Source: Scyliorhinus canicula (lineage: Eukaryota). Taken from it: a DNA stretch of 64,000 nt. Where the stretch lies: contig NW_024055427.1 in NCBI RefSeq assembly GCF_902713615.1, positions 124,001 through 188,000 on the forward strand, in the 5' to 3' direction. Position numbers and translations under genes: made by a program. Under the pieces are notes generated by a model that made no database searches, was not told the origin of the DNA, and worked only from the letters and a program-made list of their open reading frames with translations. Positions 1 through 64,000 of the stretch are shown here, piece by piece. The first letter of the stretch is position 1. Each line of letters opens with the position of its first letter.

Positions 1-12042: not shown

Positions 12043-12115
12043 TGTTTCTGCCCGGTTCCGAACCGGGGACCATTCGCGTGTAAAGCGAATGTGGTAACCA
12101 CTACACCACAGAAAC
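12043..12115 (-). tRNA. tRNA-Val(TAC)
   Basis: Reverse complement gtttctgtggtgtagtggttaccacattcgcttTACacgcgaatggtccccggttcggaaccgggcagaaaca. Confidence 0.8.
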
Positions 12116-13959
12116 AGCTTTGCATGGTCCAGCTTTGCTGAGAGGCCATGTCACTTCTTAAAAGAACATGTCTGTTTCTTTAAAACAGATGTTTAAACTT
12201 ACAAGCCAGAAGAAGAACTTATATTGAACTGAAGAATTTGTTCAGCAAATCTCTAACGGCGAAATGCTCTCTTCTATTATTAATGCAGCATTCTTAAATC
12301 CTACAGAACAAAGCAACCGACTTTACACAATATTTGTTTCGTTATTCAATGCTTGAGTAGAGTTTCAGAATTGACAATTATGTGTTTCTTATATTTGACC
12401 TCTTTGTGTTTTGGTGTGTAACATGCTGCAGCCTAAATACCGTTCATGTAGAAGAAAGGAGGGGTAATTGTAAATCAACTTTGAGCCTGGATTCCCACAC
12501 TGGCTTTTCCTGTTTCTCCATCAGGAACACCGTTTTTTCTTTCTCAAAGTTGGTTCAGTTAAGTCTCTGGCATTTCCTCTAAGCCAGTTACAGTATCGTT
12601 TGTGTCTGTCCTTTTGAGTACCTCCCAACACACACACATGGAAAACCGAGGAGATGGACCATCCGAGCCTCCCTCGAAAACTCAATGGGGGAACAGGACT
12701 TCTACACCCCCCCCCCCCCACCCGCTCCCCACTTCGCCGTTCAAAATGAGCGTAAATATAAAGTTAAAAGTTCTGACTTTGATTGTAAATATAAATGTAC
12801 AAAAGGGAATGTGAGCACAGAACCTGGTTCACAGTGAAAGTGACGACCTGTTTTACAGATGTTTATGACGTTGCTGTTGCTTTGTTTCTTCTTTTGTATT
12901 CTTACCAATGGCTCTGTCTCATGTTGTGCATACATCTTGTTACTAAATGTTAAAAATCCCAATGAAAGTATTTGTGAAAAAGAGTCAATCACATTGCTGT
13001 GGATCTGCAGTCTCCTGTAGAACTGTATTTTTTACAATAACAAACCTGAATGATTTAAATTCCAACACCCGCCATGGTGAGATTCAAACAAGGATTTCTG
13101 ATTTATTTACCCAGTGATAATGCCACGAGGTCACCACCTCCCCACTGAGAGCCTCGAGTTCCAAAATAACAATTTTCACTGAAACATACGCTCATTTTGC
13201 AGAGTCCACCGTCAACATCCCCGAGAATGTGCTGCCCGACTGACAGAACTGACTCAGAGGTGGCGGTAAAGTGGTTTCCTGTCGGGCGTTTGTCGAGTGC
13301 TGCTGGGAAGGGGTAAACTGCTTTGGCAGGAGGGTGGGAACTGATTGGTAAATTCAGATGTGGAATAATCAAGAATGGGCCTGGAAGGTGGAAAATCATT
13401 GGGTGCATCTGGACAACAAAGGAATCCATTGATAGAAAATAAAAAGGAGGATTTGACAGTGGCAATGGGGATATAATTCAATATGGTGAGCACAGTAAAC
13501 AAAATAGGCCAGTTTAGGGCACCGATAAGAGTATGAATTAATAGTTACTGCAGAAACAGATAGAGAGGGACCGAATGGCAGTTCAATATTCCTCCTGTCA
13601 GGGTTTTCAGACAGAGATAGACTGGGTATAAAAAGGGTGGGGTGGCTAAATTGGTTAGATAATCAATTACAGAAATGACAAGGGATGATATGTTGGAAGA
13701 TGACCAATTGACGACACACCGATTGAGTGTAGGGCCAATAAAGGCGCTCTCATGCTACTGGGAGTGCATTACAGACCCTCAAACAGTCAGAAGGAGATCA
13801 AATGGTAAATATTCAGGTAAATCTTTAAAAAGTGTGGAAGCAATGAGGAAACAATCATTTCCGGGATCCATTTGACGCCTTGGATGACGAGACTCGTCGC
13901 ACAAACACCATGTTGTCTCTCCTATACCGAGTGCAGTGAACAGAAAAACATGGTGAGCG

Positions 13960-13974
13960 AGCTCCATCTGGTGG
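13960..13974 (-). promoter_or_regulatory. CTCF-like motif
   Basis: Reverse complement CCACCAGATGGAGCT resembles the CTCF core CCASYAGRKGGCRS. About 850 bp upstream of the V leader at 14824. Confidence 0.45.
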
Positions 13975-14823
13975 CGATCTGAGGTATATGGCGCTTTCCT
14001 GGAAAATTATCGAATTCTCAAATCACTGAAGGATGTTGATGTATAATGACGTAACATTATTTTTGGTTCATATTTTTATTATTGCAATTTATTTCAATGA
14101 TTATAAAGTTATACATGGAGCTAATTCCAGATTTGCTTTAAATCCTGCCGAATACCGTTGTTTAGTGTGATATCTCAGTCACATTGTTTAAGGAAGCTGG
14201 TTTTAAACAATATGAAATCACGGAGATCTCGATGAGATCCTGACTCTAAAATACCAATACATCGAAAATATGTTAATATGGCCATAATTCACACAAATAT
14301 CCTGTATTATTTTGGGATCTAAATGTAACTGATGCCATGTTTATCCTAATCCTGAGCTGTGGATATTATATTTTACCTGTTTCAGCTGCTCCTATTAACT
14401 GAACACTTTGATGAACTCCTTGAAATGAGGAAGTTGGACGAATTGGGTTTTCTACAGTCTGAACTTCAAGGAAAAGGGAAGAAAGAGGCAGAGGAAGTGT
14501 GTGAGAGAGGGTCAGAAACAGAGGAAGGGGAAACAGATATATAGAGACCGAGCGATAGGGCGGGGCAGACCTTGAGACAAAGACAGAGATGGAGGGACAG
14601 AGAAAGACAGGGAGAAGGAGAGAATCAGAAGATATTATTCGTCCAGGACTAACACTGATTGGCACCCAACTGTCATCAGGGTCGACAGACCAGCCAATCA
14701 TGTCGCTGGGAAACGCCCCTCAGTCTCCCAGTCAGTGAAGATTCTCCTGATCTGAATTTCTGCTTTAATACCAGAACATATTTCAAATCGGATTTATTTC
14801 TGTCGAACTCTAATCCAGACACC

Positions 14824-15258
14824 ATGTGTTCCCCATGTTGGTTACTGATAATAATGGCCATGCTTCCCGGTGAGTCGATGTTTAAATGTTCACCATGTGT
14901 TCTGTGTGTTATCTTTACTCCCAGATACTGAGTACATTTTGTGTTTTGTTCCAGGAACAAATGGTGAAGAATCAGTGTCCCAGGATCGATCTGAGATAAC
15001 GGTTCTGGAAGGACAGAGCATTAACCTGGACTGTAGATACTCGACAGCTGTTTTTGACACTCTGTTCTGGTACATTCAGTGTTGCGGGGATCCTCCGAGG
15101 AATGTAATGAAAATATATAGCACGGGCAGTTCAGATAAGTCTCCAGATTTCCCAGCCAGGTTCTCGGCTGTTTTACACAAAGAAAACCAAACGGTTCCTT
15201 TAAATATCGCCGGAGCTGATCTCTCCGACAGTGCCGTATATTTCTGCGCGATGGAGCC
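14824..15258 (+). CDS. TCR alpha/delta-type V gene: leader 14824-14869, intron 14870-14954, V exon 14955-15258; open frame
   Basis: MCSPCWLLIIMAMLP|GTNGEESVSQ...LDC...LFWYIQ...DSAVYFCAMEP. GT/AG phase-1 intron; conserved Cys, Trp and Cys. Confidence 0.9.
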
Positions 15259-15298
15259 CACACTGCTGCAGAGTTATAGCGGGTCCCGTACATGAACT
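15259..15298 (+). other. RSS: CACACTG, 24-nt spacer, ACATGAACT (weak nonamer)
   Basis: Heptamer 15259-15265, nonamer 15290-15298. Confidence 0.7.
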
Positions 15299-15322
15299 CG
15301 CACTGGGAGTTCCAGTTATTTC

Positions 15323-15336
15323 GCAGCAGAGGGCGC
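15323..15336 (+). promoter_or_regulatory. CTCF-like motif 25 bp downstream of RSS
   Basis: GCAGCAGAGGGCGC. Confidence 0.6.
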
Positions 15337-17189
15337 TCTCACAATGGTAGACGGACACAACTACTCAGCCTGTCAGGGTCACAGGCTCATTAATACAACA
15401 TCAAAATCAAACACAACACTCAATACGAACAAGTGAGCAGGAACTGAATACTTATATTCGTTAGTTTATAACTTGCATTTGTACTGAAATGAATTTCACA
15501 AGTTAATTTATGGTTCGTTAACTCACATTTAGTCTGTTTATGATCTTTCCATTTCTGTCTGAATTATTGTGTGAACCTTTCTCCATCTCAGTTCTCCCCT
15601 TCTAGGACCCTTTGATCAAAGTCGATACACAGAGTCTGGATGACTGGTGTATTTTATTGGTTCACAGACATTTGTAGAAAATTAGCACATTTCATGAGGC
15701 AGTGGTTGCAGACTTTATAACAAACGCCAAGGTCAGAGTCCCTCGAATATTAATTCTCCTTTCGAGTGTCTGTTTATTGTTTTTCTGACACAATTCACAA
15801 ACATGTGTTCCCGTCCTACAATAACCAGACCAGTAAACCCATCCCTAACCCCGTCTGGAAATATGCAGCGATTCTTCTTATAAGGTACTGATTGTATCCC
15901 AGCTCGGATTGTTCCCATTCACTGACGGGCAGTTCCCCACCTACAGGTCTTAAACCATCATTGGAGACGCAAGAAAGTGAAGTGAGAAAATGCTGAGAAA
16001 GACAACCGATTCTTGATGGTGCGGAATAGAAGGTGTTGCTTCGAATTTCAACCGTTACAAATCAGACGGCGACAATGCGGCCATCTGGGTTGTATGGGGC
16101 TGGTGCAGGCGGGGCATTTCGGAAAGTAATTGTGGAACAAACACATTTCATCGCATTTGAAATCATGGTTTCAATCGGAATTTTAAACATATGATTATTT
16201 CCTGTTTCAGCATGTATTTCTGATCTGAGTGATGTGAATTCTGTTTCTCGGCTACTGCCGCCTGATGTTAAGACAGAAGATGTAGTTGCTTTTAGTTTAA
16301 CCTTTGACGCTGCCTTCTTGAACCGCTGCAGTCCGTGTGGTGTTCAGGAGAAAGTTTCAGTCTTTCACTTGTGCTATGTTACTCATGTCAGCAGACAAGC
16401 AGTGAGGCAAAAAACAAAACAGCAACAGCACCGCTCAGGCAGCCAAACCTCCCTCCATCTCTGGATAGAGAAAGTGGCTCTGAATAGTTACTCAGGAGCA
16501 GGACACAGACTGAGTTCATGGTGGACAACAGTCCCGTATTTTGCACTGTGTCTAAGAGCTCCTGTCTGTTGGAGTTTCGACAGAATCTCGGGCAGATGCA
16601 GACATGATGTGGAGCCATCGAGCAGCGGCGATGTCAGCCACAGAAACCCACACCGGGCGGGGGAGGGGACCACATTAACCTCGAATGAAACTAACCCACC
16701 TGTTACCAGCAGCGGCAGTAAAAATAAACTGCAGAATCCGATCCGACCGACAGATCCGTCAGCAAACGAGTCTCCAGGGTAACCCAGCCTTGCTATTTCT
16801 GATCAGCTGTTAATTCTCTAAAACTCAGGGCTGGCTGTTCAGATCAGCTCCGGGAAAGATATTTTTGACTCTTCAACCAGTCCCACTAACGTCACTCGGT
16901 TTACAGACTTACGTCACTAAATCTGCAGGGAAACATCACACGTGTCCTCAGTCTGACTCCACATAGGCGGTGCTCTGCGCATGCGAATTCTTCGACCCAC
17001 ACCCCATCCAATGCTGAATCTCCTTCACAGCTTCACTTTGTGATCTCAAGCCCCTAAGACCCGGCTCGGGCGGGCACGGTGCAGTTGGTGTTAGACTCAG
17101 TTTGATGGACAACAGCGCTGCCTCCGCGGTATTGTCTCTGGTCCTGAACACTACCGAGAGCTACTGAACACAGATCGATAGGATCCAAC

Positions 17190-17695
17190 ATGAAGCTGAG
17201 CTTCACTTTAGTGATTATCTCCCTGAATTTCTTACTCTTCTCTCCGTGTGAGTGTAACCACTATATCTGGCAGGAATATGTCACACATCAGACATGTCAT
17301 GTTATAGGGACGTACAGTTTCCTTTATTGTATATATTGTTATGTCATGTTGTAGTTGATTGTGCTATATCATATTCTCGCCGTCTGTGTGATATTAAATT
17401 ATTCATGTTATTTTACATCTCAGATGCTGCTGGAAGTGAAGAGGTATCACAGTCTCCAGAGTCAATGGTGGTTCCCGAGGGAGACATTTCATCCTTGGCC
17501 TGTTCCACCACAGTAGCAGGAGTGATCCTACAATGGTACAGACAATACCCCGATGGAACCATGCAGCACCTGGCGATCGGCACCAGCGATCAGGGCAGGA
17601 TCACAGCTCGGTTCAGTTCAGCAGAGAAACACAGCTCTCTGAATGTTAGTGACGTTCGAGTGACAGACACCGCCACCTATCTCTGTGCAGTGAGG
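17190..17695 (+). CDS. TCR alpha-type V gene: leader 17190-17247, intron 17248-17423, V exon 17424-17695; open frame
   Basis: MKLSFTLVIISLNFLLFSP|YAAGSEEVSQSP...LAC...LQWYRQ...DTATYLCAVR. GTGAGT donor and CAG acceptor; CRE-like ttacgtca motifs at about 16889-16916. Confidence 0.92.
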
Positions 17696-17734
17696 CACAG
17701 TGAACTGAAAACCATTCAGCGCCGTACAAAAACC
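17696..17734 (+). other. Consensus 23-RSS
   Basis: CACAGTG, 23 nt, ACAAAAACC. Confidence 0.95.
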
Positions 17735-17858
17735 TGCCGGGTCATTCTGAAAGTGTGTAGCCTGTGCAGTTATCCGAGAGCAGGCATTTTAGTAACACTT
17801 CCATGGATATGCTGCAATGAGTGAGGTACGTTCGTGACTGGCGTTTACTCTTTCATAT

Positions 17859-18207
17859 GGGGGCAGCAGGGTAGCATGGTGGTTAGCATAAATGCTTCAC
17901 AGCTCCAGGGTCCCAGGTTCGATTCCCGGCTGGGTCACTGTCTGTGTGGAGTCTGCACGTCCTCCCCCTGTGTGCGTGGGTTTCCTCCGGGTGCTCCGGT
18001 TTCCTCCCACAGTCCAGGGATGTGCGGGTTAGGTGGATTGGCCATGCTAAATTGCCCGTAGTGTCCTAATAAAAGTAAGGTTGGGGGGGGGGGGGTTGTT
18101 GGGTTACGGGTATAGGGTGGATACGTGGGTTTGAGTAGGGTGATCATGGCTCGGCACAACATTGAGGGCCGAAGGGCCTGTTCTGTGCTGTACTGTTCTA
18201 TTCTATT
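17859..18207 (+). mobile_element. SINE family 1
   Basis: Near-identical to 5354-5706. Confidence 0.85.
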
Positions 18208-18308
18208 ATATCAGAAAAGAAGGGTCAGAATCCATTTAAATTCATTTTATTTCTTTAGAAGTCACAACCAGAGAGCACGGGTCCCATGGTGCATAATCCA
18301 GTACTTAG

Positions 18309-18342
18309 TATGCAAGAGCCCCGCCAGTATTATTAGAAACAT
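18309..18342 (-). pseudogene. Orphan TCR V leader (MFLIILAGLLH) with mutated donor (CT)
   Basis: Paralog of leader 37303-37336. Upstream decamer AGTGATGTCA (18465-18474) and CTCF-like CCAGCAGAGGGCGC (18531-18544), both on minus. Confidence 0.65.
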
Positions 18343-18799
18343 GTCTGACTGAACCTCTCAGTGATTGGGAATGGAATGAGTTAGAGATTGAGAGGAGCGA
18401 GGGAACCCAGGCTCTGTTCAGCTCAATGTCCCACCCAGACACAGCACGGGAGCCAGGCCCATTGTGACATCACTGAATATACGTCTGGCTTTGGTCTCAT
18501 GTGACTTTCTAACTATCATGCTTGGACTTTGCGCCCTCTGCTGGTGGATTCTGTTCAATCCGGTTCACAATGGGGGTTTCTGAATGGATTTAAGGTTTAT
18601 TGATTTGTATGTGAAAATATCGATGTCAGGGATGAGACGTGACTATCCAAATCTGGATTCTTCTCATTACTTCTTTCTCTGGCGCTATCTGTCGGGGGGC
18701 AGGTCCAATCCATTGCAACGTCACGGGGAGACAGGTCGCAACCACGCCAGAGCTGGAATAGGAATTCGGACCGTTTCGGCTTTCCAATCTCCTGAGCTA

Positions 18800-19640
18800 T
18801 ACCCAACCGTCGTTCGCACACAGCATGAAAATCGTCGGTCTGCTAAATAGCGAGGAGGAATGGTAGAGATTGCAGGATGATATTGACGGAAGGGCCAGAT
18901 GGACAAAACAGTGGCAAACGGAATTTAACACTGATGCATTTTGGGAGGACGAACTTTGCAAGAAAACACACAATGAATGGCAGGACGCCAAGAAGTACAG
19001 GACCTTGGTGTTCATGCCCACAGATCCCCGCAGGCAACAGGGCAAGTAGATAAGTTGGTGAAGAAGACATACAGGATACTTGCCTTTATTAGCTGAGACA
19101 TGGAATATAAGAGCAGGGAGGTTATTATGGAGCCGTATAAAATGCTGGTTAGTCCTCAGCTGGAGTATTTTGTGCACATCCGGTCGCCACCTTACGGAAA
19201 GGATGTGATTATACCAGAAAGGGTGCCGAGGAGATTAATCAGGAGGTTTTCTGGGCAGGAATGTTTCAGCTCTGAGGAGAGGCTAGATAGCTGGGATATT
19301 GTCCTTAAAGCAGAGAATACTGAGGAGGACCAAATCGAGGGGTTAAAAAAAACCTTTCCATCAGCAGAAGGGTCAACAACGAAGGGGCATAGATTTAAGG
19401 TATGAAGCAGAAGGTTTAGAGGGAATTTGAGCGCGGTGAGAACCTGGAACTCATTGCCCATAAGGCTAGTCCAGGCGGAAACTCTCACAACAATAAAGAA
19501 GCGTTTAGATGAGGATTTGAAACGCCATTGTATGCAAGGCTCCTGGTCAAGTGTCAGAAATTGGTTTAGACTAGATCGGTACTTGATGGCCGGGGCAAAC
19601 ACGATGTGTCAAAGGGCCTCTTCTTTTCCGTAAAGCTCTA
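18800..19640 (+). mobile_element. Degenerate CR1 LINE 3' fragment
   Basis: ORF 19100..19405 (EYKSREV...LVSPQLEY..., TKGHRFKV) resembles the CR1 ORF2 C-terminus. Confidence 0.7.
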
Positions 19641-19914
19641 CGACTAAGGAGCCAGAGGCACGGAAGCTGCCGATGACGCCACAATGCCACCTCTCCTTAG
19701 GTCAAAGAAAGTAAAGGAGAGACTGTACTGAGTTGCTGAAATGTGAGTGGATCTGTCAATGAAGATGAAACGGAGCTGTTTCAAGCAGATCCTTGGATAG
19801 TACAAAGATCGGGGAGAAATAAAGCCCAGGAAAGTTCCATTCATTATGTATACTGCGATTTGCTGAACTACAGAAGAGGTGTCTAAAAAAAGGAAGAAAA
19901 TTCAACAATAACTT

Positions 19915-20880
19915 TGTTGCACGTTTTGCTATGGGCGCAGAACGCGTTTATTGGGGTGTATTAACTTGCCTATGTTAAAGGCCGTGTGCTTAACACCACT
20001 AGGCTCTGTCTTATGTATTTTTCAGCTCAGGAGTCGCCAGTTGCCATATAGACAACTCACATATATTCCAAGGTCAGGTTCAAAGTAATAAAACGATACA
20101 CCGATTAGTAAGTTCCAAACGATCAATATTTATTATACAATTATAATAAATACGCATGCACACACTAAGGGACTAAGCTATGACTAAACTAAGCAAACAG
20201 AATACTTAACTACACAGGAACAGGCAAGGTCAGGGAGCGAGGCCTTCGTCCCGGTCTTGGGCTGCAACCTTCAGAAAGCGTGCTGGTCACTGGGGGTTTA
20301 GCGGGCTTGTTTCGCGTAGCGAGCGTCGTATTGGCACTTACGGTTCGGCGGCTGGTGCTCAACGGCTGGAGTCAGGATACGAGTTGGAGGTCTTGGTCAA
20401 AGCCGGAGCACGAAACAACAGACAGGACCATGTGTGGGGGTCTATATTTATAGGGGTCCCCAATGTCCTTCCCTCTTCCTGGGCGGGCTTTACCTTTAGG
20501 TATCGATTGGATCGCTTCCAATCGATATCTTTTGAATTCCTCCAATGTAAGGGTCTTTCTCGACGGTGGGGGCGGTTTCTATAGTGGATACTTCTGGTGC
20601 CGCGCTGTCTGGACATCCACTTAAAGTATCTTATTCAAACCCAAATGTTGCCATTGTGTGTGCCTAGATCTGGACTGCCTCATTAGTATGTAGAACGTTC
20701 TGCCATTATCACCTTTGGTTGGAGATCTTCCACCTGGCCAGAAACTGGTTTTGCTGCTTGCAAAATGCTAATGAGTGTTTGCAGGCTGTTTGCCTTGGCT
20801 AAACTGTTTTTCCCTACAGTCTTAGCGATTCTCCATTTTGTTTGGTTCAGTGTCCATTTTAGGTGGCTACAGTGGCTACA
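19915..20880 (-). repeat. 3' LTR
   Basis: Identical to 31071-32036 except two substitutions found by eye (20564/31720 and 20604/31760). Minus-strand TATA (tataaata) near 20445 and AATAAA near 20130. Confidence 0.95.
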
Positions 20881-21251
20881 TTCCCTCCTTGTGATCCTCA
20901 CAATCAAAATATTGTGAAGGATCACCTATGTACGTTGCCTTGAGTGCATCTGGGTTGCCTTCTTTGTGTTCCCTGACCTCGGCAAGCTCCTGAGCGTCTA
21001 CTCTGTCCTTAAACTATGGGAAGAAATTTTTTTTAACTGACATCTCTACTTGGCGCTATGTCAAAGGGGACATGCATTACCACAAACGGGAACCTCTACC
21101 TATCACAATTATCCTTATCTTAACTTAAACATTTCATTACAGACTAAACCTCATCCATTCATACCACATCACATAACATTTCATGACTCGGCAGTCGAGT
21201 TCAGGACAATATAATACATGGGTATAATTTTTTTATTCATTACACAGTGCT

Positions 21252-21596
21252 TTATTCATCATGGGGCAAAGGGGATTGATGAAATCGAAAAATAGGAGAT
21301 CGAACTCCATAGACGGTTGAGGGGCAGGAACGGGAGGCTCTCCTCTTCCACTTCCTCAACCTGAGGGTCTGTACAAGTATGGCGAGGATCGCAATCACTA
21401 GCAGTGATTCAATCACGTATGACATGGAGTACCATGTCATAAATTTTGTGCACCAGGTCTGAACCTCACTGATCAGAGCTGAGCACGGGGGAGTTGCTGT
21501 AAGTGAAACATTTACGATGGGGGTTGTGGGGGAAACGTGTCTTGCTTCCACACATACGAACATAACATTTAAAAGCAATAAGTGGGCTTCCATCAT
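21252..21596 (-). CDS. 114-aa predicted type-I membrane protein in the env position of the LTR element
   Basis: Hydrophobic N-terminus (MMEAHLLLLNVMFVCVEA), NVS sequon, TM-like YVIESLLVIAILAILVQTL, basic cluster RLRKWKRR. Function unknown. Confidence 0.6.
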   Translation of the reverse strand: MMEAHLLLLNVMFVCVEARHVSPTTPIVNVSLTATPPCSALISEVQTWCTKFMTWYSMSYVIESLLVIAILAILVQTLRLRKWKRRASRSCPSTVYGVRSPIFRFHQSPLPHDE

Positions 21597-21772
21597 CTTC
21601 TCTTTGTTTTCCTTCTTTTCTTCCTCCTGTATGGCCGATCCTTGCTGTGGTCCCTGTTTCGTCCTTCGAAAGCTATGGGATCAAGCACAGTATCTGTCAA
21701 TACAGCTTAATATCCGTACTTGTTAGTGTATCTGTCTTTCAATTCCAATTGACCCATTAAAAATGACTGGCC

Positions 21773-23953
21773 TACAACGCTCCCATGGCGAGTGTACAGA
21801 CCAACAATACCAACTCCCAATACTTCCAGCTGCACAGGGGCACCAGACAAGGATGCCCACTGTCCCCGCTGCTGTTCGCACTAGCAATCGAACCGCTAGC
21901 AATCGCGCTCAGGGCAGCAAAAAATTGGAGGGGGATCCGAAGGGGAGGTAGAGAGCACAGAGTCTCACTCTATGCGGATGATCTGCTCCTCTATATCTCG
22001 GACCCACAAAGCAGCATGGACGGAATCATCACGCTCCTGAAAGAGTTTGGAGCCTTCTCGGGCTACAAACTCAACATGAGCAAAAGTGAGATCTTCCCAT
22101 TACACCCGCAAGGGGGGGGGGGGGCAGCACTAAAGGGGCTGCCGTTCAAACAAGCCCGACATAAATTCCGCTACCTGGGGATCCAAATAGCCCATGACTG
22201 GAAAGGGATCCACAAATGGAACCTCACCAGCCTGACGGAGGAAGTTAAAAAGGACCTGCAAAGATGGAACACACTCCCGCTCTCCCTCGCGGGGAGAGTT
22301 CAGACGATCAAAATGAACGTACTGCCCAGGTTCCTCTTCCTGTTTAGATCCATTCCGATCTACATCCCCAAGGCCTTTTTCAAAGCGCTGGACAAACTCA
22401 TCATGGCGTTCATATGGGGGGGGGGTAAAAATGCTAGGATCCCAAAGAAGGTCTTACAAAAAACAAAAACCAGGGGAGGGTTAGCCCTCCCGAATCTACA
22501 ACTCTACCACTGGGCAGCAACAGCCGAGCGAGTAAGGGGATGGATCCAGGAGCCAGAAGCTGAGTGGGTGCGTGCGGAGGAGGCCTCCTGCATGGGAACC
22601 TCCCTCCGGGCCCTCGCCACGGCAGCACTCCCATCCCCACCCAAAAAACACTCCAGCAGCCCAGTGGTGACAGCCACCCTCCAATCCTGGAACCAACTGC
22701 GGCAGCAACTTGGCCTGACCAAAATGTCGAACAGGGCTCCCATCTGCAACAACCATAGGTTCAAACCAGCACTGACCGACGCCACCTTCAAAAGGTGGAG
22801 GCAGGACGGGGGGACACTGACAGTCAGGGACCTATACACGGACGACAGGATCGCAACACTGGACGAACTGACAGAGAAATTTCAGCTAGCTGGGGGGAAC
22901 GAGCTACGGTACCTGCAGCTCAAAAACTTCCTACGAAAAGAGACAAGGACGTACCCACAACCGCCACGACAGACACTACTGGAAGACCTACTGGACGCAA
23001 GTATCCTAGAGAAAGGGAACTGTAGTGACATGTATGACCGACTGGTAGATAGGGACGACACCGTACTGGACGCAACAAGGAGGAAATGGGAGGACGACCT
23101 GGGGATGGAGATCGGGTGGGGACTCTGGAGCGAAGCACTGCATAGGGTCAACTCCACCTCCACGTGCGCAAGGCTCAGCCTGACGCAACTAAAAGTGGTA
23201 CATAGAGCCCACTTAACAAGAACCCGTATGAGTAGGTTCTTCCCGGAGGTGGAAGACAGATGTGAACGGTGCCAAAGAGGCCCGGCCAACCACGCCCACA
23301 TGTTCTGGTCCTGCCCCAGACTCGTGGAGTACTGGACAGCCTTCTTCGAGGTAATGTCCAAAGTGGTGGGAGTGAGGGTGGAGCCATGCCCGATAGTGGC
23401 GGTCTTCGGGGTTTCAGAACAGCCAGATCTATTCCTGGGGAGGAGGGCGGATGCCCTTGCCTTTGCCTCCCTGATCGCCCGCCGTAGAATCCTGTTTGGC
23501 TGGCGGTCAGCAGCACCGCCCAGAGCTGCGGACTGGCTGTCCGACCTCTCGGAATCTCTCCAAATGGAGAAAATCAAATTTGCCATCCGAGGGTCGGACG
23601 ACGGCTTCCACAGAACGTGGGAGCCATTCATGCAACTGTTCCGGGACCTCTTTGTGGCCAATGTACAAGAGGAAGAATAGTCGGGGGAAGGTAGCGGGGG
23701 GGGGGGGGGGGGGGGGGGGGGCTACAGGTTCGTTACGGGGGTTCGATGGCTAGCTAAGGCCCAAAACCAAGCTAAATAAACATGTTGAGGGGGGCAGGGG
23801 GCGCAGTTACTACTACGAAGATGCTTACCTGTAAATATGTATGTTAATTTTTGCGTGTTTGTTTTTGTTTGTTTTTTTTTTCTCTCTCCTAACAATTTGT
23901 AATTTGTTCAATATAAAATACGACAACTGAATAAAAACATTTATAAAAAAAAA
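21773..23953 (+). mobile_element. 5'-truncated L1-clade LINE nested in the LTR element; open ORF2 fragment 21785..23680
   Basis: RGTRQGCPLSPLLF, LYADD, C-terminal CERC...HMFWSC, poly(A) tail. TSD aaaaatgactggcc (21759-21772 and 23954-23967) at a TT/AAAA site. Confidence 0.92.
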
Positions 23954-24768
23954 AAAAATGACTGGCCAAGTCACACCCTGTGACTCCCCTCATTTTTTTT
24001 TCAAAACGAATTTAATGAACACAATACACCTAACAACTCTCCTCCTGCGAGCCGTCTCGCAGGCTTTGCTCATTTACCATCCGAATGTTCCTGGATGTAA
24101 ATAGCATGTGGGATGGCGGCCTAAGGGCTGCCTAACGAAAAATGAAAACAAATTGGAAATGAAAGGTCGAATGGGTTGCGTATGGGCCGCTACGGGTACG
24201 ATTTGAATGGGATCCCCAGGTAGGGCGTGCTGTGCCATACCCGAGCTTGGCTGACCAAAGTGGGTTCTCAGACAGGGCGGGTCCTCAGTGCCGTTTGTCC
24301 ACTGCCTGAGTAACCTGGAGTAAACGGGCAAGAATGTGTTTAGCGTGGATTTGCAGCCTCTATTCGCCGAATAGAGGGGCACCTAAAAACAATGGAGGAG
24401 CCAAGATGCTCCTTCATCTGAAAACAGGGAACAAGTCGTGAACCGTGTCGGTTCACCAGAGGATACAACTGAAGTTCTCAGAAGTTTCGGCAGACAAACT
24501 AACTTGCGTGCGAGGTGGTCGCACTCCTTACAACTGAAAAGATCTCCAATCAAACGGTTGGTTTGCGAACCAAAGTTCTCAAAGGTATTTGCGGACAAAC
24601 TAACGGGTGTGTGAGGTGGTCACAATCTTTTCAGCTGAAAAGATCTGTAATCAATCTCTTAACATATTAACAAACAAACATAAACTGACAAACAAACATA
24701 CGTGCAGGTTCCATCAGAAAGGACATCGCTTCCCTCAAGCGGTTCCTATTTTACATCATCTGAACACC

Positions 24769-26442
24769 TCACTTTTCCTCTGTCTCTGTGAACAGGGTCA
24801 CAAAGGGGTTGCCGTGTCGGGATTCAGACACCGTGTCGTCCTGCTCTCCCGGATCCCACACCCTTGTGTGGATCAGGCATGATATTTTTGAATTGTGTGA
24901 CCGGGGGTCACTTTCGTCATTGCGGACAAGTCGGTACGAATTGTCCCTGTGCCAGAGTGTTGGGTCCAAAAGTGAATAGGTATTGTCGGGGTCGTCGGGG
25001 TCGGGTGGTGGGTCTGGGTTTTTAATGTAAGTGACTTCCATGGGGTCACTGTAGTCGGGGTCATAGTCGCTGCTATGTGGGCTGTAGTGTGGTGTGCTGT
25101 GGCTGTCCTCAGAGTCAGTGTCTGTATTGCTGTCTCTGCCGCGGCAGCTTGTGGGCGTTTCGGGGCGTGGTCTGTCATGGTCAGTGGGCGGAGTCGTGGG
25201 CGAGTCCGATGAAGAACTGGTCTGTGAGGGGGATGGTGGAAACGTGTCTCTAGTGGGTGGGGTGAGGTGTTCTGCTGCGTCTAGCAAGACATGGTGTGCA
25301 TGGTTGGCCTGTGTTCCATATGCCTTTAACTGGTTGATATGGAACCACGCGGTCTTACCATTAGGATATTTTATCCTATAAACTGAGGGGCTAATTTTAT
25401 CCGAAATTGAGTATGGGCCAGAATATTTTGGTGCCAAAAAACTGCTGGGGTTGTATACAGATAACATTACCTGTTGCCCAACCTGGAATTCTGTGGGGTG
25501 AACGGTCTTGTTAAAACAAGCTGTGCGTTGTTTACGGCGTTTCCCTAGCTGAACTGCGGCTGCAATCTGTGCAGACCTCACAGTCTCAACCAAGTCTTTA
25601 ACCGTCTTTTCGTGTGTGAGGGCCGTCACTTCGGGGCTAGTCATGTCCAGTCCTAAAAGGAATTCTGTACCTTTCATAGGGCGTCCGGTCATGAGTGTGT
25701 GTGGTGTGTATCCTGTGGAAGTGGAAACTGTATTTCTGATGAACATTAATGCAAATGGGAGCACTGAATCCCATGTGGAGTTGTTCTCTTGAACCATTTT
25801 CCTAAGCGTGGATTTTAGGGTCCGATTCATGCGCTCTACAATCCCGCTGGACTGTGGGTGATACGCAATATGAAAATTTTGTTTTATTCCAAATATTGTC
25901 AGGACGTTCTTCATGACCCGTCCTGTGAAGTGAGATCCCTGGTCCGAATCGATGCTTCGGGGTAAACCCCATCTCGTGAAGATGTGGTGTGTCAGGATCT
26001 TTGCAGCTGTCTTAGCTGTATTCGTTCTAGAGGGGAATGCCTCTACCCATTTGGTAAAGGTATCGATGACCACCAGAACGTATTTATAGCCATTCCTACA
26101 AGGGGGCAATGGGCCTATAAAGTCGATCTGGAGGTTTGTCCAGGGGCCATTAACTGGTCGAGTATGCCGAAGTTGTGCCTTTTTAGAATACCTCTCCGGG
26201 TTATTCTGGGCGCAAATAAGGCAATTCTCGATGTAGTGACCTACATCTGTCCTTAGGTTAGGCCACCAACAGAGCTGCCTGAGGTGCCTCGTGGTTGCGT
26301 CGGTTCCTTGTTGCCCGTGTCCATCATGGAACAAAGCAATCATTTCATTCCTGTCCTGCTGTGGAACCACATAAAGCTGATCCTTTATGATCACACCCTC
26401 ATGTGTGGTCAGTGCGTGTCTGAATTTGTCATACTGTGGCAC
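24769..26442 (-). CDS. pol: Integrase portion of pol (separated from RT-RNase H by a frameshift near 26450)
   Basis: HDGHG...CLIC zinc motif, IDFIGPLP, DTFTKW, SDQGSHFT, HPQSSGIVERMNRTLK, GPY motif. Confidence 0.92.
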   Translation of the reverse strand: MPQYDKFRHALTTHEGVIIKDQLYVVPQQDRNEMIALFHDGHGQQGTDATTRHLRQLCWWPNLRTDVGHYIENCLICAQNNPERYSKKAQLRHTRPVNGPWTNLQIDFIGPLPPCRNGYKYVLVVIDTFTKWVEAFPSRTNTAKTAAKILTHHIFTRWGLPRSIDSDQGSHFTGRVMKNVLTIFGIKQNFHIAYHPQSSGIVERMNRTLKSTLRKMVQENNSTWDSVLPFALMFIRNTVSTSTGYTPHTLMTGRPMKGTEFLLGLDMTSPEVTALTHEKTVKDLVETVRSAQIAAAVQLGKRRKQRTACFNKTVHPTEFQVGQQVMLSVYNPSSFLAPKYSGPYSISDKISPSVYRIKYPNGKTAWFHINQLKAYGTQANHAHHVLLDAAEHLTPPTRDTFPPSPSQTSSSSDSPTTPPTDHDRPRPETPTSCRGRDSNTDTDSEDSHSTPHYSPHSSDYDPDYSDPMEVTYIKNPDPPPDPDDPDNTYSLLDPTLWHRDNSYRLVRNDESDPRSHNSKISCLIHTRVWDPGEQDDTVSESRHGNPFVTLFTETEEK

Positions 26443-29003
26443 AAAGTTGCCTTGAAAATCTCCCTGAGATCCTCATCTTGCTTTTGTGCCTCTACTAAAT
26501 CTTTAATACTGGTCTGTGAGACTTGGACTGCGCTCACAGGGGCGCTAGCTGGTGCGCTAGCTGGGGGTGTCCATAAGTGTCCTCGCCTGGAACCTGCCTT
26601 AGCCAGTGCGTCGGCTTTTACATTCCCAGGGGGGGATGACCTATGGTGGCTTCTTACTTTTATGATGCCGAAGGTCCTGTCCTTCGCTTTCTCCAAAATG
26701 TGTTTGAGTAAAGGGGCTGATGGAAGGGGTTTCCCATCTGCGGAGACAAAACCTCGTGTCCTCCACAGGGGCAGAAAATCGGTTAAACTATTGCAGACAT
26801 ATAAACTGTCCGAATATATGTCCGCTGGGCTGGGGAAAGAATCGGGGTGGTCCACTATATAAGCTATGGCCGCGAGCTCTGCTGCCTGCGCGCCTAAGTG
26901 TCCGGGTAGTTTTAAAGCTATCTCTTCGAGAGCGCGCCCCTGCGCGTCCTCTACATAGATGCCGCATCCTGTGATACGCTCACCTTCTAAAACTGTGGAT
27001 GAACCGTCTACGTATATCCTCAGTGGTCCACACGTGTCTGTGGGTTGGGGGCTTTGTTTTGGGTTCCCTATCTTCCTGGGGGGTGTCTTTGCTATAAAGG
27101 GTCCTGTGTTATGTAAGGGGGCTACAATTTCACATTCATGGGGCTGTCCTGGGTATTGGAGGTTGTCAGCTAAAAATGTGTGTGTGCGGGTCCGTTTGAC
27201 TGTAATGTCCCGTCCTTGTAAAAGTAGTGTCCACCTAGCTGCCCTAATCTGGCTAACTGAACCGTCCTTCAGTCGACCGTCTAGGAGTAACTGTGTGGGG
27301 GTGTGCTCGGTCAAAATGGTGGTGGGGTTGAGTCCGGTAATGTACGAAAAATATTGCACTGCCCAGAAGACAGCAAGGAGGTGCCTCTCGCAGGCTGAAA
27401 ATCCTTGTTCAACTGGGTCTAACAGTCGGGAGGCATAAGCCACTGGTCTTAGCTGCTCGTGCCGTTCCTGAAGCAACACGGCCGAGAGGGTCAGATCTGT
27501 GCTCGCTACCTCTATTGCATATGGGGAAAGTTGGTCTGGGACTTGTAGCGCGGGTGCTGCGCTAAGGGCTTTCTTTAACTCCTCCACAGCCTCTGTATGC
27601 TGCGGAAGCCATTCCCAGGGGGCTCCTTTCTTAAGGAGGTCTGAGAGTGGGGCGGCTTTTGTCGCGAATCCGTCGATGTGGTTCCGACAATAACCAACCA
27701 GTTCTAAAAACGACCGGAGGGCTGAAACATTCTGGGGAAGGGGCAATTTGACAATCGAATCAATTCTTTTGAATTCGATCTCGCGTTTGCCGTGCGTGAT
27801 GATTGTACCCAAATACATCACTTTATTTTCCAAAATCTGGGCCTTTCTTGGGTTAACTTTACATCCAATCTCGGTTAAAAGTTCCAGGAGTTCGGCCAGA
27901 AGCGTAATGTGCTCTGCCTTTGTGTCTGTCTGCAGTAGTAGGTCGTCTACATACTGTACCAGACATTCGGGGCGGGAAAATTTTTCTAAGCCATTCGCCA
28001 ACTGTCGGTGGAAAATGGAGGGGGAATTGTGGAATCCTTGTGGAAGGCATGTCCACGTATACTGTTGTGTTTTAAAAGTGAAGGCAAATTTGTACTGGCA
28101 CGCCTTTGCCAATGGGATTGACCAGAAGCCATTGCTAATGTCCAAAACCGTGAAATATTTGGAGTTGAGTCCCTGCTTGAGCATGGTCTCGGGACTTGTT
28201 GCTACCGTGGGGGCTACTGCTGGGGTTACTTTATTGAGTTCCCGATAATCAATGGTCAGACGCCATGATCCGTCGGGCTTTCTCACTGGCCAAATAGGAG
28301 CATTATTGGTCGAGGCTACTGTTCTAAGCACACCTTGCTCCAATAAGCTACCTATCACCTTTTCTATTTCTACCTCTGCTTCTAGGGGAAATCTATATTG
28401 TTTTTGTGGTCTGGGGTCAGGTCCGGTAACGTGAATTTGTCCAGCCATTCTGCCGCAGTCATGCCGGTGACTGGCAAATGCTGTCCTGTGTTTATTCAGT
28501 ACTGCCTTAACTTGTCTGTCCGTGTTTAGTGTAGTCAAGTCAAATGAGTATTCTCCTACTGCACTAATCCTGTTAGCGTACTCTCCTACTGTGAGAGTAG
28601 CGGGTGCTCTGTCCGATCTTGCCATTCGCCAGACACATTGGTTCACTGGGTCGAACGACAGGCTATGGGCATTCATAAAATCTGTCCCTAGGATGTGTTC
28701 TGCTGTCCGGGGAAGATTTACTAAAACAACGGGGTGTTTGGTGGAAATGTTCCCTAGCTGGATTGCTACGGGTGCTGTAATATGTCCCTGCTGCGAGTGT
28801 CCGGTGAACCCGCTAAGTGTGATGGTGGAGGTGGTCGGCCACGTGTCTGTGTGTGCCGTGGTGGTGGAGTTAATTGTGGTGCGGGAGCCTCCTGTGTCCC
28901 AAAGTAACTCTATGGGCTTCCCTCTTAATTTTGCCGTGACTACTGGTCTTCCTGATGGATCCCATAGTGTGTCACAGACCCAAGTGGGGGAGCCCGAACA
29001 CCG
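26409..29003 (-). CDS. pol: Protease-RT-tether-RNase H portion of pol, in frame with gag across a UGA
   Basis: LWDTGGS at about 28896; PQKQY, DYRELNK, LDISNGFW, LPQGFHNSP, YVDD (27942-27953). Degenerate RNH at about 27280-27525. Intact RNH with YVDGS / AELAA / YSDS / KADALA at about 26600-27020. Confidence 0.93.
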   Translation of the reverse strand, partial: RCSGSPTWVCDTLWDPSGRPVVTAKLRGKPIELLWDTGGSRTTINSTTTAHTDTWPTTSTITLSGFTGHSQQGHITAPVAIQLGNISTKHPVVLVNLPRTAEHILGTDFMNAHSLSFDPVNQCVWRMARSDRAPATLTVGEYANRISAVGEYSFDLTTLNTDRQVKAVLNKHRTAFASHRHDCGRMAGQIHVTGPDPRPQKQYRFPLEAEVEIEKVIGSLLEQGVLRTVASTNNAPIWPVRKPDGSWRLTIDYRELNKVTPAVAPTVATSPETMLKQGLNSKYFTVLDISNGFWSIPLAKACQYKFAFTFKTQQYTWTCLPQGFHNSPSIFHRQLANGLEKFSRPECLVQYVDDLLLQTDTKAEHITLLAELLELLTEIGCKVNPRKAQILENKVMYLGTIITHGKREIEFKRIDSIVKLPLPQNVSALRSFLELVGYCRNHIDGFATKAAPLSDLLKKGAPWEWLPQHTEAVEELKKALSAAPALQVPDQLSPYAIEVASTDLTLSAVLLQERHEQLRPVAYASRLLDPVEQGFSACERHLLAVFWAVQYFSYITGLNPTTILTEHTPTQLLLDGRLKDGSVSQIRAARWTLLLQGRDITVKRTRTHTFLADNLQYPGQPHECEIVAPLHNTGPFIAKTPPRKIGNPKQSPQPTDTCGPLRIYVDGSSTVLEGERITGCGIYVEDAQGRALEEIALKLPGHLGAQAAELAAIAYIVDHPDSFPSPADIYSDSLYVCNSLTDFLPLWRTRGFVSADGKPLPSAPLLKHILEKAKDRTFGIIKVRSHHRSSPPGNVKADALAKAGSRRGHLWTPPASAPASAPVSAVQVSQTSIKDLVEAQKQDEDLREIFKATLCHSMTNSDTH

Positions 29004-30752
29004 TCAGTCCATTCCGTCCACATTGGTCTGTCCTGACTGTATCCCTATACTATGGATCGGTTTTGTTTTATTCCTGTTCAGAGTGCCTGTCTGCTGGCCT
29101 CTCTGTGATCTCTGGGGTCCATTACATTCTTTTGCCCAATGCCCTAACTGTCCACAGTTGTAGCATTCCTGCGACTTCTGTGGAGGACTGCTCTTTCCTT
29201 CATTCACCCATGCGGGTTTTTGGTGCTCTCTCACTGCCTGTATGTCTGCTGCAGCCTGAGCTTCTTCTGGGGATTGAACTCTACTCTTGCCCTGAACTGA
29301 TTGCTCCCAAGTGCGGGACAATCTTTTCAGGACCCACTTCTCATTATGGGCTTCCTCTGAGGGGTCATAGCTGTTGCAAACGCTCTGTCCTGCTTCTGTT
29401 GCATGTGAAATTATGGTGCGCGTCCATTTAACCATGTTTTCACGGTTCAAATGGGCTCTATTTAAATCGCCAAATACTGCATTAAAATGGATCCACAGCC
29501 TTCCGGCGAATGCTGTGGGGTGCTCGGATTTCTTCTGCCGGCACTTATTAAGTCCTTCTACGGGGTCACCTCGATTATACCCTATGGCATCTAAAATGGA
29601 GGTGTGCATTTCCTCTAGGGTGCCTCCGCCAACATTCTGTGGGTCGGGGAGGGCTGCTACAACCGATTGGTCCAAACTCAGAACTGTGAGTTTGACCTGC
29701 TCTCTCTCGTCCAGGCCGTACATGGTAGCCTGCTGTTTTACCTTAGCGAAAAACTGGTGGGGGTCTGCGGTGGGGAGAAACGGAGTGATCTTCTCACACG
29801 CGTCCCTTAGTTGGGTTACAGTTAAGGGGGTGGTGTAAGTTATATCGGGTGCGCCGTCTATGGTCGCTTTTCTCTGGGTGGTGACTGGATTCATTGGAAT
29901 GGTGAGGAGCTGATCTGTAGGGGGTTGGGGTGCTTGCCTTTTCTGCTGCGCTGCTGGCGCACATGTTCCCTGAACATAACGCTGCGCTGTCTCACTTAAC
30001 TCTTTCCAGTCTGGGGCATTCTCCTCATCTAACTGGGTTCCAAAGGTGCTTTGAAACCCATTTTGCACCGAAAGCAGCGATTGCAGCTCTGCAATCTGTT
30101 TCCTGCATTTCGCTTGGTCTACTGTACTTTGCCTTTGTTCGGTGGTTGCAGCATGGAGTGCTCTCAAAGCTGCTTTAAGGTCAGAGCATTGCCTCTGCAA
30201 AGCTTCTACCTGCTTCTCTGATTCTTCTCTTATCAGGACGGCACGTTGCACGTCCTGATAGGCCTTTTCGTACTGGGTCAGGGAACTGCTGAGATGGGCT
30301 AGACAAGACTGATGTGCCCTCTTGGCATCATCCACCTCTCTACCTTTCTCTGCCAACTTCCCTCTAAGTTCCATGTTTTCCTTTTCGATGTCCCTGACAT
30401 CCACTTTACTCATTCTATTCCTTTCTTCTAATTCTGCCCGGAGCGTCTGAACGACCTCCTCTGTGCCTCGCAATTGTGCCAAACAGGACACAATCGCCAT
30501 CGGCTTACGTGCTTTACTCATGTTTTTCTTATGAATTTGAGAGAGGTTCTCCCACCAAGTATGTCCTATACTTCCGGGACCTGTCTCCTCATTCAAACAA
30601 AACTCTTTCCAAAGGGGCCATCCCTTTCCTTGCAGATACTTGCGGAGTTCCAGCTCCCACATGGGACACTGACCTACTCGGCTACTGCTGCTGGTCGCTG
30701 CGACCACAAACCGTTCTGGGTTCATGAGGCGTTCCATTGCCTGCATGGCCAT
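29004..30752 (-). CDS. gag: Gag-like polyprotein, 582 aa
   Basis: Long heptad-rich coiled-coil-like segment, capsid-like central region, single CCHC knuckle CYNCGQLGHWAKEC; located directly 3' of the 5' LTR. Confidence 0.88.
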   Translation of the reverse strand: MAMQAMERLMNPERFVVAATSSSSRVGQCPMWELELRKYLQGKGWPLWKEFCLNEETGPGSIGHTWWENLSQIHKKNMSKARKPMAIVSCLAQLRGTEEVVQTLRAELEERNRMSKVDVRDIEKENMELRGKLAEKGREVDDAKRAHQSCLAHLSSSLTQYEKAYQDVQRAVLIREESEKQVEALQRQCSDLKAALRALHAATTEQRQSTVDQAKCRKQIAELQSLLSVQNGFQSTFGTQLDEENAPDWKELSETAQRYVQGTCAPAAQQKRQAPQPPTDQLLTIPMNPVTTQRKATIDGAPDITYTTPLTVTQLRDACEKITPFLPTADPHQFFAKVKQQATMYGLDEREQVKLTVLSLDQSVVAALPDPQNVGGGTLEEMHTSILDAIGYNRGDPVEGLNKCRQKKSEHPTAFAGRLWIHFNAVFGDLNRAHLNRENMVKWTRTIISHATEAGQSVCNSYDPSEEAHNEKWVLKRLSRTWEQSVQGKSRVQSPEEAQAAADIQAVREHQKPAWVNEGKSSPPQKSQECYNCGQLGHWAKECNGPQRSQRGQQTGTLNRNKTKPIHSIGIQSGQTNVDGMD

Positions 30753-31070
30753 TTTCTCTGACTCACTTTTAAATTTAGGAACAGGGGGTGTTGAGGTTAT
30801 GTCTCACGAAACGGGTAAGGCTTACGCTATGTTCCGTTCACAAAACTACCGAAAGTTTGTCGCAACAAAAATGCTTTCAGGTTTTCCTTACAACCCTGTT
30901 AGTACGCATGCACTAAACACACTTCCGAATTACGCTTATTTCTTTGAACACCTTGAATATTTGTGATTTCTTTCCGTTTTCTTTACCAGATTTCCAATTC
31001 AAATTTCAGGGTCCTCGACGGAGTGGGGGTACCACTTGTAACCGTGTCCCGTCAGGATGTCGCCTCTAAA

Positions 31071-32036
31071 TGTTGCACGTTTTGCTATGGGCGCAGAACG
31101 CGTTTATTGGGGTGTATTAACTTGCCTATGTTAAAGGCCGTGTGCTTAACACCACTAGGCTCTGTCTTATGTATTTTTCAGCTCAGGAGTCGCCAGTTGC
31201 CATATAGACAACTCACATATATTCCAAGGTCAGGTTCAAAGTAATAAAACGATACACCGATTAGTAAGTTCCAAACGATCAATATTTATTATACAATTAT
31301 AATAAATACGCATGCACACACTAAGGGACTAAGCTATGACTAAACTAAGCAAACAGAATACTTAACTACACAGGAACAGGCAAGGTCAGGGAGCGAGGCC
31401 TTCGTCCCGGTCTTGGGCTGCAACCTTCAGAAAGCGTGCTGGTCACTGGGGGTTTAGCGGGCTTGTTTCGCGTAGCGAGCGTCGTATTGGCACTTACGGT
31501 TCGGCGGCTGGTGCTCAACGGCTGGAGTCAGGATACGAGTTGGAGGTCTTGGTCAAAGCCGGAGCACGAAACAACAGACAGGACCATGTGTGGGGGTCTA
31601 TATTTATAGGGGTCCCCAATGTCCTTCCCTCTTCCTGGGCGGGCTTTACCTTTAGGTATCGATTGGATCGCTTCCAATCGATATCTTTTGAATTCCTCCA
31701 ATGTAAGGGTCTTTCTCGATGGTGGGGGCGGTTTCTATAGTGGATACTTCTGGTGCCGCTCTGTCTGGACATCCACTTAAAGTATCTTATTCAAACCCAA
31801 ATGTTGCCATTGTGTGTGCCTAGATCTGGACTGCCTCATTAGTATGTAGAACGTTCTGCCATTATCACCTTTGGTTGGAGATCTTCCACCTGGCCAGAAA
31901 CTGGTTTTGCTGCTTGCAAAATGCTAATGAGTGTTTGCAGGCTGTTTGCCTTGGCTAAACTGTTTTTCCCTACAGTCTTAGCGATTCTCCATTTTGTTTG
32001 GTTCAGTGTCCATTTTAGGTGGCTACAGTGGCTACA
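31071..32036 (-). repeat. 5' LTR
   Basis: Near-identical to 19915-20880; followed by TSD actt. Confidence 0.95.
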
Positions 32037-32519
32037 ACTTTAAGAAGGAAATGTAAAGGCAATTACATGGCTATGTAGAAAAGACTATTTTTGAAAGAAG
32101 AATAAGGTAACCATTTCAAAGTGTCTCGGGCAATATAGATCGTGTAGCCTCATCCCTGACTCGAAGATTCTAGATTCTAGTCCGTCATGTCCTTTCCAAT
32201 ATATTTCTTCTCAGTGCCTTGCACAGTGAGCAGGTGCAGGATGGTCACGGTGCAGTGAAGATTCAACCGTCGCTATTTCCGCTCCATCACTCCGAGCACA
32301 GCTGAGAGTCACCGCACACGTCACTCAATATTCAGACTGCGTTACCCCCGCCCACTGCTTCCGGTTGCTGCTCTCACTCTGACCCAATTGTGGAGAGATT
32401 GCTGCTGCTGGTTCATTCCTCTCATTGGCCGGTTCAGCAGTGCAGTGTGACGGGGATCTGTATTTCTGTCTCTGACAGAGGATGTCTCTCATTGCAGAAT
32501 CACAAACTCAGGAAGGATC

Positions 32520-33024
32520 ATGAGGAACCATCTCGCTTCGCTGCTCGTCATTATCTCACTTCTCAGTCAGTATTTCCTTCCCAGTAACACTCCATTCTCT
32601 TCCTGAATGCCGTAACCCTGATTTTATTGTTGGTAAAATGACAGAGATTATTTTGCTGATGATCGTATTGCTGAATGCGATGCTAACTCTGATTGTCATT
32701 ATTGTTGTTACTTCTGTTAGAATGGAGCCACCAGGACACCGTGGAACAAAAGGAACCTGAAATAACGGTTACAGAGGAAAGGAATGCCACAATAACCTGC
32801 ACCTTGAAAACAGGTGCTGCTAACCCTTATGTGTACTGGTACAGTCAGCAGCCCGGGAAAGCTCCAATGTACATGTTTCTTCTTATTGGACAGACGGTGC
32901 AACGGAACACCGACCTCAATAATCGGTTTTCTTCTGCGTTTGATAAAAAAGACAAGACTACCGAGCTAACGATCAGTAACACAATGATCTCAGACAGCGC
33001 CTTGTATTTCTGTGCCATGAAGCC
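32520..33024 (+). CDS. TCR alpha/delta-type V gene: leader 32520-32565, intron 32566-32720, V exon 32721-33024; open frame
   Basis: MRNHLASLLVIISLL|KWSHQDTVEQ...ITC...VYWYSQQP...DSALYFCAMKP. Confidence 0.9.
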
Positions 33025-33064
33025 CACACTGCTACAGAGATACAGTGGACCCCGTACAAAAACC
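33025..33064 (+). other. RSS: CACACTG, 24-nt spacer, ACAAAAACC
   Basis: Heptamer 33025-33031; perfect nonamer 33056-33064. Confidence 0.85.
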
Positions 33065-33459
33065 CCACACTGGCAGTTCCAGCTGCTGCTCAGCAGGGCG
33101 CGCGTCATCATGGGCAGTTCAGGTTACACAGTGAGTGACAAACATTGTAACAAAACATCTCAAAAATAACAAGAGGTGAGGTCCACTTGCACAGTTAAAC
33201 CAATTTACGATTGCAACTTGCATTCATAACAGATGTAAGATTGACGAATCGATCTGTTATTCCTTAAATCCTGCTTCTTGTTCATATCTTGGTGTACAGA
33301 CTCACTCACTCAGTAAACTATCAGGTCTCATTGGACAATAGCAAATGCAACAATTTAAATTAATGTTGAGCTTTTCACATCATTACATGTCCAAAGCAGT
33401 TTCAGAGGAGCATTTAGGTCAAATGATCAAAAACCTGCTCAAAGAGTTCGGTTATTTGG

Positions 33460-44910: not shown

Positions 44911-45242
44911 AGCTGGCAACGGAGACGTCAACGGACCTGTGTCACCTTCAATTCAGCTGCCTTGTTGCAGCTTCGCATGGTTCGGCTGAGAGGCCATGTC
45001 GCTCCTTACAAGAACACGTCTGTTTCTTTAAAACAGATGTCTAAACTTACAAGCCAGAGGAAGAACCTATATTGAACTAAAGAATTTGTTCAGCAAATCT
45101 CTAACGGCGAAATGCTCTCTTCTATTATTAATGCAGCATTCTGAAATCCTACAGAAAAAAGCAACCGACTTTACACAATATTTGTTTCGTTATTCAATGC
45201 TTGAGTTGAGTTTAAGAATTGACAATTATGTGTTTCTTTTAT

Positions 45243-45328
45243 TGTAAGAAGTCTTACAACACCAGGTTAAAGTCCAACAGGTTTGTTTCAAACACGAGCT
45301 TTCGGAGCACGGCTCCTTCTTCAGGTGA
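45243..45328. mobile_element. Single Penelope-like arm (hammerhead motif 45293-45327, minus) at an inversion junction
   Basis: Directly followed by the 3' end of a plus-strand tRNA-Val (45330-45349). Confidence 0.65.
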
Positions 45329-45442
45329 CCTCGAAACCGGGCAGAAACATCTGGTGCTTCCAGTTTAGTCTGTCGCTAAATATTACCTCAATCTCGTAAC
45401 TGGTCTTCATCATCGAGGAATAACGAAGGTCTGGAACTGCGT

Positions 45443-45517
45443 GGGCCAGTGGCGCAATGGATAACGCGTCTGACTACGAATTAGGCGATTCCAAGTTCGA
45501 CGACTTGCGCTGGCTCT
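45443..45517 (+). pseudogene. tRNA-Arg(ACG), degenerate 3' end
   Basis: gggccagtggcgcaatggataacgcgtctgactACGaattagg... Confidence 0.7.
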
Positions 45518-45846
45518 ATGTTCCGCGTTTTGGCGTCCTCTTTCGTTCAGTGGGTTGGACAGCTAGTTCCTGATGCAGAGTAAATTCAGCAGGACATCAT
45601 CAATTCTCGTATCAGCTGTGGTTACTTATAAAAGCCCTGCCCTCTCTATGTAACTTCAAGAAAAACATAACATATCTTCAGTTCAGCAATGTTCAATATC
45701 TGATACTTTCATAAGTTGAGACATCAGTTTTAAAGAAACGGCTTCTTGCTATAAGTTACATGGCCACTCCGCGGAACCATCAGAAGCTGCAGCAACACAT
45801 TGAGGTTGAAAATTACACACGTCCACTGATGGCGAGGCTCCCAGCG

Positions 45847-45919
45847 GTTTCTGTAGTGTAGTGGTTATCACATTTGCCTAACACGCGAAAAGTCCCCGTT
45901 TCGAGCCCGGGCAGAAACA
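45847..45919 (+). tRNA. tRNA-Val(AAC)
   Basis: gtttctgtagtgtagtggttatcacatttgcctAACacgcgaaaagtccccgtttcgagcccgggcagaaaca. Confidence 0.75.
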
Positions 45920-47585
45920 TCCTATGCATCTCATTTCGTGTGACGAATGCTTGCACAAAATACGTTTGTTTCTCAATCTCGCACGTTCGAGGAACATGAG
46001 ATTTGGTATCGCATAAGGTATTAAAATTCCTGCAACAAAGTCAGAATTGCTGAATTTTCTAGACGCCAGGGGAAGAAAAGCTTTTCCTATTTTGCCACGA
46101 TTCGGATATTAGCAGTTTGATCATCCACCACAGAATCTTTTGGGTTTACAGATGCAGATGAACATATTTAATCACCATTTCAAACATGTATAAATATACG
46201 ATAAAAGCAACTTGCTGCTTATGCGTCAATGGGAAAGAAAAACAGAAAACACAGGACAGTCTCAGCAGGTCTGACAGCCTCTGTGGAGAGAGATGGCAAG
46301 TGTCGTTTCGAGTCTGGGTGACTCTTTGTCGAAGCTGGACAACTGGATCTTTGGTTAGGTTAGATTGGCGGTGGGGGGGGGGTGGGGGGGGGGGGGGGGG
46401 GGGGGAGCGTGAAGCATTGGGCCTCGACAGACGGCCAGCGATGGGTGAAAAATAACACAAATGTGTTGGGCCGAAAGTAAAAGGGAATGTAAATGCTTCT
46501 AATCAAAGTTAAGAACGGTGCTGATAGAGGCGATTAAAATATTAGAACGTGTTAATGGCAGAGAACAATGAGGAACAAGGGGCGGATTTCCCAAGAGGGA
46601 TGGGATTGGCTTGGGGAATGGGGAGGGGGAGAAAATGGGAGAGGAAGACATATCAATGGTAGCAATGAAAATACGTTGATGGAAAAAAACATGTGGTGAA
46701 GTTGGAAGAGTGATTTCACGGTACGAAGTTGTTGAGCCTACTGTAAAATCCGCAAGGCTGTACCGTGCCTATTCGGAGGTTGGGGTGCTGTTCCTCGGCG
46801 TTGTGCTGAGCTACATGGGAACATTGCAGCAGGCCAAGATCGGACATGTGGACATGAGAGCAGGACAGTGAGTTGAAATGACAAGCGACAGGAGAGTCTG
46901 CCACCAGCTTGTGGATGGAGCGAAGGTGTTTTCCAAAGCGGTCACCCAGTCGGCATTTAGTCTCTGCAATGCAGAGTAGATGGCGTTGGGATCAGCAAAT
47001 GCAACAGGCCAGATTGAAGGATGTCTTATAGTAATGTGTACTCAAAAGGACAGACACAAACGATACTGTAACTGACTTAAAGGAAATGCCAGAACCACCT
47101 TTTGGAAAGTAAAAACGTACTTCCTGATGGAGAAAAAGGAAAAGCCAGTGTGGGAATCCAGGCTCAATGTCGATTTGCAATTACCCCTCCTTTCTTATAC
47201 ACGAACGGTATTTAGGCTGCAGCATGTTACACACTAAAACACAAAGAGGTCAAATATAAGAAACACATAATTGTCAATTCTTAAACTCAACTCAAGCATT
47301 GAATAACGAAACAAATATTGTGTAAAGTCGGTTGTTTTTTTCTGTAGGATTTAAGAATGCTGAATTAATAATAGAAGAGAGCATTTCGCCGTCAGAGATT
47401 TGCTGAACAAATGCTTCAGTTCAATATAGGTTCTTCTTCTGACTTGTAAGTTTAGACATTTGTTTTGAAGAAACAGACGTATTCTTATAAGAAGTGACAT
47501 GGCCTCTCAGCCGAAACATGCGAAGCTGCAACAAGGCAGCTGACTTGAAGGTGACACAGGTCCGTTGGCGTTTGCGTTGCCAGCT

Positions 47586-47657
47586 GTTTTTGTAGTGTAG
47601 TGGTTATCACATTCGCTTAGCACGTGAATGGTCCCCGTTCAAAACCGGGCAGAAACA
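47586..47657 (+). pseudogene. tRNA-Val body with AGC anticodon
   Basis: gtttttgtagtgtagtggttatcacattcgcttAGCacgtgaatggtccccgttcaaaaccgggcagaaaca. Confidence 0.7.
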
Positions 47658-47750
47658 TCTGGTGCTTCCAGTTTAGTCTATCGCTAAATATTACCTCAAT
47701 CTCGTAACTGGTCTTCATCATCGAGGAATAACAAAAGCTTGGAACTGCTG

Positions 47751-47819
47751 GGGCCAGTGGCGCAATGGATAACGCGTCTGGCTACAAATCAGGAGATTCC
47801 ATGTTCGACTGCTGGCTCG
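47751..47819 (+). pseudogene. tRNA-Arg body with ACA anticodon and T-arm deletion
   Basis: gggccagtggcgcaatggataacgcgtctggctACAaatcaggagattccatgttcgactgctggctcg. Confidence 0.7.
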
Positions 47820-48148
47820 CAGTTCTGAGTTTTGGCGTCCTCTTTAGTTCAGTGGGTTGGACAGATCGTTCTTGATGCAGTGCAAATTCAGCAGGACATC
47901 ATCAATTCTCGTATCAGCTGTGGTTACTTATAAAAGCCCCGCCCTCTCAATTTAACTTCAAGCAAAACATAACTTATCTTCTGTTCAGCAAAGTTCAATA
48001 TCTGATGCTTTCATAAGTTGAGACATCAGTTTTAAAGAAACGCCTTCTTGCAATAAGTTACATGGCCTCTCAGCGGAACCATTAGAAGCTGCAGCAACAC
48101 ATTGTGGTTGAACATTACACACGTCCACTGATATCGACGTTCCCAGCG

Positions 48149-48378
48149 GTTTCTGTAGTGAAGTCGTTATCGCATTTGCCTAACACGAGAAAAATCCGCT
48201 GTTCGAAACCGGGCAGACATGGCCTCTCAGCCGAACCATGAGGTGCTACATCAACACAGTGAGGTTGAACATTGCACAAGTCCATTGATTGCTGCACTGC
48301 CAGCGGTTTCTGTAGTGTAGTGGTTAGCACATTCCCCTTACACACGAAAGGTCCCCGAGTTGGTACCGGGTAGAAACA
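48149..48378 (+). pseudogene. Two degenerate tRNA-Val copies (48149-48219 AAC; 48306-48378 TAC)
   Basis: Val-type 5' ends gtttctgtagtg... with broken stems. Confidence 0.65.
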
Positions 48379-49400
48379 TTAAGTGCTTCTCATGTTGTGA
48401 GGACTGTTTGCACAAAGTACCTTTGTTCCCCGATCTTGTATGTTCGAGGATTATGAGGTTTAGTCTCTCATGAGCGACTAAAATCATAAGTACTGAATTT
48501 TCGGCAGGCAATGAGAAGAAAAGGATCTTCCTATTTTAGATATTCGGAGCTCGTGCATCCACGACAGAATTTCATGCATTTACAAATGCAGATGAACATA
48601 TTTATTCATCATCGCAAACATGTCTAAATGAACGACAAATGCAATTTACTGCGGATGCTTCAATCTGAAACAAAAACAGAAAATACTGGACCATCTCAGC
48701 AGATCTGACAGCCTCTCTGAAGCCAGATGGCAGCTGTCGTTCCGAGTCTGGGTGACGCTTTGTCAAAGCTGGAGATCTGGAAATAGGGTCAGATTCACAC
48801 TATTGTGGCTGGGGCGGGGGTGACGTGCCCTATTGGGCCTCGATAGAGTGTCAGCAACAGGTGGAAAATGACGAAAATGTCTCGGAGAGATAGAAAAGGG
48901 AATGTAAATGAGGCTAATCAAGGCTAAGAAAGGTGCTGATGGCGCATTAAGAGGTCAGAATGTGTTAATGGCAGAACAAAGGTAAGCAGTGTGTCAGAGA
49001 ACAATTGGCAACAGTGATCTGATTGATCAAGTAGGATGGTATGGGCTGGGGATTGGGGGGCAATGCTGAGGGTAAAACATATCAATGGAAGAAATGAAAA
49101 TAAGTTGATGGAAATAAACAGGTGGTGGAGGGGGAGGAGAGAGTTCACAGTCTGAAGTTGTTTAACTGATAAAATGAAAGGGACAGAGAGCTGTCTGAGC
49201 CCACCAGAATTAGTCAATAGAGATGTGAATGCCCCACACAAGCTTTGCGAAAATTTCTCGATTTTCTCGGGAACGTATTGGGTTCCTGCAGCTTGAGCTC
49301 AGCTTCGCAAAGCAAACCCAATGTGAATGAATCCCGCCGTCTGCGAGGCAAATAAATGAAGAAATCATGTTGCTTGACCAATGGAAAACCTCAATCAAAG

Positions 49401-49490
49401 AACTCGTGCGGGATTTGAACCCGGAATCTCTCGCAAATTCCAACAGCGAGCCACCCAAAGCGAGAATCATACCCCTAGTCCAACGAGCCC
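49401..49490 (-). tRNA. Intron-containing tRNA-Pro(TGG), near-intact variant
   Basis: Reverse complement ggctcgttggactaggggtatgattctcgcttTGGg-tggctcgctgttggaatt-tgcgagagattccgggttcaaatcccgcacgagttc. Confidence 0.75.
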
Positions 49491-51119
49491 CGCAAAAAGA
49501 GCAGAAGCATACTGTCATTGCCATCGAAAGTCGATATAACATCTGCGGAGAACGCCGGAATTACTGCAACATCTCAGGGAGTCAGGCGGCATTTGTCGAC
49601 AGGTAAGACAAAGTTCGTCTTTCACCGTCACCTTTCATTAAAACCGGGACAGGTTAGAAATGTAGGACGGCTTAACCAAGTGAACTCCAGGAGGGAGGAA
49701 ACAGAACAACAGGGAAAGGGCTCTAATAGGGGGCAAGTCAGGAGAGATTAAATAAGAGGCCTTGGGTCCGTTGCCACAGAGTTAGGTTAGCGTCAAATTA
49801 GAGAATAACTACACCACAGCATGAGGCCATTCCGGCCGCTGTGTCTGTGCCAGCTCTCTGTCAGAGCAATGGAAGCAACGAAAGATGTGTCTGGAGGAGC
49901 CGTCAATGGCAGATTGATGAACAAATGCCGCCCGGACACAAAGAACAAGTAGAGCAAACAATTCATAACATCTAACCTGGAGTAAAGGGCGCGTCATGCA
50001 TTTGAGACCTTGACCGCTCGCGTGCTCCTTGACTGAAAATTCGCATGTGAGAACCACATCTCTAGATGAACGAGCCCATGTTTAACGCCCCGCTTCAAGC
50101 AGAATGTAACTTATATTTGATGCAAAGCAGCTGAGACATCTCGGACGCCAGATGAAAATATTGAAAAAAAAACTTCCGCAGGTCAGCATTTGTGGACATA
50201 AACTCCAGGAAAGTTTCCGCTCCATGTTGCCGACTGGAGAGTTTGGAACTGGGGCTCATTTCTTCTTAAAGTGCACATGTTACCCGTTACTCCACACGAC
50301 AATTCCAATTGTGAAGCTGAATGAAGCAGAATATCAATCGTTGCAATCTCATCGCAGTTCAGTGGCTTCTGACAGAGGAAGAGGAAAAGCCAGGGAGACG
50401 GGAACCCAAGTCTGAGCGCAGGTCCGGTCAAATTCTTCCTTTCTTATTCAGCCGGGAAAGAAGAAACAGAAAAGGGTTTTTTGGCTCCAGAATGTGAAAT
50501 ATGCCATTAGGTTATCTGAAAGAAGAGGCGGGGAGTTCTCCCCGCAGTCCTGGCCAATGTTTATCCCTCAGTCACCCTGACTGTGAACACGGAAAATCCA
50601 GTGGATGGGAATCCAGTGGACAGTTCCAGGGTAAATTTACATCTCCACTGTGAGGGTGGTGGAACCTTTCTCAACGTCCACAGATATTTAAATATTTGTA
50701 CACCTCCTCCATCTGGTGACCAGATTCATTCTTTCCACAAGAGTTTGACTGGAGTTGCCCGTAATTAAATACGAATTAATTTCTATCGAATAGAGCGTTG
50801 GGTTGAGGAGAAATGGTTTGTTCAGAAGTTCCGGGATACCACCGCAGCTGAAATGAAATGAAAATCGCTTATTGCCACAAGTAGGCTTCAAATGAAGTGA
50901 CTGTGAATAGCCCCTAGTCGCCACATTCCGGCGCCTTTTCGGGGAGGCTGGTACTGGAATTGAATCCGCGCTGCTGGCTTTGGTTGCTTTACAAGGCAGC
51001 TATTTAGCCCATTGTGCTAAACCAGCCCCTGTGACAAGGACAGCTGTTAATACAAGAAAAATATTAACATAATAATATATAATTAAAATCCGTCCATCCA
51101 TCTAGTGATTTAAGGACAT

Positions 51120-51358
51120 TCGGGTTATCCCCAATATCGCAGAGGATAAATGTATCTATTAAATCTCCAACTTTATCGTCAGAACTAGAACACGCATCTC
51201 ACTGTCGGATTTCATGTGCATTCCTGTGGAAAGAATGAAGTTACGATTCGTTTCCTTTTCATTCGGAATACACCCAGGAATATCACCATTTTCACTGTGA
51301 AAGACCTGTAGTACACTGACCACGCAGTCTATCACTGTGTGCTGAGGTCAACATACTG
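51120..51358 (+). pseudogene. Highly degenerate TCR V segment
   Basis: One frame reads LQLYRQN*...IRFLFIRNTPRNITIFTVKDL*YTDHAVYHCVLR, matching V FR2-FR3. Heptamer-like CATACTG at 51352-51358. Confidence 0.55.
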
Positions 51359-51432
51359 AGAAAGGCCCCGGGACAACTTTTCCCGTTACCGGTTTCTGTG
51401 ACATCATTTTAAAGGAGATTCATTGAAGCCAA

Positions 51433-51446
51433 CCAGCAGGTGGCGC
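51433..51446 (+). promoter_or_regulatory. CTCF-like motif downstream of the degenerate V
   Basis: CCAGCAGGTGGCGC. Confidence 0.6.
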
Positions 51447-52215
51447 ATCAGGCTGTAGATTCTCACCATCTGTCACGTTGCAGGAGCCAATCGTGACTGA
51501 CGGTTTCACGTTTTGCGGTAGAATTGATGCTCGCCAATGAATGTTACCGTGGAGTTCCGGAAGTGAGAAAATTTGTCCGCTGTTTTTCGCAGTGCTGCAC
51601 AGAAAAGGAGCGTAACACGTTTTAATTCCCCGGGAGCCTACTGTATTTTGAACATGAGGGGCAGAAAAATGCATCCCATGACAGGTAAGATAAAGCTCCC
51701 CCCCCCCCCCCCCCGTCAGCGGACCGGGTGGTGCAGTGGGCCCAGTCTCCATGATATCAGCTGTGAGTTTACTCAGTTTTACATGCGCTCTGCATTTCCA
51801 TAGCGTAAACACAAACTGCAAACAAGCATTGCTCGTCCATGGAAACCAAATATCAATATTCAAAGCAAGTTATTTTACTGCTGACCATTTTTTCCGACCT
51901 TTGGTATTTAGAATCCTACAAGTAATAATGAGCTCACTGCATCTCTCCGCTCATATTGTATCCAACAATCTCTCGTGTAGTCTATATTTTTCTGCTAAAT
52001 TACGGTCTATATCTGTCCCCGTTTCACCGCTTTCCTCCATGCTTCTCCCCCAATTATTTATTGGCATCTATCTATCTCAAAAGCTAATAATTCACGATTA
52101 CTCTTAGCTGTCTTAGTCTGCACATCTATATAACTCCGTTAAATTATTCCTTTGCTCTTTATCCATGTTTCTATCGAACAATGTGTCTATGTATTTAAAT
52201 CATCCATCAAGCTGC

Positions 52216-52800
52216 TGTCATGAGAATGTTACTATAAGAAATGTCTGGCTGCTCATGTTACTGCTGTGATGTCAGAGTGTGGGTGGAGCTGAGCTCTGGC
52301 TCTGCTTTTTAGTTTCACTGTGAGAAAAGCTTGGGTATGTTTGTGATTTTTTTTGTTTCGTTTCAGTGTTGAAGCGGAACCCAGACAAAGCAGGTGTACT
52401 GTTGTTCTCTCTGCCACAAAAAGACTATCTCTTGATCATTTGGTGAATTCAGAATTATAAATATTCTCAGTAGTGAATTTAAATCTGATGTGCTTCTGTT
52501 AAAAGGTGTTTCTTTATGTCTTCTGGATGTTGTTTTGGAATTTATTAAGGATTACTTAGTGTTGTATTCTTTGGGGTTGCATTTGAATTAATGGTTGCTA
52601 AGATGTTCACTGGATGTTTTAAAAAGTTTAATTTGAGTTAATAGAATAAACATTGTTTTCCTTTAAAAATACTTTTCGATTTCTGCTGTACCACAACTGT
52701 AGAGTGGGCCGTGTGCTCCCCAGAACACAGGCTATTAAAAGTTGTGGGGCACGTGAACACCATGATACACTTTGGGGTTCTCTAAACCCTGGCCCATCCA
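52216..52800 (+). repeat. Possible solo LTR
   Basis: TG...CA-bounded AT-rich block with AATAAA near 52646; no TSD found. Confidence 0.35.
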
Positions 52801-55616
52801 TGTATCAGTAAGGGAGAGACAAGGCGAGAGGGGGAGAGAGAGAGAGACAGGGAGGGAGGGAAGCAATTACCCCTTCTGCTCGTGCCCCCGCCGCCTTTAA
52901 GAGTTAAAAAAAACTTAAGCAATTGACCACACGGTTCGTATCCGGCACCGCAATCAATTTTTAAATTTAACGTCGTAACGGCCTTCTGAAACATGTTGAA
53001 CGTTTTGCTAAATTGTGGAGGCTGCGGAAATTGTAGATGCATGTATTTGCGAGGCAAGAAATTCGTTCCCATGGGATCTGGTTCAGATGTTTCAAGTTTG
53101 CTTGGGAACAGCGGAGAGACATCATCGGTTACACATAAAAGTACAGGTTTTATTGACAATCGATCTACTCATGACAAATACTACATTCAAAGGTTGATTC
53201 AACATTTCCGAGTAACTGCCGACAGGCCTAGAACAAACAGGCAATGAGGACTAGTATCAATGTTGTCAACTTAGTTGTATTTCTGCTTGAAAAAGTGGCA
53301 TTAATGCAATATTCACTTTGACCTTATGGATGTGGCTGCAGATAGAATATAAAAGATCATCCAACTAGTAATAGAAAATAAACGACTCAACTCCTACTCC
53401 AATCCTAATGGCTTACACTCTATCCATATATTTTTTACAAGATAGACTCAGTGACTACCCTATCCCATAGCTGTGTATTAATTCTACTCGCAGTTGACTT
53501 CCCACTCTATCTGAAGAGCACGTTAATCCGAAGTAATCTCACACAATATTATACACTCAGATAAAAGCAAATTACTGCGGATGCTGGAATCTGAAACCAA
53601 AGGGAAAATGCTGGAAAATCTCAGCAAGTCTGGAAGCATCTGTAGGGAGAGAAAAGAGCTAACGTTTCGAGTCCGATGACTCTTTGTCAAAGCTGAAGTT
53701 GTCAGAGTTTTGTCAGATGCTGCCAGACTTGCTGAGATTTTCCAGCATTGTCCCTTTCATTATAGACTCAGAGCTCTTTGTTGATGCAATGTAGTCGCAT
53801 TGATCACTGTACAGCACAACCCTCTATTAATCTCACTATAATTCTGCACCCCAGACACAATATACCATCTCTCGCCCTAACTCAATATTAATTTCCGTTT
53901 TTTGCCGTTGCAACCCAGCTGAGGCCCATCTCTGATTTTGCCTTATCTTTATCTTTATTTTTTCAAGCTATAACGGCCTTTCTGTTTGGCATCATTTATT
54001 GCATGTCACTATTTCCCTTGAGGAGATGACGGTGAGCTGCCTTCTTGAACTTCTGCAGTATACCTGGTGCTGATATACCCACATTGCTGTTCACGAGGGA
54101 GTTCCGCGAACCTGATCCAGCGACAGTGAATGAATAGTAACATAGTTACGAGTCAGGATGGATTTCCTGGAGGTGAACTTGCAGGTGGTGCTTAATATTA
54201 ACTTGTGAACCACAAACTAACCGCAATAACACCTCGCTGCAAACAGCCCTTACATCGTCCCAAAGTACATCCACAGTGACCGTCTCCCCTAATTTTGCAT
54301 CGCGTCTGGGTGGCACGGTGGCACAGTGGTTAGCACTGCTGCCTAAGTTGCTGAGAACCCGGGTTCGATCCCGGCCCTAGGCCACTGTCTGTTTGGAGTT
54401 TGCACATTTTCCCCCTTCCTGCGTGAGTTTCACCCCCACAACCCGAAGATTGGCCACGCTAAATTGCCCTTAATAGAAACAAAAGATTTGGGTGTTGAAA
54501 ATTTTTTTTTAAAAATTGTATCGACCCTGAAACCATATCTTTCAACCTCACAACATATCCCAGTATCATTCCAAAACGAATCCCACTCTGCACCAGCTCG
54601 CTGCAACGCTATACTAATCAAAATTACTACCAGTGCTCCATCGCTGTCCATCGACATTCAGAAATCCGAAAATTAGTAATGATGCGCCTAATAGGTATTT
54701 CCCTCGTTTTGGTTCTGTAACCACCTTCTTCGCAGATATATCCTTCAAGACTCCGGTATCTGTTAGTAATGCTGCCACTGTCACTCCTGGCGATGTACAT
54801 TGAAGGATACCACCAGATTACATTATTTCCATTGCTTCCCTCAGTTGTTCTTCCAAGTGGCGTTTAATCAGCAAGAGGTTTATTTTACATCTGCACTAAA
54901 AAGCACGGTGCTTACCGCCTCTGGTCATTCTAACTTGCGGGTGGGATAAGACCTACGGAGAAACGCTGGCAAAGGAGTCTACAAATCATGATTTATGGGT
55001 GTGGCTATATTACTCTGTTGTTTGAAAGGTCGGCGGGGCACCTCTCCTAGTTTTGGCACAAGCCCCCAGACCTTATAGTGGTAGACATTGCTAGATCGGC
55101 TGTGCGAAGGCGTACTTTTGTAATTGTCGGTGACTATTTTGATGTCGAATGGCCCACTTGGCTTTATTCCTTTCGAACTTTCTGTAGCGGTTTGTTGCAA
55201 CTCAATGGTTTGTTTGGGAATTTCCAAAGGCAGTTCAGAGTCAACAACATTGCTATGGGTCTGGAGTTACATAGAGATCAGACCCAGTATGGGTGACAGG
55301 TTTTCTATCCTTAAAGGATATTAGCGAACTAGATCATTTTCAAAACTTCCAATCTGACAGGTTAGATGTCACCATTAATGAGACTCACTTCTGTGCTCAG
55401 ATTTATTTATTAATTGACTTTAAATTCTTCCTGTCAACCATGATGGGAGTGGAAATCGTGTCCTCAAAGCATTGCTCTGGGCCATTGGATTGGTAGCCCA
55501 AAACATTAACTCCTGTCATGGTGGCGTTAAGGGGTGTGGGTGAGAGTACCGATGGTCCCCACTCTATGCGTTACTGGTATGCGGTTTGAGAGTACTGATG
55601 GTCCCCACTCTATGTG

Positions 55617-56653
55617 TTACTGGTGTGCACTACAACAAACCGTCTTCCATTGGAACATTTGTGACCTGAAAATGTAGAGCAGGGGATTCAGGACGGTGTT
55701 AAGAGAAGTGATAGCCCAGGTATACGGCCGAATGTTGCAAATGTACCACCTCACAATTTCCCCTCTAGAATCCAGCAGGTTCCTTAAAATAAAAGAAAGT
55801 TCAATGACGTGAAATGGAGCAAAACATAAAAGCAGGAGAGCCAAAATCGCCAAAATGGTTCTCAGCACTTTCTTCTTCATCATTTCCATGGACTCCTTCC
55901 CAGCTCCAACTTCAATCAGTTTCTTTGCGCTCAGGGCATAGCAGGTCAATAGGATTAGGATTGGGATGAAAAATACAACCAATTCGGTACACAAAATAAG
56001 CACCAGGTTCCGCTCCCAGATTGAAACCTGAGCTCTGCATGAAAATGGGTTGTCCAATGTGCCTTTCCGGTGGAAAAAGATCAGAACACCCAGGGTCAAA
56101 AATGTCAGCCAAGCTGTTAATGACAGAACAACGTAATATCGGGGTTTTCTCCATGCATGAAACGTGATGGGGTGGACAATAGCGATGTATTGGTCAACAG
56201 CAATGCAGGTCATGAAGGCTGGGTTGCCGTAAAGACTGATTACGTTGGTGATAACGTCGATAAACCAAGTAGCTGTACTGAAATGAATGAATGTACAATT
56301 TCCAATATGGCAATTCCGGAAGCCAGGATAATCAAGATGTTCATGATGATTAGGTCGAGCAGGAGGACATCAGTTGGTGATGAAAACTGCTTCTTCCGTA
56401 TGATGTGCCACAGTGCAATTGAATTCCCAATGATTCCCAAAACAATGCAAAGGACGAGGAAAAGGGGAATCACACGCAGGTGCACCATGAAGTTGGATTC
56501 ATTGGCGTTATCCGTTGGATGTCCAATGCTATCATTTCCAGTCTGATTGGTGAGTGTGCGTTCCAAGTCCCAATAATCGCCATTTGATGTTCTAGCGAAC
56601 AATAAAGACAGCCAATTAAAAATATGGAGAAACTCCGAGTGGATATTGCACAA
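55617..56653 (-). pseudogene. P2Y-like (class A delta-group) GPCR, frameshifted between TM2 and TM3
   Basis: GIIGNSIALW (TM1), LLLDL (TM2), MTCIAVDQYIAIVHP (TM3), FFIP (TM5), CFAPFH (TM6), LNTVLNPLLY (TM7). The two ORFs are 440 nt apart (out of frame) and no in-frame ATG start is evident. Confidence 0.8.
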
Positions 56654-56996
56654 TAAAGGTTCAGGTTTTAGTCTCAGATTATTGACTGTTGAAGGAATAC
56701 ATTGGGTCCGAAAGCCATTCTTCCTCTCTCACTCTTTCAGTCTTATAAAAGTCACATCTGCAAACTGTGCACACCAATAGTACTGAATGATTCACGTGGC
56801 AAATTAATGCAGGATTGCGGAGATCGTGAATTAATCTGAACCCTGGAAATGTACAGACACGCAGAACTCTGTTCAATTGTGAAATTCCATGCATTGCTCC
56901 GTCTGAAACCGTGATCTATTTCTGTCAGTGTGTTTCAGTCAACCTCGCTTAGATATATGTCTTCCTATTTCTATGTTTCTATGTCTTCCTTACGTC

Positions 56997-58370
56997 AGTG
57001 GTAGAGAAATTACTGGAGATAATTCTTCGAGACAGGATCTATCCCATTTGGAAGCATATGGACAGTATTAGTGAGAGGCAGCATGATTTTGTGAAGGGGA
57101 TGGTCGTGTCTCACGAACTTGACAGAGTTTTTCGAAGACAGTCACTAAAAATGATTGATGCAGGTCGGGCAGTGGATGTTGTCTATATGGGCTTCAGTAA
57201 GGCCTTTGACAAGGACCCTCATGGTGGACTGGTACAAAAGGTGAAGTCACACGGGATCAGGGGGGAGTTGGCAAGGTGGATACAGAAATGGCTAGGTCAC
57301 AGAAGGCAGAGAGTAGCAATGGAAGGGTGCTTTTCTAATTGGAGGGCTGTGGCTAGTGGTGTTCCGCAGGGATCAGTGCTGGGATCCTTTGCTGTTCATA
57401 GTATATATAAATGATTGGAGGAGAAACTGTAACTGGTCTGATTAGTAAGTTTGCAGACGACACAAGCTTGGTGGAATTGCGGATAGCGATGAGGGCTGTC
57501 AGAGGATACAGCAGGATTTAGATCGTTTGGAGACTTGGGCGGAGAGATGGCAGATGGAGCTTAATCCGGACAAATGTGAGGTATGCATTTTGGAAGGTCT
57601 AATGCAGGTAGGGAATGTACTGTGAATGATAGAACCCTCAAGAGTATTGACAGTCAGAGAGATCGAGGAGGTGGATAGGTCCACTGGTCACGGAAGGGGC
57701 AATACAGGTGGAGAAGGTAGTCAAGAAGGCACACGGCATGCTTTCCTTCATTGGCCGGGGCATTGAGTATAAGAATTGGCAAGTCATGTTGCAGCTGTAT
57801 AGACCTTTAGTTAGGCCACACTTTGAGTATAGTGTTCAATTCTAGTCGCCACACTATCAGAAGGATGTTGAGCTTGAGAGAGGGTGCAGAAGAGATTTAC
57901 CAAGATGTTGCCTGGTATGGAGGGCATTTAGCTATGAGGAGCGGTGGAATAAACTCGATTTGTTCTCACTGGAACGACGGAGGTTGAGGGGTGACCTGAT
58001 AGAGGTCTACACAATTATGATTGGCATATACAGAGTGGATAGTCAGAAGCTTTTCCCCAGGGAAGAGGGGTCAATTACTAGGGGGCATAGTTTTAAGGTG
58101 CGAGGAGCAAGGTTTAGAGTAGATGTACGAGGCAAGTTTTTACACAGAGGGTAGTGGGTGACTGGAACCCGGTGCTGGAGTTGGTGGTGGAAGCAGGGAC
58201 GATAGTGACATTTAAGGGGCATCTTGATAAATACATGAACAGGATGGGAATAGAGGGATACAGACCCAGGAAGTGTAGAAGATTGCAGTTTTGTCAGGCA
58301 GCATGGTCGCATGGGCTTGGAGGGCCGAAGGCCTGTTCCTGTGCTGTACTTTTCTTTGTTCTGTGTTATT
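56997..58370 (+). mobile_element. CR1 LINE, 5'-truncated and degenerate RT region
   Basis: VDVVYMGFSKAFDK, GVPQGSVLG, KFADDT, LFSLERRRLRGDLIEV. Confidence 0.88.
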
Positions 58371-58499
58371 ATCTAGGCATTGGTATTTAGAATAATGAAG
58401 AGGTAACCTTATTGAAATACATAATGTATTGAGGGTACATGTTGCGGTTAATACACGGGGAGGTTTCCTTGCGCGAGAAGACTCAACTAGGGGCACAGT

Positions 58500-58945
58500 T
58501 AAGAACATAAGAACATAAGAACATAAGAACTAGGAGCAGGAGTAGGCCATCTGGCCCCTCGAGCCTGCTCCGCCATTCAATTAGATCATGGCTGATCTTT
58601 TGTGGACTCAGCTCCACTTTCCGGCCCGAACACCATAACCCTTAATCCCTTTTTTCTTCAAAAAACTATCTATCTTTACCTTAAAAACATGTAATGAAGG
58701 AGCCTCAACTGCTTCACTGGGCAAGGAATTCCATAGATTCACAACCCTTTGGGTGAAGAAGTTCCTCCTAAACTCAGTCCTAATCTACTTCCCCTTATTT
58801 TGAGGCTATGCCCCCTAGTTCTGCTGTACCCGCCAGTGGAAACAACCTGCCCGCATCTATCCTATCTATTCCCTTCATAATTTTAAATGTTTCTATAAGA
58901 TCCCCCTCATCCTTCTAAATTCCAACGAGTACAGTCCCAGTCTAC
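58500..58945 (-). mobile_element. CR1-type LINE 3' end with (ATGTTCTT)n tail
   Basis: aagaacat x3 at 58501-58528 followed by typical CR1 3'UTR-like sequence. Confidence 0.6.
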
Positions 58946-59584
58946 GGGTAAGAATAAGTATTCTACATTTTAAATAGGAATTAGGCCATTTTGTTCTCTC
59001 ATGCGGTCATTATTCTGCGGAAATCTCCTATTTCACCCCAAGACAGTAATGAAATGAAATGAAAATCGCCTATTGTCGCGAGTAGGCTTCAATGAAGTTA
59101 TTGTGAAAAGCCCCTAGTCGCCACATTCCGGCGCCTGTCCGGGGAGGCTGGTCCGGGAATCGAACCGTGCTGGCCTGCTTGGTCTGCTTTAAAAGCCAGC
59201 GATTTAGCCCAGTGAGCTAAACCAGACAATGGAAGCTGTGTCTTTAAATTTATTCAAGGCTGAGTTGGATAGATTGTTGATAGTTCAGGGAACCACGGGT
59301 GCTGGCTGGGGTGGGGGCAGGATTACAGACAGGAAGATGGAATTGAGACCACAATCAGATATACGAAGAGTAGGTTGACTGGCGGAGTAGGCTAAATGGC
59401 CAGATAGCCCACAATTGCTTGCAAACCATTTGATTATATGCCAGAATTAATTGCATTCTTGGTGGCCTGTCCCTCAAAGGGATGTTATTTAGAGAAAGGT
59501 GTATCTCAATTTCTCTGCCTCGGGGTAATATCCGTCTGTTGACTGAAATATGCCAGCCTCTGACCTGCATGGATGTGCTGCCGC

Positions 59585-62500
59585 AGGCACGATGGCACAA
59601 TGATTAGTCCAGCTCCTTGACAGTGTCAGGGTCCCGGGTTCAATTCTGACCTTGGATGACTGTTTGTATGGAGTTTCCACTTTCCCCTGTTTCTGTCTGG
59701 CCTTTCTGCGGCTGCCCACAGTCCAAAGTTGTGCAGGTTGGGTGTACTGTCCGCCTTGTGTAAGGTTATGGGGATGGGGTGGGACAGTGGACCTGGGCGG
59801 AGCTCTCTTTCAGATGGTCGGTGGAGATTCACATGTTCTGGTGGAATTTGTTTTAATTCCCGATCCATTATCTGCCTTTTATTCTCCATTTTTTCTTTTC
59901 TTCATACTCACCTTGATACTTCCACTCTTTCTGTTCCCACTGCTTGATAATATTTGAGAATCTAAATGCTCAACAACTGCTCACTGCGTCAGCTGTGGAG
60001 GAAACACAAATATATTGGAAAAACATGCAGGATCTTTCACTGTCCATAGTATTTCAATAGCTCCCAGTGTTTCCCTTGCTATCTCTTTCCCCTTTGTTCT
60101 CTCCTTCCCTCGCTCGCCTTGTTTTAATCGCGCCATCTCACATTCTGTGTTTCCCTGTCTCTACCAATGGTCTGCATCCTCTATGTTATTCTATCTGCTT
60201 GTTCGTTCTATGTATCTCTTTAATATTTCTCTTAAGTTGCCTGTGCATCCCTTTTCATTGCTCTGTCATTCTTTCCCTGCATCACGCTGTCTTTATTCAT
60301 TGCTTGTTAATTTATAACATCTTGCCCGACTTTCGAGGGCCAGGATTCCAGCTGTTACCTTATATGGCAACAGGTTACGTGCGAGCAACGCCATCGATGG
60401 ATAGCGGTGTCACGTCAGCGGTCACCTTCCGATCCAGTGGGTTTTGGAACCCCCCTCCCGCTGCCTCATTGGCCGAAAGCCAGAGATGTTTCTGCAAAAG
60501 CGCGCAAAGGGAGATCAATATAGACACCCAAGACCCGTGCCAATGAAGACTCGCGCGTGGTGGTGATCTTGACCATTCTGAAGTCGCACCAGAGGGTCAG
60601 AGAATCCCGTGAGTGCAGAGGAGGCCATTTCGCCTATCGATCCTCACCAAACATTTGAAATAGCACCTTACTGGGACCGCAGTTCCCTTCAACCCACCTA
60701 ACAATTGGAGAGAAAGGGACAATTTAGCATGGCCAGTCATGCCTCATCAAGAAAGACATCTGGGTAAAACGTTTCATTAATACACTGGTCAGAGTGTCTG
60801 AGATTTTACAGATACAACAGCCCATTGCAATGCCCGCTCTCCGCTCAGCCACGTCTGCAATATTCGCACCAATGGCCAGTCCACCTAATCTGCAAATATT
60901 TTGACTGTGGCGGGAACCGGAAAACCCGGAGAAAACCCACTCAAACTTGGGGAAAATGCGCAAACTCCACACAGACAGGCACCGAATGGAATTGAACCCA
61001 GGTCCCTAGCGCTCTGAAGCAGCAGTTGCTATCCACTGTGCCAGCGCGCCATCCCTGTGCCATTATGCTAAAGGAAGGTCGTCCACCTTTGTGACGACAG
61101 CCCTGAAGAACATGAAACTCAGAGAATCGGAGCCGCAGCTTGATCAGGTTTATCAGCACGAGTAGTATCACGAATCTGCGGAATCTTTATAGTGATTGTA
61201 ATTGGAATTTTAAGGGTTATATATTGAATAAAGATACATCGAAACATTCATAGAAAGCAGAAGCAGGAGAAGACCATTTGACCTTCGAGCATACTCCACC
61301 ATTGATTATGATCATTGCCGATCATCACGTTCAGTACCGTTATCCCGCCCCCGCCCATATCTCGTGACCCATTAAGCCCCAAGAGTTACAGCTAATTGCT
61401 TCTTGAAATTACAAAACGTTTTGGCCTCAACTACTTTCTGTGGCAGTAAATTCCACAGATTCACCACTCTCCGGATGAGAAAACATCGCCTCACCTCAGA
61501 CCCACAAGATTTATTCCTTATCCTCAGTCTATGCCCGCTAGTCCTGGACTCCCCCACCATCGGGAACAATCTTTCTGAATCTACCCTGTCTATTCATGTT
61601 TGAATTTTGTACGGTTCTGTGAGATTCCCTCTTACTCTTCAAACTTGGTTTGATTTTATAGTTGGTTTGTGCTTTTTTCGCCTCATGAAGAAAGACATCT
61701 GGGTAAAACGTTTCATTAATACACTGGTCAGAGTGTCTGAGATTTTACAGATACAAACAGATACTTGCTTATCAATGCCCGCTCTCCGCTCAGCCACGTC
61801 TGTAATATTCGCACCAATCTGCACTTTCTGTCCACCCATCTTCCTTCCCTGCTTATTCACCTCCACTTTCTATTACCCCACACAGACACTGCTGAAGAAA
61901 TTCTCACTCATTCCGCTCCTGAAGCATGATCCACCTCTTTTCTCTTCCATTGGTCGTCACATTCTCACACCTGCACAGCCCCTGAAAGAACGCCCACCTT
62001 CCACTTCTTCTCGATTGCTTTCTTCTGCACGAATGTTATGATTTGCCTGACGCATAGACTGCGCATTGACGGGGAATGTCAGAGCAAATTCACAGATGGA
62101 CTTGATTCTGGTGTGGACAATCGGAATTAATACAAGCACGAAATTCGAAATTTCAGGCTGTCTTCCACTCAACTGCAAAAATGTGCAAACAGCTGATGGG
62201 TTCGGGACATTTTATAGCTGCAGTTGGTACAATGACTCAGCGAATCCATCACATGAGAACCTCAGGTTCCTCCCATCTTGGATCTGGTTGTTGATGTCAG
62301 ACTAAAATTAATTATTCGTCGGAAAGTTGTCCACTCACCCGGGAACCCACGTTCAAATCCGGATGAAGAAAAAGCGGGTTGAGTTCCACTAACTCTCCCG
62401 CTTGACTGGTAACAATAATAATCTTTATTATTCGTACAAATCGGCTGACATTAACACTGAAATTATGTTTCGATGAAAATTCCCTAGTCGCCACACTCCG

Positions 62501-62700
62501 GCTCCTTTCCGGGTACACAGAAGGAGAATTCAAAATGCCAAATTCACGGAACAGCATGGCTTTGGATATGTGGGAGGAAACTGGAGTAACCCCACGCAGA
62601 CAATGTGCAGACTCCACACCAACAGTGACCCAAGTGGGGGATCGAACCTGGGACTAAGAGCTGTGAAGCATCAGTACTAACCACTATGCTACTATGCTTT
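59585..62700. mobile_element. Degenerate SINEs (59585-59790 +, 60880-61055 -, 62410-62700 -) and a CR1 fragment (61240-61680 -)
   Basis: SINE A/B-box-like heads. ORF 61372..61569 (GESRTSGHRLRI...RVVNLWNLLP). Confidence 0.55.
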
Positions 62701-64000
62701 GGGCAGAGGCCAGACTGCACCCTGTGGGCTCTGAGGTCACTAAGATTCTGGTCATCACTCACCTTCGACATTTTAACGTTTTACAGGTAATTCAGTAAAT
62801 CAGCGGCCATTGAAAGCTGTTTCCAATATGGACGCAGCAGCTAATCCGTTTGCACGATTCAAAACTCACCGTACATAAATCAGGTTTTAGTCCACACTGA
62901 ACGTTCCATGCACGATGATGATGCTCAGAGTTTTCCTAGTCCATATAAACTCCACACAGAGGCATGTTTCTATTCAAAAGCAGACATTTCACCCTTGCGA
63001 TATTCTTCGTTATTCGCTCAGAGGCCAGGTAAGAACAAAGGATTCCTCTCCCTAAATTGCATCAGTAAACCAGATCAGTATTTACAACACTTAGACTAGA
63101 TAGGTGCTGACACGATGGGCTGCAGGGCCTCTTTCCGTGCTGTAAAATCATTGTGACTCCATGTGTGTCGCTCAAAGAGGAATTTCGTGGGCTGATCTTC
63201 CCATCCACCTGTTACCTTCGTCCTTCTGGATGCAAATCAGGAAGGTGCTGTCAGTGACTATTCGTCAGTTACTGCAATACATTTTATAGCTGGTACACAC
63301 TGCAGCCACTGTCCGTTAGTGGTGGAGGATGTGAATATTCAAGCTTGAGTGGCGGGGGGGGGGGGGGGGTGGGGGGGTGAGCTGACAATCAAGAGTGTTC
63401 TTTTATCATCGGTGGCGTTGAGCTTCGTCAAATTTGTTGGAAGTGCAATCGTCCAGACAAGGATGGAGTATTCCATTACATTCCTGTCTTGTGCCTTGTA
63501 ATTGGAGACAGGCTTTGCAAGGGCAGTTGGTGGGTTGCTCACCGCAGAGTTCCCAGCCTCTAGCCGACCAAGCCGCCACATTACTAGCATAAATGGATCA
63601 ATTCAATTATGAGAAATTTGTACATTGCCTGTTTATCTGTTCTCTGACATACCCAGCTTTATAAACAAAGTATTTTAGCTTTACTTAAGAAGAGATACCC
63701 ACCAGAGGCCCATCAAAGATATAGGGCACGTGTTGTGTGTTCCTGAGTCACTATATCTACAGCACAACGATTCGGGATAGTTCCTGTAGTCTGTACGTAA
63801 ATTAATGTGATGAAGGCTTTAAAAAAAGTGACAAGCAGACCTGGAAAATTAAACACTTCAGTCTGTAATGCAGAAACTGTTGAGTAAATTATAGAATTTA
63901 CTGCGCAGAAGGAGGCCATTCGGCCCATCAAGTATGCACCGAGCCTGGGAAAGTGCACCCAACTTAAACGCACCTCTCCACCCTTCCCCACCTAACCGTT

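Follow-up and report, generated by a model that had tools for sequence, protein, structure and literature searches.

The window analysed here is a stretch of 64,000 nucleotides of the shark Scyliorhinus canicula (contig NW_024055427.1, positions 124,001 to 188,000). It carries on its minus strand an endogenous retrovirus (ERV) bounded by LTRs of 966 bp with TG...CA ends. The 5' LTR (31071..32036) and the 3' LTR (19915..20880) differ by 2 substitutions, and the element is flanked by the 4-bp target duplication ACTT (left copy 19911..19914, right copy 32037-32040). From 5' to 3' on the minus strand, a 5-nt spacer precedes a primer binding site for tRNA-Arg(UCU) (31046..31065), followed by a second leader site (30992..31003), gag (29004..30752, 582 aa), a frame for protease, reverse transcriptase (RT), tether, and RNase H (26409..29003), and an integrase frame (24769..26472). 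Downstream of pol lie a non-coding spacer (23968..24768), an ORF of 114 aa that we call ORF3 (21252..21596), and the polypurine tract (PPT, 20881..20890). The spacer contains an 87-nt imperfect repeat pair (24467-24654) and has changed less between the subfamilies than synonymous sites have; its predicted structure is no better than that of shuffled sequences (z -0.85). An earlier note had described an LTR-gag-pro-RT-RNase H-integrase-LTR element in a TCR locus. Both parts of this description are correct; TCR-type V segments with 23-RSS are found at 15259, 17696, and 33025 of the window.

The same note called the element near-intact, which does not hold. A frameshift near 26410-26470 ends the first pol frame ahead of the integrase, and the 3' region is interrupted by a 2.2-kb, 5'-truncated LINE (21760..23967, plus strand), a later insertion with a poly(A) and a 13-bp target duplication that is foreign to the ERV family. 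The copy in the window also deviates from the other copies in the integrase zinc finger, where the HHCC motif is broken, and in the primer site at its first base, and it has 5 private residues.

The Gag protein has a helical N-terminal half, a capsid of the retrotransposon/retrovirus type, and one CCHC zinc knuckle. The knuckle had been noticed before, together with a long coiled-coil-like region for which we found only a helix at residues 119-205 in a low-confidence model (mean pLDDT 40), a strict heptad scan of Gag having detected no coiled coil. The Gag model was too poor for a fold search. In Pol, the two RNase H folds reported earlier were recovered with their quoted motifs: a Gypsy-type RNase H-like tether (Pfam RT_RNaseH, residues 493-596) and a second RNase H (PF00075, residues 662-805). 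The integrase frame has an intact DDE triad, a GPY motif, and an acidic/proline-rich tail.

Behind the LTR, about 44 nt complementary to a spliced, CCA-ended tRNA-Arg(UCU) are found in three copies of the family. This shows that the mature tRNA primes reverse transcription. The second leader site complements the anticodon arm of the same tRNA and may serve as a second annealing point. Self-priming of the Tf1 type was rejected, because the complement of the LTR to the primer site never exceeds 7 nt. Gag and pol form one frame across a conserved stop codon: the junction is TGA-CGG, in frame, in 21/21 and 10/10 copies. Pol would be produced by stop-codon readthrough. Against this, the search for a readthrough stem-loop after the TGA gave no fold beyond those of shuffled sequences (z -0.64).

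The element belongs, as a damaged copy, to a large, young, high-copy shark ERV family with two subfamilies, as revealed by a search of the genome for the best-scoring matches, which may miss older env-bearing relatives. In the subfamily of the window element, pol is open in 11 of 20 sampled copies. Integration generates 4-bp duplications, which were present in 12 of the 14 copies that have two complete LTRs. Transcription of the family runs in sense, as reads in this orientation span the element in two oligo-dT runs. Among the runs listed as containing the element, none is recorded as RNA; three raw RNA runs were chosen by species label. It would multiply as a retrotransposon-like ERV.

To place the family, we built trees with LG+G4, without a mixture model, using references labelled by motif; the snakehead retrovirus (SnRV) reference (row L066) was recognised by an RT matching the published printed sequence. 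The RT tree puts the element inside Retroviridae proper (100/98), apart from lokiretroviruses (100/99) and foamy viruses (100/100), within a clade of 19 ERV Pols (99/98) that includes frogs and the coelacanth and leaves SnRV outside. The tether tree also places it within Retroviridae (97/97), and the RNase H tree recovers lokiretroviruses with foamy viruses (98/89) without the element. The presence of a tether plus RNase H and the RT placement agree with the earlier view of a basal element of retrovirus grade, and its recent activity is likewise supported. Scans of viral and metagenome data, with 46 metagenome loci, turned up only a single fragment from the close clade, and it was not used. 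The RT motifs of the element were not found in 14 supplements of a study that demanded an intact env (PMC10435555); a generic motif was absent too, so the alignment may be unreadable.

Among named viruses, SnRV (PMC6001957, PMC4977317, PMC12193657) gives the best RT and RNase H matches. The RT stretch that had been thought to be spumavirus-like matches SnRV better, at 48% against 36-38% for foamy viruses and 38-41% for lokiretroviruses. SnRV, namesake of the SnRV-like ERVs (clade Huo), and the element also share an Arg-type primer site, a single zinc knuckle, a helical Gag N-terminus, and a gag and pol that lie in the same frame with a stop between them. In SnRV, gag-TAG-pol lies in one frame with one zinc knuckle, and its primer site is one that we take to be for tRNA-Arg. 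SnRV has small 3' accessory ORFs, and the element has ORF3 3' of pol. Unlike SnRV, the element lacks env, uses UGA instead of UAG and a different Arg isoacceptor, has an LTR of 966 bp, and is distant in integrase and tether, while its ORF3 is dissimilar to SnRV Env. The two Gag proteins are weakly similar (hhalign probability 42%; no phmmer match). Uniting the 19-Pol clade with SnRV is not rejected (AU p=0.52) and improves on the free tree by 0.4 lnL, although no supported grouping with SnRV was found in the RT, tether, RNase H, integrase, or combined trees. The grouping is thus allowed and likely, not proven. Our preferred reading, which we consider probable, is a family of basal Retroviridae, likely of the SnRV-like group, env-less in the examined copies and with a predicted membrane protein under selection in the position of env.

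It is rather unlikely, in our opinion, that the family is instead a separate basal retrovirus lineage, represented by "NYNRIN-like" Pols of frogs and the coelacanth, which is no true sister of SnRV and whose loki-like tether and integrase are retained from an ancestor. The exclusion of SnRV from the 99/98 clade in the free RT tree fits such a lineage, and so does the integrase, about 40% similar to lokiretroviruses and 29% to SnRV (the integrase tree, built without CGIN1, gave it no firm position). In addition, a quick RT-tether-RNase H tree leaves the element outside a group (98) of SnRV, foamy, gamma-, and epsilonretroviruses, but this tree comes from an unfinished search in which long branches meet. 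Against it also stand the p=0.52 above and the primer type, gag-stop-pol arrangement, and single knuckle common to the two.

That the element is a foamy-like ERV, of the fish foamy-like clade, seems very improbable. Its best PDB matches for Pol are to foamy Pol (239 bits), only narrowly above MLV (232 bits), but grouping with seven foamy viruses is rejected (AU p=0.009), in a tree set that left out fish foamy-like ERVs. The CCHC knuckle, which foamy Gag lacks, and the in-frame gag-stop-pol also argue against it. Least probable, and hardly tenable, is a first lokiretrovirus from cartilaginous fish that lost its env. It would account for the dual RNase H, the integrase, and the tether (33-44% similar to lokiretroviruses, 25% to SnRV); Odin elements are env-less too (PMC7947760, PMC9040795), and a coiled-coil Gag and env-less members are described for the loki-related BHIKHARI elements. 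However, all three trees (RT, tether, RNase H) contradict it, AU tests reject the union of lokiretroviruses with the window element (p=1.4e-5) and with the 19-Pol clade (p=0.0097), the loki RT motifs of the published alignment are missing, and the paramyxovirus-F-like env of lokiretroviruses (PF00523) gave no match in a weak search. The loki and foamy affinities of the earlier note are not supported, although the tether and integrase similarities leave a residue of the loki idea, and the claim of lokiretroviruses in sharks falls. Its remark that none were reported from chondrichthyans, made subject to checking, holds for the five chondrichthyan rows consulted in the table of the defining paper, but the element does not close this gap. 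Identity with ERV-Spuma.0-Sca was rejected, as layout and sequence differ.

Other known ERVs were compared by their descriptions. CmiERV lineage I of the elephant shark clusters with SnRV, so SnRV-like elements were already reported in cartilaginous fish; it resembles our element in host and size (about 9.6 kb) and differs by a downstream env, an LTR divergence of 3.3%, and few copies (PMC4422223). ERV3/ERV4 are, like it, retroviruses of non-mammalian vertebrates outside classes I and II, but their duplications measure 5 bp and they lack a Gag zinc finger and GPY/F, whereas unclassified SnRV/Ovex1-related ERVs resemble the element in its 4-bp duplication, one knuckle, and GPY (PMC4299795).

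The earlier note was right that the element is env-less: env is absent from the window copy and from all 28 measurable copies. In these 28 of the 30 other copies (2 were not measurable), Pol end and PPT are 1572-1864 bp apart and the longest sense ORF has at most 142 aa. Searches of the genome itself with the PF00523 profile (0 matches; stricter first look, no positive control) and with a piece of SnRV Env (0/8 candidates) were weak and do not imply absence. Env loss is known among ERVs.

The usual assumption is that an ERV without env stays within one cell, so that selection has no surface protein to act on. In this family, the env slot contains ORF3 (114-118 aa), predicted from hydropathy and a structure model to be a single-pass membrane protein, with a hydrophobic N-terminus, a short ectodomain (NVS, two Cys; about 45 residues if the signal is cleaved), an aromatic stretch, a transmembrane helix, and a polybasic tail. 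Across subfamilies, its dN/dS is 0.17-0.21 in 4 pairs, which have one A copy in common and kindred B copies and are thus close to one comparison. The other sense frames at ORF3 give 1.0-1.1 and 2.5-4.7, the flanks 0.36-1.47, gag 0.07-0.09, and pol 0.07-0.08. Within subfamily A, pN/pS is 0.13 for ORF3 (13 copies), 0.15 for gag, and 0.17 for pol. These values indicate that ORF3 is conserved as a protein by purifying selection, nearly as tight as in gag and pol, in two young subfamilies. Of 3687 candidates with lengths of 62-207 aa, none proved to be a homolog at E<=1; no Pfam family scored above cut-off, and all Atlas feature matches were below 0.9. Four RNA runs showed no GT..AG joint leading into ORF3, leaving its mRNA unexplained.

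ORF3 would enter the secretory pathway and benefit the copy that encodes it. Our single best guess, a tentative one, is that it substitutes for Env by helping capsids to pass between cells. Anchoring of Gag at membranes is a somewhat less plausible role, and so is some function other than those named here; immune evasion seems less likely still. The layout recalls sORF2 of the Drosophila MDG1 group and the reovirus FAST proteins, which are also short single-pass proteins with a juxtamembrane polybasic run; the LTR elements hosting sORF2 lack env, and in some Lepidoptera elements it lies downstream of pol. ORF3 differs in having a hydrophobic signal-like N-terminus instead of an N-myristoylation motif, an ectodomain of about 45 residues (about 30 in sORF2/FAST), a length of 114-118 aa (63-107 aa), and a host element from Retroviridae, not Metaviridae; the likeness is one of layout, with no homology shown (PMC11952523). 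A putative FAST/sORF2-like device may have replaced Env and let the ERV flood the germline of a shark. This would be without precedent in Retroviridae and convergent with insect retrotransposons, but we regard the scenario as speculative.

ORF3 could alternatively be an env with an internal deletion that fused the signal peptide to the membrane-proximal, transmembrane, and tail regions, kept for an intracellular job such as Gag anchoring and no role between cells. We see this as possible rather than probable. Its position in the env slot, the hydrophobic N-terminus, the aromatic stretch before the helix, and the basic tail would all be expected, but ORF3 has no similarity to SnRV Env, transmembrane part included, nor to a Pfam family, and no env-bearing relative was found for comparison. 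Should ORF3 indeed carry capsids from one cell to another, transmission without env, which has so far been shown in Drosophila Metaviridae, would extend to vertebrate Retroviridae. The family also represents a basal clade that evolves slowly and has an integrase and tether near those of lokiretroviruses, which makes it of use in rooting retrovirus phylogenies. The earlier note overlooked three features: the Arg-tRNA primer site, the in-frame TGA that separates gag from pol, and ORF3 itself (21252-21596, 114 aa).

The LTR retroelement on the minus strand of the window (19915..32036) is real, but it is a damaged copy. Its two 966-bp LTRs (31071-32036 and 19915-20880, both on the minus strand) differ at two sites, the target duplication is ACTT (4 bp), and Pfam matches cover a Gag zinc knuckle, a protease, a reverse transcriptase (RT), a Gypsy-type RNase H-like domain (the tether), a second RNase H, and an integrase. 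LTR comparison and Pfam bear out the paired LTRs, 4-bp duplication, and dual RNase H described in the earlier note. Its description as near-intact does not hold: pol has a frameshift upstream of the integrase, both the primer site and the zinc finger of the integrase deviate from those of other family copies, and the 3' region is interrupted by a 2.2-kb LINE (21760-23967) that has a target duplication of its own. This LINE is young, its RT end frame being open over 637 aa, and since it is inserted inside the endogenous retrovirus (ERV), its family was active later than the ERV insertion. At the rates that two papers use, 2.2e-9 and 2.2e-10 per site per year, the LTR difference dates the element to 0.5 to 5 million years.

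The element belongs to a basal family of env-less ERVs that is young and abundant. Probing the species' own genome with 1 kb of RT gave 3841 first-look candidates (not copy numbers), and the best 40 of these, once scored, were 98-100% identical. From these 40 matches we sampled 20 copies of the element's subfamily (A), 11 of which have an open 1411-aa pol. Both LTRs are whole in 14, with 0-10 LTR mismatches, and 12 of the 14 have an exact 4-bp duplication. A protein search revealed a second form of the family (B), with a 1408-aa pol; ten of its 82 rows were taken in full and show 85-89% DNA identity, the two LTRs being identical in some. More than half of 120 further RT matches sit in full-length frames. 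All these samples are best-scoring matches, biased toward young copies. Searching for other copies by RT probe and protein uncovers a large family with two forms.

The foamy or loki affinity proposed in the earlier note was wrong. In the available part of the loki-defining paper, the RT alignment shows the element's motifs in snakehead retrovirus (SnRV), not in loki (PMC7947760). The motifs printed there served to identify our references: SnRV (P0013, L066), eight loki Pols, and seven foamy Pols. The element's RT is 48% identical to SnRV, 38-41% to loki, and 36-38% to foamy; ERV Pols from frogs and coelacanth come closer, at 54-57%. In an RT tree of 73 rows, built like the others without Odin, ERV4, CmiERV, and fish foamy-like sequences, the element falls within Retroviridae proper (100/98) and in a 19-row clade (99/98); loki and foamy stand apart from it, and it has no supported grouping with SnRV. 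AU tests reject the window element with loki (p=1.4e-5) or foamy (p=0.009) and the clade with loki (p=0.0097), and allow the clade with SnRV (p=0.52). The RNase H and tether trees also exclude loki. The family is basal within Retroviridae and probably SnRV-like, a candidate member of clade Huo. SnRV shares with the element a lone zinc knuckle and a gag and pol that lie in one frame across a stop; its primer site is presumably Arg-type. A plain snakehead label is weakened by an integrase and tether more similar to loki than to SnRV, by a longer tree (unfinished search) with the clade outside SnRV, foamy, gamma, and epsilon, and by weak similarity to snakehead Gag. Many database proteins named 'NYNRIN-like' (P0001-P0009; frogs, coelacanth, turtle) turn out to be Pols of ERVs in this basal clade. 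In the available portions of published work, clade Huo has members in all vertebrate groups (PMC6001957, PMC4977317) and the elephant shark has SnRV-clustered ERVs with env (PMC4422223). We found no description of the present family in a literature search that largely left subscription papers uncovered, and a repeat library may already contain it.

In every copy examined (21/21 and 10/10) gag ends with TGA then CGG, and pol continues in gag's frame. Pol would be made by readthrough of this TGA; nothing unusual was found in the fold 3' of it. Of the primer-site variants, the perfect one corresponds to a tRNA-Arg(TCT) gene, and three copies (L042-L044, on contigs C5, C6, and C7) carry behind the LTR, in place of part of the leader, around 44 nt of the complement of spliced, CCA-ended tRNA-Arg(UCU). 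Together, these observations establish tRNA-Arg(UCU) as the family's primer. Ordinary copies have a second site matching the tRNA anticodon arm (window 30992-31003), which, with the tRNA-copied leaders, suggests that the primer may anneal at two sites. Among 31 copies, the primer site is a perfect tRNA copy in 8, has 1-2 extra bases in 22, and was not found in one; the imperfect site persists alongside the tRNA-copied one.

The absence of env reported earlier extends to the other family copies that could be measured. In 28 of the 30 other copies (two were unmeasurable), pol and the polypurine tract are 1572-1864 bp apart with sense ORFs of at most 142 aa and no env in any of the 28. In this slot lies ORF3 (window 21252-21596, minus strand), a predicted single-pass membrane ORF of 114 aa. 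Among 21 subfamily A copies screened by motif, it is full length (113-114 aa) in 17, truncated in three, and unmatched in one, and it is present in 9 of 10 second-form copies. Its N-terminus is hydrophobic; other features are a stretch rich in Thr and Pro that carries an N-glycosylation site, a pair of cysteines, a single hydrophobic helix, and the sequence RLRKWKRR. Its dN/dS between subfamilies is 0.17-0.21 (four pairs, close to one comparison); for the other two sense frames the same pairs give around 1.0 and 2.5-4.7, for flanking DNA 0.36-1.47, and for gag/pol 0.07-0.09. Variants within the subfamily (17 synonymous, 7 replacement) agree with this, and all 150 scored genome matches to the ORF3 core are 95-100% identical and stop-free. 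Protein-candidate, feature-atlas, Pfam, and snakehead Env comparisons revealed no homolog. Of the whole family, it is this small membrane ORF under selection that merits follow-up.

Selection among copies implies that the ORF3 protein likely benefits the element encoding it. In Drosophila, the accessible part of one report describes a short single-pass polybasic protein of an env-less LTR element that carries capsids between cells (PMC11952523). ORF3 has a similar layout, but its signal-like N-terminus and lack of a myristoylation motif put it outside that protein class, though it may work alike. No FAST-like ORF in a vertebrate ERV was found in the literature, searched largely without subscription papers. 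ORF3 might aid passage between cells, a tentative and rather doubtful reading; we rank below it a cut-down env anchoring Gag and a role in immune evasion.

The family is transcribed in the sense direction. Reads of three RNA runs (one species label) span a LINE-free copy end to end, and in two oligo-dT runs nearly all reads lie on the strand expected of sense RNA. Depth in the latter is several-fold higher over the last 1.5 kb, which may reflect either a shorter RNA or bias toward the 3' end; no GT..AG joint appears among the matches listed. RNA depth climbs several-fold from about the spacer between pol and ORF3. Divergence of this spacer between subfamilies (window 23968-24768 and 21597-21759) is 0.11-0.17, far below the 0.4-0.7 at synonymous sites in all frames, pointing to a putative non-coding element.

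The ERV sits antisense between three V segments with 23-bp-spacer RSS (window 15259, 17696, and 33025). A short interspersed repeat that is probably a tRNA-derived SINE occurs in several copies (window 17861-18134, 33458-33644, 35235-35612, and 35958-36124). The small contig C94 (L084-L085) has the same insertion with LINE and frameshift, at 3 substitutions from the window over 7.6 kb. Its left flank differs by around 5% right up to the insertion junction, possibly through conversion, an assembly artefact, or a switch of haplotype where the insertion is heterozygous. The 17.9-kb copy of the short repeat is absent from C94.

Follow-up and report, generated by a model that had tools for sequence, protein, structure and literature searches.

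What stands in the place of env in an endogenous retrovirus (ERV) of the catshark Scyliorhinus canicula is the question that this locus raises. Within the window, i.e. the whole stretch of 64,000 nucleotides that was analysed, a provirus lies on the minus strand, and a preliminary description of the DNA had reported an intact open reading frame (ORF) of 114 aa between its integrase (IN) and its 3′ LTR. This small ORF is present as described, at 21252..21596 on the minus strand, and begins with ATG; the plus strand is closed across 21252–21596 and contains no ORF.

A retrovirus-type element without env

The provirus is bounded by two minus-strand LTRs of 966 nt, the 5′ LTR at 31071..32036 (TATA at 31608; donor-like site ACC/GTAAGT at 31498/31497) and the 3′ LTR at 19915..20880 (AATAAA at 20134). 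Since these differ at only 2 positions and the element is flanked by a 4-nt target-site duplication, AAGT, the insertion appears to be young. The primer-binding-site region (31046..31070, minus strand) lies 5 nt after the LTR, and the primer is probably tRNA-Arg(UCU), judging partly by a relaxed ARAGORN call; the polypurine tract (PPT; 20881–20892, minus strand) lies directly upstream of the 3′ LTR. On the same strand follow gag (29004..30803), with one CCHC knuckle, no N-terminal MG and an in-frame TGA before pol; protease, RT (YVDD), tether and second RNase H (26409..29003) in the retroviral dual-RNase-H layout; and IN (24769..26472), whose frame differs in this copy from that of RNase H and which has a long Pro/Ser/Asp-rich tail. 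That tail, of about 180 aa (window 24769–25300), ends in an NPF motif and is open in most copies.

In U5, at 31186–31200 (and 20030–20044), a stretch resembling an older LTR end is followed by a primer-site-like TGGCGACTCC, which suggests that the LTR formerly included its own leader. In LTR-flanking copies at three other loci (L149, L151 and L152, near position 1500) the primer site continues for up to about 45 nt, resembles the 3′ half of a tRNA and ends in CCA, as though copying had continued farther into the primer tRNA; the pattern points to tRNA-Arg(UCU). V-set immunoglobulin segments that look like T-cell-receptor V genes, with leader, V exon and heptamer-23-nonamer, form a cluster around the provirus (window 17294–17824 and 32520–33070); the ATG of a V leader lies on the other strand, about 480 nt from the end of the 5′ LTR. 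This location is probably coincidental, because the genome holds thousands of candidate copies.

Among reference polymerases, foamy virus (E 1e-69) and MLV (2e-67) gave much stronger matches to Pol than did Ty3 (3e-36), the domain order is PR-RT-tether-RNase H-IN, and RT is closest to retroviruses; judged by these comparisons the element is of Retroviridae type. Its RT relatives are ERVs of frog, coelacanth, turtle and bird (up to 58%), and in a tree of 53 rows, chosen from at least 120 matches and holding no SnRV, ERV-L, foamy or loki row, it falls inside a 23-row clade (98/97), apart from gamma- and epsilon-like rows. The host range of these relatives fits the SnRV-like clade and clade Huo as described in PMC12193657 and PMC6001957, respectively. 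We infer an SnRV-like / clade Huo (class III) affinity. The element shares with such ERVs the in-frame gag-stop-pol arrangement and, with XtERV-S among them, a donor ahead of the primer-binding site, but differs in having neither env nor a dUTPase match. Lokiretroviruses (PMC7947760) likewise have dual RNase H and homologues annotated NYNRIN-like, and they carry a paramyxovirus-F-like env and reside mostly in ray-finned fish; here there was no PF00523 match, a weak negative, and the nearest RT rows were not from ray-finned fish. ERV-Spuma.0-Sca is also a catshark ERV of about 9 kb, but, over the first 400 nt and the layout compared (PMC10699275), it has another LTR start and another organization (gag of 2259 nt, pol of 2946 nt and an 'env' of 1326 nt).

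The preliminary description had considered the small ORF the only convincing frame between IN and the 3′ LTR. The small ORF is real, but a 631-aa ORF lies there too (21785–23680, plus strand): it is the ORF2 part of a 5′-truncated L1-like LINE with poly(A) (about 21773–23953, plus strand), inserted between IN and the small ORF and flanked by a 14-nt target-site duplication (21759–21772 and 23954–23967, plus strand). Of the 30 closest loci only this copy has the LINE; in the remaining 29 the two sides are joined directly. Among 20 long loci, three had another flank, one had no gag/pol upstream and two had internal deletions; in the 14 retained, which hold both IN and the small ORF, env is absent after IN (14/14) and no frame exceeds 191 aa after the IN core. 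Env was also absent from all 20 copies picked by their pol, where the longest sense frame, 182 aa, is the IN tail. This very abundant catshark ERV family is without env, and the small ORF is its third gene, in a fixed place after IN, separated from it by 0.7–0.9 kb of non-coding DNA. That the small ORF is a deletion chimera peculiar to this copy was ruled out by the other loci with the same env-less layout; a full-env copy, of which it might have been the deleted form, occurred neither among the 14 long nor among the 20 pol-picked copies.

The genome does carry env-bearing ERVs, with 78 TLV_coat matches. In a related family, 5 of 8 loci (L153–L160) have gamma-type env frames immediately behind pol, and none of the eight contains the small ORF; a 3-bit profile match downstream of env in L160 is interrupted by a stop and was dropped. 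The env of L153–L160 is of gamma type, but its immunosuppressive stretch lacks the usual LQNR.

The non-coding stretch after IN in the present copy (23968..24768, minus strand) contains an 87-nt direct repeat (24467–24654) and blocks conserved across subfamilies; this non-coding block, seen also at L091 7660–8080, is 61–84% identical across subfamilies. It has the highest RNA depth of the element and is a candidate export, packaging or splicing element.

A predicted small membrane protein kept under selection

The predicted protein displays the following features: (i) a predicted signal peptide at residues 1–18, called from motif and hydropathy, in agreement with the signal-like N-terminus of the preliminary description, the N-terminus being hydrophobic and ending in V-E-A/R at residues 16–19; (ii) a Ser/Thr/Pro-rich stalk (45–58% of these residues in five copies measured) with an N-x-S sequon, NVS, at residues 29–31; (iii) an aromatic juxtamembrane helix, W48-C-x-x-F-x-x-W55-Y, with a hydrophobic moment of 0.36–0.58 over 11 residues; (iv) a transmembrane segment (TM) at about residues 58–78 containing Glu63, where the top 19-residue hydropathy windows, 57–75 (2.32) and 60–78 (2.28), bear out the 19-aa helix first described; (v) a polybasic stretch at residues 79–89, of which the membrane-proximal RLRKWKRR reported earlier is residues 79–86; and (vi) a tail motif, S-P-I-F-x-F-H-Q, in the C-terminal part. 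If the signal is cleaved, the mature ectodomain comprises ~40 residues. An AlphaFold model (mean pLDDT 68, pTM 0.33) has helices at 2–20 and 39–90, the latter confident over about 51–80 and the remainder loose.

At least 150 copies share 93–100% identity and have no stops (150 scored among 8178 candidates), and subfamilies extend down to about 42% identity, with three homologous gene models as queries yielding 60 further loci at about 42–65%. Among 90 loci, 69 are complete, with an ATG-to-stop frame of 105–120 aa over the whole span, and 21 with stops, frameshifts or a failed motif and length filter were left out. Grouped by query, the complete copies number 30 (A), 14 (B), 11 (C) and 14 (D). 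All 69 have the W-C pair (W-C-x-x-F being the core), the acidic TM residue (Glu) and a polybasic patch of at least five K/R per 12 residues; by motif scan the N-x-S/T sequon occurs in 68 and a signal-peptidase-like small-x-Ala motif in 66, whereas an MG start (myristoylation, MGxxxS/T) occurs in none. The sequon and two ectodomain Cys of the preliminary description are both found here, as NVS and as Cys38 and Cys49, but only Cys49 is conserved throughout (69/69): a second ectodomain Cys is present in 30/30 of the closest copies and 0/39 of the three diverged groups, and a late-TM Cys in 38/39 diverged and 0/30 closest copies. Residues shared by 70% or more of the copies of each group are A18, N29, S31, W48, C49, F52, W55 and Y56 in the N-terminal half; S57, S59–V61, E63, L65, L66 and V75–T77 in the TM; and R79, K82, W83, R85–A87, Y96, S100–F103 and F105–Q107 on the C-terminal side.

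Nei–Gojobori dN/dS between groups is 0.20–0.34, one pair having a mean of 0.20 and a bootstrap median of 0.17, with every bootstrap upper bound at most 0.58; the copies, which might have been evolving neutrally, instead bear the mark of selection. Constraint is strongest in the juxtamembrane/TM core and the tail: dN/dS is 0.06–0.13 for core plus TM (pairs with unsaturated dS only), 0.07–0.38 for the tail where dS is measurable, and 0.17–1.13 for signal peptide plus stalk. Differences are about twice as frequent at third as at second codon positions (0.35–0.57 vs 0.18–0.28), and the frame is preserved, with its start and its length, while the length of the upstream leader varies freely. Because picking by protein similarity lowers dN, a pol-picked set was added, namely 20 of the 32 loci matched by a coelacanth Pol query, a set biased to young copies. 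The small ORF lies 1.4–1.56 kb past the pol match in all 20 and is open across the profile in 19, and dN/dS for the 18 that passed the ATG-to-stop filter is 0.20 (0.13–0.29). When the 892-nt 3′ region was shuffled 3000 times in dinucleotide blocks, an ATG ORF of at least 114 aa arose in 22 shuffles, and in none did an ORF combine a signal-like with a TM-like stretch. These substitution patterns indicate that the small ORF is under purifying selection, and that it is a real gene for a predicted small membrane protein and not a damaged copy. The element evidently needs what this gene does, since it was kept under selection while synonymous sites neared saturation. Distances of the small ORF are weakly congruent with those of IN (rho 0.28, p 0.10) and gag (rho 0.47, p 0.004), each over 36 non-independent pairs, and the congruence of gag with IN (0.21) is also weak, so that these distances do not demonstrate co-descent. 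The family has been active across several subfamilies, with LTR pairs 93–99.8% alike.

Transcripts, splice signals and searches for relatives

Ahead of the small ORF (21597..21700, minus strand) there is a splice-acceptor-like AG at 21674–21673, and the 76 nt from there to the ATG are a non-coding leader rich in purines. The purine-rich tract noted earlier is present (84% purine over the 45 nt upstream of the ATG), but it follows this acceptor-like site and is not the PPT. An acceptor-like motif occurs 46–90 nt ahead of the ATG in 49 of the 49 copies examined, and the genome match of two RefSeq models (P0001, P0002) starts exactly at the AG. On the donor side, GTAAGT occurs about 200 nt ahead of the LTR AATAAA in 8 of 8 LTRs examined; an env donor ahead of the primer-binding site is also described for XtERV-S and foamy viruses (PMC8278194).

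In about a third of each of three oligo-dT RNA runs, the small ORF was covered at a depth of 32–69 on the strand expected for sense RNA and of at most 3.2 on the opposite strand, the reads stemming from many copies, most less than 95% alike; the LINE showed the reverse strand pattern. The small ORF region is transcribed on the sense strand. As for spliced subgenomic RNA, no donor–acceptor joint appeared among the 11 joints listed from four runs, and depth did not step up at the acceptor, being higher upstream (49–223). The TAA stop forms part of an AATAAA in this copy, as the preliminary description stated, and AATAAA is found at the stop in 52 of 69 copies. The poly(A)-tailed ends listed (108 reads, one run) map in the LTR, so that the AATAAA at the stop is at most a putative poly(A) signal.

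Eight Scyliorhinus RefSeq models (P0001–P0004, P0183–P0186) consist of host exons with the small ORF at the end, and several S. torazame models have the same order; P0004 links the TM and tail of the ERV to Ig domains from a HEPACAM2-like protein. Such gene models may reflect exon trapping by the ERV acceptor.

A word-index protein search with the single ORF gave 0 matches, and HMMER against 1.84 billion representatives gave four, all Scyliorhinus gene models; in the searches run, relatives were confined to models of S. canicula and S. torazame. Viral and metagenome contigs scanned with the ORF alignment, IN or related Pol gave nothing. Profile and structure searches returned no Env, FAST or solved-structure match: the PDB profile search had 0 matches at E ≤ 10, Foldseek with the AlphaFold model none under E 3.6, and the best ESM Atlas scores (0.88–0.89) are leads only. 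A likeness of the TM to CD3-zeta/FcR-gamma had no support from the PDB search. We found no description of the small ORF in the mainly open literature searched, and it is apparently new to the literature.

Possible roles of the small protein

We tentatively favour, as somewhat short of probable, a role as an Env-replacing factor for cell-to-cell transfer that would work like sORF2 of insect elements, because of its position, the splice layout, selection on the juxtamembrane and polybasic parts, a Gag without a myristoylation motif, and the sORF2 precedent. A spliced RNA would run from the donor in the LTR R region to the acceptor 76 nt ahead of the ATG; cleavage of the signal peptide would leave about 40 residues outside, giving a small glycosylated type-I membrane protein; the polybasic stretch may serve surface delivery, and Cys49 and Glu63 may support a dimer or oligomer. 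The conserved tail might then bind capsid or a host factor, Gag having no myristoylation motif, while the aromatic juxtamembrane helix might bring membranes into apposition, so that capsids would be carried to the cell surface and helped into a touching cell in Env's stead.

The closest precedent, likened by layout only, is sORF2 of MDG1-group LTR retrotransposons (Drosophila 412, Stalker2). According to bioRxiv 10.1101/2025.03.14.642691, sORF2 of env-less MDG1-group elements was found with capsids in protrusions into the oocyte, and its fusion activity was not reproduced in cell culture. Both are small single-TM ORFs of env-less LTR elements, on the gag-pol strand, N-out/C-in (predicted here), with a juxtamembrane polybasic patch and an amphipathic ectodomain segment, and in some moth elements sORF2 lies downstream of pol, as here. 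The catshark ORF differs in its host element, which is retrovirus-type (dual RNase H), from a vertebrate and not Metaviridae, and in having a predicted cleavable signal peptide, a predicted N-glycan and its own acceptor-like site and no MGxxxS/T. The reovirus FAST layout invoked by the preliminary description holds as an analogy only: size (95–198 aa for p10, p14, p15 and p22), short ectodomain, single TM and polybasic motif agree, and p14, at 125 aa with a 36-residue ectodomain, comes close, but FAST proteins have a reverse signal anchor without signal peptide or glycosylation (PMC3952855). With a predicted signal peptide and sequon, an acidic TM residue and no Pfam, PDB or fold match, the small ORF does not appear to be a FAST member. 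As to acylation, which in FAST proteins and sORF2 may be N-myristoylation at MGxxxS/T or palmitoylation of a Cys, the signs are mixed: the MG start is absent, and the late-TM Cys is confined to diverged copies.

The env slot with its env-like splice layout, the size and ~40-residue ectodomain near those of p14, and the env found in the same slot of the related family that lacks the small ORF argue for transfer. Against it stand the near-universal signal-peptidase-like motif and sequon and the missing MG, foreign to FAST proteins, the lack of a spliced joint or depth step in the RNA, and the glycosylated Ser/Thr/Pro-rich stalk, which might be expected to hold membranes apart. Since env-less ERVs are known to multiply intracellularly, a transfer factor is not required to account for the copy number. 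Somewhat unlikely, if still a serious contender, is a host-modulating accessory protein with a layout like that of Vpu, p12 or M2, in which the TM Glu would bind a host membrane protein and the tail re-route it, blunting restriction or immune detection during intracellular copying. The invariant TM Glu, a tail as constrained as the core (dN/dS 0.07–0.19 in three of four measurable pairs) and a predicted signal peptide and glycan suited to an ordinary surface protein agree with such a role, as do language-model look-alikes, a lead only, which are generic small TM proteins, influenza M2 among them (scores 0.84–0.85), and the small 3′ accessory ORFs of complex fish retroviruses such as SnRV (PMC12193657). 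However, no ITAM/ITIM-like motif was seen in the small ORF, the PDB profile search was empty, and an accessory gene outliving env predicts a relative with both env and small ORF, of which none was found.

An env remnant, as the preliminary description also proposed, is doubtful. An old Env might have lost its fusion machinery, so that the signal peptide is now joined to what was the membrane-proximal region with the TM and tail; such a stump would serve as a scaffold for budding or for targeting Gag, perhaps with Env provided by other ERVs; position and splice signals are env-like, co-resident Envs also have aromatic juxtamembrane segments ahead of the TM, and env-bearing ERVs are at hand in the genome. 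Yet 12 env loci gave no profile match (best E 1.6), 24 env frames against nine 3′ regions gave at best E 0.017, antisense, and the seven matches in a profile search of longer proteins are all Scyliorhinus host-exon chimeric models, none Env; the gap after IN is non-coding, whereas env follows close behind pol in the related family. At 114 aa, and with no TLV_coat or co-resident Env match, the small ORF is indeed too small for a class-I Env and far from a gamma-type SU/TM precursor with furin site, heptad repeat, ISD and CX6CC. Quite improbable is a captured TMEM156-like host exon for TM plus tail, used as a decoy of the host protein: although 20 of 24 aligned copies match Pfam TMEM156 (PF15106) at E ≤ 1 (best 0.00087, residues 47–95), scores stay below the 27-bit cut-off (14.4 in this copy; 20–23, at most 22.9, genome-wide), all six genome matches are copies of the small ORF and none a host gene, and single-TM proteins often yield such matches. 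That the frame is untranslated, and conserved for RNA-level reasons or by chance, is hardly credible; it would suit the lack of spliced reads in four RNA runs and of any protein evidence, but the codon-position pattern, the frame kept beside a freely changing leader, and the shuffles speak against it.

Carried further, the transfer reading would mean that a vertebrate retrovirus lineage exchanged Env for a new class of minimal cell–cell fusogen with a signal peptide, and that it reaches the shark germline from somatic cells with no need of an enveloped infectious particle. The FAST/sORF2 strategy would then have arisen independently for a third time, and for the first time within a retrovirus-type element; we regard this as a speculative and unlikely extension. 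The protein itself is small and easy to test. Should it prove to be a host modulator, it would point at an unknown shark restriction or immune target; should it move capsids between cells, it would be a natural variant that breaks the FAST rules and would extend the sORF2 route from insects to vertebrate retroviruses.
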